UHGV virus genome: UHGV-0112844
Length of the DNA stretch: 32,667 nucleotides
Source: a virus
Strand: one strand, 5' to 3'
Numbering within the stretch: the first letter of the stretch is position 1; the number at the start of each line of letters is the position of its first letter. A program made the translations under genes and the position numbers. Shown here piece after piece: positions 1 to 32,667 of this stretch. The notes beneath the pieces are model-generated. The model did not search any database. It was not told the DNA's origin and worked only from the letters and a program-made list of their open reading frames with translations.

Positions 1-700
1 CAATATGGAACACATCAAGGGCTTCACCCCTGATGGGCCTTTCCGTCGTTTTGGCATGGTGGAAAAGCTGGAAGCGGAAGAAATCACCGAAGGGGCATTA
101 TCCGGGAAAATGGCGCTGTATGGCTGGATTGCCCCGACTGACGATCTGGTCACGATGACCAGCAACTGGCAGAAACTTTTCACCTCAATGGAAGTTAACA
201 CCAGCTTTGCCGATACCGGCTCCGCTTATCTGGTTGGCCTGGCGATTACTGACGATCCGGCAAGCCTCGGCACTGAAATGCTGCAGTTCAGCGCCAGCGC
301 AGAACATAACCCCCTGGCGCGCCGCAAGCTGGACAAAGACAACCTGTTTACCGCTGCTCTTGAAACGCTGATCGAGTTTGAGGACGTGCCGGAAAAAACC
401 AGCCTGTTTACCCGCGTGAAAGAGCTGCTGTCCCGCAAAGGCGCCGATGATAACGCCCGCTTTGCTGATGTGAATCAGGCTGTTGAAACCATCGCGCGTG
501 AGCATCAGGCGCTGGCGGAGCAGGTCAGCACCCATCAGACCGATTTCAGTAACAAGCTGAGCGATATGCAAAAGGTTGTTGATGAGACAACCAGCGCACT
601 CTCCATCCTGCGTGAGCAGCTTTCCACTCAGGACAGCCGCAGCGAACGCCGCCCTAATGCGACCGGCAATAACGGCGCAGAACAAACCACCGATTGCTGA
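1..700 (+). CDS. O: capsid scaffolding protein gpO, C-terminal part (gene starts at 32541 and wraps across the window end)
   Basis: ORF 5..700 resembles P2 gpO as recalled. The frame is continuous from 32541..32667 through position 1 (…YTALI|NMEHIKG…). It sits between terminase P (divergent) and capsid N. Confidence 0.85.
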   Translation, partial: NMEHIKGFTPDGPFRRFGMVEKLEAEEITEGALSGKMALYGWIAPTDDLVTMTSNWQKLFTSMEVNTSFADTGSAYLVGLAITDDPASLGTEMLQFSASAEHNPLARRKLDKDNLFTAALETLIEFEDVPEKTSLFTRVKELLSRKGADDNARFADVNQAVETIAREHQALAEQVSTHQTDFSNKLSDMQKVVDETTSALSILREQLSTQDSRSERRPNATGNNGAEQTTDC

Positions 701-715
701 CGGAGCAAAAGCACA

Positions 716-1864
716 ATGAAAAAAGAGACACGTTTTAAATTCAACGGCTATCTGACGCAGCTCGCCAAACTCAACGGCGTATCTGTGAGCGATATCGCCT
801 CGAAATATACGGCTGAGCCGTCAGTGGCGCAGACGCTGGAAACGAAAATCCAGGAGTCTTCCTCGTTCCTGCAGAAAATCAACATTATCCCGGTTGATGA
901 GCAGTCCGGCGAGCGTCTGGGGCTGGGTATTGGTTCCAGTATTGCCGGAAATACTGATACCACCCAGAAAGACCGTGAACCCGTTGATCCGACTTACATC
1001 GACGGTGAAGGGTACAAGTGTACCCAGACCAACTCTGATACGGCGCTGCCCTATGCGAAGCTGGATTTATGGGCCAAATTCCAGGACTTCCAGACGCGCA
1101 TCCGTGACGCCATCATTACCCGCCAGGCGCTTGACCGCATCATGATCGGCTTCAACGGCGTGAAGCGTGAAAAAACGTCAGACCGCGCGACCTATCCACT
1201 GCTGCAGGATGTGAATATCGGCTGGCTGGAAAAAATCCGCCAGGAGAAACCCGTACAGGTGATGGATAAGATCGTGTCCGAAGGCGAGGTTATTTCTCAG
1301 ACTATCCGTGTCGGTAAAGGCGGTGATTTCCTGAATCTGGACGCGCTGGTTATGGGCGCCGTGAATGAGAAAATCGCGCCGTGGTATCAGGAAGATACGG
1401 AGCTTGTGGTTATCGTCGGGCGCCAGTTACTGGCGGATAAATATTTCCCGATCGTCAACCGTGACCAGCCAAACAGCGAAACGCTGGCGGCAGATCTTAT
1501 CGTCAGCCAGAAGCGTATCGGCAACCTCCCGGCCGTTCGTGCGCCGTTCTTCCCGGCGAATGCCATGCTGATCACCCGCCTGGATAACCTGTCTATTTAC
1601 TGGCAATCAGGCTCCCGCCGCCGTTCGGTCATCGACAATCCGAAGCGTGACCGCGTGGAAAACTTCGAGTCCGTTAACGAGGCGTATGTTGTCGAAGATT
1701 ACGACGGCGTTTGCCTGGTTGAGAACATCGAACTGTTGCCCGTGCAGGCAGGTGGCAATGCCAGCCCAGCGCTGACAACTGAAACCATCCAGGAAATCGT
1801 CACGGCAGCGGTGAAAGGCGCGCTTGATGCGCAGGCAGCTGGCGGTGCTGGCGCCGGAGCGTGA
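716..1864 (+). CDS. N: major capsid protein gpN
   Basis: 382 aa ORF at the P2 synteny position after O. An RBS lies upstream. Size and position match the P2 major capsid protein. Confidence 0.9.
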   Translation: MKKETRFKFNGYLTQLAKLNGVSVSDIASKYTAEPSVAQTLETKIQESSSFLQKINIIPVDEQSGERLGLGIGSSIAGNTDTTQKDREPVDPTYIDGEGYKCTQTNSDTALPYAKLDLWAKFQDFQTRIRDAIITRQALDRIMIGFNGVKREKTSDRATYPLLQDVNIGWLEKIRQEKPVQVMDKIVSEGEVISQTIRVGKGGDFLNLDALVMGAVNEKIAPWYQEDTELVVIVGRQLLADKYFPIVNRDQPNSETLAADLIVSQKRIGNLPAVRAPFFPANAMLITRLDNLSIYWQSGSRRRSVIDNPKRDRVENFESVNEAYVVEDYDGVCLVENIELLPVQAGGNASPALTTETIQEIVTAAVKGALDAQAAGGAGAGA

Positions 1865-1867
1865 TAA

Positions 1868-2521
1868 ATGAATCCGTTCCGTGCTCACACTCAGTATGTA
1901 CAGGCACAGGATGCCGCCCGGCAGGGCGGCAGTAATGCCAGCCTGACGGGCTACAACCAGATGCTGTTACAGCTGACAGAACACCGCAGGCGCCTTAAAA
2001 CCGTCCAGTCAAACGAGCGCAAGGCTCAGCTCAAACGTGAGTTTCTTCCCGCTTATGCCTCATGGATTGCCGGTTTACTGGATGCTGACGCGTCAGGCCA
2101 GGACGACGTGGCGATGTACGTCATGATCTGGCGCATTGATGCCGGAGATTATACCGGCGCGCTGGACATTGCCCGCCATGCCATTAAACACGGCTGGGTC
2201 CTGCCGCAGCGATTCAACCGGACCTGCGGGACCGCTGTTGCGGAAGAGTTTGCCGACGCGGCAATGCGCGCTTTTTCTGCCGGTGAATCATTCAGTGCCG
2301 CCATTCTTACCCAGGTGCTCGATATCGTTGAAGGTCAGGATATGCCGGATCAGTCCCGCGCCCGACTTCATAAGGCGATGGGCTACGCGCTGCGGGATAA
2401 CGATCAGGCAGTGGCGGCACTTAACCATCTGAAGCGTGCCCTGCAGCTGGATAACAGTTCTGGCGTCAAAACGGAAATCAACAAGCTTGAAAGCCGATTG
2501 CGACAGGCAATGTCGGCTTAA
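1868..2521 (+). CDS. M: terminase small/endonuclease subunit gpM
   Basis: 217 aa at the synteny position. It resembles P2 gpM motifs (…WRIDAGDYTGALDIARHA…AMRAFSAGES…). Confidence 0.85.
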   Translation: MNPFRAHTQYVQAQDAARQGGSNASLTGYNQMLLQLTEHRRRLKTVQSNERKAQLKREFLPAYASWIAGLLDADASGQDDVAMYVMIWRIDAGDYTGALDIARHAIKHGWVLPQRFNRTCGTAVAEEFADAAMRAFSAGESFSAAILTQVLDIVEGQDMPDQSRARLHKAMGYALRDNDQAVAALNHLKRALQLDNSSGVKTEINKLESRLRQAMSA

Positions 2522-2619
2522 CGAATCGTGCCAACGCGCGGGGCGGCACGGGGTGGCGACAGGCTTTATGCCGCGTCAAAACCCCGTCCACCGCCCAACT
2601 ATTTGGGAGTGCCAGAAAT

Positions 2620-3087
2620 ATGCAATTCGTTTCGCCGGAACAGGCCGGGGAAAGTACCCAGGACGTTATTAAAAACACCAGTTTCTGGCCTGATGTCAGG
2701 GTTTCAGAGTTCCGCCGTGATATGCGCATGGATGGGAGTGTCACCGATCCACGCCTGCGTCTGGCGTTGCTGACAGCGATTGCTGAAGTTAACGCCGATC
2801 TTTATGAGTTCCGCGAGAAACAACGGGCGCAGGGGTATGCGAGCCTGGCCGACGTCCCTGCTGATGTGATCGACGGCGAAAGCCAGCGGCTCATGCTGTA
2901 TCGCCGTGCGGTGTTTTGCTGGGCAAAAGCAAACCTGGTTGAGCGCTATCGCGATTTTGACGCAACCGGCGACGGAAGCAAGAAAGCTGAAGATATCGAA
3001 ACAACCTTAGGCGAGCTGTGGCGCGATGTGCGCTGGGCGGAGTCCCGCCTGCGCGATATGCCGCATATGACGGTGGAGCTGATTTGA
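2620..3087 (+). CDS. L: head completion/stabilisation protein gpL
   Basis: 155 aa at the synteny position after M. Its stop overlaps the X start (ATGA). Confidence 0.8.
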   Translation: MQFVSPEQAGESTQDVIKNTSFWPDVRVSEFRRDMRMDGSVTDPRLRLALLTAIAEVNADLYEFREKQRAQGYASLADVPADVIDGESQRLMLYRRAVFCWAKANLVERYRDFDATGDGSKKAEDIETTLGELWRDVRWAESRLRDMPHMTVELI

Positions 3088-3290
3088 TGAAAGTGCGTGC
3101 GCATCAGTATGACACGGTGGACGCACTCTGCTGGCGCCATTACGGGCGCACGCAGGGAGTCACTGAACAGGTGCTGCAGGCGAATCCGGGGCTGGCTGAA
3201 TATGGCCCCTTTTTACCGCACGGGCTGCAGGTGGAGCTGCCGGACATTACGGCGTCAACCACTGCGCAGACTGTCCAGTTATGGGACTGA
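3087..3290 (+). CDS. X: tail protein gpX
   Basis: 67 aa. The ATG at 3087 overlaps the L stop. This is the conserved small tail gene before the lysis genes in P2-like phages. Confidence 0.7.
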   Translation: MKVRAHQYDTVDALCWRHYGRTQGVTEQVLQANPGLAEYGPFLPHGLQVELPDITASTTAQTVQLWD

Positions 3291-3293
3291 ACT

Positions 3294-3509
3294 ATGACGC
3301 TTGAACGAATCAGCGCCTTTATCACTTACTGCGTTGCCCTGCTTCTGGCATGGCTCGGCGATTTGTCTCTTAAAGATGTATCCACCATCACCGGTCTTGC
3401 GCTGGGAATTATTACTGCAGCGGTGACCTGTTATTTACGCTGGAAAGCCTACCAGCTGCTGCGGGACGGCAGAATATCCAGGGGGGAATATGAGTCCTTC
3501 AATCGTTAA
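3294..3509 (+). CDS. holin (small, 2-TM; possible pinholin)
   Basis: 71 aa with two hydrophobic segments and a charged C-terminus. It lies immediately upstream of the endolysin and overlaps it. Confidence 0.65.
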   Translation: MTLERISAFITYCVALLLAWLGDLSLKDVSTITGLALGIITAAVTCYLRWKAYQLLRDGRISRGEYESFNR

Positions 3510-4005
3510 GCGTTGCCTGGTCGGCGCGGTGCTGGCGATTGCCGCCACGCTGCCGGGTTTTCAGTCGCTTCATACCTCCGTCGAGGGGCTGAAACTGATT
3601 GCTGATTTCGAAGGGTGTCGCCTCCAGCCATACCAGTGCAGCGCCGGGGTCTGGACGGACGGGATCGGCAATACGTCCGGGGTAGTGCCGGGCAAAACCA
3701 TAACGGAGCGACAGGCCGCGCAGGGGCTGATTAATAACGTGTTGCTGACGGAAAAAAGGATTGAAGCCTGCCTGCAGGTTAAACCACCTCAGCATGTTTA
3801 CGATGCCCTGATCAGTATCGGCTTTAATGTCGGAACCGGGGCCATCTGCCGGTCAACAATGGTTTCTTACATCAATCGCCAGCAGTGGTGGCAGGCGTGC
3901 AACCAGCTCCCCCGCTGGGTTTATGTAAATGGTCAACGGAATAAAGGGCTGGAAAACCGGCGCGCCCGTGAGCTTGCCTGGTGTCTTAAAGGGGCAGGGG
4001 CATGA
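3490..4005 (+). CDS. endolysin, T4-lysozyme/GH24 family with N-terminal SAR-like hydrophobic segment
   Basis: Phage lysozyme signature (EGLKLIADFEGCRLQPY…WTDGIGNT). The N-terminus LVGAVLAIAATLPG is Gly/Ala-rich and resembles signal-anchor-release endolysins such as P21 R. Confidence 0.85.
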   Translation: MSPSIVKRCLVGAVLAIAATLPGFQSLHTSVEGLKLIADFEGCRLQPYQCSAGVWTDGIGNTSGVVPGKTITERQAAQGLINNVLLTEKRIEACLQVKPPQHVYDALISIGFNVGTGAICRSTMVSYINRQQWWQACNQLPRWVYVNGQRNKGLENRRARELAWCLKGAGA

Positions 4006-4430
4006 CGCGCGCGCTGGCGGTGATCCTGGCTCTGGTGCTGGCACTGCTGGGCTGGCAGTCATGGCGGCTTAACAATGCCGGTCACACCATCGGGACGCAG
4101 GCAGAGACGCTTAAAAAGAACAAGCAGGAGCTGGCGAAGAAAAACAGCCAGCTCATCAGCCTGTCCATTCTTACTGAAACCAACAGCCGGGCGCAGATGC
4201 AACTTTATGCTGCAGCGGAGGAGACTTCCGCACTGTTGCGGAGTCGCCAGCGCCGGATCGAGGAGCTAAAACGTGAAAACGAGGATTTACGCCGCTGGGC
4301 TGACACTCCTTTGCCTGCTGACATTATTCGGCTGCGGGAGCGTCCGGCCCTCGCCGGAGGTGCAGCTTACCGTGAGTGGTTGTCCAAAAGTGACGCAATG
4401 CCGCCTGGACAGGTCAGCGCCGCGCAGTAA
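4002..4430 (+). CDS. lysB: i-spanin (LysB/Rz-like)
   Basis: 142 aa with an N-terminal TM helix, a coiled-coil middle and a Pro-rich C-terminus. The o-spanin gene overlaps it. Confidence 0.75.
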   Translation: MTRALAVILALVLALLGWQSWRLNNAGHTIGTQAETLKKNKQELAKKNSQLISLSILTETNSRAQMQLYAAAEETSALLRSRQRRIEELKRENEDLRRWADTPLPADIIRLRERPALAGGAAYREWLSKSDAMPPGQVSAAQ

Positions 4431-4563
4431 TGGGGATTTGAACCAGGTGCTGGATGAGACTGAGGCCGCCTGGGCAGTATGTGCCGACAAAGTGGACACG
4501 ATCATAGCGTGTCAGGAGCGAGACAGTGAACAAGCCGCAGTCCTTACGCAACGCCCTGAATAA
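4273..4563 (+). CDS. lysC: o-spanin lipoprotein (LysC/Rz1-like), overlapping lysB in another frame
   Basis: Lipobox LTLFGC at the N-terminus. The ORF starts inside lysB in the +1 frame and extends beyond it, as P2 lysC does. Confidence 0.7.
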   Translation: MKTRIYAAGLTLLCLLTLFGCGSVRPSPEVQLTVSGCPKVTQCRLDRSAPRSNGDLNQVLDETEAAWAVCADKVDTIIACQERDSEQAAVLTQRPE

Positions 4564-4957
4564 ATCGGTGGCGTATGTCCGTGACAACCCGGACAAGCTG
4601 CACCTTTTTGTTGATAACGGTTCGCTGGTCGCAACCGGCGCCCGTTCAATGTCATGGGAATACCGCTACACCCTGAACGTGGTAATTGAAGATTTTAGCG
4701 GCAACCAGAATTTAGTGATGGCACCCGTGCTGCTCTGGTTAATGACCAATCAACCGGACGCCATCAACAACCCGGAGCTGCGCGAAAAACTTTTTACCTT
4801 TGACGTCGATATCCTGAGCAACGATCTGTGTGATCTCAGCCTCAATCTGCAGCTCACGGAGCGCGTGATTGTCAGCACAGACGGCACTGTATCGAGCGTA
4901 GAAGCGGTGCCGGAACCCGATGTACCCGACGAAATGTGGACGGTGAAACGTGGATGA
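4526..4957 (+). CDS. R: tail completion protein gpR
   Basis: The N-terminus (V/M)NKPQSLRNAL…LFVDNGS resembles P2 gpR as recalled. A GTG start is likely. Confidence 0.8.
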   Translation: MNKPQSLRNALNKSVAYVRDNPDKLHLFVDNGSLVATGARSMSWEYRYTLNVVIEDFSGNQNLVMAPVLLWLMTNQPDAINNPELREKLFTFDVDILSNDLCDLSLNLQLTERVIVSTDGTVSSVEAVPEPDVPDEMWTVKRG

Positions 4958-5396
4958 CCTGCAGAGGGTGGATGACTGGCTGGCGGCCCTGCTGGCGAAT
5001 CTGGAACCGGCAGCCCGCAACCGTATGATGCGACAGCTGGCGCAGGAGCTGCGCCGGTCGCAACAGCAAAACATCAGGCTGCAGCGCAATCCAGACGGCA
5101 CCGCCTTTGAGGCGCGCCGGGTGACGGCCAGAAGTAAAAAGGGGCGCATCAAGCGCCAGATGTTCGCCAAATTGCGCACCACTAAATACCTGAAAACCGC
5201 AGCCACTGCGGACTCTGCCAGCGTGCAGTTTGATGGGAAAGTCCAGCGCATCGCCCGTGTTCACCATTATGGTCTGCGTGATCGAGTCAGACGCAATGGC
5301 CCGGAGGCCCGGTACCCGGCACGCCGTCTTTTAGGCGTGAATGATGAGGTGGAAACCATCACCCGTGACACGCTGTTGCGCTGGCTGTCGGAGTGA
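4950..5396 (+). CDS. S: tail completion protein gpS
   Basis: 148 aa at the synteny position, overlapping the end of R. Confidence 0.8.
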   Translation: MDDLQRVDDWLAALLANLEPAARNRMMRQLAQELRRSQQQNIRLQRNPDGTAFEARRVTARSKKGRIKRQMFAKLRTTKYLKTAATADSASVQFDGKVQRIARVHHYGLRDRVRRNGPEARYPARRLLGVNDEVETITRDTLLRWLSE

Positions 5397-5400
5397 AATT

Positions 5401-5418
5401 TGTGTCACCGATGGCACA
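5401..5418 (+). promoter_or_regulatory. Ogr/Delta-type late promoter activator box TGT-N12-ACA (PV-like)
   Basis: TGTgtcaccgatggcACA lies about 45 bp upstream of the V start. This is the dyad characteristic of P2 late promoters. Confidence 0.6.
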
Positions 5419-5464
5419 AAACCCAACGCTGCCTCCCTTTTTCCTCTGATGGCAACCTTTCGTT

Positions 5465-6043
5465 ATGAACGCACAACTAACCGAAATCATGCGCCTTATC
5501 ACCAACCTGATCCGCACCGGCACCGTAACCGAAGTGGACCGGGAAAACTGGCTGTGCCGGGTGAAAGTGGGCGAGCTTGAAACCAACTGGATTAACTGGC
5601 TGACACTGCGCGCAGGCGGTGCCCGTACATGGTGGTGCCCGTCGCCGGATGAGCAGGTGGTGGTGCTGAGTATGGGCGGCAATCTGGAAACCGCTTTTGC
5701 CTTACCTGCGATCTATTCCAACCAGTACGCCCCGCCGTCGGACTCTGTGGACGGCTGCGTAACGGAATACCCGGACGGTGGCTGGTTTGAATATGAACCC
5801 GCGACCGGCCGCTGGCATGTGCGGGGCATCAAATCCATGGTGATCGAGGCTGCAGATAACATAACCCTGAAAACGGGGGAATTTGTGGTGGAAGCAAGCA
5901 ACACGCGCATAAACAGCGAAGTGGTGATCAATGGTGGCGTCACCCAGGGCGGCGGCGCCATGAGTTCTAACGGGATCGTAGTCGATAAACACGGTCATAC
6001 CGGCGTTAAGTCCGGCGGTGATACATCGGGAGGTCCGGTATGA
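5465..6043 (+). CDS. V: baseplate spike protein gpV
   Basis: 192 aa at the synteny position. The Gly-rich C-terminus is typical of gpV. Confidence 0.85.
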   Translation: MNAQLTEIMRLITNLIRTGTVTEVDRENWLCRVKVGELETNWINWLTLRAGGARTWWCPSPDEQVVVLSMGGNLETAFALPAIYSNQYAPPSDSVDGCVTEYPDGGWFEYEPATGRWHVRGIKSMVIEAADNITLKTGEFVVEASNTRINSEVVINGGVTQGGGAMSSNGIVVDKHGHTGVKSGGDTSGGPV

Positions 6044-6399
6044 CGCTGTATATCGGCATGAGTCAGGACAACGGCAGGGCCATTACCGACACGGACCACC
6101 TGCGCCAGTCGGTCCGGGATATTCTGCTGACCCCGCAGGGGAGCCGCATTGCCCGGAGGGAATACGGCTCGCTTCTGTCTGAACTGATAGACCAGCCGCA
6201 GAACCCGGCGCTGCGCCTGCAGGTTATGTCTGCGGTCTATGTGGCTCTGAGTCGCTGGGAGCCACGGCTTACCCTGGATTCCATCACCATAAACAGCAGT
6301 TTTGATGGTTCGATGGTGGTTGAGCTTACCGGGCAGCGTGATAACGGCGCGCCGGTTTCACTTTCGGTATCAACAGGAGCAGACAATGGCAGTCATTGA
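6040..6399 (+). CDS. W: baseplate wedge protein gpW
   Basis: 119 aa GPW/gp25-like, at the synteny position. Confidence 0.85.
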   Translation: MTLYIGMSQDNGRAITDTDHLRQSVRDILLTPQGSRIARREYGSLLSELIDQPQNPALRLQVMSAVYVALSRWEPRLTLDSITINSSFDGSMVVELTGQRDNGAPVSLSVSTGADNGSH

Positions 6400-7294
6400 C
6401 CTTTCCCAGCTGCCCGCCCCGCAGATAGTGGATGTGCCGGATTTTGAAACGCTGCTAAACGAACGGAAAGCCGCGTTTGTAGCCCTTTATCCGGCAGACG
6501 AGCAGGACGCGGTAAGACGCACGCTTGAGCTGGAGTCTGAACCCGTGACCAAGCTCCTGCAGGAAAATGCGTATCGTGAAATCCTCCTGCGTCAGCGCAT
6601 TAACGAGGCGGCGCAGGCGGTCATGGTGGCTTATTCCATGGGGAGTGATCTCGATCAGCTGGCCGGTAACTGCAACGTAAAACGTCTGACGGTTATTCCT
6701 GCCGATAACGACGCGGTACCGCCGGTTGCTGCCGTGATGGAAAGTGATGAGGCTCTGCGTCAGCGTGTTCCTGCAGCTTTTGAAGGGCTGTCAGTTGCAG
6801 GCCCAACGGGAGCTTACGAGTTTCACGCTAAAAGCGCTGACGGGCGAGTGGCTGACGCCAGCGCAACCAGCCCGGCCCCGGCGGAGGTGGTGCTTACCGT
6901 GCTGAGCCGTGAGGGCGACGGAACGGCTGCGGCGGATCTGCTGGCTGTGATTGAACAGGCGCTTAACAGTGAGAACGTGCGGCCGGTTGCTGACCGTCTG
7001 ACGGTGCGCAGCGCTGAAATCATTCCGTACAGCGTGGATGCGACGATCTTTCTTTACCCGGGGCCAGAAGCTGAGCCGGTGATGGAGGCGGCAAAAGCCA
7101 GCCTGCAGAAATATATCGCCAGCCAGACGAGGCTGGGGCGTGATATTCGCCGCAGTGCTATTTATGCCGCGCTGCATGTTGAAGGTGTGCAGCGTGTTGA
7201 ACTGGCCTCGCCGCTCGCTGATGTGGTGCTGGATAAGACACAAGCCGCTTCATGTACGGAATGGAGCGTAACCAACGGGGGAACGGATGAATAG
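6386..7294 (+). CDS. J: baseplate protein gpJ
   Basis: ATG at 6386 preceded by a caggag RBS. The 302 codons equal the length of P2 gpJ. The track ORF 6302.. is an upstream in-frame extension. Confidence 0.85.
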   Translation: MAVIDLSQLPAPQIVDVPDFETLLNERKAAFVALYPADEQDAVRRTLELESEPVTKLLQENAYREILLRQRINEAAQAVMVAYSMGSDLDQLAGNCNVKRLTVIPADNDAVPPVAAVMESDEALRQRVPAAFEGLSVAGPTGAYEFHAKSADGRVADASATSPAPAEVVLTVLSREGDGTAAADLLAVIEQALNSENVRPVADRLTVRSAEIIPYSVDATIFLYPGPEAEPVMEAAKASLQKYIASQTRLGRDIRRSAIYAALHVEGVQRVELASPLADVVLDKTQAASCTEWSVTNGGTDE

Positions 7295-7892
7295 TCTGCT
7301 TCCTCCTGGTTCATCGGCGCTTGAGCGCCGACTTGCTCAGACCTGCAGCGGAATTTCCGATCTGCAGGTGCCGCTGCGGAATTTATGGAACCCGGCAACA
7401 TGCCCGGTCAAGTTTCTGCCGTATCTGGCGTGGGCCTTTTCGGTTGATCGCTGGGACGAAGGATGGGCGGAGAGCGTGAAGCGCCGTGTTGTGCAGGATG
7501 CGTTCTATATCCATCAGCACAAGGGCACAACCAGCGCGGTGCGGCGTGTGGTGGAGCCGTTCGGCTTTCTGATCCGCATCATTGAATGGTGGCAGACCGG
7601 CGAGGCGCCGGGCACGTTTCGCCTGGATATTGGGGTGCAGGACCAGGGCATAACAGAAGAAACCTATCTGGAGCTGGAGCGCCTGATTGGTGACGCCAAA
7701 CCCTGCAGTCGGCATCTGATCGGCATGTCCATAAATCTGCAGACGAGCGGGCCATATTTTGTGGGAGCTGCCACTTACACCGGCGAAGAAATCACGATTT
7801 ACCCGTATATCAACGAAACCATCATTTCCGGTGGCACTGCCTACGAGGGCGGCGCCGTCCATGTTATCGACACAATGAGAGTGAACCCATGA
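7287..7892 (+). CDS. I: baseplate protein gpI
   Basis: 201 aa at the synteny position between J and H. Confidence 0.8.
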   Translation: MNSLLPPGSSALERRLAQTCSGISDLQVPLRNLWNPATCPVKFLPYLAWAFSVDRWDEGWAESVKRRVVQDAFYIHQHKGTTSAVRRVVEPFGFLIRIIEWWQTGEAPGTFRLDIGVQDQGITEETYLELERLIGDAKPCSRHLIGMSINLQTSGPYFVGAATYTGEEITIYPYINETIISGGTAYEGGAVHVIDTMRVNP

Positions 7893-9280
7893 GCGCAAAA
7901 TTTTATACCCTGCTGACGGATATTGGCGCGGCGAAACTGGCAAGCGCTGCCGCGCTCGGTGTGCCGCTGAAAATTACCCAGATGGCGGTGGGGGATGGCG
8001 GCGGCGTGCTTCCAACTCCCAGCGCACAACAGACGAAGCTGGTTTCCGAAAAGCGGCGCGCTGACCTGAACATGCTTTACATCGATCCGCAGAACAGCAG
8101 CCAGATTATTGCTGAGCAGGTGATTCCTGAAACTGAGGGCGGTTGGTGGATTCGTGAGGTTGGGCTGTTTGATGAAACGGGCGCGCTGATCGCAGTGGGT
8201 AACTGCCCGGAGAGCTACAAGCCGCAGCTGGCAGAGGGAAGCGGCCGCACGCAGACAGTGCGCATGGTACTGATTACCAGCAGCACCGATAACATTACGC
8301 TGAAAATTGACCCGTCCGTAGTGCTGGCTACCCGAAAATATGTGGATGACAAGGTGCTGGAACTAAAGGTGTATGTAGATGAGCTGATGGCGGCGCATCT
8401 TGCAGCAGCTGATCCGCATACGCAATATGCGCCAAAAGCCAGCCCGACGTTTACCGGCACCCCAAAAGCCCCGACTGCAGCTGCAGGTAACAATACTACT
8501 CAGCTTGCCACAACTGCGTTTGTGCAGGCGGCTCTGATCGCCCTGGTGAATGGCGCCCCGGCGACACTGGACACGCTGAAAGAAATTGCTGCGGCTATCA
8601 ACAACGATCCTAATTTCAGCACCACCATTACTAACGCTCTTGCACTCAAAGCCCCACTGGCAAGCCCGGCCCTGACCGGAACACCGACGGCACCCACGGC
8701 TGCGCAGACTGTCAACAATACGCAAATTGCCACTACTGCTTTCGTAAAATCAGCTCTGGCTGCGCTTGTTGGCTCATCACCTGCTGCGCTTGATACCCTG
8801 AACGAGCTGGCGGCGGCGTTAGGAAACGATCCTAACTTTGCAACCACCATGACAAATGCGCTGGCAGGCAAGCAGCCGCTGGATAGCACGCTAACAACTT
8901 TGTCTGGAAAAACCGCAGATGGGATTATCGAATACCTTCGTTTGGGAGAAGCGGCAAAAATGGAGGCGGCCACCGCACAGATCGGTGCTAATGGATGGCT
9001 ATATATTCCCGTTACTGGCGGCAAAAAAATGCTGCTGCAGTGGGGGCTTTTAACCGGTGCGAGTAATTATTCTTTTAAATTCCCAATTGCATTTCCCGTC
9101 GGTGGTTTATGCCTGGTTGCTATGGCCCATACAACTGATTCCGCTGATGTGAGCATGGTAACTATGACTAATGGATTTATCAGGGATAAAACCAGCGCGT
9201 TTGCTTTGTGCGCCAGAACAGTGAACGGCGTGCAGCAACCTTTTGAACGTAGCGTTTACTGGTTCGCTGTTGGCTACTGA
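7889..9280 (+). CDS. H: tail fibre protein gpH (constant N-terminus + currently resident variable C-terminal cassette)
   Basis: 463 aa with a P2 gpH-like N-terminus. Two ~72-aa internal fibre repeats lie in the middle (PTFTGTPKAPTAA…/PALTGTPTAPTAA…). A crossover site lies at the LRLGEAAK codons, and the protein ends …WFAVGY. Confidence 0.9.
   Translation: MSAKFYTLLTDIGAAKLASAAALGVPLKITQMAVGDGGGVLPTPSAQQTKLVSEKRRADLNMLYIDPQNSSQIIAEQVIPETEGGWWIREVGLFDETGALIAVGNCPESYKPQLAEGSGRTQTVRMVLITSSTDNITLKIDPSVVLATRKYVDDKVLELKVYVDELMAAHLAAADPHTQYAPKASPTFTGTPKAPTAAAGNNTTQLATTAFVQAALIALVNGAPATLDTLKEIAAAINNDPNFSTTITNALALKAPLASPALTGTPTAPTAAQTVNNTQIATTAFVKSALAALVGSSPAALDTLNELAAALGNDPNFATTMTNALAGKQPLDSTLTTLSGKTADGIIEYLRLGEAAKMEAATAQIGANGWLYIPVTGGKKMLLQWGLLTGASNYSFKFPIAFPVGGLCLVAMAHTTDSADVSMVTMTNGFIRDKTSAFALCARTVNGVQQPFERSVYWFAVGY
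8925..8950 (+). other. Gin/Hin-type inversion crossover site inside gene H (left boundary of invertible region)
   Basis: The sequence CCTT CGTTTGGGAGAAGCGGCAAAA encodes LRLGEAAK. The same motif recurs four times in inverted orientation downstream, with the same core dinucleotide TT/AA. Confidence 0.7.
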
Positions 9281-9375
9281 CGTCAAAATATTGTGTTATT
9301 ACTCACACAAAGTAGCTAGATAATTTTTTTATGAAACCGCACTTACGATCTGAGTTTCAAACTAAGGAGTGCGTT

Positions 9376-9849
9376 ATGAACTATTGGTTTAGCCCTGCAA
9401 ATAATGCTTTTTATCCCGTAGCTTTAAAGGAGTCTTATGTAAATGCAGGTAGTCTCCCGAATGATTTAATCGAAGTGGAAGATAGCGTGTTTAGCGAATT
9501 TTCCGCGACGCCACCAGAAGGGAAGTTGCGTGGCATTGGAGCTGATGGGTTGCCGATCTGGATTGATATTCCCGTTGTGGAAGAAAGCCCGGAACAAATC
9601 CAGGCACGCGCCCGTGCTTTGCGGGATGAATTCATCGTCAGTACAGATCGGATGCTTGTTTCTGATTACACTATCAACAATGTTTTATTAACCTCTGAGC
9701 AGCAAGCGGAGCTGTTGGATGTAAGGCAAAAGTTTAAAGTTTGGCCTGAGAGTGAGGGATGGCCGGGCATAGCGTTGCCTGCGATACCTCAATGGATTCT
9801 CATTGAGGCAGTAAACAACGGTTACGTAGTAAAAAATTGGCCTGAGTGA
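9376..9849 (+). CDS. G: tail fibre assembly chaperone gpG (Caudo_TAP family)
   Basis: MNYWFSPANNAFYP… is the canonical tail-fibre-assembly N-terminus. The ATG at 9376 follows an aaggag RBS. The track ORF 9331.. is an upstream extension. Confidence 0.9.
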   Translation: MNYWFSPANNAFYPVALKESYVNAGSLPNDLIEVEDSVFSEFSATPPEGKLRGIGADGLPIWIDIPVVEESPEQIQARARALRDEFIVSTDRMLVSDYTINNVLLTSEQQAELLDVRQKFKVWPESEGWPGIALPAIPQWILIEAVNNGYVVKNWPE

Positions 9850-9851
9850 AA

Positions 9852-9876
9852 TAAAGCCCGTAAGGGCTTTATTTTT
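9852..9876. terminator. bidirectional rho-independent terminator
   Basis: Hairpin AAAGCCCGtaaGGGCTTT with an A-run before it and a T-run after it. It lies between convergent gpG and silent cassette A. Confidence 0.6.
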
Positions 9877-9913
9877 AATAACCCATTCCAGTCAGGTTCG
9901 CTACCGGATTAAT

Positions 9914-10283
9914 TTAAAAACCTATTGCAAACCACGTAAACATACGGGAGTTACCAGGCAGCGTATCATCAAGGAAAAACTGAGCATTAGCGCCGGTTTT
10001 CGTTGGGTAGCCGACTGAAACAGCTTGCCTTAAAGTTCTATACGATGGCACATAATCATAATTTGATGCCCTTACGCCTGCGCTTGAATATACACCGAAG
10101 CAAGCCGCCGGGAACGCGACAGGAAACGTAATATCACAATTATATGTAGTGCTTGTTACGCCTCCCTCCCATCGCCCCACTGCACTATTAACATAACACC
10201 GCCGGTTAGCGGGAATTTCGCCCAGCCGCTGTTAGACAAAACGCCGCTCGCTGCTGCGAGTTTTGCCGCTTCTCCCAAACGAA
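9914..10283 (-). pseudogene. silent alternative tail-fibre C-terminal cassette A, disrupted by a frameshift
   Basis: In frame with the crossover site it reads …LGEAAKLAAASGVLSNSGWAKFPLTGGVMLIVQWGDGREA* and stops. The homologous continuation (GGVTSTTYNCDITFPVAFP…WFAIGF*) is in another frame from about 10180 (GTG-start ORF 9914..10180). Other cassettes are co-linear (…QWG…FPIAFP…AIGY). Confidence 0.65.
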
Positions 10284-10295
10284 CGTTTTAACTAT
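10270..10295 (-). other. inverted crossover site A
   Basis: TTGCCGCTTCTCCCAAACG AA CGTTTTA is the reverse complement of the H site, with the core dinucleotide preserved. Confidence 0.7.
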
Positions 10296-10659
10296 CTCCC
10301 TATTGCTAAAAGGCGCGTACCGCCGTTATTAGCTGTTGATAAATTTCTGAGTAAAATTGACTTCTTAGCATCAGTTACAGAAGCTGCATCTATGGCAATG
10401 GATATAGGTGTCGTTCCATTGGCGGCGGCAGCGGGAGCCGCAACCACAAACATCATCGCGTTAGGGAAAGTGATCGGATAAATTACTTCAAGCGCCCCAC
10501 CTGCCGGTATTCCGTTAACCCCAGCACATTGGATAATTATCCCGTTTGGAAGTTTGCAATAACCACTAACCCCGCTAAAAGCGTTAGCGAAAAAGCTCAT
10601 ATCCGGCAGCTGGTTGGCTGCCGTCCCAACTTCCCTTTTTGCCGCTTCCCCCAAACGAA
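10292..10659 (-). CDS. silent alternative tail-fibre C-terminal cassette B (promoterless, begins at crossover site)
   Basis: Reads (LRL)[25 protein letters not shown]…YPITFPNAMMF…LLAIGR*. It is homologous to cassette D and to the gpH C-terminal architecture. Confidence 0.7.
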
Positions 10660-10671
10660 CGTTATTTGCTT
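10646..10671 (-). other. inverted crossover site B
   Basis: TTGCCGCTTCCCCCAAACG AA CGTTATT. Confidence 0.7.
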
Positions 10672-11031
10672 AATATCCTATGGCTATAAACCGGAATGAC
10701 ACGTTTGCATTTAACGCATTTAGAACGGCTCCAGCCTGAGATAACTTAACCGCTCTTGTAGTAAAAGTTGAAAGGGTTGCAGGCGCTGCAGAACCAAACC
10801 CAACGCCAGCATCCTCAGGATTATTATGCGTAACATATACTTGTGCAAACACGGATGGGAACGCTACAGGAAGCGAAGATGTGTAGACCTCTCCACTACC
10901 TGCTGTATTAACAGCACCTTGCCCCCATTGAAGAATTAAATTTTTGTTACCACTCATCGGGATTTTGGCCCATCCGTTATAGCCAATAACACCGCTAACA
11001 GCTGGCAGCGTTGCCGCTTCCCCCAAACGAA
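10670..11031 (-). CDS. silent alternative tail-fibre C-terminal cassette C
   Basis: Reads GEAATLPAVSGVIGYNGWAKIPMSGNKNLILQWG…LPVAFP…FIAIGY*. It has the same GW-K-P…QWG…FP-AFP…AIGY skeleton as the resident gpH tip. Confidence 0.7.
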
Positions 11032-11043
11032 CGTTTAATACCC
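11018..11043 (-). other. inverted crossover site C
   Basis: TTGCCGCTTCCCCCAAACG AA CGTTTAA. It abuts or overlaps the stop codon of cassette D. Confidence 0.7.
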
Positions 11044-11393
11044 TATAGCCATCCAGTAAATAGAATTGGAGGTAGGAGTAACGTAAGTAAATCTGGCCTT
11101 AGTTGTAGACGTATTGCCAATATCGAATCCAGTAAAACGCATGGATGGATCGTTTGTAGACATTAAAGCGCTGAGATGTCTGAATGCAGTAGGGAATGCA
11201 ATTGGGAAAGAAATGTCAGTGGTTCCTACTGCCCCAGATGTGCCGTTGACGTTAAGCGCCCCCCATTGAATGATCAGCCCAGTCGGTAATTTTTGATACC
11301 CATTGAAACCTAAAGAACCGGCAAAGTTGCTCATATCAGGAAGCTGGTTTGCACCATTGCCGACCCCCCGTTTAGCTGCTTCCCCCAAACGAA
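11035..11393 (-). CDS. silent alternative tail-fibre C-terminal cassette D
   Basis: Translation from the site reads [27 protein letters not shown]…ISFPIAFP…WMAIGY*. Confidence 0.7.
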
Positions 11394-11405
11394 GGTTTTT
11401 TCTTC
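11380..11405 (-). other. inverted crossover site D (right boundary of invertible region)
   Basis: CTGCTTCCCCCAAACG AA GGTTTTT. Like the H site, its outer arm diverges (ACCTT rather than AACGTT). Confidence 0.65.
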
Positions 11406-11513
11406 ACCACGGTCATGATTGTCCGTGTTGGCCATTCTCTGCAGTACAGTCAGAAATGACCATGCTCGATAAAATGGTGGCATCATTCACCACTTTTTTA
11501 TGGGCGAAAAATC

Positions 11514-12101
11514 ATGCAAATCGGTTACGTGAGGGTGTCAACAAATGACCAAAACACGGCTTTACAACGAAATGCGCTGGAGTGCGCAGGATGTGAGCTG
11601 ATATTTGAGGACAAAATGAGCGGAAAAACCTCAGATCGGCCAGGGCTAAAGAAGGTCCTGCGCACACTCTCAGAAGGTGACACGCTGGTAGTTTGGAAGC
11701 TGGACAGATTAGGCAGGAGTATGCGGCATCTTGTTACTCTGATTGAAGACCTGCGAGGGAGAGGAGTAAATTTCCGCAGCCTGACAGATAGCATTGATAC
11801 ATCAACTCCGATGGGGCGTTTCTTTTTCCATGTTATGGGTGCCCTGGCAGAAATGGAGCGAGAGCTGATCGTAGAGCGAACCCGTGCCGGGCTGGCTGTA
11901 GCGCGTGCGCAAGGGAGGATTGGTGGCCGACGGCCAAAGCTATCAGAGGATGAGTGGGCGCAGATTGGCCGGTTGCTGGCTGCCGGAGAAACGCGAAAAC
12001 GCGTTGCTCTGATTTTTGATGTGGGTATATCAACGCTGTACCGCAAATTTCCCGCGTCTGCCGTGGCGCCATTGTCTGAACGCTCAGACACTCCTGTATA
12101 A
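11514..12101 (+). CDS. serine recombinase, Gin/Hin/Cin/Pin-family DNA invertase
   Basis: MQIGYVRVSTNDQNTALQRNAL… closely matches the Gin N-terminal catalytic domain (the position of Ser-10). 195 aa with a C-terminal HTH. It lies immediately downstream of the invertible cassettes, as in Mu G/gin. Confidence 0.92.
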   Translation: MQIGYVRVSTNDQNTALQRNALECAGCELIFEDKMSGKTSDRPGLKKVLRTLSEGDTLVVWKLDRLGRSMRHLVTLIEDLRGRGVNFRSLTDSIDTSTPMGRFFFHVMGALAEMERELIVERTRAGLAVARAQGRIGGRRPKLSEDEWAQIGRLLAAGETRKRVALIFDVGISTLYRKFPASAVAPLSERSDTPV

Positions 12102-12159
12102 ATGAACATGATTTCTCATTTATGTAACCTGAAATCAGGCACATAAGAGAGGCAAGGCT

Positions 12160-12912
12160 ATGCAAAAAGCAGTTATTGGCGCGGCAACTATTTACTGTGG
12201 TGACAGCCTGGAAATTTTGCGCGAACTCACTGGCGAATTTGATGCAGTGATTACTGATCCGCCTTATTCCAGCGGTGGTATGACGCGCAGTGATCGGCAG
12301 GCTAAACCCTCCGGGAAGTATGTAGGCAATAACAACTACCATGAGTTTTTCGGCGATAACAGAGACGTGCGCTCCTGGGCGTTCTGGATGACGCAGTGGA
12401 TGAGTCAGGTTAACCGCCTGGTTAAGTCAGGCGGCTATGCCATGGTTTTCACTGACTGGCGGCAGCTTCCAACGCTTACTGACGTTTTCCAGGCTGGCGG
12501 TTTTGTGTGGCGGGGGCTGATTCCGTGGGATAAAACGCTTTCAACGCGTGCGCCTCATACCGGTTATTTTCGTCATCAGTGCGAATACGTGGTTTGGGGA
12601 AGTAACGGACCATTGCCTAAAAGTCTGCATGGTGGACCCTGGCCGGGCATGGTAACTCGTCGGGTTATTCCGTCTCAAAAACTCCATATGACCGGCAAAC
12701 CGATTGAGCTTATGGAGAGCCTGGTTGCTCCCGTTCCTCCTGGCGGCCATATTCTTGATCCATTTATGGGGAGTGCATCAACTGGCGTTGCTGCGCTGAG
12801 GAAGGGATACAAATTTACCGGGATTGAAATGAGCCAGCAGTATTTTGATATCTCATGCGAACGCCTGGAAAAAGAAAACGCAGATATCCGCGCGGGCGTA
12901 TTGTGTGATTAA
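12160..12912 (+). CDS. DNA methyltransferase, beta-class N6-adenine/N4-cytosine (N6_N4_Mtase family), orphan
   Basis: Motif IV DPPY at aa 33-36 precedes motif I FMGSASTG at about aa 195. This IV-before-I order defines the beta class. No nuclease partner is adjacent. It sits in the Z/fun position between G/invertase and FI. Confidence 0.85.
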
Positions 12913-12919
12913 GGGAACA
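12902..12919 (+). promoter_or_regulatory. Ogr-type late promoter box TGT-N12-ACA (PF-like) overlapping MTase stop codon
   Basis: TGTgtgattaagggaACA lies about 75 bp upstream of FI. Confidence 0.55.
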
Positions 12920-12992
12920 ATGCCGCGTAGCTGTTTGCGCGGCCCATTCAATTCACCATAGGGCGAAACCTAAACACCGGAGGGTTCGCCGT

Positions 12993-14165
12993 ATGGCTCA
13001 GGATTATCACCACGGTGTGCGCGTCGTTGAGGTCAACGATGGCACCCGCCCCATTTCAACAGTAAGCACGGCAATTGTCGGTATGGTCTGTACCGGCGAT
13101 GATGCAGATGCGTCCGTGTTCCCCCTCAATAAGCCGGTCCTGCTCACCGACGTGCTGACCGCCAGCGGTAAAGCAGGCGAGTCCGGCACGCTGGCTCGCT
13201 CGCTGGATGCAATTGCCGACCAGGCTAAACCCGTGACCGTTGTTGTGCGCGTTGCACAGGGTGAAACCGAAGCGGAAACAACTTCCAACATTATCGGCGG
13301 CGTGACAACTGACGGTAAAAAAACGGGCATGAAAGCGCTGTTATCTGCGCAGTCCCAGCTCGGCGTTAAGCCGCGCATACTTGGCGTGCCGGGGCATGAC
13401 ACGCAGGCGGTTGCCACTGAGCTGCTGAGCGTGGCGCAGAGTCTGCGCGGCTTCGCCTATCTGTCAGCCTACGGCTGCAAAACGGTAGAGGAGGCCATTG
13501 CCTACCGCGCTAATTTCAGCCAGCGCGAGGGGATGCTGATCTGGCCTGATTTCATCAGTTTTGACACCGTGCTGAACGCTGACGCAACGGCTTACGCCTC
13601 AGCCCGTGCGCTTGGCCTGCGTGCCAAAATTGACGAACAGACCGGCTGGCACAAATCCCTGTCCAACGTAGGCGTGAACGGCGTCACCGGCATTTCTGCT
13701 GATGTGTTCTGGGATTTGCAGGACCCGGCAACCGATGCGGGGCTGCTGAACCAGAATGATGTCACCACGCTGATCCGCAAAGACGGTTTCCGCTTCTGGG
13801 GTTCCCGCTGCCTCAGTGACGATCCTCTGTTTGCCTTTGAAAACTACACCCGCACCGCTCAGGTACTGGCTGACACCATCGCAGAAGCGCACATGTGGGC
13901 GGTGGATGGCGTGCTTAACCCGTCGCTGGCCCGCGACATTATCGAAGGTATTCGCGCCAAACTGCGCAACCTGAAAACGCAGGGCTACATCATCGGCGCC
14001 GACTGCTGGCTGGATGAGTCCGTAAACGATAAAGATTCCCTGAAAGCCGGGAAGCTCACTATCGATTACGACTATACGCCGGTACCGCCTCTGGAAAACC
14101 TGATGCTGCGCCAGCGCATCACCGATCAGTATCTGCTGGATTTCTCCAGCCAGGTAAGCGCGTAA
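12993..14165 (+). CDS. FI: tail sheath protein gpFI
   Basis: 390 aa at the synteny position. Size matches the P2 contractile sheath protein. Confidence 0.9.
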
Positions 14166-14174
14166 GGGGACAAT

Positions 14175-14690
14175 ATGGCTTTACCACGCAAGTTAAAACA
14201 CCTGAACCTGTTTAACGACGGGAATAACTATCAGGGGATCGTTGAGTCCCTGACCCTGCCTAAATTCGGCCGCAAGTTTGAAAAGTATCGCGGCGGCGGT
14301 ATGCCCGGTTCGGCTGATGTTGATCTGGGGCTGGATGATGGCGCGCTGGACACGGAATTTTCAATTGGTGGCACTGAACTGCTGTTATTCAAACAGATGG
14401 GTAAAGCCACTGTTGACGGTATCCAGCTGCGTTTCACCGGCTCCATTCAGCGTGACGATACCGGCGAAGTGCAGGCCGTTGAGCTGGTTGTGCGCGGGCG
14501 ACATAAAGAAGTCGATTCCGGCGAATGGAAAACCGGCGAGAGCAACACCACAAAAGTCAGCAGCACCAACAGCTACGCGAAGCTGACCATTAACGGCGAG
14601 GTGCTCTATGAGGTTGATGTGATCAACATGATTGAAATCGTTGATGGCGTGGACCTGATGGAAGAACACCGCAACGCCCTGGGCCTCTGA
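14175..14690 (+). CDS. FII: tail tube protein gpFII
   Basis: 171 aa immediately after the sheath gene. Confidence 0.9.
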   Translation: MALPRKLKHLNLFNDGNNYQGIVESLTLPKFGRKFEKYRGGGMPGSADVDLGLDDGALDTEFSIGGTELLLFKQMGKATVDGIQLRFTGSIQRDDTGEVQAVELVVRGRHKEVDSGEWKTGESNTTKVSSTNSYAKLTINGEVLYEVDVINMIEIVDGVDLMEEHRNALGL

Positions 14691-14738
14691 TCTACTTTAA
14701 AGGCGCGGGCAGCCGCGCCAGTACCTTATTAACAGGAA

Positions 14739-15047
14739 ATGACAATGAGCGAACAACTGACTGAAAAAACCGTACAGCTGGACACCCCAATCAAACGCGG
14801 TAAAACCGAAATTGCCGAAATTGTGCTGCGCAAGCCGCAGTCCGGCGCGCTGCGTGGCACCCGTCTGCAGGCGATCATGGATATGGACGTCGGCGCGATG
14901 ATGACGATTATTCCCCGCATCTCCACGCCCGCGCTGACCGCTCAGGAAATGGCTGAAATGGACCCCGCAGATCTCACCGCGCTGTCGGTTGAGGTGGTCA
15001 CTTTTTTGTTGAAGAAATCGGTGCTTGCCGGTTTGCCGACAGCCTGA
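14739..15047 (+). CDS. E: tail assembly chaperone gpE
   Basis: 102 aa upstream of the tape measure. It contains the slippery TTTTTTG site near its 3' end. Confidence 0.8.
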   Translation: MTMSEQLTEKTVQLDTPIKRGKTEIAEIVLRKPQSGALRGTRLQAIMDMDVGAMMTIIPRISTPALTAQEMAEMDPADLTALSVEVVTFLLKKSVLAGLPTA

Positions 15048-15181
15048 CGGTAGAAGACCTGGTGGCTGATATCGCCACCATTTTTCACTGGCCGCCGTCC
15101 GTCACTGACGTTATGCCGCTGACCGAAGTGCTGGAGTGGCGGCATAAAGCGATTCAGAGAAGCGGGGCCAGCGATGAGTGA
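14739..15181 (+). CDS. E': gpE' (E+E' fusion produced by programmed -1 ribosomal frameshift at T TTT TTG 15002..15008)
   Basis: The -1 frame is open from the slip site to a TGA at 15179..15181, reading …FFVEEIGACRFADSLTVEDL…KAIQRSGASDE*. It overlaps the T start at 15174, as in P2. Confidence 0.7.
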
Positions 15182-18100
15182 CACTAACCTGCGTTTGCAG
15201 GTAATTCTAAATGCGGTTGATAAGCTCACCCGCCCATTCAGATCAGCGCAGGCCAGCTCTAAAGAGCTGGCTACCGCCATTCAGCAAAGCCGCGCAAGAT
15301 TAAAAGAACTGGACGCCCAGGCGGGCCGTATTGACGGTTTCCGCAAGGCAAGCGCGCAGCTCGCCGTCACCGGCAACAGTCTTAAAGCCGCACGAGAAGA
15401 AGCGGCGAAACTTGCCACGCAGTTCTCGGCCACTAACCGCCCGACGGCGGCGCAGGCTCGTCTGCTTGAGCAGGCAAAAAACCGCGTTAACGAGCTGCAG
15501 AGCAAATATAACGGCCTGCGTCAGTCGGTGCAGCGTCAGCGTCTTGCGCTCAATGAGGCCGGGCTGGACACCAAAAAGCTGAGCAGTGCACAGCGGGAGC
15601 TGCGGCAGAATGCCGACGAAACCCGGCAGGCCCTGGACCGACAGCAGAAATCCCTTAAACGCCTGGGCGAGCAGCAGGCCCGAATGAACGCCGTCCGCGA
15701 TCAGTATTCCCGGCGTCTTGAGGTGCGGGATCGTATCGCGGGCGCCGGAGCAACGACTACTGCCGCCGGGCTGGCAATGGGCGCGCCGGTGATGGCAGCC
15801 GTTAAAAGCTATGCCAGCATGGAAGATGCGATGAAAGGCGTGGCAAAGCAGGTTAACGGGCTGCGGGACGACAACGGCAACCGCACAAAACAGTTTTACG
15901 ATATGCAGGATGCCATCAAGGCCGCCAGTGAACAGCTGCCGATGGAGAATGGCGCAATTGATTATGCCGCGCTGGTTGAAGGTGGCGCTCGCATGGGCGT
16001 GACAAACCAGAACGATTCTTACGAAGACCAGAAGCGTGACCTGCTGGCCTTTGCATCCACTGCAGCAAAGGCCGCAACGGCATTCGAGCTGCCCGCTGAT
16101 GAGCTGGCGGAGGGGCTGGGTAAAATCGCGCAGCTGTATAAAGTGCCGACCCGAAATATTGAACAGCTTGGCGATGCCCTGAACTACCTGGACGATAACG
16201 CCATGTCTAAGGGCGGCGATATCATCAATGTGCTGCAGCGTATGGGCGGCGTGGCTGACCGGCTTGATTTCCGCAAGGCGGCCGCGCTGGGTTCCACCTT
16301 CCTGTCTCTGGGCGCCGCGCCTGAAATTGCCGCCAGCGCATCAAATGCGATGGTGCGCGAACTGTCGATTGCAACCATGCAGAGCAAGCGGTTCATGGAA
16401 GGTATGGATCTGCTGAAACTCAATCCAGAAGAGATTGAAAAGCAGATGACAAAGGACGCAATGGGGACCATTCAGCGCGTGCTGGAGAAGGTCAACAAAC
16501 TGCCGCAGGACAAGCGCCTGTCCGCCATGACGATGATATTTGGCAAGGAGTTTGGCGATGATGCGGCGAAGCTTGCAAACAACCTGCCGGAGCTGCAGCG
16601 ACAGCTGAAACTTACCTCAGGCTCTGAGGCTAACGGCTCCATGCAGAAAGAATCCGATATCAATAAGGATTCACTTTCCGCGCAGTGGTTGCTTGTTAAA
16701 ACGGGCGCGCAGAATGCTTTCAGTAGCCTGGGTGAAACCCTGCGCCAGCCGCTGATGGATATCATGGGGTACGTCAAAAGCGTTACCGGGGCACTGCGTC
16801 GATGGGTTGAGGCTAACCCGCAGCTGGCGGGCACGCTGATGAAAGTGGCGGCGGCCGCTGCTGCGATCACCGTTGTACTCGGCACGCTGGCGGTAGCCGT
16901 GGCTGCCGTGCTGGGGCCACTGGCGGTGATCCGTTTAGGCCTGTCCGTGCTGGGTGTAAAAACACTCCCCTCCGTTATGTCTGCAGTGACCCGCACCGGC
17001 GGTGCGCTGTCCTGGCTGGCGAATGCGCCGCTTTCCCTGTTGCGCCGTGGCATGGCGGCATCCGGTAGCAGCACCGGATTGCTGACGACTCCCCTAAACT
17101 CCCTGCGACGTTCTGCCGGGCTGGCTGGCAATGCGCTGAAAGCGCTGGCCGGTGCACCGCTTGCTGTTCTTCGCAGCGGAATGTCTGGTATTCGCAACAT
17201 TATCGGCATGGTAATGAATCCGTTGACCGCGTTGCGCGGGGGATTATCCGCAGCCGGTGGCGTGCTGCGTTTTCTGGCGTCCGGCCCGCTGGCCCTCCTT
17301 CGCGTTGCGCTGTACGGGATTTCTGGATTGCTGGGCGCCCTGCTTAGTCCGATAGGTCTGGTCGTGGCGGCGCTGGCTGGCGTGGCGCTGGTTGTCTGGA
17401 AATACTGGCAGCCGATAAGCGCATTTTTAGGCGGAGTGGTTGAAGGATTCAAAGCTGCAGCTGCGCCTATCAGTGCGGCGTTTGAGCCACTGCAGCCTGT
17501 TTTCCAGTGGATAGGTGACAAGGTCCAGGCGTTATGGGGCTGGTTTACTGATCTGCTGACGCCGGTTAAATCCACCTCTGCAGAACTGCAAAGCGCAGCG
17601 TCGATGGGGCGGCAGTTTGGCGAAGCGCTGGCGGCAGGGCTGAACATGGTCATGCACCCGCTGGATTCGCTTAAATCGGGCGTGTCCTGGCTGCTTGAAA
17701 AACTCGGCATTGTCAGCAAGGAGGCGGCCAAAGCGAAGCTTCCTGAACAGGTCACGCGGCAGCAGCCAGCTACGGTCAACAGAGACGGTAAAGTGGTGCT
17801 GCCGCCTGGCGGATTCCCGACGATGGGTTTTGCTGGAATGTACGACAGCGGCGGTACCATTCCGCGCGGCCAGTTCGGCATCGTGGGCGAGAATGGCCCA
17901 GAGATTGTTAACGGACCCGCCAATGTCACCGGCAGGAAACGGACTGCTGATCTGGCGAGGGTGGCGGCAACGCTCAATCCTTCCCGGACGGAACCGGCCA
18001 GCGCTAAACAACGTCCTGAACGCGGGATAGTTCTGCCGCCTGATAGTGTGAACGGTCCGGCAAATATTCCGGTAATCAATAGCACTACTGAACTGGTGAA

Positions 18101-18617
18101 ACTGGCGGCAACAGTAAGCCCCGTTCGTGATGTAACAGCCAGCCCGGAGCAACGGCCTGAAAGCAGGTTAATACTGCCTCCTGAGATTGTTAACGCCCCG
18201 GTAAAACTTCCTGGTCGAGATCGTGCTGCGGAGCTGGCTGATATCGCTGCTGCCGTCATGCCAGCACCGGCCATTAAGGAAATCACGGATAACAGGACTG
18301 ACCCGATGGCTATGCGCCAGAAGGTGTTCGCTTCCGTGGTCGCTGGCGTAATGGGCCTGGCAGCTGCCCCGGCAGAAGCCGCACCACTTCATCCGTACAG
18401 TGTGCCTGTCAGGACGCAACCGGCGCCGTCTCCGAAGGAAGAGAGACAGCCGCAGGTAATTAAGTACGAGATAAGCGCGCCAATTCATATTGTCGCGCAG
18501 CCAGGGCAAAGCGCGCAGGATATCGCCCGCGAGGTGGCCCGGCAGCTTGATGAGCGTGAGCGCAGGGCCAGGGCAAAAACACGCAGTAATTTCAGTGATC
18601 GAGGGGGTTACGAATAA
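15174..18617 (+). CDS. T: tail tape measure protein gpT
   Basis: 1147 aa, coiled-coil N-terminus, hydrophobic middle segments. It follows E/E'. Confidence 0.9.
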   Translation: MSDTNLRLQVILNAVDKLTRPFRSAQASSKELATAIQQSRARLKELDAQAGRIDGFRKASAQLAVTGNSLKAAREEAAKLATQFSATNRPTAAQARLLEQAKNRVNELQSKYNGLRQSVQRQRLALNEAGLDTKKLSSAQRELRQNADETRQALDRQQKSLKRLGEQQARMNAVRDQYSRRLEVRDRIAGAGATTTAAGLAMGAPVMAAVKSYASMEDAMKGVAKQVNGLRDDNGNRTKQFYDMQDAIKAASEQLPMENGAIDYAALVEGGARMGVTNQNDSYEDQKRDLLAFASTAAKAATAFELPADELAEGLGKIAQLYKVPTRNIEQLGDALNYLDDNAMSKGGDIINVLQRMGGVADRLDFRKAAALGSTFLSLGAAPEIAASASNAMVRELSIATMQSKRFMEGMDLLKLNPEEIEKQMTKDAMGTIQRVLEKVNKLPQDKRLSAMTMIFGKEFGDDAAKLANNLPELQRQLKLTSGSEANGSMQKESDINKDSLSAQWLLVKTGAQNAFSSLGETLRQPLMDIMGYVKSVTGALRRWVEANPQLAGTLMKVAAAAAAITVVLGTLAVAVAAVLGPLAVIRLGLSVLGVKTLPSVMSAVTRTGGALSWLANAPLSLLRRGMAASGSSTGLLTTPLNSLRRSAGLAGNALKALAGAPLAVLRSGMSGIRNIIGMVMNPLTALRGGLSAAGGVLRFLASGPLALLRVALYGISGLLGALLSPIGLVVAALAGVALVVWKYWQPISAFLGGVVEGFKAAAAPISAAFEPLQPVFQWIGDKVQALWGWFTDLLTPVKSTSAELQSAASMGRQFGEALAAGLNMVMHPLDSLKSGVSWLLEKLGIVSKEAAKAKLPEQVTRQQPATVNRDGKVVLPPGGFPTMGFAGMYDSGGTIPRGQFGIVGENGPEIVNGPANVTGRKRTADLARVAATLNPSRTEPASAKQRPERGIVLPPDSVNGPANIPVINSTTELVKLAATVSPVRDVTASPEQRPESRLILPPEIVNAPVKLPGRDRAAELADIAAAVMPAPAIKEITDNRTDPMAMRQKVFASVVAGVMGLAAAPAEAAPLHPYSVPVRTQPAPSPKEERQPQVIKYEISAPIHIVAQPGQSAQDIAREVARQLDERERRARAKTRSNFSDRGGYE
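17906..18290 (+). repeat. three tandem ~144-nt (48-aa) repeats within the C-terminal part of the tape measure
   Basis: VNGPANVTGRKRTADLARVAATLNPS…QRPERGIVLPPDS / VNGPANIPVINSTTELVKLAATVSPV…QRPESRLILPPEI / VNAPVKLPGRDRAAELADIAAAVMPA…. Confidence 0.6.
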
Positions 18618-19102
18618 TGATGATGGTGCTGGGGTTGTACGTATTCATGCTGCGAACAGTGCCCTATCAGGAGCTGCAGTATCAGCGCAGCTGGCGGCAC
18701 GCAGCCAACAGCCGGGTTAACCGGCGCCCGTCAACGCAGTTTCTTGGACCGGATAACGATACGCTTACTCTGTCCGGTGTCCTGCTGCCGGAGATTACCG
18801 GCGGCAGGTTGTCTTTGCTGGCGCTGGAGCAGATGGCGGAGCTGGGAAAAGCCTGGCCTCTGATTGAGGGGAGCGGGACGATTTACGGCATGTTTGTGAT
18901 CGAGAGTCTGAGCCAGACAAAAACAGAATTTTTTGAGAGCGGTATGCCCCGGCGCATCGAATTTTCGCTGAGCCTGAAACGGGTGGATGAGTCGCTGTCT
19001 GATATGTTCGGCAGCCTCAGCGACCAGCTCAGTAATTTGCAGGAATCTGCCACCTCTGCAATAGGCAATATGAAAAATACGGTTGGAGGGTTACTGCAGT
19101 GA
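18617..19102 (+). CDS. U: tail protein gpU
   Basis: MMMVLGL…WRH(A)(A/S)NSRV…TQFLGP…LSGVL(L/M)PEITGG resembles P2 gpU as recalled. Confidence 0.85.
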   Translation: MMMVLGLYVFMLRTVPYQELQYQRSWRHAANSRVNRRPSTQFLGPDNDTLTLSGVLLPEITGGRLSLLALEQMAELGKAWPLIEGSGTIYGMFVIESLSQTKTEFFESGMPRRIEFSLSLKRVDESLSDMFGSLSDQLSNLQESATSAIGNMKNTVGGLLQ

Positions 19103-20199
19103 ATTTCAGCTCTGATCTCCTGAACCTGAACAGCAAAACTCCCGGTTTCAGTATCATCATTGAAGGTAAAGATGTGACTACCGTGCTGGATGCGCGCCTG
19201 ATAAGTCTGACGCTGACGGATAACCGGGGCTTTGAAGCGGACCAGCTTGATCTGGAACTGGACGACTCGGACGGGCTAATCGTTCTGCCTCGTCGGGGGG
19301 CCATTATTCAGTTTGCGCTGGGGTGGAAAGGTCAGCCGCTTTTTCCGAAAGGGGCGTTTACTGTCGATGAGATTGAGCACAGCGGCGCGCCTGACCGTCT
19401 CACAATCCGCGCGCGTAGTGCAGATTTCCGTGAAACCCTGAATACGCGGCGTGAAAAGTCCTGGCACCAGACAACGGTGGGCGAAGTTGTGAAGGAAATC
19501 GCGGGCAGGCATAAATTAAAGATGGCGCTGGGAAAGGACCTGTTGGACAAGCCTGTCGATCATCTTGACCAGACTAATGAAAGCGACGCCAGCTTTTTGA
19601 TGAAGCTGGCGCGGCAGTATGGGGCGATAGCCTCAGTTAAGGACGGCAATCTGTTGTTTATCCGCCAGGGGCAGGGCAGAACGGCAAGCGGTAAGCCGCT
19701 GCCGGTTATCACCATAACCCGCCAGGCCGGTGACGGTCATCGTTTTACTCTGGCTGATCGCGATGCCTATACGGGGGTAATTGCCAGCTGGCTCCATACC
19801 CGTGAGCCAAAGAAAAAAGAGACTGCAAAGGTTAGGCGCCGTCGAAAAAAAACCACTGCGGCAAAGGAGCCGGAAGCAAAACAGGGAGATTACCTGGTTG
19901 GAACGGATGAAAACGTGCTTGTACTCAACAGAACTTATGCAAACCGCAGCAATGCAGAGCGAGCGGCAAAGATGCAGTGGGAGCGCCTGCAGCGCGGGGT
20001 GGCAACATTCTCCCTGCAGCTCGCAGAGGGAAGGGCTGATCTGTATACCGAAATGCCGGTGAAGGTGAGCGGCTTTAAACAGCCCATTGATGATGCCGAA
20101 TGGACCATTACCACCCTGACGCATAGTGTCAATGCAGATAATGGTTTCACTACGACTCTGGAGCTTGAGGTAAAGATAGATGATTTAGAAATGGAATGA
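19099..20199 (+). CDS. D: tail protein gpD (late control gene D family)
   Basis: 366 aa at the synteny position after U. It contains a Lys/Arg-rich internal segment. Confidence 0.85.
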   Translation: MNFSSDLLNLNSKTPGFSIIIEGKDVTTVLDARLISLTLTDNRGFEADQLDLELDDSDGLIVLPRRGAIIQFALGWKGQPLFPKGAFTVDEIEHSGAPDRLTIRARSADFRETLNTRREKSWHQTTVGEVVKEIAGRHKLKMALGKDLLDKPVDHLDQTNESDASFLMKLARQYGAIASVKDGNLLFIRQGQGRTASGKPLPVITITRQAGDGHRFTLADRDAYTGVIASWLHTREPKKKETAKVRRRRKKTTAAKEPEAKQGDYLVGTDENVLVLNRTYANRSNAERAAKMQWERLQRGVATFSLQLAEGRADLYTEMPVKVSGFKQPIDDAEWTITTLTHSVNADNGFTTTLELEVKIDDLEME

Positions 20200-20271
20200 T
20201 AATGTTCACAAAATGGATGTTCGTGTATCATTATGGGATTGCGGGTAATGACTTGGGGAGAAACGGATATG

Positions 20272-20487
20272 ATGAATTGTCCGAAATGCGGACACGCGGC
20301 ACATACTCGCAGTAGCTTTCGTGTATCAGATAATACGAAAGAGCGTTATTGCCAGTGCCAAAACATAAACTGTGGAACCACTTTTGTTACTCATGAAACC
20401 GTAGTGCGCTTTATCGTAACTCCCGGACAGGTCGATCATGTGCCTCCGCACCCTCTAAACAGTGGTCAGGGACACATGAATTTTTGA
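20272..20487 (+). CDS. ogr: Ogr/Delta-family zinc-finger late transcription activator
   Basis: MNCPKCGHAAHTRSSF…RYCQCQNINCGTTF… carries the Cys4 motif of P2 Ogr. 71 aa from the second ATG. The track ORF starts 39 nt upstream. Confidence 0.85.
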   Translation: MNCPKCGHAAHTRSSFRVSDNTKERYCQCQNINCGTTFVTHETVVRFIVTPGQVDHVPPHPLNSGQGHMNF

Positions 20488-20493
20488 CAAACT

Positions 20494-20517
20494 AACCCGC
20501 TTCGGCGGGTTTTTTAT
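20494..20517 (+). terminator. rho-independent terminator after ogr
   Basis: ACCCGCttcgGCGGGT followed by TTTTTT. Confidence 0.75.
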
Positions 20518-20536
20518 TGGTGGCAGCTTATTTCCT

Positions 20537-20554
20537 GCTGCCATTTTGCTGCCA
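20537..20554. repeat. 18-bp direct repeat GCTGCCATTTTGCTGCCA (copy 1), putative integrase arm-type site
   Basis: An identical 18-mer recurs at 20766..20783. The two copies flank the attP core at about 85-95 bp on each side. Confidence 0.5.
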
Positions 20555-20570
20555 ATGATGAAACTATAAA

Positions 20571-20596
20571 CAAAAAAGCCACTCATGTGAGTGGCT
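20571..20596 (-). terminator. rho-independent terminator for leftward (int-direction) transcription
   Basis: Perfect palindrome AGCCACTCAtgTGAGTGGCT with A6 on the plus strand, which is T6 after the hairpin on the minus strand. Confidence 0.6.
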
Positions 20597-20623
20597 TAAT
20601 TATATGATTCTAAAGCTAAAATT

Positions 20624-20670
20624 TGGTGGCCCCTGCTGGACTTGAACCAGCGACCAAGCGATTATGAGTC
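20624..20670 (-). other. attP core: 3'-terminal 47 nt of a tRNA-Ile(CAU) (ileX/ileY-type) gene including anticodon loop, T-arm and CCA
   Basis: The reverse complement reads ACTCATAATCGCTTGGTCGCTGGTTCAAGTCCAGCAGGGGCCACCA. This matches my recollection of the 3' half of E. coli tRNA-Ile2. It sits between ogr and int, where P2/186 attP lies. Confidence 0.7.
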
Positions 20671-20765
20671 CCAAACTTAAACCTTGTAAAACAATAAGTT
20701 ACTTTAATTTCAACACCTTGCGCCGTCGAATAGTGTGGAATATGAAAGCATAGTGAATAGGTTTG

Positions 20766-20783
20766 CTGCCATTTTGCTGCCAT
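20766..20783. repeat. 18-bp direct repeat GCTGCCATTTTGCTGCCA (copy 2), putative integrase arm-type site
   Basis: See copy 1. It immediately abuts the int stop codon. Confidence 0.5.
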
Positions 20784-21796
20784 CAAATAAGATTTAAGGG
20801 GTTTAACTCCACAGCTTCTGTTAGATGGTCTGGGGCGAAATGAGCATAGCGCATCGTCACCTTAATATCAGTGTGTCCAAGGATACGCTGCAGTACAAGA
20901 ATGTTGCCCCCGCGCATCATAAAGTGGCTTGCAAATGTGTGCCGTAGAACGTGTGACAGCTGCCCGTCAGGTAGTTCAATCCCCGCTCGCTTAATCGCCC
21001 CACGAAACGCAGAATAGCACCCCGTAAAGACTGGTTTGGAAGTTCTTACTTTTGGAAGTATTTCGTAAAGCTCATCACTTATTGGAACGGCGCGGTTTTT
21101 CTTGCCCTTGGTTTTGATATAGGTGATTTTGCCGGGGCTGATTTGCTTGCCTGTAAGTGACTCCGCCTCGCCCCATCGTGCGCCGGTTGCAAGGCATATT
21201 TTGACGATGGTTACTAAATCTACCGCTTTACTTTTCTCACACTCTGCCAGCAGTTGCTTGACTTCTTCGACTGTTAGCCAGGCCAGCTCTGCCTCATCAA
21301 TTTTAAATTCCCGGACGTTTTCGAGCGGATTGGGCGCACTCCAGTCATCCAGCCTTTTCAGTTCGTTGAACATGGCGCGGAAATACGCCAGCTCAAGATT
21401 AACGGTGCGGGGTGTCACTGCTTTTACCCGATCAGAACGTGTAATTTTCCCGCTTAAACGTTGTTCACGGTAGGTTGCAAAAAGCTTGGCGTTAAATTCA
21501 GTTGCAAGAGGGTTGCCCATGGCGAAGCAGGCAAACTCCATCGCCCCCCTACGCTTGAGGCCATCAGAGAGTGTAACTCCGTGAGCATTGAACCAAGTTT
21601 CAACAAGGTCTGTAACCCGTCGCTTATCTGCTTTCTCTCCTAACCAAGGCTTATCCTGTGCTTGATCCTTACTGTGGCGTTCAAAGGCCATGGCTTCCCC
21701 TTTGGTGGCGAATTGGCGACGAATACGCCGCCCATCTCTACCGTTGGGGAAGACCTGAGCCTGCCACTTTCCATTGCTTAATTTGCTTACTGCCAT
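20783..21796 (-). CDS. int: tyrosine integrase
   Basis: 337 aa. The C-terminal catalytic motifs …HVLRHTFASH…LGHTDIKVTMRYAHF are present. It is adjacent to attP. Confidence 0.92.
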   Translation of the reverse strand: MAVSKLSNGKWQAQVFPNGRDGRRIRRQFATKGEAMAFERHSKDQAQDKPWLGEKADKRRVTDLVETWFNAHGVTLSDGLKRRGAMEFACFAMGNPLATEFNAKLFATYREQRLSGKITRSDRVKAVTPRTVNLELAYFRAMFNELKRLDDWSAPNPLENVREFKIDEAELAWLTVEEVKQLLAECEKSKAVDLVTIVKICLATGARWGEAESLTGKQISPGKITYIKTKGKKNRAVPISDELYEILPKVRTSKPVFTGCYSAFRGAIKRAGIELPDGQLSHVLRHTFASHFMMRGGNILVLQRILGHTDIKVTMRYAHFAPDHLTEAVELNPLNLI

Positions 21797-21805
21797 TGTG
21801 CAGGC

Positions 21806-22705
21806 CTATTGAGATAAAGAATTATTATCACGCATTAAGGTTTGCCACTGTTCTTCACTGAGGATTTTGAGCGGAACTCCTTTATTGTCACGATAATCAA
21901 TAGCCTGTTCTATCTTTCTTCCGAAGCTTTGAAATTTCCAATCCTTAGAGCTGAGGGCACCAATAATTAGATAGTCCAAATCTTGAGTAACACGATCAAC
22001 AATTTGGCAGCCAAGCTGTAAAAGGTCACTTTCACATTGTCTACGGGAGCCACATAGAAACTTACCAGTGAGACAGACTTTACTATCTGTAGGGTTAAAC
22101 TCATCAATTAGGTCAACAGGCGATGTTGTGGAATATCCATCCACAATACCCTCAGAAATATTTGAGCCAGTGAAAGCAGTAATTTCTTGTAATAATTTGG
22201 TGCGTTCTTCGTCTGTTATCACTCCATCACTCAGGATTGATTGAACAAGTTCGTAAAGATGTTTACCGGGATAGTTGCTTTTTAAAGCTGCATTTGTAGA
22301 TAAGAACCAGTTTAAATAGCTGATTTCTTCATCGCTCAAATGATAGTCGGAAGCAAGCCCCTTACATAGACCCTCTAGCAAATGCTTGTCAGAGTCAGCT
22401 GAGTAAAGGTCTATGTTAGGAGTATCCATCAACCCGCGTTGCATTTCATGGAGCAGGTCTTTCAATTCGTCTAATTCAGCTTTTTCAACTACACCATCCG
22501 AAAGAATTTCACTTATTTTATTTCTGATGCAGTTTACGAAATAATTTTGGGAAAGAACGTCTGATTCCATCAGCCATGTATCAAGGAAAATCATTTCTTT
22601 TTCACTTAGTTTCCCGTCACAGGTCATCCCTTCAATCAGATTGATTAAGTTAGCGATGGCTTTATCTCTATTATGTGTATAGTTGAAAGCGCTAAATTGA
22701 GTCAT
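21806..22705 (-). CDS. hypothetical moron protein: TerB-like repeat N-terminal region + C-terminal BRCT-like domain
   Basis: 299 aa. Four DG-x5-E-x3-L motifs (DGKLSEKEMIFL, DGVVEKAELDEL, DYHLSDEEISYL, DGVITDEERTKL) resemble TerB/DjlA-N folds. The C-terminus KVCLTGKF…LGCQIV…DYLIIGALSSKDWKFQSFGRKIEQA…GVPLKILSEEQW looks like a BRCT. GC is visibly lower than its neighbours. An RBS (aaggaa) lies 8 nt upstream, and the start is 11 nt downstream of the cI stop. Confidence 0.6.
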   Translation of the reverse strand: MTQFSAFNYTHNRDKAIANLINLIEGMTCDGKLSEKEMIFLDTWLMESDVLSQNYFVNCIRNKISEILSDGVVEKAELDELKDLLHEMQRGLMDTPNIDLYSADSDKHLLEGLCKGLASDYHLSDEEISYLNWFLSTNAALKSNYPGKHLYELVQSILSDGVITDEERTKLLQEITAFTGSNISEGIVDGYSTTSPVDLIDEFNPTDSKVCLTGKFLCGSRRQCESDLLQLGCQIVDRVTQDLDYLIIGALSSKDWKFQSFGRKIEQAIDYRDNKGVPLKILSEEQWQTLMRDNNSLSQ

Positions 22706-22716
22706 ACCAATATTCC

Positions 22717-23331
22717 TTATTCAGTAAACGTTATTTTGCTGATCACTCTGCCATTGGCTTCAATATCCGATGGTGTGCACTCAAAGGATGCGGGGCCATT
22801 TTCTACGCGTAAACGTCCGCCTGGAAGACGGTAAACCTGTCTGATACTCATAAAGCCATCTATTTCAATCAACCAGATTCCATCGTTGATCTCTCCCCTG
22901 AACTCGTCCACTAGATAGAACGAATTTTCAAACTTCACAATGAATGGGGCAGTTGTGTCTTGAGGTAAAAGGCGAGAGTCGTAGCGAACTTGGTCAGAGG
23001 ATGAAAAAATCCCGTTTGAGATTTCTTTTAATTGCAAAGGCAATCCACTGTCGCTATCTGCTTTTGTTGTGGGCAAGCCTTGTCCTGTAGTTAACCAAAG
23101 CATAGATGCACCTGTATCAAGATGGCAGGCAATGAGCCAGTCATGCGGAAAAGTATCGCGCATCCAACGGTTTGCCATAGTGCTCTGGGATACTCCAAGG
23201 TGATCACACAAAGCCTGTCTGGTACTGAATCCATAGGCCTGGAGGATACGTGTTATCGCTTCCTTTCCACCACTTTGAGATGGAAAGTTGTATTTTGAGA
23301 TCGCGGAAAGGGTCTCTTTTGTGTTTGACAT
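22717..23331 (-). CDS. cI: CI-like immunity repressor (phage 186 CI type)
   Basis: 204 aa. An N-terminal HTH (STRQALCDHLGVSQSTMANRW) is followed by a C-terminal oligomerisation-like domain. It is divergent from the apl/cII operon across an operator-rich intergenic region. Confidence 0.75.
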   Translation of the reverse strand: MSNTKETLSAISKYNFPSQSGGKEAITRILQAYGFSTRQALCDHLGVSQSTMANRWMRDTFPHDWLIACHLDTGASMLWLTTGQGLPTTKADSDSGLPLQLKEISNGIFSSSDQVRYDSRLLPQDTTAPFIVKFENSFYLVDEFRGEINDGIWLIEIDGFMSIRQVYRLPGGRLRVENGPASFECTPSDIEANGRVISKITFTE

Positions 23332-23365
23332 ATTTAAAATGCGATCCTATCATCGGTTTTGTGGT

Positions 23366-23428
23366 GTTCGGAATAATTGCGAATAGTTCCGAATAGTGAA
23401 GTTTTTAAACACAAACTGAGGAATAGTG
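23366..23428. promoter_or_regulatory. divergent lysis-lysogeny switch region with four direct GAATA(A/G)T(T/G) repeats
   Basis: GAATAATT(23371) GAATAGTT(23381) GAATAGTG(23391) GAATAGTG(23420). The first three are spaced exactly 10 bp apart, between the cI and apl starts. Confidence 0.45.
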
Positions 23429-23432
23429 CATC

Positions 23433-23669
23433 ATGAAAAGCAATTTTTCAATGCGCCCCAGCATCAACCTTGTGGTATCTGAGCCATTCATCACACTGGA
23501 TGAGTTCTGTCGCCGTACTGGCTACAAGCCTAGCTATGCCCGTCAAATGATCAGGGAAAACCGCCTGCCTATCAGGAAAAAAGCCGGAGTTAACAGCCTT
23601 ATCGAAATCAACATGTTCGCATTGACGATGGAAGCGGCCCAAGGCTGCGAAGTCGCAATGCAAGCCTGA
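23433..23669 (+). CDS. apl: Apl/Cox-like excisionase-transcriptional regulator
   Basis: 78 aa with HTH LDEFCRRTGYKPSYARQMIRENRLPIRK. It is the first gene of the rightward early operon opposite cI. Confidence 0.75.
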   Translation: MKSNFSMRPSINLVVSEPFITLDEFCRRTGYKPSYARQMIRENRLPIRKKAGVNSLIEINMFALTMEAAQGCEVAMQA

Positions 23670-23703
23670 TAGTTCCATTTTGGGATAGAAAAGGATTTAC
23701 ATC

Positions 23704-24213
23704 ATGTTTGATTATCGTGTTTCCAAACATCCGCATTTTGACGAAGCCTGCCGGGCTTTTGCGCTGCGTCACAACATGGCGAAGCTGGCAGAACGCGCGG
23801 GAATGAACGTCCAGACGCTGCGTAACAAGCTGAACCCGGAGCAACCGCATCAGCTCACGCCGTCGGAAATCTGGCTGCTTACCGATCTTACTGAGGACTC
23901 CACGCTGGTTGACGGTTTTCTGGCTCAGATTCACTGCCTGCCATGCGTACCGATGAACGAAGTGGCAAAAGAGAAGCTGCCGCATTACGTCATGAGCGCC
24001 ACTGCTGAAATCGGACGTGTTGCCGCCAGCGCCGTATCGGGTGATGTGAGAACCACCGCAGGCCGCCGCGATGTTATCAGCAGCATTAACTCTGTTACTC
24101 GTCTGATGGCACTGGCTGCCGTTTCGATGCAGGCGCGTTTACAGGCTAACCCGGCGATGGCAAGCGCGGTGGATACCGTGACGGGCCTCGGCGCTTCGTT
24201 CGGTCTAATCTGA
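23704..24213 (+). CDS. cII: CII-like lysogeny establishment regulator (Phage_CP76 family)
   Basis: 169 aa. MFDYRVSKHPHFDEACRAFALRHN…AGMNVQTLRNKLNPEQPH… closely resembles 186 CII as recalled. Confidence 0.8.
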   Translation: MFDYRVSKHPHFDEACRAFALRHNMAKLAERAGMNVQTLRNKLNPEQPHQLTPSEIWLLTDLTEDSTLVDGFLAQIHCLPCVPMNEVAKEKLPHYVMSATAEIGRVAASAVSGDVRTTAGRRDVISSINSVTRLMALAAVSMQARLQANPAMASAVDTVTGLGASFGLI

Positions 24214-24214
24214 G

Positions 24215-24421
24215 GTGGTTATGATGACTAAAGAACCATCTTTTGCATCACTTCTTGTAAAGCAAAGCCCGGCAATGCACTACGGTCATGGCTGGATCAT
24301 GGGGAAGGATGGCAAACGCTGGCACCCGTGCCGCTCTCAGGATGAACTGCTGGCTGACCTGTCCACAACCAAACAGGGGAAATCATGGCTATTGAAGGCG
24401 CTACGGCGACTGTTCCATTAA
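24215..24421 (+). CDS. small early protein (186 fil-position ORF), hypothetical
   Basis: 68 aa ORF directly after cII. Confidence 0.5.
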   Translation: MVMMTKEPSFASLLVKQSPAMHYGHGWIMGKDGKRWHPCRSQDELLADLSTTKQGKSWLLKALRRLFH

Positions 24422-24726
24422 GCCCCGGTAAACGCCTGGACGGACTGAACCATATTGCGGAATTGAGGGCTAAAGTGTTTGGTCTGAATATTGAGCCGGA
24501 GCTTGAAAGGTTTATTAAAGATATGCGCGATCCACGCGACGTAAATAATAAACAGAATGAGCGGGCACTGGCAGCCATTTTTTATATGGCAAAAATTCCG
24601 GCAGAACGTCACGGCGTCAATATTAGTGATCTGACTACTGACGAAAAGCGGGAACTGGTGAAAGCAATGAATCATTTTCGTGCAGTGGTGAGCTTATTTC
24701 CAAAGCGGCTAACCATGCCGAATTAA
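24385..24726 (+). CDS. hypothetical early protein
   Basis: 113 aa ORF overlapping the previous ORF by 37 nt. Confidence 0.5.
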   Translation: MAIEGATATVPLSPGKRLDGLNHIAELRAKVFGLNIEPELERFIKDMRDPRDVNNKQNERALAAIFYMAKIPAERHGVNISDLTTDEKRELVKAMNHFRAVVSLFPKRLTMPN

Positions 24727-24793
24727 CCCACAACAGAAATTAATGGCGTAAACCCGCCGGGCTTCTTATTGCCCAAATTCAGGAGAAACAACT

Positions 24794-25027
24794 ATGCGAA
24801 ATATTGAAACCCGTACCATTAAAACAGGACCAGATGATGCTGGACTCAACCTGCTGCTGACTGAGGCACGCAAAGAAGAACGCCGGGGACGCGCAGATGT
24901 GATGGCTGCGCGTCTGGATTCTTTAGCTGCCCGTATCGTGTCACGTCAGCTTAACCACACGGAAGCAGCTGAGCTGCTGCGTCAGGAAGCTGTGAAGATT
25001 CAGAACGAAGCGCAGGAGATCCACTGA
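24794..25027 (+). CDS. hypothetical early protein
   Basis: 77 aa ORF preceded by an aggaga RBS. Confidence 0.55.
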   Translation: MRNIETRTIKTGPDDAGLNLLLTEARKEERRGRADVMAARLDSLAARIVSRQLNHTEAAELLRQEAVKIQNEAQEIH

Positions 25028-25254
25028 TGGCTGATTCAATGGACCTCGTACAGCAGCGCGTTGAAGAAGAACGCCAGCGCCACATCCACACCGCCCGCAA
25101 TAAGGCACCGGGCGTTTCCCGTGTTCTCTGCATTGATTGCGATGCGCCGATCCCGCCAGCTCGCCGCCGCGCCATTCCGGGCGTGCAGTGCTGCGTCACT
25201 TGTCAGGAAATTGCAGAGCTGAAAGGCAAACACTACAACGGGGGTGCTGTATGA
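25027..25254 (+). CDS. TraR/DksA-family C4 zinc-finger protein
   Basis: CIDCDAPIP…(17 aa)…CCVTCQE is the C4 finger spacing of phage TraR-like proteins. Confidence 0.75.
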   Translation: MADSMDLVQQRVEEERQRHIHTARNKAPGVSRVLCIDCDAPIPPARRRAIPGVQCCVTCQEIAELKGKHYNGGAV

Positions 25255-26108
25255 GCACTATCCTGAAATGGGCGGGAAATAAAACCGCCATCATGCCGGA
25301 ACTGATTAAGCACCTTCCTGCTGGCCCGCGACTGGTTGAACCTTTCGCGGGTTCATGCGCTGTAATGATGGCGACAGACTATCCTCATTATCTTGTCGCG
25401 GATATTAATCCCGATCTTATCAATCTCTATAAAAAAATTGCCCTTGATTGTGAAGCTTTCATATCACGCGCAAAAAATATTTTTGCGATTGCGAATAGAG
25501 AAGTGGCTTATTACAACATTAGGCATGAATTTAATCATTCCTCTGAAATTACTGATTTCATGAAAGCAGTATATTTCCTTTATCTGAATCGTCATGGTTA
25601 TCGTGGGCTGTGCCGCTATAACTTGAGCGGTCATTTTAATGTCCCTTACGGTAATTATAAAAATCCGTATTTTCCTGAAAATGAGATACGCGCTTTTGCA
25701 GAAAAGGCTCAAAGCGCAACGTTTATCTGTGCCAGCTATGACGAAACACTGGCGCTGCTGCGGACGGGTGATGTTGTTTATTGTGACCCACCATACGATG
25801 GCACGTTTACCGCTTATCACACTGCCGGTTTTACGGAGGACGATCAGTATCATCTGGCGTCTATTCTTGAACGCCGGTCATCAGAAGGTCACCCGGTTAT
25901 CGTGTCCAACAGCGACACGTCCCTGACCCGTTCGCTTTATCGTAATTTTACCCGCCATCGCATCACTGCAAAGCGCAGCATGGGCGTGGCTGCCGGTGAT
26001 AGTAAGTCCGCAGCGGAAATAATCGCCGTTTCAGGAGCAACACGCTTTAACCGGGTTTATTCCACACACGGGGATGTGTGCTCGGTTATTTTAGAGGTGC
26101 GGGCGTGA
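25251..26108 (+). CDS. dam: Dam-like N6-adenine DNA methyltransferase (MethyltransfD12 family)
   Basis: KWAGNK…EPFAGSCAV…[10 protein letters not shown]…VYCDPPY motifs. The ATG at 25251 overlaps the previous stop (ATGA). The track ORF 25137.. is an in-frame upstream extension. The centre of the gene is AT-rich. Confidence 0.85.
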
Positions 26109-28513
26109 CGGTAGGCAAGTTCGCGTCCCACAATGTAGCAACCACCGGCGGCTCGAATGAGGCCGCCGTGGCCTTTCCATGGAATAACCCAAAAAAAGCG
26201 GTTAATCCATATCTGGACCCGGCGGAAGTTGCGCCGGAGTCTGCGCTTTCAAACCTGATCGCTCTTTACGCTGCGGATAACGAGCAGGAGCAGTTGCGCC
26301 GTGAAGCGCTGAGTGATGAGGTATGGGAACGATATTTCTTCAATGAGTCCCGCGATCCTGTCCAGCGCGAAATGGAGCAGGACCGGCTGATTAGTCGTGC
26401 CAAAATGGCGCGCGAGCAGCAGCGTTTTAATCCTGATCTGGTCATTCTGGCTGACGTTAACGCCATGCCGCCCCACATCAGCAAGCCTTTGCTGGAACGG
26501 ATTAAATATTTCCATAGCCTGGGCAGGGCAAAGGCTTATTCCCGCTACCTGCGCGAAACAATCAGGCCGTGTCTTGAGCGGCTGGAGAGCGTGCGTGACA
26601 GTCAGGTGTCTGCGTCTTTCCGGTTCATGGCGAGCCATGACGGGCTGGAGGGGCTGCTGGTACTGCCAGAAATGAATCAGGATCAGGTCAAGCGCCTTTC
26701 CACGCTGGTTGCGGCACATATGAGCATGTGTCTTGATGCGGCCTGCGGTGATCTGTTTGTCAGTGACGATGTTAAACCAGAAGAAATCCGCCAGGCATGG
26801 GAAAGGGTTGCTGCAGAAGCCATGCGCCTTGAGGTCATCCCGCCAGCGTTTGAACGGTTACGCCGCAAAAAGCGCCGCCGCAAGCCGGTGCCTTATGAAC
26901 TGATCCCACCATCGCTGGCGCGTATGCTGTGCGCGGACTGGTGGTATCGCAAACTGTGGCAGATGCGCTGCGAGTGGCGGGAGGAACATCTGCGCGCCGT
27001 CTGCCTGGTCAACAAAAAAGCGTCCCCGTATGTCAGCTATGAAGCCGTGATCCACAAACGCGAGCAGCGCCGCAAATCGCTGGAGTTCTTCCGCTCGCAT
27101 GAGCTGGTCAACGAAGACGGCGACACGCTGGACATGGAAGACGTGGTGAACGCCAGCAACAGCAACCCGGCACACCGCCGTAATGAAATGATGGCCTGTG
27201 TTAAGGGACTGGAGCTGATCGCGGAAATGCGCGGAGACTGCGCAGTGTTTTATACCATCACCTGCCCGTCACGCTTCCACGCAACCCTCAACAACGGCAG
27301 ACCTAATCCGAAGTGGACCAGTGCCACTGTCCGGCAGAGCAGTGACTACCTGGTTGATACGTTCGCCGCTTTCCGCAAGGCAATGCACAAGGCCGGGCTG
27401 CGCTGGTATGGCGTCCGTGTGGCAGAGCCGCACCATGACGGCACCGTGCACTGGCATCTTCTGTGCTTCATGCGCAAAAAAGACCGCCGTTCCATCACCG
27501 CGCTGCTGCGTAAGTTTGCCATCCGTGAAGACCGCGAGGAGCTGGGCACCAATACCGGGCCGCGCTTCAAGTCCGAGCTTATCAACCCGCGCAAGGGTAC
27601 GCCGACCAGCTATATCGCCAAATACATCAGCAAGAACATCGACGGGCGCGGGCTGGCTAAAGAAATTAGCAAAGAAACAGGCAGATCACTGCGTGACAGC
27701 GCCGAGCATGTCAGCGCCTGGGCGTCACTGCACCGTGTCCAGCAATTTCGCTTCTTTGGCATTCCGGGGCGTCAGGCATACCGCGAGCTGCGCTTGCTGG
27801 CTGGTCAGGCTGCGAGAGTGCAGGGCGAACGCAAAGCGGGTGAGCCGGTACTGGATAATCCGCGTCTGGATGCGGTGCTGGCGGCGGCTGATGCGGGCTG
27901 CTTTGCCACCTACATCATGAAGCAGGGCGGTGTGCTGGTTCCCCGCAAACATCACCTTGTCCGCACGGCATATGAGCTTAACGACGAGCCGAGCGCCTAC
28001 GGCGATCACGGTATCCGTATCTATGGCATCTGGTCCCCGATTGCGGAGGGCAAGATTTGCACGCACGCGGTGAAGTGGAAAAAGGTTCGTAAGGCCGTTG
28101 ACGTTCAGGAGGCGGCAGCCGACCAGGGCGCTTGCGCCCCTTGGACTCGTGGCAATAACTGTCCCCCTGTTGAAAATCTGAACAAATCAGGGGGTGATTT
28201 ACCCGATATTAAAACCATGGATGAGAAGGAGTTGCAGGAATATCTCCACAACATGGGTCAGAAGGAACGGCGGGAGCTGACAGCCAGGTTAAGGCTGGTA
28301 AAACCGAAGCGGAAAAAAGCATACAAACAGAATATTTCGGATCAGCAGCGCCTGCAGCTTGAGGCAGAGCTGAGTTCAAGAGGGTTCGATGGTAGCGAGT
28401 CAGAGATTGACCTGCTTCTGCGCGGCGGCAGTATTCCGTCAGGTGGCGGGCTGCGTATTTTTTACCGCAACTACCGCCTGCAGGAAGATGACAAATGGCG
28501 TCAGTGGTACTGA
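26105..28513 (+). CDS. A: replication initiation protein gpA (rolling-circle initiator)
   Basis: Conserved …[25 protein letters not shown]…[12 protein letters not shown]…AWAS…FRFFGIP…AYRELR block. The GTG at 26105 follows a GAGG RBS and overlaps the dam stop. The ATG at 26078 is the alternative start. Confidence 0.85.
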
Positions 28514-28584
28514 TGCCAAGGATTTAACAATTCTTGCTCTTATTGATCCGCATCAGAGCGATCTAATTGACAGATAAAAAACGG

Positions 28585-28626
28585 TTTACATTCGCAAATT
28601 CCTACTATACTGTAATTATAAACAGT
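28585..28626 (+). promoter_or_regulatory. sigma70-like promoter (TTTACA-N-TATACTgt) overlapped by a LexA box CTGT-N8-ACAG
   Basis: tACTGTaattataaACAGt at 28609..28626 overlaps the -10 element. This is the equivalent position of the 186 p95/tum promoter. Confidence 0.65.
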
Positions 28627-28674
28627 GGATATATATACAGTATTTGTATGTCCGTGGTAGTGATAGGAGGGAAA

Positions 28675-28863
28675 ATGCAGGATTATCTTTTGGAGTCGTT
28701 GAAGCTCCAGCGCATTGATTTTTTTATCAAGCTTGTAGCGGCTAGTGAGTGCAGCGACGAAGAAAAGCGACTGGCTATCCAGTGGGTGTCCGAACTGACC
28801 GACGAGTTGATGGCGAAAATCCGCAGCCATGAATACTGCCGGTCAATGGATGTAACCAGTTAA
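28675..28863 (+). CDS. putative SOS-induced antirepressor, N-terminal (Tum-like) module
   Basis: 62 aa. An aggagg RBS lies 6 nt upstream. It is the first gene downstream of the LexA-controlled promoter. Confidence 0.5.
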   Translation: MQDYLLESLKLQRIDFFIKLVAASECSDEEKRLAIQWVSELTDELMAKIRSHEYCRSMDVTS

Positions 28864-28874
28864 GGGGAATCTGT

Positions 28875-29108
28875 ATGCGCATTGAAATAATGATCGATAA
28901 AGAGCAGAAGATTAGCCAGGCTACACTGGACGCCCTTGAATCCGAGCTTTACCGTAATTTGCGCCCTCTGTATCCCAAAACAGCAATTCGTATCCGTAAG
29001 GGCAGCGCCAACGGCGTTGAGCTGAGCGGGTTAAAACTGGATGAAGACAAAAAGCGAGTGATGGAAATAATGCAGCAGGTCTGGGAGGATGACAGCTGGT
29101 TACACTAG
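28875..29108 (+). CDS. DinI-family protein
   Basis: MRIEIMIDKEQKISQATLDALESELYRNL…MEIMQQVWEDDSW aligns with E. coli DinI (MRIEVTIAK…LQETWES). Confidence 0.75.
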   Translation: MRIEIMIDKEQKISQATLDALESELYRNLRPLYPKTAIRIRKGSANGVELSGLKLDEDKKRVMEIMQQVWEDDSWLH

Positions 29109-29240
29109 CGAACGTTGCGGACGATAAAACTGGTTTTTACCGTCCGCAAGGTTGAACAACGAGCCACGCGAGGCGTTAGTGCTGTTGTGCACGTCTATGC
29201 CGCATGAAATCGCATGATCGTTTGAGGATCGTTTTTGCTC

Positions 29241-29266
29241 AGGCCCGCCAGAACTGGCGGGCTTTT
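29241..29266 (+). terminator. rho-independent terminator of tum/dinI operon
   Basis: GGCCCGCCAGaaCTGGCGGGC followed by TTTT. Confidence 0.7.
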
Positions 29267-29310
29267 GCTTATGTCATGCAGGTGCATGAAAACCACTACA
29301 CAAAGCGGGC

Positions 29311-29329
29311 AGGCGTGGCGGGGCTACGA
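29311..29329. other. candidate cos cohesive-end sequence
   Basis: GGCGTGGCGGGGCTACGAG. The first 12 nt resemble the P2/186 cos ends as recalled (GGCG(A/T)GGCGGGGAAAGCA…). It lies just beyond the 3' end of Q, as in P2. Flanking repeats (CGCGGTTTTGG x2, GAGGCGCTG x3) could be terminase-binding elements. Confidence 0.4.
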
Positions 29330-29523
29330 GCGCGCGGTTTTGGGGTTAATCGCGGTTTTGGCGCCTCAATGTTGGGTGGGCATGGTCATTTTTTGGGGCT
29401 GGTCGTGCGCGCCTGCGTCGTCGTGAGGCGCTGCGTTTAATTGTGAGGCGTTATGTGAGTGAAGGGCAAGAGCGCGCAGCGAGGCGCTGAGGCGCTCTGA
29501 TGGTGGGGCAGGGCGTAAGGGAA

Positions 29524-29551
29524 TAAAAAAACCGCCCGGAGAAGGGCGGTT
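29524..29551 (-). terminator. rho-independent terminator of the Q/P operon
   Basis: AACCGCCCggagaaGGGCGGTT with A7 upstream on the plus strand, which is a T-run after the hairpin on the minus strand. Confidence 0.7.
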
Positions 29552-29577
29552 GATATCAAAGGCTGACCAGCTGCGCG

Positions 29578-30627
29578 TCAGTCTTCATCGGTCAGGTATG
29601 GGTTAAAGCGTATCACTTCATCACCCAGCCACTCGTTAACTTCTGTGATGCGGCCCTGCAGGGGGGTAAGTTCGTTGCGAACGAAAACGCGCGCCGCTTT
29701 TTCAACATCACCGAACCCGCCGGTATTCGTTGGAATAATCCCCATCAGCTGCGGCGGCACGCGGTGAGCTGCCAGCATGTCATCACGGCTCACATTCTTG
29801 ATGTTAAGAAACTCATCTTTCGCTGCGACTTCTGACAGCGGGATGATCTGAATGCCGTCTTTCTTGCCGTTCGGGCTGTACATAAACAGGTTGCGGAAGT
29901 TGCCTGGCCCTTTCGATTTTTTAAGTGCTTCGCGTATGTTGTCCACGTCTTTCTGATCGGCGGCGGGGTCGCTCATGTACATGATGAAACCAGCATGGCT
30001 ACCGTTGAGGTAATACTTACGGCGAAATAGCGTGGCCGATTCATTCAGTAGTGCGGAAGGAATGGCAGAGAGGTATTCCGGCATTCCGTATAGCTCCTGG
30101 TTAACGTCAGGTTCCATCAGATGAAACACGCTTCCCTCATCGAACTGATAGGGCTGTGAGTTGTGACCATACTGTGCAAACCAGTAGGTGTCCTGATCAA
30201 TGCCGCGGCGAGTGTATTTGGCAAGCGAGGCGCGCAGCTCCAAGATCTGGCCTAACCGGTTCAAGCGTTTTTCAAGATACGCGTTACCAAATACCAGAAA
30301 GTCCTGGGCGAACCGGGAAAAGGCTTGTTTAGACAGCCAGCGGTGAGGGATGAAGGTACTGGTAAGAATATTGCGTTTTACCTGAATGGCGCTGGAGTGA
30401 TGTACGGCAGCGCGGTAAGTTCGCGCCAGGCCATCCATGCTGATCGGGGGTTCGTACCAGCGGTCCACCTGCACGCACTCCAGGTAATCAAATAATTCCC
30501 GGCGGTCCATAACGGGGATCGGATCGCCAAACGTAAACGCCTCCGCATGTGCATTGCTGACCATGTTGGCCGTATCGGCGGCGGTCTTGCCGCGCGGTGC
30601 CTTGCTGCGGTTTTTGCGGTTAGCCAT
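29578..30627 (-). CDS. Q: portal protein gpQ
   Basis: 349 aa at the synteny position next to cos. It is followed upstream by the terminase ATPase gene. Confidence 0.9.
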   Translation of the reverse strand: MANRKNRSKAPRGKTAADTANMVSNAHAEAFTFGDPIPVMDRRELFDYLECVQVDRWYEPPISMDGLARTYRAAVHHSSAIQVKRNILTSTFIPHRWLSKQAFSRFAQDFLVFGNAYLEKRLNRLGQILELRASLAKYTRRGIDQDTYWFAQYGHNSQPYQFDEGSVFHLMEPDVNQELYGMPEYLSAIPSALLNESATLFRRKYYLNGSHAGFIMYMSDPAADQKDVDNIREALKKSKGPGNFRNLFMYSPNGKKDGIQIIPLSEVAAKDEFLNIKNVSRDDMLAAHRVPPQLMGIIPTNTGGFGDVEKAARVFVRNELTPLQGRITEVNEWLGDEVIRFNPYLTDED

Positions 30628-32390
30628 TAAAAAATCTCCACGATGTTGCTGGTACTGGCGGAAGCTCCTGCCAGTGGTTCGTTATAAAGTGCGTGCATGG
30701 TTGCCCAGGCTAAATCCGCGTGGCTGGCTTCCTCTGTGCGGGATGCTTCGTAGGTTGGCCGGTTGCCGCTGGCGGTGGTTGAACGGCGAATGGACATAAA
30801 GGACTGCGCGATATCCAGCATCCCCGCGTCAAACTCCAGACGGCGCCCGCTGATGATGTCGTAGGCTTTAAGCACCAGGGCATTTTTAACAGTCGGGTTG
30901 TAGACAAACTCACGCGCGGCTGGGAAGAACTGCTTAACCGTTTTGTAAACACCATCGCCAACGCCGGTCGAGTCAATGCCGATGTAGGTCACGTTGTAGC
31001 GTCTGGTGATTTCCTCAATCGCTGAGGCCTGGGCGCGAAAGTCCATCCCGCGCCACTGGTGACGCTCAAGGATGCGGAATTTACCGCCGGGGACGACGGG
31101 AGGCGCAATGACCACGCAACCGGCGCTGTCACCGTTCTGCGTTCCTTTTGCCGGGTCATAGCCAATCCAGACAGGGTGGTATGCAAACGGACGCAGTAAA
31201 AGCGGTTCGAAATCGTCCCACACGTCCCAGCTGTCAACCATGCAGGACTGCAGCAACGCCAGCGGGAACACGGACGCCAGATCGTCAACAAACTGACACA
31301 TCAGCAGGTTGTTGTATTCGTCCGGGCTGTACTCCAGGCGCAGCTGGTCCAGGTCGAAAAGGTTACACCCGCCGTTTACGGCATCTTCAATAGTGACTAT
31401 CTGGCGGTACTGGCCGTCAGGGCATAAAACGCCGTGCGCCAGGCTACTGTGAGAAAGGTCAAATTCCACCCTGTCGGCTTTCGGGCGCCCTTTATTGAAC
31501 AGGGCGCCAGACCAGAACGGGTAGGCGCTGTGCGTCAGGCTGGAAGGGGTAGAGAAATAGGTCTGACGCCATTTTTTGTGCAGCGCCATACCGGAGGCCA
31601 CCTTGCGCAGCTCCTGGAATTTCGGTATCCAGAAATACTCATCAAGATACAGATTGCCGTGATAGCTCTGCGCGGTACGGGCATTTGTACCGAGGAAGTA
31701 AAGACAGGCACCGTTAGGCAGCACCATCGGATCGCCTTTCAGCTCAACGTCCACCTCTTTTGCAAAGTCGATGATGTACTGTTTAAAAACGTGCGCCTGA
31801 GCTTTACTCGCTGACAGAAAGATTTGATTTCGCCCCGTGGTGAGCGCGTCTATCAACGCTTCACGGGCGAAATAGTAGGTTGCACCGATCTGGCGTGACT
31901 TTAAGAGGTTGCGGATACGGTGCTTGATGCCAGCGTCCCACCAGTGGCGCTGGTACTCGAACATACCGGCGCGGAAAATCTCTTCCAGCTTTTCGATCTG
32001 CTCGTCGGTAAACAGGTTTTTTTCCGGCGGCTTGCGCGGACCTTTATTGCGGTTCGCCACGTTCGGATTCAGGTCTGCTTCATTCCCGCCATTGTTAAAT
32101 TTGCCGATTCTGGCCTGTCGTTCGGACTGACGCGCCAGCAGGTCAATTTCTTTAAAATCCTTTCCTTCCTTCTGCTCCTTCATGACGAGCTGGCAGTAAC
32201 GTGCGGCGGTGGTGAGCTGCATCTGATCCAGTGGGCCATATTCGCCCCACTTATCGCGTTTTTTCCAGCTGTGAACGGTTGCAACTTTCTCGCCCAGCAT
32301 TTCAGCAATGCGGGCTACGCGGTATCCCTGAAAGTACATCAGCATTGCCTGACGACGGGGATCGAGGTCTGCGGGGGTCAGTGTTGTCAT
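30627..32390 (-). CDS. P: terminase large (ATPase) subunit gpP
   Basis: 587 aa from the ATG at 32390 (MTTLTPADLDP…). The track ORF extends 35 codons upstream. Contains a Walker-type segment. Confidence 0.88.
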   Translation of the reverse strand: MTTLTPADLDPRRQAMLMYFQGYRVARIAEMLGEKVATVHSWKKRDKWGEYGPLDQMQLTTAARYCQLVMKEQKEGKDFKEIDLLARQSERQARIGKFNNGGNEADLNPNVANRNKGPRKPPEKNLFTDEQIEKLEEIFRAGMFEYQRHWWDAGIKHRIRNLLKSRQIGATYYFAREALIDALTTGRNQIFLSASKAQAHVFKQYIIDFAKEVDVELKGDPMVLPNGACLYFLGTNARTAQSYHGNLYLDEYFWIPKFQELRKVASGMALHKKWRQTYFSTPSSLTHSAYPFWSGALFNKGRPKADRVEFDLSHSSLAHGVLCPDGQYRQIVTIEDAVNGGCNLFDLDQLRLEYSPDEYNNLLMCQFVDDLASVFPLALLQSCMVDSWDVWDDFEPLLLRPFAYHPVWIGYDPAKGTQNGDSAGCVVIAPPVVPGGKFRILERHQWRGMDFRAQASAIEEITRRYNVTYIGIDSTGVGDGVYKTVKQFFPAAREFVYNPTVKNALVLKAYDIISGRRLEFDAGMLDIAQSFMSIRRSTTASGNRPTYEASRTEEASHADLAWATMHALYNEPLAGASASTSNIVEIF

Positions 32391-32435
32391 GGCACAAACA
32401 TACGGCCTCAAATCAGCACTTTCCCCGGCTTCGCA

Positions 32436-32453
32436 TTGTGTGGGAGTTCGCAC
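32436..32453. promoter_or_regulatory. Ogr-type box TGT-N12-ACA in the divergent P/O late promoter region
   Basis: TGTgtgggagttcgcACA lies between the P start (32390, minus) and the O start (32541, plus). Confidence 0.55.
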
Positions 32454-32540
32454 AAGCCCAACGCGTTGTTTACACGCGCCCATCACCGCAAACATAAGGC
32501 TCTGAACGTGTTACGAACTAACTAACCGGAGCCGGACCGA

Positions 32541-32667
32541 TGGCAAAAAAATCTAAGCGTTTTCGTATTGGGGTCGAAGGGGCCACTACTGACGGGCGCG
32601 TTATTGAGCGTGAATGGCTCACCCAGATGGCAGCGAGCTATAACCCGCAGGTATACACCGCGCTGAT
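32541..32667 (+). CDS. O: capsid scaffolding protein gpO, N-terminal 42 codons (continues at position 1)
   Basis: MAKKSKRFRIGVEGATTDGRVI… resembles the P2 gpO N-terminus. It runs off the window end in frame with 2..700. Confidence 0.85.

Follow-up and report, generated by a model that had tools for sequence, protein, structure and literature searches.

A probable Min-type multiple inversion system for tail-fibre tips in a temperate Enterobacter-group phage of the P2/186 type

In virus genome UHGV-0112844, which belongs to a temperate P2/186-like phage from the Enterobacter group, the late tail operon very probably carries a Min-type multiple inversion system, and comparison of assembled sibling prophages reveals natural isomers that were exchanged at the core of its crossover sites. 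Judging from these differences between assemblies, inversion is probably active at present in this genome as well.

The window, i.e. the whole analysed stretch of 32,667 nucleotides, is a complete P2/186-like (Peduoviridae) phage genome. This assignment follows from the P2-type gene set and order found by Pfam searches and neighbouring gene calls (V-W-J-I-H-G, FI-FII-E-T-U-D, ogr/B, int, CI, gpA, Q-P), from a fibre gene H with ~80% nucleotide identity to the Elveevirus phages Cartapus and MLG42, from TGT-N12-ACA dyads that precede V and FI and also occur at the P/O region, and from an Ogr-like CX2CX22CX4C zinc-finger protein encoded at 20269–20487.

Crossover sites, fibre tips and invertase

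Searching the window with the pattern CGTTTGGGRGAAGCGGCAAAA at up to three mismatches returned matches at 8939(+), 10261(−), 10637(−), 11009(−) and 11371(−), while 100 shuffled sequences gave none. The search confirms the initial annotation, which had placed one site in H and four inverted copies downstream with the cores listed here:

8925–8950, + strand: site s0 in H (codons EYLRLGE), TTATCGAATACC TT CGTTTGGGAGAA, core 8937–8938
10270–10295, − strand: site s1, ATAGTTAAAACG TT CGTTTGGGAGAA, core 10282–10283
10646–10671, − strand: site s2, AAGCAAATAACG TT CGTTTGGGGGAA, core 10658–10659
11018–11043, − strand: site s3, GGGTATTAAACG TT CGTTTGGGGGAA, core 11030–11031
11380–11405, − strand: site s4, invertase-proximal, GAAGAAAAAACC TT CGTTTGGGGGAA, core 11392–11393

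These five Gin/Hin-type sites are real and non-random. They are 26-bp dyads of 12-2-12 anatomy with a TT core in five out of five and, read in a common orientation, each consists of a 12-nt left half, TT and CGTTTGGG(A/G)GAA. Through their orientations (s0 plus, s1 to s4 minus) they bracket the invertible DNA, which the invertase gene adjoins. Site s0 agrees with Mu gix at 17 of 24 half-site positions; the left halves of the internal sites are poor, with ~5–7 of 12 matches to what we take to be the Hin/Gin half-site consensus, which could slow some exchanges.

The sites join the constant fibre part, the tips and the invertase gene as follows:

7889–8936, + strand: constant part of H, 350 codons up to the Leu codon holding the core (Pfam Phage_tail_fib)
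8939–9280, + strand: resident tip tipA, 113 codons, now fused to H (Pfam Gp53-like_C, 36 bits)
9914–10281, − strand: cassette c1, frameshifted, C-terminal part matching Gp53-like_C (35 bits)
10292–10657, − strand: silent cassette c2, 121 codons from RLGE (Gp53-like_C, 46.7 bits)
10670–11029, − strand: silent cassette c3, 119 codons (Gp53-like_C, 42.3 bits)
11035–11391, − strand: silent cassette c4, 118 codons (Gp53-like_C, 67.7 bits)
11514–12101, + strand: Gin/Din-family serine DNA invertase (Pfam Resolvase, E 5.5e-51; HTH_7, E 2e-14)

The Phage_tail_fib match covers residues 1–150 of H (E 6e-64), and the similarity of H to the Elveevirus phages stops at or within ~20 nt past the crossover site. 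The GC content falls from 0.57 to 0.43–0.49 at s0 (~8940) and stays low until ~11500, near the invertase start, which marks the stretch between as an exchangeable module. All five tips match Gp53-like_C (PF21882, cut-off 24.9 bits) over their C-terminal ~85 residues at 35–68 bits, and the profile search thus bears out the proposal that the minus-strand reading frames are homologues of fibre tips. Each tip is a small, lectin-like 'foot' domain of R-pyocin/Gp53 type; for c4, sequence matches in the PDB include a putative tail fiber protein (4MTM, E 9e-8) and R-pyocin fibres (6CXB, E 1e-6; 6CL5, E 8e-6). Since the other tips are only 26–35% identical to tipA, switching between these lectin-like domains should change the receptor and with it the host range.

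Four minus-strand frames of ~120 codons had been described, each able to replace the tip of H in frame, and this holds for c2, c3 and c4, for which in-silico inversion with H yields in-frame fusions of 471, 469 and 468 aa, respectively. Open frames of ~120 codons without start signals are kept in three of the four silent cassettes. The remaining one, c1, is split by a frameshift: a G run is 1 nt shorter than in sibling prophages, the LGEAAK frame stops after QWGDGREA, and in-silico inversion gives a truncated H::c1 of 391 aa. As c1 is intact in siblings (the H::c1 fusion of L010 measures 472 aa), the frameshift leaves only four intact tips in this lineage, so that the four alternatives originally counted comprise three intact cassettes and one pseudo-cassette, a sign that part of the system is decaying. 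The QWG…AIG(Y/F/R) skeleton said to be common to all tips also needs amendment for c2, which ends in AIGR but carries IIQCAG instead of QWG.

A Gin/Hin-type invertase directly after the cassettes was likewise recognized correctly. Its intact reading frame starts 121 nt past the s4 core and encodes the motif GYVRVSTNDQ as well as a protein with 76% identity to Mu Gin across 181 aa. By analogy with the established behaviour of Gin/Hin systems, the reaction would depend on Fis and an enhancer, by which deletions between direct sites would be suppressed. Such an enhancer would likely lie within the first ~110 nt of the invertase gene, a stretch with strong nucleotide conservation to Mu gin and Cartapus; a simple scan for putative Fis sites, i.e. 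G-N13-C pairs at a spacing of 48 bp, produced no convincing candidate.

Segment D and the proposed inversion scheme

Three further features lie between tipA and c1:

9292–9309, + strand: TGT-N12-ACA dyad TGTGTTATTACTCACACA, putative Ogr/B-dependent late promoter, 84 nt before the tfa ATG
9376–9849, + strand: tfa, the single tail-fibre assembly chaperone gene (Pfam Caudo_TAP, 29 bits)
9849–9879, no strand assigned: probable bidirectional terminator between tfa and c1, a symmetric hairpin with T/A runs

The hairpin folds at −16.8 kcal/mol (z −4.4), a value equalled by none of 200 shuffles. The chaperone gene is adjacent to one of the five tips, the other four having none. TGT-N12-ACA is the consensus of P2 late promoters (PMC3931495), and tfa appears to be transcribed from its own Ogr/B-dependent promoter of this type at the dyad, so that the chaperone would be made whatever the arrangement. 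Should tfa be required and this promoter prove spurious, poor fibres would be expected from most isomers.

In the proposed scheme, the invertase would cut at the common TT core and recombine s0 in H with any oppositely oriented site. The invertible DNA would then be made up of four segments, one double-ended (D) and three single (c2, c3 and c4). Segment D would comprise tipA, tfa, the terminator and, on the other strand, c1, with the 5' end of a cassette at each border, while in each of c2, c3 and c4 only one border would carry a cassette 5' end and the opposite border a left half-site. With each inversion, the 350 constant codons of H would be continued in frame by a different tip and the internal sites would be flipped, so that the segments would be permuted by successive events. 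A breadth-first search over the allowed inversions reaches 48 isomers with five fibre isoforms, four of them intact in the window. At equal rates, H would be joined to c2, c3 and c4 in 25% of the genomes each and to tipA and c1 in 12.5% each.

Arrangements in sibling prophages

The invertase protein recurs identically in 195 blocks of an assembly collection, and the segment orders differ among the contigs read:

Window: D c2' c3' c4'
L091: D c4' c3' c2'
L088: H::c4, c2, D flipped, c4', c3'
L005: H::cA, c3, c4, D flipped
L010: H::c1 (D flipped), c3', c4', cA'

The suggested permutation of cassettes by multi-site inversion is therefore found in nature, as siblings differ from the window in segment order and orientation. 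In L088, L091 and L093 the cassette DNA is 100% identical to that of the window, yet permuted, and c2 copies in these three occupy other positions and orientations. H is joined to at least five tips among the siblings (tipA, cA, c1, c4 and a c2-like one), and sibling gene calls give full-length fusions of 467, 472 and 473 aa with the latter four. Segment D moves as a unit, with tfa, tipA and c1 inverting jointly; in L005, tipA lies on the opposite strand beside the invertase.

The half-sites allow the exchange point to be narrowed down. In the siblings the left half of s0 stays with H and the left half of s4 always adjoins the invertase, while the right halves vary. An A/G polymorphism at right-half position 9 always travels with its cassette, whereas CC or CG at the left-half ends remains with the left context. 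As these markers never cross, exchange is confined to TT+CGTTTGGG, a 10-bp interval including the core. The pairing rule for left and right halves is obeyed in all intact arrangements; two loci have rearranged D segments. Oddities include a one-base core at some sibling junctions and a cassette duplicated in some assemblies, from which we conclude that this region is not always assembled reliably. In favour of the inversion scheme, ~18 of 74 related loci in draft genomes stop where a contig breaks off shortly before the invertase.

The permuted but identical cassettes also bear on whether the system still works. It is unlikely that the window holds a fossil whose arrangement is now fixed, with invertase, enhancer or sites incompetent and the sites kept only as RLGEAAK coding sequence. 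The c1 frameshift, the weak internal left half-sites and degenerate relatives with truncated segments (L006, L011, L100) would fit such decay, but cassette DNA that is 100% identical and differs in arrangement alone speaks for very recent inversions, and neither the intact, widespread invertase nor the frames kept open in three silent cassettes would be expected. Very improbable, too, is an origin of the permutations from RecA-dependent homologous recombination at short repeats or from assembly errors at these repeats. Shared sequence does reach 24–45 nt with mismatches, and suspicious duplications in L088 and the ENT90 record as well as the one-base cores point to assembly problems. Exchange within 10 nt around the core, however, is far under the need of RecA, flanking polymorphisms never cross, and every intact arrangement follows the half-site pairing of conservative inversion. 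The repeats are moreover much shorter than sequencing reads, so that they alone should not mislead assemblers, and the same arrangements are seen again in complete chromosomes that stem from independent projects.

We regard it as hardly plausible that the cassettes on the minus strand are small genes in their own right, coding for instance for accessory fibre or decoy proteins from internal ATG or TTG starts, and not alternative 3' ends of H. Gene callers do mark ORFs of 93–118 aa at such codons, and plus-strand cassettes downstream of H would be co-transcribed, but a scan of the region for sigma-70-type promoters counted no more sites than in shuffles, and the frames are open from the crossover site onward. 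The full-length H fusions of the siblings are at odds with this reading as well, and a foot domain without a shaft would have no baseplate attachment.

Related inversion systems

A Min-type system, as preferred here for the window, is of a kind already known from p15B Min (1990) and FRphi (2026), with JK004 and ENT90 as unanalysed relatives. The Min system of the plasmid prophage p15B was reportedly worked out by Sandmeier, Iida and Arber in 1990–92. The window agrees with it in its serine invertase of the Din/Gin family, in its more than two crossover sites with overlapping invertible segments, and in a fibre gene whose constant 5' part is joined to alternative 3' parts. The combinatorics are common to both, the counting rule giving 240 for six sites, presumably the isomer number of p15B Min. 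The window differs in its replicon, a 32.7-kb integrating P2/186-like phage in contrast to the P1-like plasmid p15B, and has five sites, four segments and 48 isomers, tips that are Gp53-like feet of ~115 aa, and a single tfa with a putative P2-type late promoter. JK004, a P1-like phage, has nine sites and cassettes with ~89% nucleotide identity to those of the window, c2 among them. Multiple inversion in p15B Min has been described alongside two shufflons, that of R64 (Rci) and the Rin system of bifidophages, where multiple inversions reorder the cassettes and exchange the C-terminal end of an adhesin or receptor-binding protein (PMC6109161).

R64 and Rin use tyrosine recombinases and asymmetric sites, whereas the window has a serine invertase and dyad 26-bp sites. 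Membership in the R64 type was rejected, since the invertase is not Rci, the 12-2-12 dyads are not sfx and the fibre is not PilV. The locus works like a shufflon without being a member of the R64 family, and of the two parallels originally drawn, the one to p15B Min stands while that to R64 is limited by its tyrosine recombinase.

FRphi of Enterobacter sp. BIDMC93 carries a gin-dependent fibre 'shufflon' of three isoforms at 50/25/25%, a heterogeneity that was demonstrated by experiment and is locked by gin deletion, and the paper also points to related loci with 'up to six paralogs' (PMC13418256). The proportions may well be those expected under our model when a double segment is combined with one single cassette. 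Like the window, FRphi belongs to an Enterobacter host and has several C-terminal isoforms, with a recombinase of gin type following the fibre gene, but it is a 53.5-kb siphovirus with fliC-tldR and three isoforms, whereas the window represents a P2/186-like myovirus without fliC-tldR and with five.

Mu Gin/G, P1 Cin/C, e14 Pin and the G segments of P2-like phages such as Escherichia phage Cartapus likewise have 26-bp sites at the boundary between constant and variable fibre parts and an invertase gene directly downstream, and Cartapus too has an xLGE-coding right half-site. These systems comprise two sites and one alternative, with a separate chaperone for each alternative (S-U / U'-S'), in contrast to five sites, five tips and one chaperone in the window. 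Erwinia phage ENT90 (Peduoviridae) and the Mixta prophage L079 are P2-like with at least three Gp53-like cassettes, at least four xLGEAAK sites, one tfa type preceded by TGT-N12-ACA, and an invertase. They differ in phage genus, in the right half of the site (GGTTTGGGCGAA) and in a tfa only ~60% identical; the ENT90 locus is not analysed in its annotation, and the record seems to merge two isomers. The system had been called unusually elaborate, which is fair in statistical terms, as most relatives have two sites and none of the unrelated loci sampled had five, but its kind is known from Min, FRphi, JK004 and ENT90.

Crossover sites, fibre tips and invertase

The window comprises the complete genome of a P2/186-like phage in circularly permuted form, with the baseplate genes V-W-J-I, the fibre gene H, sheath/tube, tape measure and gpD genes, an Ogr-like zinc finger, and integrase, CI repressor, gpA, portal and terminase genes. 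Its GC content falls from 0.57 to 0.43–0.49 between ~8940 and ~11500, the drop beginning at the crossover site in H. The initial annotation had read this region as a multi-site inversion system for the fibre tip. This reading is essentially right, as sites, tips and invertase were confirmed and permuted arrangements were seen in sibling prophages. The locus is a Min-type multiple inversion system in a P2/186-like Enterobacter prophage family, and in the window it comprises five sites, five tips (one of them decayed) and one chaperone gene, which is likely to be self-promoted. Its elements are listed below.

8925-8950: crossover site s0 within the tail-fibre gene H, followed by the resident tip, tipA
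9376-9849: tfa, tail-fibre assembly chaperone gene
10282, 10658, 11030 and 11392: cores of the inverted sites s1–s4, at the 5' ends of the minus-strand tip cassettes c1–c4
11514-12101: invertase ORF

The site motif occurs in five copies and nowhere else in the window, gave 0 matches in 100 shuffles, and has its inverted cores exactly where they had been placed. Read in one orientation, each copy has 12 nt as its left half, then the TT core, then CGTTTGGG(A/G)GAA as its right half. The H site, TTATCGAATACC TT CGTTTGGGAGAA, agrees with Mu gix at 17 of 24 half-site positions. The proposed homology to fibre tips was likewise recovered, with tipA and each of c1–c4 scoring above the Pfam threshold for Gp53-like_C. 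The sequence of c4 matches the solved structures 4MTM and R1/R2 pyocin fibre feet, and the other tips share only 26–35 % identity with tipA. The invertase belongs to the Gin family as suggested, featuring Resolvase and HTH_7 domains and 76 % identity to Mu Gin.

Among the four cassettes described as silent, c2, c3 and c4 are intact, whereas c1 is frameshifted. Compared with sibling prophages it lacks one G from a G run; its RLGEAAK frame ends after QWGDGREA, and the remaining foot sequence lies in another frame. As the deletion is also found in siblings with 100 % identical cassettes, it is a trait of the lineage rather than a read error. The postulated in-frame tip swap therefore stands for three cassettes only: inversion at H in silico yields fibres of 471 (c2), 469 (c3) and 468 aa (c4), but a truncated product of 391 aa for c1.

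Natural isomers and a model of inversion

An exact-protein look-up of the invertase returned 195 blocks of a public assembly collection. The contigs examined with an identical invertase are 4.6–5.1-Mb chromosomes, Enterobacter sp. RIT637 being the closest species representative (95 % identity). Mapping the window segments onto these sibling loci revealed the same pieces in other orders and orientations, with cuts always at the cores, which bears out the cassette permutation by successive inversions that had been proposed. A look-up of the c2 ORF led to copies (L091, L088 and L093) whose cassettes are 100 % identical to those of the window.

Segment order in the window and in sibling loci. D, tipA-tfa-c1 segment; prime, silent orientation; H::, fused to H; cA and J, cassettes of other assemblies; (i), cassettes 100 % identical to the window's.
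Window: D c2' c3' c4'
L008: D cA' J' c3'
L005: H::cA, c3, c4, D flipped
L010: H::c1 (D flipped), c3', c4', cA'
L091 (i): D c4' c3' c2'
L088 (i): H::c4, c2, D flipped, c4', c3'
L093, metagenome scaffold (i): c3-c2-c1, all flipped

In all these genomes the left half on the H side, TTATCGAATACC, and that on the invertase side, GAA[G/T]AAAAAACC, are fixed, the right halves at both are swapped among tipA, cA, c1, c2, c3 and c4, and whether position 9 of the right half is A or G always goes with the cassette. Crossover therefore takes place within TT plus eight bases, a stretch too short for RecA-driven recombination and as predicted by a staggered cut at the core. These sequence comparisons argue strongly for present inversion activity in the window genome. 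Of 74 related loci from draft genomes, about 18 have a contig end no more than ~200 nt upstream of the invertase gene, which would fit mixed populations in the cultures that were sequenced. Loci with such contig ends include L013, L014, L018, L021, L022, L025, L029 and L033, short-read assemblies breaking inside the invertible region.

Three sibling junctions (L010 ~4750; L012 ~1247; L091 ~1684 as reverse-complement coordinate) display a one-base core, T instead of TT, in the form AAGCAAATAACG-T-CGTTTGGG. Their left half is constant and the right partner is tipA or c4, with cases in two lineages. Either a heterogeneous junction was mispolished or one base has really been lost, which would lock the junction. 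Furthermore, L088 contains c4 twice (4582-4941 and 6665-7024), one copy fused to H and one silent, and the record NC_019932 of the P2-like Erwinia phage ENT90 (L094+L095) contains tfa and two cassettes twice each in opposite orientations. Both duplications probably stem from assemblies merging two inversion isomers.

In the proposed model, every junction must pair one left half with one right half, one fixed left half coming from H and one from the invertase side. D presents a right half at either end; a single cassette has its right half at the 5' end and its left half behind the stop codon. A legal order then runs from singles in expressed orientation over D, in either orientation, to the remaining singles in silent orientation. 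This half-site pairing rule therefore allows 3! x 4 x 2 = 48 legal arrangements, and a breadth-first search using inversions between oppositely oriented sites reached all 48 within five steps. For six sites the same rule counts 240; p15B Min reportedly has six sites and 240 isomers. Given symmetric rates, the stationary distribution would be uniform, and the model thus makes a quantitative prediction of 48 isomers with fibre isoforms at 25/25/25/12.5/12.5 %, that is H with c2, c3 and c4 at 25 % each, and with tipA and c1 at 12.5 % each. Applied to one double segment plus one single, the rule gives 50/25/25 %, and from the 50/25/25 % isoform distribution reported for the Enterobacter siphovirus FRphi (PMC13418256) we infer that its architecture is of this kind.

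Gin and Hin depend on Fis and on an enhancer located in the 5' part of the invertase gene, and deletions between directly repeated sites are suppressed (PMC3798978); by analogy, both features may apply to the window system. In the window this 5' part shows strong nucleotide conservation with Mu gin and Cartapus, and a simple scan of it for a pair of Fis sites 48 bp apart gave no convincing pair.

The single chaperone gene and its putative promoter

Mu, P1 and ordinary P2-like G segments follow a one tip–one chaperone scheme, and one chaperone per tip was found in the G segments of Mu and of the two-site P2-like phage Cartapus. The window, in contrast, contains tfa as its only chaperone gene, which lies in the first segment and is flanked by tipA and the convergent c1. 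Four of the five tips are without an adjacent chaperone gene, and tfa is antisense to the H transcript in many arrangements. The 95-bp spacer upstream of tfa holds the dyad TGTGTTATTACTCACACA at 9292-9309, 84 nt from the ATG. The four Ogr-dependent late promoters of P2 share TGT-N12-ACA as their consensus (PMC3931495), and the seven matches to it in the window do not exceed the chance number. Three dyads besides that of tfa start with TGTGT, and these coincide with the expected positions of the P2-type late promoters PV, PF and PP/PO: 5401-5418 before V, 12902-12919 before FI and 32437-32454 at the P/O divergent region. An Ogr/B-like zinc-finger ORF (CX2CX22CX4C, 20269-20487) follows gpD.

In ENT90 and a Mixta prophage the dyad is located 87 nt before tfa, and the Tfa proteins are only ~60 % identical to that of the window. 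Neither of their upstream spacers can be aligned with that of the window, and in an alignment of the window and Mixta spacers the dyads were out of register. The spacers are not homologous, which hints that the dyad motif may be independently conserved. In a rough survey of non-independent samples, the dyad precedes 12 of 17 tfa homologues where loci have at least three sites, versus 6 of 54 where they have no more than two. L100, where two tfa homologues lie behind the same dyad, is a degenerate locus and was left out of the evidence. A strong symmetric hairpin (z = -4.4), absent from the listing of the sigma-70 promoter scan and folded directly, is situated 3' of tfa. That scan was not above chance for the region, and cassette promoters are unsupported.

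On balance, we slightly favor tfa being self-promoted and followed by a bidirectional terminator, whereby Tfa would be made in every arrangement. More tentatively, and at somewhat less than even chances, we propose an orientation-proof expression unit, in which tfa between convergent tips has its own Ogr/B-dependent late promoter and a bidirectional terminator, one Tfa serves five ~30 %-identical tips in all 48 arrangements, and the cassettes derive from a pool common to P1-like plasmid phages such as JK004 and P2-like prophages. Recognition of all tips by a single Tfa would presumably occur via their common C-terminal W/F-x-AIG-Y end.

Relatives and known inversion systems

p15B Min is a serine-invertase multiple inversion system of a P1-type fibre (PMC6109161), and FRphi is described to possess a gin-dependent three-isoform fibre 'shufflon', with relatives of up to six paralogs mentioned (PMC13418256). 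The Min half of the earlier Min/shufflon-like label fits the window, whereas membership in the R64-type shufflons is ruled out by the serine-type recombinase. Identity with FRphi is ruled out as well, since FRphi, a 53.5-kb siphovirus, carries fliC-tldR and the window has P2/186-type genes without that locus. The description as unusually elaborate is justified insofar as the system sits in the upper complexity tail for P2-like phages, but its kind is already known from Min and FRphi and no new mechanism class is involved. In 87 loci of close invertase relatives that extend at least 4.5 kb upstream, the narrow and undercounting xLGE pattern occurs two times or fewer in most, at least three times in eight, four times in one and five times in none. 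A further multi-cassette locus, with unrelated tips, occupies L047 1-1100 in Escherichia sp. MOD1-EC7003 and is truncated by the end of its contig. There, next to an invertase of 81 % identity, tandem cassettes of ~165 aa belong to a different tip family (endings NYIVRA) and have three xLGEGSALP sites, in direct orientation, at their 5' ends.

No complete E. coli genome matched the invertible region in a near-identity search, and in a near search of phage records the match was confined to the constant H part. The closest cassette relatives (~89 % nt identity) were found by a distant search of phage records in Cronobacter phage JK004, a 93.8-kb P1-like phage with hdf, dar-like and lydA-type genes adjoining the invertase and nine crossover sites in a locus annotated solely as hypothetical proteins. 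An Enterobacter hormaechei plasmid of 90.8 kb has three cassette matches. At least three matches to c4 were seen in just two of 50,697 phage records, JK004 and ENT90; ENT90 and the Mixta prophage are multi-cassette P2-like loci. Comparison of rc(L004)+L003 8854-10197 with window 8939-10281 shows the JK004 tfa homologue co-oriented with the c1-like cassette, whereas the window tfa is co-oriented with tipA; tfa is therefore flipped relative to both flanking tips, and no crossover site surrounds it.

The locus offers a compact, sequence-defined example of a combinatorial switch that is predicted to alter the host range of a small P2-like phage, with five swappable receptor-binding feet of ~115 residues each on one shaft and natural isomers in public genomes. 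Assemblies of such prophages show one arbitrary, even chimeric, isomer, so neither the annotated 'tail fibre' sequences nor host-range predictions derived from them can be relied on. With their small size and modularity the tips, like the 26-bp sites, are handy parts to engineer phage or tailocin specificity, and the possibly self-promoted single chaperone is relevant to chaperone recognition of diverse tips.

Two DNA methyltransferase genes were also detected. An N6/N4 gene (12160-12912) after the invertase is kept in all sibling prophages and occupies the position of com/mom after gin in Mu; a D12-class (Dam-like) adenine methyltransferase gene (25137-26108) is located upstream of gpA. On the minus strand, a 298-aa ORF between integrase and CI repressor (21806-22705) has no Pfam family and only sub-threshold BRCT-like NCBIfam matches, and a 124-aa ORF beyond CI (23608-23985) has neither a Pfam family nor an NCBIfam match; both occupy positions typical of moron/defence cargo in P2-like phages.

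Follow-up and report, generated by a model that had tools for sequence, protein, structure and literature searches.

The window analysed here is a 32,667-nucleotide stretch of viral DNA (UHGV virus genome UHGV-0112844) in which a tail fibre gene, H, is followed by a tail-fibre-assembly gene (tfa), an array of four silent fibre tip cassettes and a serine DNA invertase (Table 1). The DNA likeness of H to other Peduoviridae fibres stops at ~8950-8960. The resident tip at the end of H (tip0) and cassettes A to D, which lie head-to-tail on the minus strand from 9914 to 11388, are all Gp53-like_C tips that score 35-68 bits against PF21882 (cut-off 24.9 bits) and share 23-43% identity with one another. 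Each tip is about 110 aa long and is covered over its whole length by the Gp53-like_C domain. In a structural model of the tip with a mean pLDDT of only 63, the best Foldseek match is 4MTM (AP22 gp53, E 8e-4, TM 0.59), followed by the fibre feet of R1/R2 pyocins, which hints that the tip has the lectin-like beta-sandwich fold of AP22 gp53.

Table 1. Coordinates of the genes, crossover sites and predicted signals in the window.
Feature	Position	Strand	Evidence or description
Fibre gene H	7889-9280	+	PF12571 N-terminus and Gp53-like_C tip
H constant N-terminal part, P2 gpH-like	7889..8936	+	PF12571, E 6e-64
Site S0	8925-8950	+	TTATCGAATACC-TT-CGTTTGGGAGAA; within codons ...YLRLGE...; inverted repeat with all four cassette heads
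Resident tip (tip0), Gp53-like_C	8939..9280	+	PF21882, 36.2 bits
Predicted Ogr/B-type late-activator binding dyad	9292-9309	+	TGTGTTATTACTCACACA, TGT-N12-ACA
Predicted -10 hexamer TACGAT	9344-9349	+	TAnnnT ending 40 nt after dyad
tfa, sole tail-fibre-assembly chaperone gene of the window	9376-9849	+	Caudo_TAP PF02413, 29.4 bits
Predicted bidirectional intrinsic terminator, tfa/cassette A junction	9849-9876	both	AAATAAAGCCC-GTAA-GGGCTTTATTT(TT)
Cassette A, Gp53-like_C	9914-10278	-	PF21882; two ORF pieces
Site SA	10270-10295	-	inverted relative to S0
Cassette B, Gp53-like_C	10292-10654	-	PF21882, 46.7 bits
Site SB	10646-10671	-	inverted relative to S0
Cassette C, Gp53-like_C	10670-11026	-	PF21882, 42.3 bits
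Site SC	11018-11043	-	inverted relative to S0
Cassette D, Gp53-like_C	11035-11388	-	PF21882, 67.7 bits
Site SD	11380-11405	-	inverted relative to S0; right-hand limit of the invertible DNA
Serine DNA invertase (Gin/Cin/Min family)	11514-12101	+	Resolvase PF00239, E 5.5e-51; HTH_7 PF02796, E 2e-14
Ogr/Delta-type zinc-finger late activator	20266-20487	+	Ogr_Delta PF04606, E 1.6e-21

Three or four alternative tips had originally been predicted for the array. Three of them (B, C, and D) are intact, while the fourth, A, is frameshifted: aligned with the intact copies of relatives L008 and L011, its G-run near 10166-10170 is short by 1 nt. The cassette region was unmatched in E. coli genomes, and a scan of a genome collection for the locus returned three loci only.

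The crossover sites are 26 bp long and consist of a 12-bp half-site, a central TT and then CGTTTGGG(A/G)GAA. Five such sites, all with the core TT, are found in the window; S0 runs opposite to SA-SD and matches P1 cixR at 21 of 26 bases. The cassettes are packed as first described: B, C, and D each have their stop codon within the outer half-site belonging to the following cassette. The invertase and these five cix-like sites are a Min-type multiple-inversion system. The Min system of p15B, described by Sandmeier and Iida, is reportedly a many-site serine-invertase system as well, which joins the constant 5' part of a fibre gene to alternative 3' parts in many isomers. In the P1 record, a Fis-dependent recombinational enhancer is annotated inside the 5' part of cin (31678-31749).

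Enumeration of the possible inversions gives 48 reachable isomers. For each of tips B, C, and D, tfa is in sense in 6 of 12 isomers, while for tip A, whose cassette is always convergent with tfa, it is antisense in every isomer. The original prediction that inversion would place the chaperone gene (there called gpG) antisense to the fibre transcript is therefore correct for single-step inversions and always for A, but it fails for the in-sense half of the isomers with B, C, or D, in which internal sites have flipped. Inversion is also seen in nature, as alternative junctions in relatives: in L011 the left half of S0 is joined to the right half of the A site, and two pairs of relatives share cassette sets as isomers (L052/L053 and L020/L058). 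Among public assemblies, tfa is antisense to the fibre gene in about 19, in sense and adjacent in about 11, and in sense but distal in 3; L040, L060, and L067 have a B-, C- or D-type isomer with tfa in sense. Relatives with two tips and one tfa occur in both states (L009, L010, L033, and L034 vs. L014, L016, and L030), and in these the second tip can be expressed only with tfa antisense. Where relatives share this design, tfa directly follows a tip0-type cassette in an invariant module (tip> tfa> <tip).

As predicted, a single chaperone gene lies beside the resident tip within the invertible region, its Caudo_TAP score standing above the cut-off of 22.1 bits. A profile of 19 tfa homologues matches Mu Tfa U (5YVQ_B, E 1.4e-4), and the protein is 97% identical to a 'tail fiber assembly protein' of the Enterobacter cloacae complex. 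Its start is placed at 9376, behind a Shine-Dalgarno sequence (AAGGAG, 9364-9369), because an upstream ATG (9331) reads ACG in most relatives. The claim that cassettes A to D carry no chaperone of their own is supported by two sets of searches. A Tfa-profile search of the whole window, including all six frames across 9850-11513 (hmmsearch --max, E up to 10), yielded no match other than 9376-9849, and P2 G, U and U' of phage Cartapus and the second Tfa of JK004 likewise matched nothing beyond that gene. The suggestion that divergent chaperone fragments might be hidden on the minus strand of the array was thus not borne out, and five tips are accompanied by one tfa. A further suggestion, that the tips contain an intramolecular chaperone, is improbable and was set aside, as tips of this length are wholly Gp53-like_C.

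A 95-bp spacer separates H from tfa, and it contains a predicted late-activator dyad and -10 hexamer that would place a transcription start near 9356, with the dyad centred at about -55. The motif TGTGT-N10-ACA occurs at four sites in the window, namely PV (5401), the tfa spacer (9292), PF (12902) and the PO/PP region (32437); these amount to 5 strand-hits where 0.67 are expected, a count reached by 0 of 100 shuffled sequences. P2 has four late promoters that are Ogr-dependent and share the consensus TGT-N12-ACA (PMC3931495). The dyad and -10 geometry of the tfa spacer equals that of the window's own PV and PF sites, and its distances agree with the annotated activator sites and transcription starts of P2. 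Like PP, PO, PV, and PF of P2, the tfa spacer combines a dyad ~55 nt upstream of the start, a weak -10 and a phage-encoded activator of the Ogr family. Compared with those of P2, the predicted tfa promoter would be an additional one, driving a single gene from a position within invertible DNA that immediately follows the stop codon of the fibre gene, whereas P2 has its G gene at the end of the V operon.

The exact dyad is found 76-81 nt upstream of the tfa ATG in 47 relatives. The 12 sequence variants that these comprise span at least seven diverged lineages, each of which has a single tfa alongside 2-6 tips. Downstream of the dyad, the spacers are only 17-48% identical between lineages, and conservation is confined to the columns T-TGT and ACA-A and to a TAnnnT whose last base lies 40 nt past the dyad, a position it holds exactly in 11 of the 12 diverged spacers. 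Two invertible loci (L033 and L045) have the dyad with one mismatch. Outside invertible loci, the exact dyad is present in one fixed locus (L042) and missing from the fixed lineage L022/L026/L043; the dyad may be a feature inherited from the ancestor of this tfa family and not an adaptation to inversion. On the basis of motif, geometry and conservation, tfa is apparently preceded by an Ogr-type late promoter of its own. In the P1-like phage-plasmids JK004, L027-29, and L044, which have 9-11 Gp53-like tips and one tfa of this family, the TGT-N12-ACA dyad was not found before tfa, and there was no convincing match there to a P1-type late promoter (-22 box AAGTTACTT, 4 nt, -10). The own-promoter explanation does not yet cover these one-tfa elements, which differ in this respect from the window, a 33-kb P2/186-like phage with Ogr-type late control.

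At its other end, tfa runs into a hairpin that is predicted to terminate transcription in both directions. It folds with -23.8 kcal/mol on the plus strand (z -6.3) and -21.5 kcal/mol on the minus strand (z -4.3), and a U-rich tract follows the stem on either strand. A promoter reading into the cassettes from the invertase side was considered and rejected, as a sigma-70 scan of 11400-11513 found no site on the minus strand. The only feature seen in that region was a terminator-like hairpin at 11475-11492.

The locus shares much with the C segment of P1 and the G segment of Mu, where a serine invertase likewise lies beside the segment, the 26-bp sites are cix-like with a central TT, the fibre C-terminus is switched, and the Tfa is of the Mu U family. 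The P1 record and phage Cartapus, both with an S-U/U'-Sv' layout, confirm the original statement that tips of this type are each paired with their own Tfa. The window breaks this paired rule, having five sites, five tips and one tfa, as against two each of sites, tips and chaperones in P1 and Mu. There, tfa directly adjoins the tip gene and the segment contains no late promoter of its own, whereas in the window tfa stands behind the promoter-like spacer; in Cartapus, with its paired U and U', dyads are found at PV and PF only and none within the invertible segment. The two-tfa locus L046 agrees with this contrast, in that its member of this tfa family begins 14 nt past the tip stop, without a dyad. 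The R-type pyocin locus (PA0620/PA0621) resembles the window in encoding a Tfa-type chaperone downstream, and possibly in its tip, if the window's tips are indeed lectin-like beta-sandwiches such as that of AP22 gp53, but it is a fixed locus with one fibre and one cognate chaperone, while in the window several tips would share one.

A tail-fibre shufflon has been described in FRphi, a prophage of Enterobacter sp. BIDMC93, in which gin lies downstream of the fibre gene and three C-terminal isoforms occur at about 50/25/25% (PMC13418256). By its published description, FRphi is like the window an Enterobacter fibre shufflon with a Gin-family invertase, although the cargo of FRphi is fliC-tldR and the window has a methylase in that place. 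We infer that the 50/25/25% ratio is what a layout of [a> tfa> <b] <c would give if its four isomers were equally frequent. When the FRphi isoforms were locked, only one of three infected the test host, and a tail-fibre assembly protein or chaperone is mentioned nowhere in the paper (0 occurrences; PMC13418256). The single infective isoform fits host range and also fits chaperone failure.

Taken together, these observations suggest that 8925-11405, a multiple-inversion region of the Min/shufflon type in an Enterobacter phage akin to 186 and P2, probably encodes one shared Tfa in an orientation-independent late unit. Sequence and comparison show the crossover sites, the tip cassettes, the lone tfa, the isomers found in nature and the conserved elements that resemble a promoter and a terminator, while the activity of the promoter, its dependence on Ogr and the service of one chaperone to many tips are what we infer from them. 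The Cin-like invertase would recombine the forward S0 in the fibre gene with any of the four inverted sites at the cassette heads, thereby joining any of the five tips to the constant shaft. The single tfa would not depend on read-through from the fibre gene; within the invertible DNA it would form a small late unit of its own, with an Ogr-dependent promoter (9292-9309 and 9344-9349, start ~9356), its own ribosome-binding site and a two-way terminator (9849-9876), so that every isomer would produce Tfa late in infection. With tfa pointing toward the fibre gene, the two converging transcripts would both be halted at this one terminator. One Tfa would then serve all of these structurally related tips. 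The original prediction had offered three outcomes, and the closest is that the chaperone is expressed from elsewhere, except that the predicted promoter and terminator belong to the gene itself and lie inside the invertible DNA. That the alternative tips fold autonomously, or do not function, is less likely because in fixed fibres of the Gp53-like_C tip class (SfV, Midge, and L026) a Tfa lies directly downstream, abutting the fibre gene in SfV and Midge. That a generalist Tfa from a fifth Ogr-dependent late promoter inside invertible DNA folds the whole diverse set of Gp53-like tips is a more tentative proposition, which we regard as plausible without leaning toward it.

An alternative possibility is that Tfa is cognate to tip0 only, or to the two flanking tips, while the other tips fold unaided and the dyad simply boosts tfa. 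The invariant position of tfa directly after a tip0-type cassette would be expected on this account, as would the presence of the dyad in the fixed locus L042. In L018, moreover, tip0 (49% identity) and the N-terminal part of Tfa (52%) have diverged jointly, which hints at cognate pairing, and the tips are short single domains, probably beta-sandwiches. However, read-through from H would then suffice for tfa, and yet a promoter-like element of exact geometry has been kept in the diverged lineages and is missing where every tip has an adjacent tfa. In JK004, the tip ahead of the Tfa orthologue (58% identity) is A-like and not tip0-like, and the fixed fibres with an adjacent Tfa argue against unaided folding of this tip class. 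This restricted role is unlikely, though it is the strongest of the competing accounts.

It is less probable still that tfa has no promoter of its own and is expressed by read-through only, with the sense isomers infective and the antisense isomers tolerated as dead ends. The sense position of tfa in 6 of the 12 isomers of each of B, C, and D, with its natural examples, would allow this, and the failure of two of the three locked FRphi isoforms to infect the tested host (PMC13418256) would agree with it. Under such a scheme, however, neither an A-type tip nor, in relatives with two tips and one tfa, the second tip could ever work, although the former is intact in relatives and the latter is an intact ORF. 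The dyad and -10 would also not be expected to be conserved at a fixed spacing, and a two-way terminator is needed solely if transcription comes from both sides. The frameshift of cassette A in the window could even be taken to mean that the array is a decaying remnant whose chaperones have been lost and whose alternative tips are non-functional pseudogenes. This is very improbable, since B, C, and D are intact and above the Pfam threshold, the five sites retain the same core, the invertase is intact, and many relatives share the design with an intact A and in several isomeric states.

If a shared Tfa in its own late unit is the correct reading, the locus would be a one-to-many system of chaperone and tips, contrary to the rule that each tip needs its cognate chaperone, and would point to the part of Tfa that recognizes shared rather than variable features of the fibre. 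Engineering of host range in phages and tailocins has been limited by the belief that a swapped tip must bring its own chaperone; should one Tfa serve many Gp53-like tips, a portable toolkit of tips and a generic chaperone could be built. The work on locked isoforms of FRphi left the chaperone aside, and the shared-Tfa reading suggests a control that is needed there. The late regulon of P2 and 186, described with four late promoters, would gain another. Ultimately, an autonomous cistron with a bidirectional terminator would make a helper gene indifferent to its orientation within a shufflon, and would show how shufflons keep accessory genes on in either orientation.

The window is a complete 32.7-kb P2/186-like phage genome, encoding scaffold, capsid, terminase, baseplate V-W-J-I, fibre H, sheath FI, tape measure, D, Ogr, integrase and a 186-type CI repressor, with its closest proteins found in the Enterobacter cloacae complex. 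Its fibre locus is read, with high confidence in the architecture, as a Min-type tail-fibre shufflon. Five 26-bp crossover sites share a common form (half-site, TT, CGTTTGGG(A/G)GAA). S0, which lies in the fibre gene, is identical to P1 cixR at 21 of 26 bases, including the central TT, while SA to SD stand at the cassette heads in the opposite orientation. As originally observed, one tail-fibre-assembly chaperone gene (tfa) accompanies four minus-strand tip cassettes (A to D) that lack a chaperone, and cassettes B, C and D each have their stop codon inside the outer half-site of the cassette that follows. The absence of a chaperone ORF among the cassettes was likewise confirmed, with no Tfa-like sequence found between or within them, or anywhere else in the phage, at E values up to 10. 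The tfa start was placed at 9376 because the upstream ATG at 9331 lacks conservation, and a profile built from Tfa homologues matches the Mu Tfa U structure 5YVQ_B.

Features of the fibre locus and its surroundings
Feature	Coordinates	Strand	Description
Fibre gene H	7889-9280		P2-type N-terminal collar domain and Gp53-like_C tip
S0	8925-8950		Crossover site within fibre codons YLRLGE
Candidate late-activator dyad	9292-9309		TGTGTTATTACTCACACA; perfect TGT-N12-ACA
Predicted -10	9344-9349		TACGAT; ends 40 nt after the dyad
tfa	9376-9849		Sole Tfa of the window; Caudo_TAP match
Predicted bidirectional terminator	directly after tfa stop	both	AAATAAAGCCC-GTAA-GGGCTTTATTTTT; strong fold on each strand
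Cassettes A to D	9914-11388	minus	Gp53-like_C in all four
Hairpin with T-run	11475-11492	both	Just 5' of invertase start; terminator-like call
Serine invertase	11514-12101		Downstream of cassettes
Methylase dyad	12073-12090		TGTCTGAACGCTCAGACA; TGT-N12-ACA, within invertase 3' end
DNA methylase gene	12160-12912		Cargo between invertase and sheath gene

Cassette A is frameshifted in the window, with one G missing from a G-run that is intact in relatives. On the minus strand, positions 10160-10185 read CAGTGGGGCG as opposed to CAGTGGGGGCG in L008 and L011, and this 1-nt deletion yields two ORFs; it could be either a genuine frameshift or a homopolymer sequencing error. The hairpin preceding the invertase may shield that gene from late transcription reading through from the shufflon.

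Isomers were enumerated on a model of five sites with four segments between them, in which only oppositely oriented site pairs can invert. On this model 48 isomers are reachable, and the resident tip (tip0) has tfa directly 3' in every one. The expectation that the chaperone gene would become antisense after inversion holds in every isomer for A, which lies convergent with tfa in one shared segment. It is incomplete for B, C and D, each of which is accompanied by sense tfa in 6 of 12 isomers, reached by two inversion steps (e.g., D> C> B> tip0> tfa> <A).

About 60 loci were retrieved with Tfa searches of viral, metagenome and genome collections and of encoding contigs. Every P2-like locus with an invertase among them combines 2-6 Gp53-like tips with a single tfa of this family, with tip> tfa> <tip as the invariant core module. 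The classical paired tip/chaperone layout is represented as well, by Cartapus and P1. Two isomer pairs were found, each built from the same cassettes: L020 with L058 and, with Hn as the constant fibre part, L053 (Hn> A> <tfa <tip0 <C <B') with L052 (Hn> B'> C> A> <tfa <tip0). An exact hybrid junction in L011 joins the left half of S0 to cassette A. Relative to the fibre gene, tfa is antisense in about 19 distinct assemblies, sense and adjacent in about 11, and in three (L040, L060, L067) sense but with silent cassettes lying between it and the expressed tip. Minimal loci with two tips and one tfa occur in both states (L009, L010, L033, L034 versus L014, L016, L030), and their second tip is expressible only with tfa antisense. 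On comparison of these sequences, the one-tfa layout is the design of a family, and shuffling occurs in relatives.

Several relatives carry further variations. A 320-aa PIN_12/PIN_8 ORF in low-GC DNA between tip cassettes of a Mixta sp. Marseille-Q2659 prophage (L021, 8467-9426) is a cargo gene inside the shufflon. The shufflons of three Enterobacter hormaechei prophages (L023-L025) include a non-Gp53-like module (e.g., L023 6432-7295) with a different tip and ORFs of 145 and 140 aa without a Pfam match, which could be an unrecognised chaperone type. In L023 this module is joined to the fibre, and L025 carries it in a silent state; these shufflons thus mix tip classes. The tfa match is broken into two frames in L018, L045, L047 and L066, reflecting either apparent frameshifts or misassembly at isomer boundaries.

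Where fibres with this class of tip are fixed, Tfa lies immediately 3' (SfV orf21/22, Midge and the Citrobacter locus L026), and a tip0 model of modest confidence (pLDDT 63) best matches AP22 gp53 (4MTM) and the C-terminal feet of R1 and R2 pyocin fibres. The evidence favours a dependence of Gp53-like tips on a chaperone. The position of tfa is always behind a tip0-type cassette, and in L018 there is a hint that the two co-vary; an orthologous Tfa behind an A-like tip in JK004 argues against such a pairing. JK004 (L003 and L004; MZ188976, 93.8 kb) is a P1-like Cronobacter phage, isolated as a virion, that carries about nine Gp53-like tips, in both orientations, along with two distinct Tfa genes. 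Identity between its tip cassettes and B and C of the window reaches 93%, which indicates tip exchange between P2-like and P1-like phages.

In paired systems tfa directly adjoins the tip gene or overlaps it, whereas a 95-bp gap separates it from the fibre stop in the window. P2 is reported to have four Ogr-dependent late promoters with a TGT-N12-ACA consensus (PMC3931495), and an Ogr_Delta protein is encoded in the window. The stricter TGTGT-N10-ACA occurs only 5' of V (5401), 5' of FI (12902), in the PO/PP region (32437) and 5' of tfa, amounting to five strand-hits against 0.67 expected, a number equalled in 0 of 100 shuffles. The PV and PF dyads of the window lie 55.5 and 82.5 nt from V and FI, compared with 55.5 and 83 in P2, whose annotated record places activator-site centres 55-58 nt 5' of the mapped PO, PV and PF starts. 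The predicted tfa transcription start, near 9356, is 55-56 nt from the dyad centre and is followed by AAGGAG and the ATG. The methylase dyad, also present in L018, has the same geometry, with TAACCT ending 40 nt downstream and 78.5 nt from dyad centre to ATG.

An exact dyad lies 76-81 nt 5' of the tfa ATG in 47 loci, in 12 sequence variants from at least seven lineages with Tfa identity as low as 55-60% and with Enterobacter, Mixta and an unclassified Enterobacteriaceae bacterium among the hosts. Between lineages, the 48 nt 3' of the dyad share a mere 17-48% identity; conservation is confined to the columns T-TGT and ACA-A and to a TAnnnT hexamer that ends exactly 40 nt after the dyad in 11 of the 12 variants. 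One-mismatch dyads occur in two invertible loci. Among fixed loci, the dyad is kept in L042 and absent from the lineage L022/L026/L043, and in SfV and Midge tfa abuts the fibre gene. Cartapus has dyads at PV and PF only, and in the two-tfa locus L046 the tfa of this family follows the tip stop by 14 nt without one. Neither a dyad nor a recognisable P1-type late promoter is present in the P1-like phage-plasmids, which combine 9-11 tips with a single tfa of this family. Judged from sequence, the spacer before tfa is quite likely a late promoter. The ends of its dyad form a perfect palindrome (TGTGT...ACACA), and one activator site is common to divergent PP and PO in the P2 record; therefore, by analogy, it could also fire leftwards, antisense to tip0.

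The hairpin after tfa, between that gene and the convergent cassette, has folding z-scores of -6.3 and -4.3 on the two strands and a U-rich tract after the stem on each. After flipping, it would terminate fibre and tfa transcripts alike.

Among published systems, the FRphi tail-fibre shufflon of an Enterobacter phage comes closest; it has three isoforms at about 50/25/25%, one of which alone infected the test host when locked; a chaperone is nowhere mentioned (PMC13418256). We infer that these proportions are those expected of a [a> tfa> <b] <c layout if its four isomers occur at equal frequency. The literature library searched yielded no account of one Tfa shared between tips, nor of a late promoter situated in an invertible fibre segment. 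Taken together, the single Tfa would be an autonomous late cistron, independent of orientation, and it is somewhat more probable than the contrary that this one chaperone serves all tips.

Follow-up and report, generated by a model that had tools for sequence, protein, structure and literature searches.

Several P2-like and Mu-like phages carry a DNA methyltransferase among their late genes. In the Burkholderia P2-like phage KS5, gp20 is an N-4/N-6 DNA methylase and gp21 is Com (Lynch et al. 2010, PMC3091744). In phage Mu, the control of modification genes by Com is tied to late, toxic expression, with mom serving in anti-restriction, and Com-linked methyltransferases take the place of mom in other Mu-like phages (PMC3299994). 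The Hia5/Hin1523 family is alpha-class and Dam-related, with an N-terminal FxGxG and the DPPY motif near residue 194 (PMC3299994). Another prophage methyltransferase, M.EcoGII, is silent in normal growth and is presumed to be on in the lytic cycle only (PMC5778455). The interval between the tail-fiber assembly gene G and the sheath gene FI, the Z/fun locus, is recognized as a second hotspot in phages of the P2 group (PMC9519451), and in the P2 annotation (AF063097) it is fun(Z) that occupies the G-to-FI interval.

We analyzed a stretch of DNA of 32,667 nt, here called the window, which holds the whole genome of a temperate phage of the 186/P2 type in circularly permuted form. The gpO ORF bridges both ends of the window (32540-32667 joined to 1-700), and the gene set comprises CI/CII-type immunity genes, an integrase, gpA, an Ogr/Delta activator, and the usual P2 late genes. 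This is a P2/186-type prophage of Enterobacter cloacae complex hosts and is very common there. An earlier, sequence-only reading of this DNA had described a methyltransferase wedged between the invertase and the late-promoter box of FI in the variable G-FI slot, and the annotation of the neighbors agrees with that placement (Table 1); the gap from the invertase to the methyltransferase is 58 nt, and that from the methyltransferase to FI is 80 nt. The same reading had counted two methyltransferases in the phage, and the Dam-like enzyme was indeed found in the early operon.

Table 1. Coordinates of the methyltransferase locus and of related features in the window
Feature	Position	Strand	Remarks
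Serine invertase, Gin/Hin/Cin family	11514-12101	+	Resolvase and HTH_7; upstream neighbor of the methyltransferase
Putative Ogr-type box, ATTGT-N12-ACA	12071-12090	+	ATTGTCTGAACGCTCAGACA; in the last codons of the invertase gene
AT-rich inverted repeat	12097-12124	+	TAAATGA 12099-12105, TCATTTA 12116-12122; weak, not conserved
27-bp imperfect palindrome	12120-12146	+	TTATGTAACCTGAAATCAGGCACATAA; 5' of the methyltransferase Shine-Dalgarno
Putative -10-like element TAACCT	12125-12130	+	Same spacing from box as CAACCT in PV of this phage
Shine-Dalgarno GAGAGG	12147-12152	+	7 nt 5' of the methyltransferase ATG; read off the sequence
Methyltransferase CDS, beta-class N6/N4	12160-12912	+	250 aa; ATG start, TAA stop at 12910-12912
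PF activator box, TGT-N12-ACA	12902-12919	+	TGTGTGATTAAGGGAACA; encloses the methyltransferase stop
GC-rich 9-bp hairpin	12922-12943	+	-15.2 kcal/mol, z -2.8; no U-tract
PF -10-like element CACCAT	12954-12959	+	Within invariant TTCACCATAGGGCG
Tail sheath FI	12993-14165	+	Downstream neighbor of the methyltransferase
Ogr/Delta-type late activator	20233-20487	+	PF04606, 75.9 bits
Second methyltransferase, Dam-like, D12 class	25137-26108	+	Early operon; PF02086, 246 bits

The gene is a solitary (orphan) methyltransferase within the phage, as had been claimed. Its flanks are the invertase and the sheath gene, and no nuclease domain was found in any ORF of the phage genome that was tested, which covered the neighbors and the other unassigned ORFs. 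Two further genes of this genome deserve mention. A 298-aa ORF on the minus strand (21806-22705), flanked by the integrase and cI, belongs to no Pfam family; its matches are phrog_3989 (unknown function) and, weakly, PADLOC PDC-S48, and it is a candidate for lysogenic-conversion or defense cargo. A DinI-like gene (phrog_189; 28875-29108, plus strand) lies in the short gpA-portal interval, which is the old/tin hotspot of P2.

The methyltransferase matched Pfam PF01555 (N6_N4_Mtase) with 93.3 bits against a cutoff of 26.7. Its DPPY motif (residues 33 to 36) comes before FMGSASTG (residues 202 to 209), which is the beta-class order, and both motifs are invariant in 30 homologues. These data bear out the original description of a 250-aa beta-class N6A/N4C enzyme with this motif order. 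All 73 columns that are invariant among the 30 homologues are present in the window copy. An AlphaFold model of the protein (pLDDT 82, pTM 0.83) had CcrM, M1.HpyAVI, M.BceJIV, and rotifer N4CMT as its best Foldseek matches (E of ~1e-16 and TM of 0.65 to 0.71), with further structural matches of the predicted model to PvuII, MboIIA, and RsrI. The full-length protein also aligned end to end with the compact M1.HpyAVI (232 aa). Since the ORF is intact, the invariant residues are kept, and the predicted fold matches the beta class, we judge that the enzyme is not degraded; the homology searches did not turn up the disrupted or inactive enzyme that the sequence-only reading had allowed for.

As for the target, the DPPY motif favors adenine rather than cytosine, and JGI labels relatives as adenine specific; PF01555 itself includes N4 enzymes as well as N6 enzymes, and one of the closest folds is that of the rotifer N4C enzyme. 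The central region of the family is very strongly conserved (a stretch of 24 residues), which suggests that one specificity is common to the whole family. More specific assignments were tried and rejected. The CcrM equivalog (NCBIfam NF050803) scored 58.1 against a cutoff of 830, the YhdJ equivalog (NCBIfam NF008572) scored 51.8 against a cutoff of 292, and PRK13699 fell far under its cutoff. The nonspecific Hia5/Hin1523 family is alpha-class, with a motif order the reverse of that found here, and the work on Burkholderia H111 gp10/gp51 was dropped as a guide to specificity, with no homology link made. A search for a characterized close relative that would give the target, which included the literature on BPP-1 Bpm and on Enterobacter methylomes, found none.

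The exact protein, named “MULTISPECIES: DNA methyltransferase [Enterobacteriaceae]” in the database, was present on 522 public contigs, mostly from the Enterobacter cloacae complex. Its 90% cluster has 247 members, and 6843 homologues were found at an E of <= 1e-10. Because nucleotide searches of deposited phages and of complete E. coli genomes gave matches to the invertase alone, the genomic context was drawn from protein-guided loci. In every relative with at least 82% identity (IMG/VR and GTDB) whose contig reaches far enough downstream, 84 nt separate the methyltransferase from FI, which follows it, and the invertase usually precedes the pair. A relative with 74-75% identity occupies the same slot in Sodalis prophages, with different neighbors.

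A Com-like CxxC...CxxC ORF precedes or overlaps the methyltransferase in Chuche, Smp131, KS5, Acidovorax prophages, and a Brachymonas MAG contig (L010). The com-methyltransferase pair prolongs the late P-Q operon on the same strand in the Acidovorax prophages and Smp131, and in an E. coli Mu-like prophage the homologue lies between DUF1804 and the large terminase. With relatives placed behind Com or inside late operons, the family appears to be typically wired for late expression. The arrangement itself is not novel, since the order in KS5 is G, Com, methylase, FI, and a methyltransferase in the G-FI slot was thus already published in 2010. Novelty, and that of a mild sort, is limited to the Com-less variant, which has its own candidate late promoter.

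Two related phages, L054 (3932-4666) and L058, have another, noninvertible tail-fiber module. Here, homology to the methyltransferase starts at residue 31, just before DPPY, and the first 30 residues together with the upstream box have been replaced after the swap of the tail-fiber module. This copy is probably an inactive remnant that marks the recombination junction. The natural loss of the N terminus shows that the gene is dispensable for the prophage.

In the window, the region upstream of the invertase is a multiple-inversion tail-fiber switch. H contains one cix/gix-like crossover site (8934-8957, plus strand), and inverted copies lie at ~10262-10289, 10636-10662, 11011-11034, and 11376-11399. 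Each of the four inverted copies heads one alternative H C-terminal cassette on the minus strand (9914-10278, 10292-10654, 10670-11026, and 11035-11388); all cassettes start ...GEAAK, and the one at 9914-10278 seems to carry a frameshift. It is exactly within this inversion region that the public assemblies L001 and L032 break. Between the H stop and G, there is a perfect TTGT-N12-ACAA box at 9291-9310, 75.5 nt before the ATG of the true G start (9376) and within the invertible segment. G may have its own Ogr-type promoter that moves with it on inversion. In L038, G is on the strand opposite to the late operon. Only ~20 nt separate the invertase start codon from a terminator-like hairpin upstream of it (11475-11492), which can be read on either strand and leaves little room for an invertase promoter.

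We measured the late promoters of this phage against those of P2. The distance from the center of the box to the ATG is 82.5 nt for PF versus 83 nt for the mapped P2 pF activator site, 94.5 nt for PO versus 95 nt in P2, and 55.5 nt for PV in both phages. V (box at 5401-5418, start at 5465) appears to be leaderless, as in P2. The longest P ORF (start at 32495) overlaps the shared PO/PP box, and the true P start is probably an ATG at ~32390. The PF box overlaps the stop codon of the methyltransferase ahead of FI, as the sequence-only reading had proposed, and its placement is like that of P2 pF. In the sister clade (82% protein identity), the methyltransferase likewise ends within a TGT-N12-ACA box, and TTCACCATAGGGCG is common to both. 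Just past the methyltransferase stop, the GC-rich hairpin separates the PF box from the -10 region of PF and may act as an attenuator or a weak terminator.

A candidate activator box also precedes the methyltransferase. The TGT-N12-ACA dyad proper spans 12073-12090, and its center is 78.5 nt 5' of the ATG, which is compatible with the range of P2 geometry. The window shows no excess of the bare TGT-N12-ACA motif (7 found versus 6.0 expected), and thus the argument rests on the extended motif, its position, and its conservation. ATTGT-N12-ACA occurs five times in the window versus 0.92 expected, a number reached by none of 100 shuffles; the five matches are four sites, upstream of O/P, G, the methyltransferase, and FI, with PF counted on both strands. 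The full dyad TTGT-N12-ACAA is perfect at the four other late-gene sites and has one mismatch (ACAC) at the methyltransferase box, and one-mismatch matches to it are frequent by chance (15 found versus 12 expected). When the transcription start site (TSS) is set 55.5 nt from the center of the box, as in P2 pV and pO, TAACCT falls at -12 to -7, and the methyltransferase promoter would start at ~12137-12142. TAACCT is a poor sigma-70 -10 element.

Variants with at least 82% identity have the TGT and ACA arms fixed at the same offset, while the center of the box is variable. The nucleotides of the box read CCA TTG TCT GAA in the window invertase versus ATT GTC TGA, with a stop, in L032. The box is therefore kept while the invertase frame and stop differ, which implies conservation at the DNA level. 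In L055 and L056, the invertase is deleted and the box is kept. In a Sodalis prophage (L023), the upstream region is otherwise dissimilar and yet has a TGT-N12-ACG at this very offset; a MAFFT alignment of the Sodalis and window upstream regions gave no clear homology, and the box offset alone agrees. Taken together, this site is a putative Ogr-dependent promoter box for the methyltransferase.

The stretch between this box and the gene contains two symmetric elements. The 7-bp inverted repeat that had been noted upstream of the gene exists, one base from where it had been placed, but it is weak and not conserved. Its stem reaches 9 pairs when extended (12097-12105 with 12116-12124), the fold has -4.9 kcal/mol and was equaled by 21 of 200 shuffles, and the repeat is missing from the 82%-identity sister clade. 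We treated it as incidental. The 27-bp imperfect palindrome is invariant, save for its central base (12135), in a clade that otherwise differs by ~25%, and it may be the -10/TSS region, an operator, or a 5'-untranslated-region hairpin. Mom-like translational inhibition by a stem in the inverted repeat or in the 5' leader was considered and rejected, with folds that were unexceptional and a Shine-Dalgarno sequence that was not sequestered. No Com-like CxxC...CxxC ORF is present in the gap between the invertase and the methyltransferase, and the sole CxxC-rich frame upstream of the methyltransferase is an out-of-frame artifact inside the invertase gene.

From the identity, integrity, and location of the enzyme, the absence of a partner, and the boxes with their conservation, we infer a solitary adenine methyltransferase that is activated late by Ogr and modifies the DNA of the progeny before it is packaged, thereby evading restriction, a reading to which we give a probability of roughly 60%. 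In this model, Ogr would switch the methyltransferase on late in the lytic cycle from the gene's own promoter, made up of the candidate box, the TAACCT element, and a TSS near the position given above, with some read-through from the invertase gene possible. Replicated phage DNA would be its substrate, ahead of packaging, and the methylated progeny would resist restriction in the next host. The function of the enzyme would be analogous to that of Mu Mom and of the Com-controlled methyltransferases found in other P2-like and Mu-like phages. The sequence-only reading had offered both an anti-restriction self-methylase and an epigenetic regulator of the lysogen; the comparative evidence favors the former, and it likewise favors late expression.

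Of the alternatives, constitutive expression in the lysogen fares best, although we consider it unlikely. The host chromosome would then be methylated, and the gene would be a prophage epigenetic regulator or a stabilizer of lysogeny, transcribed from a sigma-70 promoter (TTGTCT at 12072-12077, a 19-bp spacer, and TATAAA at 12097-12102), by read-through from the invertase, or both. Most variants retain these hexamers, which form part of the conserved block, but their spacer is beyond the usual 16-18 bp, a promoter scan made no call, and the L057 variant has lost TATAAA (CTGTACGCATGA) while keeping TGT-N12-ACA. No terminator was found between the invertase and the methyltransferase. Precedents for a role in lysogeny are Z/fun of P2 itself, which is a lysogenic-conversion gene, and a Burkholderia prophage methylase reported to be necessary for the maintenance of lysogeny (bioRxiv 10.1101/2020.03.09.983379). 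The relatives of the gene studied here, however, sit in late operons or behind Com, and the N-terminus loss in L054 and L058 marks the gene as dispensable for the prophage.

We find it harder still to see the gene as silent or decaying cargo that was left by tail-fiber module exchange and has no current role, with a chance match as its upstream box. The replaced first 30 residues in L054 and L058 would fit such a history, as would the lack of enrichment of the bare motif and the silence of prophage methyltransferases such as M.EcoGII in normal growth (PMC5778455). Yet the ORF in the window is intact with every invariant residue kept, the identical protein recurs across the 522 contigs and close relatives across the 247-member cluster, and the gene, the upstream block, and the 84-nt FI spacing are kept in a clade at 74-82% divergence. 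Least credible is that the methyltransferase is the modification half of a defense system with its effector elsewhere in the prophage or host, e.g., a restriction or methylation-sensing nuclease, for which one can cite the known defense hotspot at G-FI (PMC9519451), best PADLOC matches to Type II methyltransferase models, and the unassigned 298-aa ORF, and against which stand the absence of a nuclease domain from all phage ORFs tested and the many unrelated phage contexts in which the same methyltransferase family travels alone.

The late anti-restriction methylase can also be cast in a more elaborate form, in which the Com translational switch of the relatives has, in this Enterobacter clade, been replaced by Ogr wiring, the site embedded in the coding 3' end of the invertase gene, and additional control by the 27-bp palindrome, all acting on a compact, toxic, Mom-like adenine methylase with a relaxed or short motif. 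We regard this form as speculative and rather doubtful. If it is true, the toxicity of a relaxed or short-motif enzyme would explain the tight control, and a P2-type phage would have broad anti-restriction.

The significance of the late anti-restriction reading is modest. It would mean that the G-FI hotspot carries counter-defense cargo, here a protective methylase, besides defense genes. The comparison of relatives suggests that one family has been brought into late expression in at least three ways: by a Com switch, by insertion into a late operon, and possibly by an Ogr box of its own. The specificity, if determined, would partly explain the host range and the restriction evasion of a common Enterobacter cloacae complex prophage and would aid in reading the methylomes of clinical Enterobacter strains. 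Current understanding is unchallenged by this gene, which is ordinary and already catalogued phage cargo.

Compared with the known systems, KS5 gp20 is of the same Pfam family and nearly the same length (249 versus 250 aa), with 40% identity (E of 9e-60). The gene has the same orientation and the same slot, from the tail-fiber assembly gene to FI, in the order G, com, methyltransferase, FI. In KS5, however, a Com-like translational regulator overlaps the methyltransferase start and there is no invertase, whereas the window phage lacks Com and has an invertase upstream and a candidate activator box before the gene.

The com-mom genes of Mu and their substitutes (Hia5, Hin1523, and Nma1821, and ORF47/48 of B3) are late, potentially toxic, and protective of phage DNA against restriction, as the window gene would be. 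In Mu, mom lies directly downstream of gin, much as the methyltransferase lies downstream of the invertase here. Mom has an acyltransferase fold and Hia5 is alpha-class, in contrast to the beta-class enzyme of the window, which comes without Com. The solved enzymes M1.HpyAVI (5HFJ), CcrM (6PBD), M.BceJIV (8URK), and N4CMT (8S9M) share its fold and motif order, but at 22-26% identity to the window protein, no specificity is transferable from these beta-class structures. M.EcoGII, described as a nonspecific adenine methyltransferase, is also beta-class, prophage encoded, and partnerless; it differs in being longer (349 aa) and larger in its central region.

Finally, fun(Z) of P2 occupies the same G-FI slot with pF immediately downstream, but it is not related to the methyltransferase, is encoded on the opposite strand, and acts in the exclusion of T5. 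The cargo in the window lies on the strand of the late genes and would be of a counter-defense type instead of a defense type.

Follow-up and report, generated by a model that had tools for sequence, protein, structure and literature searches.

We show that the 299-aa open reading frame at 21806..22705 (minus strand, ATG start) is a real, horizontally exchanged cargo cassette in the slot between the repressor gene cI and the integrase gene int of a P2/186-like prophage. The window, that is, the whole stretch of DNA analysed (UHGV virus genome UHGV-0112844), is 32,667 nt long. The encoded protein is built of a tandem pair of acidic helical modules joined by a linker to a C-terminal BRCT domain, and it has no catalytic domain. 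Its gene is a credible candidate for a phage-exclusion factor. We consider it most likely, at a probability of about 0.45, that the product is a lysogen-expressed binder of DNA ends or nicks that would exclude phages in one of two ways, by keeping their DNA from being processed or by bringing in a host factor.

The structural genes of the window share 81–85% nucleotide identity with those of Peduoviridae (Yersinia phage MLG42 and Salmonella phages RE-2010 and SEN8), and its control region belongs to the 186 type. The lysogenic operon begins with a gene for a 186-type CI repressor (22717..23331, minus strand; PF07022, 3e-27; PF16452, 3e-22) and ends with a tyrosine integrase gene, int (20783..21796, minus strand; PF24624 and PF00589). 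The cargo gene lies between them with very short spacers: 11 nt separate the cI stop codon (22717-22719) from its ATG at 22705, and 9 nt separate its own stop codon (21806-21808) from the int ATG at 21796. An AAGGA ribosome-binding site can be read from the sequence at 22714..22718 (minus strand), with two bases within the cI stop codon and the rest in the 11-nt spacer. A minus-strand scan of the window gave no terminator-like hairpin among cI, the cargo gene and int; the first one is located downstream of int at 20576..20597 (minus strand). The original prediction that the gene sits within the cI-to-int lysogenic operon and starts 11 nt after the cI stop, with its own ribosome-binding site, agrees with this layout.

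The switch region upstream of cI is marked by a strong pR-like promoter (TTGACA-17-TATCAT, 23325..23353, plus strand), which is directed away from the cI–cargo–int operon and drives an apl-like gene (23433-23669, plus strand) and a CP76-type cII (23704-24213, plus strand), both assigned from the ORF list and profile search. The pL promoter was not picked up by a consensus scan of the window, and no promoter-like site is present in the 11-nt spacer between cI and the cargo gene. Weak promoter-like sites in the 3′ end of the cargo gene (21891-21864 and 21848-21821) were set aside as an internal promoter for int, since shuffled sequence yields about as many (5.4 expected vs 5 found). Because the spacers are short, no terminator-like site precedes the end of int, and pR points away, the simplest reading is that the cargo gene is co-transcribed with cI, presumably from pL.

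The base composition of the gene is atypical. Its GC content is 0.383 (GC3, 0.347) vs a window mean of 0.537 (sd 0.051, 900-nt windows), which makes it the lowest-GC 900-nt stretch of the entire 32.7 kb and bears out the earlier remark that it is AT-richer than its surroundings. The neighboring cI (0.45) and int (0.50) are below the mean as well, though less so than the cargo gene.

The content of the slot was measured in 80 related loci that were fetched from IMG/VR using the CI of the window. A homolog of the cargo gene fills the slot in 29 of the 80 (gap of 911–924 nt), and in 14 the slot is empty (12–42 nt). Other small genes occupy it in 36 relatives, as a 230-nt insert for a lipoprotein-like peptide, ~62 aa long (17/80), an 85-aa transmembrane ORF (13/80), or a 182-aa signal-peptide ORF (6/80); in the one remaining locus, int is outside the fetched region. 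All alternative cargos have GC contents of 0.38–0.41. The gene is therefore variable rather than fixed among 186-like relatives, as a check of its conservation proposed with the original prediction made visible, and it is absent from phages with 98.8% identity to the window in Int and 88–89% in CI.

The boundaries of the exchange can be placed precisely by comparison with one relative lacking the gene (L164), in which the flanks are 92–94% identical at the nucleotide level. Homology stops at 22712, 5 nt past the cI stop, and restarts at 21785, 11 nt into int, so that a cassette of 926 nt (21786..22711, minus strand) has been replaced; L164 has 230 nt in its place. In RE-2010, int abuts the repressor and the slot is without the gene. 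Two prophages in complete E. coli genomes, 79% identical, have the slot filled by a different gene, which in one of them is the 182-aa ORF. A search of INPHARED for near-identical DNA yielded nothing beyond a 276-nt match of the apl region to a Klebsiella phage. The term moron, which had been applied to the gene, is apt insofar as the gene is acquired, exchangeable and atypical in GC content; it does not extend to an autonomous unit, as a promoter and terminator of its own were not found and the gene appears to use the cI transcript.

The fold of the protein was modeled with AlphaFold2 from an alignment of 25 sequences (pLDDT 83.8). In the model, nine helices (residues 3-178) are followed by an acidic linker that is disordered (183-205) and by a β-α-β-β-α-β-α domain (206-299). 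The helical part is an internal duplication of ~85 aa, whose two copies are 32% identical (E 4e-9). Module 1 (aa 8-95; 22421..22684, minus strand; predicted helices 3-28, 35-47, 55-68 and 75-93) contains the motifs D30-x6-E37 and D70-x6-E77, and its duplicate, module 2 (aa 99-182; 22160..22411, minus strand), contains D120-x6-E127 and D160-x6-E167. The linker (aa 183-205; 22091..22159, minus strand) carries a net charge of −5, and its pLDDT is below 50 at residues 183-193. The N-terminal domain has a highly acidic composition, with a mean net charge of −14 and a pI of ~4.5. Short homologs of ~210 aa keep only module 2. This duplicated acidic helix-loop-helix domain is novel.

The N-terminal repeats had been described as four DG-x5-E units of the TerB type. 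Four motifs are indeed present, two per module, at helix-loop-helix junctions, and they are conserved throughout the family: among family representatives, D30 is retained in 109/113 and E37 in 112/114 sequences in module 1, and D120 in 155/161, E127 in 159/161, D160 in 145/160, and E167 in 141/162 in module 2. Three of the motifs read DG and one reads DY, and the resemblance is one of motif, not of TerB membership. What the protein has in common with the TerB superfamily (PF05099, DUF533 and the DjlA N-domain) is a short helix-loop-helix motif, (A/S)DG-h-h-x-x-x-E. The Pfam TerB model (PF05099) did not match the query, nor any of 25 full-length members at E≤0.01, and gave only sub-threshold matches to 3 of 18 N-terminal domains (best E 0.0052). 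The TerB, DUF533, SHOCT_2 and EF-hand models all reach the same short motif below threshold, SHOCT_2 and EF-hand being equally weak. In hhalign, the DjlA TerB-like domain aligned over 20 residues only (DjlA 137-156 with query 154-173) at a probability of 1.6%, and no structural similarity to solved TerB-like domains was found. The TerB assignment is thus abandoned.

The assignment of the C-terminus as BRCT (aa 206-299; 21809..22090, minus strand) held up. This segment of ~90 residues has the BRCT fold pattern β-α-β-β-α-β-α in the AlphaFold2 model. The query alone has no BRCT match at E≤1 in Pfam; PF00533 is matched by 19 of 25 homologs at 35–87% identity (best E 9.7e-9), and the family profile matches the PDB BRCT domains of Rad4, RFC1 and LigA at 2e-5 to 3e-3. 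In the HMMER alignment to RFC1 p140, T213-G214 corresponds to T415-G416 and R221 to R423, and K264 is at the N-terminus of the predicted helix α2 (residues 262-274 in the model). Conservation at these positions was counted in 178 aligned domains, nearly all from representatives at ≤50% identity, and amounts to 154/166 for T213, 164/166 for G214, 158/166 for R221, and 155/158 for K264. An additional conserved S-(R/K)-D-W insert precedes helix α2, unlike in the BRCT domains of LigA and RFC1. The domain is basic in most homologs (pI ~9), with a pI of 6.1 in the window protein. In work on DNA binding by the RFC1 BRCT domain, the T-G and R residues reportedly bind the 5′ phosphate of a recessed DNA end. 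Together with a lysine at the start of α2, they form what we take to be the phosphate pocket in the RFC1 and BRCA1 BRCT structures. The T-G...R signature is common to LigA, RFC1 p140 and the window protein. With T-G in the β1-α1 loop, a basic residue at the start of α1 and a lysine at the start of α2, the BRCT domain is of the phosphate-binding class (LigA/RFC1/BRCA1-like) with its pocket residues intact, and it is predicted to bind phosphate. BRCT domains may bind phosphoproteins instead of DNA, which counts against DNA-end recognition.

The protein is a member of a large family. The homology search found 124 homologs, and an exhaustive profile search returned 851 clusters (50% identity) at E≤1e-30 and 2,601 at E≤1e-10. 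They occur in two sizes, full-length proteins of ~295 aa and a short form (~210 aa) in which a single helical module precedes the BRCT domain; longer members are fused to a LigA-type HhH2 and a second BRCT domain, or to a DEDDh exonuclease (P0265). Hosts include Edwardsiella, Salmonella, Citrobacter, Serratia, Providencia, Klebsiella, Pectobacterium, Pasteurellaceae, Aeromonas, Vibrio and others. The query matches PHROG 3989 from end to end (E 3.2e-95; query 4-293, profile 5-294 of 296), the category of which is unknown function. Across 35 distinct alleles (at least 75% amino-acid identity), dN/dS is ~0.07 and similar in all four segments, and the gene is under purifying selection.

Databases name members of the family only as "BRCT domain-containing protein" or, wrongly, as "NAD-dependent DNA ligase". 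We reject the latter label, which is attached to the homologs of phage Kappa kp3 and several Pseudomonas phages: TIGR00575, with a cut-off of 444, gives 22.1 bits and matches only query 206-254 (profile 586-634 of 652), and the adenylation, OB, Zn and HhH domains of LigA are absent from the window protein. Literature searches on the BRCT family in phage, prophage and anti-phage settings returned no published function and no experiment on any member; an apparent match, BRiC, is an unrelated acronym. The earlier view that the protein corresponds to no named defence or lysogeny protein is consistent with these searches, with the PHROG category, and with PADLOC, which returned only a partial match to the unvalidated candidate PDC-S48 and no Rex or other known system.

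Two observations extend beyond the original prediction, namely that orf2 of Vibrio phage K139 is a homolog and that the family recurs beside the repressors of unrelated temperate phages. K139 Orf2 (NP_536630) is homologous over its full length (32% identity over residues 6-291, 96% of the length; E 2e-39). It is likewise ~300 aa long, and its gene immediately follows cI, as here, in a lysogenic operon of a P2-like phage that runs on to int. The K139 order is cI-orf2-glo-int, in which glo is additional to the arrangement in the window. In the K139 record, the mapped start of the lysogenic (PL) transcript precedes cI, and orf2, glo and int follow; glo is annotated there as "involved in phage exclusion". 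No function for K139 Orf2 was found in the literature searched, which excluded the original control-region paper (Nesper et al. 1999). The Kappa kp3 protein groups with K139 Orf2 and the rest of PHROG 3989.

We analysed 130 loci using a crude ORF caller and clustering. The homolog is directly downstream of, and codirectional with, a 186-type or K139-type CI in 56 of these loci, and it immediately precedes int in 64. At 15 loci, the genes before it are those of a short HTH_3 repressor and, next, a 205-aa membrane protein, and in Pseudomonas siphophages the short form follows a CI-like repressor. In 18 lambdoid prophages, the homolog is tail-to-tail with a lambda-type CI (HTH_3 and S24) with an overlap of 9–18 nt. 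This convergent arrangement does not imply lysogenic expression and counts against the exclusion reading. Other prophages carry Abi_alpha, an HNH_2 protein or a WYL-BRCT protein in the same slot. A dedicated pairing with one repressor type can be rejected, as the gene adjoins the 186-type CI, the K139 CI, the short HTH_3 repressor with its membrane protein, and the lambda-type CI.

That a repressor gene adjoins the family in four unrelated immunity-region architectures could also be read as a sign that the protein modulates lysogeny or induction, its BRCT domain sensing nicks or gaps so as to tune the repressor, integration and excision, or induction, with no action on foreign phages. The position between cI and int and the classical role of BRCT as a DNA-damage-response module fit such a role, as do weak motif-level matches to CII/YmfL-type regulators (NF041471, 3.5e-5; PHROG 101, 7e-5), although these cover ~30 residues and are far below the cut-offs. 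The association with at least four repressor families argues against a specific partner, the absence of the gene from phages with nearly the same Int and a closely related CI indicates that it is dispensable for the switch, and homologs are also found in defence islands with no repressor nearby. We regard a modulator as improbable.

Outside prophages, homologs at 27–37% identity to the window protein were examined in their genomic context, and several are located among defence genes. One is encoded between SIR2-HerA and PDC-S05 (L037), and another between LmuA-LmuB (Lamassu) and PDC-S05 (L038); the presence of the homolog and PDC-S05 at both loci with different upstream systems is as expected of a defence hotspot. 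At a third locus (L039), a DRT reverse transcriptase is followed by a 222-aa DEDDh exonuclease and then the homolog; the exonuclease gene overlaps the start of the homolog by 7 nt, and its product matches PDC-S48 positions 7-173. PD-Lambda-1 is two genes from the homolog at L053, and the homolog at L006 likewise has defence neighbors. These contexts of distant homologs lend indirect support to the analogy with exclusion genes. Against the exclusion reading, defence genes were mapped at only ~6 of 24 non-prophage loci, a raw count given with no genomic background, and many distant homologs have housekeeping neighbors such as BCCT, ProV and LacI.

The partial PADLOC match to PDC-S48 covers query 147-257 (profile 271-387 of 411; E 1e-6), so that the last helices, the linker and the BRCT domain are held in common. 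PDC-S48 and other DEDDh-exonuclease-BRCT proteins (NCBIfam PRK06195-like) have an N-terminal exonuclease, of which there is none in the window protein, and the two helical modules of the window protein are a further difference from PDC-S48. We therefore do not assign the protein to PDC-S48, the match being neither full-length nor accompanied by a DEDDh exonuclease. PDC-S48 is itself a prediction only, and a literature search for it found no paper.

The same combination of helical module and BRCT as in the exonuclease fusions, with the nuclease absent, would also suit an anti-defence protein that protects DNA ends for the phage, either as a Gam-like end cap against host nucleases or as a nuclease-less decoy that competes with DEDDh-BRCT proteins of the PDC-S48 type for the DNA they target, and the acidic N-terminal domain (~−14, pI 4.5) recalls protein inhibitors and DNA mimics. 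Anti-defence genes are normally expressed early in the lytic cycle, whereas this gene is in the repressor operon with pR pointing the opposite way. Chromosomal homologs are located inside defence islands on the host side, and the overlap of the exonuclease and BRCT genes at L039 suggests partners over antagonists. Such a role is accordingly very unlikely in our judgment. A host-benefit conversion gene unrelated to phages, that is, a repair or tolerance adaptor or a TerB-like metal or stress factor that raises lysogen fitness, is the most doubtful of all: the conserved D-x6-E motifs, as pseudo-EF-hand or TerB-like motifs, could bind metal ions and some homologs have housekeeping or transport neighbors, but TerB membership failed every profile and structure test, no TerA, TerC, TerD or TerZ partner was present in any context examined, and the strongest context signal comes from prophage immunity regions and defence islands.

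The exclusion reading is supported by the operon position, the cassette behavior, the constraint on the sequence, the type of BRCT domain and the conflict context. We propose that the cargo protein would be made in lysogens from the cI transcript initiated at pL. Its BRCT domain may read a 5′-phosphorylated DNA end, nick or gap, for example, at the cos ends of an incoming phage or in replication intermediates. The N-terminal domain might then block the ligation, circularization or replication of the bound DNA, or recruit a host factor such as an exonuclease, and the net effect would be protection of the lysogen from superinfecting phages. The protein would in this way be equivalent to the targeting half of the DEDDh-exonuclease-BRCT candidates (PDC-S48), lacking a built-in nuclease. 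Against this proposal, the window protein has neither a nuclease nor any other effector domain with which it could kill or degrade directly, the pL promoter escaped the consensus scan, and the resemblance to PDC-S48, a mere candidate itself, is confined to residues 147-257. Lambda rexAB and K139 glo are alike in being accessory genes co-transcribed with or adjoining the repressor, and neither has a sequence or domain relationship to the window protein.

A more far-reaching version of this proposal, which we regard as unlikely, is that nuclease-free BRCT readers of DNA ends are a new and widespread class of prophage-encoded immunity, which would cap DNA, compete with LigA, or recruit a host exonuclease. 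We know of no such mechanism among the characterised defence systems. As for the initial interpretation of the gene, which had been made from the sequence, its placement in the lysogenic operon, low GC content, nature as cargo, BRCT domain and lack of a named counterpart have all been retained, and only the TerB relationship has been dropped.

The location of the gene is unsurprising, as it is prophage cargo in an immunity operon; the new part is the uncharacterised BRCT-based architecture. If the exclusion reading is true, an enzyme-free BRCT-based sensor or blocker would be added to the anti-phage mechanisms, and a function would be provided for K139 orf2, the neighbor of the exclusion gene glo. 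A nuclease-free reader would also account for the modular make-up of the DEDDh-BRCT (PDC-S48) proteins found in defence islands. The family at stake comprises hundreds of 50%-identity clusters in Enterobacterales, Vibrio, Aeromonas, Pasteurellaceae and Pseudomonas phages, and the hypothesis is directly testable, as a single small gene with clean boundaries is concerned. Whatever the function of the gene, the cI–int junction of 186-like prophages is a precise cassette-exchange slot, and with at least five alternative low-GC cargos, it will be useful for mining further lysogen-expressed factors.

The gene encoding the BRCT protein was found in several genetic settings outside the slot between the 186-type cI gene and int. 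In lambdoid prophages, it is convergent with a cI gene encoding HTH_3 and S24 domains, and the 3′ ends of the two genes overlap by 9–18 nt (comparison loci L003–L005, L021–L031, and L133–L139). This convergent cI/BRCT layout is kept across Citrobacter, Providencia, Proteus, Serratia, and Rosenbergiella.

Homologs are also present beside defense genes. In two gammaproteobacterial MAG contigs, the BRCT gene is followed by PDC-S05 (L037, 902-5881; L038, 384-5881), and the genes upstream of it are SIR2-HerA in one contig and Lamassu LmuA-LmuB in the other. The region is a defense-island hotspot with swapped systems. In another locus (L039, 1535-4849), a DRT-type reverse transcriptase gene (RTasPolA, 2.6e-173) is followed by genes for a 222-aa DEDDh exonuclease and a full-length BRCT homolog, with a 7-nt overlap between the exonuclease gene and the beginning of the BRCT gene. 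This exonuclease and BRCT pair looks like a split version of PDC-S48, a PADLOC candidate defense protein in which the two domains are fused.

Two other regions of the window prophage differ in composition from their surroundings. A second sharp low-GC patch (25400-25700, GC 0.353) lies inside a 323-aa ORF (25137-26108, +), suggesting that this gene is mosaic or recombinant. Judging by position, we take the ORF to be a putative Dam-type DNA methylase gene because the corresponding gene of a related E. coli prophage is annotated as a DNA adenine methylase. The short, lower-GC interval that separates the replication gene (26078-28513) from the portal gene is a frequent site of large defense cargo in P2-like phages; such cargo is absent from this interval in the window prophage. 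The interval includes a 77-aa ORF (28875-29108, +), which appears DinI/Tum-like by eye.

At the lysogeny switch, three copies of ACTATTC and one of ATTATTC are located between the pR-like promoter and the start of the apl-like gene (23371-23427, −). The heptamers at 23371-23397 keep a 10-bp register, and a further copy lies 30 bp away (23421-23427). The window contains five ACTATTC copies, three of which are within this pR-apl region; a fourth (20728-20734, −) is immediately downstream of int, close to the expected attP position. This pattern resembles operator repeats of the Apl/Cox type, located at both the switch and att.

The gene content of the cI-int slot varies among prophages. In some P2-like prophages, a 392-aa protein with a PF00533 match (E 2e-5) and a weak WYL match is encoded directly upstream of the BRCT gene (L113–L117, L128, and L129; about 2700-3900), and its BRCT match indicates two BRCT genes in tandem within the slot. 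In other prophages, the gene directly after the BRCT gene in this slot encodes an Abi_alpha protein (PF14337, 2e-49) or one resembling HNH_2 endonucleases (PF13391, 2e-14); its product is 276–283 aa in L122 and L132 and 409 aa in L099–L101. In relatives of the window prophage, three further low-GC cassettes (GC 0.38–0.41) occupy the slot, encoding in IMG/VR loci a lipoprotein-like peptide of ~62 aa (MKKLMAIVTLGLVFLATQPSYA...; L164, about 5157-5345), an 85-aa transmembrane ORF (L197, 5112-5369), and a 182-aa signal-peptide protein (L187, 5140-5688). The 182-aa protein is also encoded in E. coli PSS-07 (WP_124793599; L140, 3518-4066). All three alternative cassettes encode envelope-directed products, and envelope targeting is a typical trait of superinfection-exclusion proteins.
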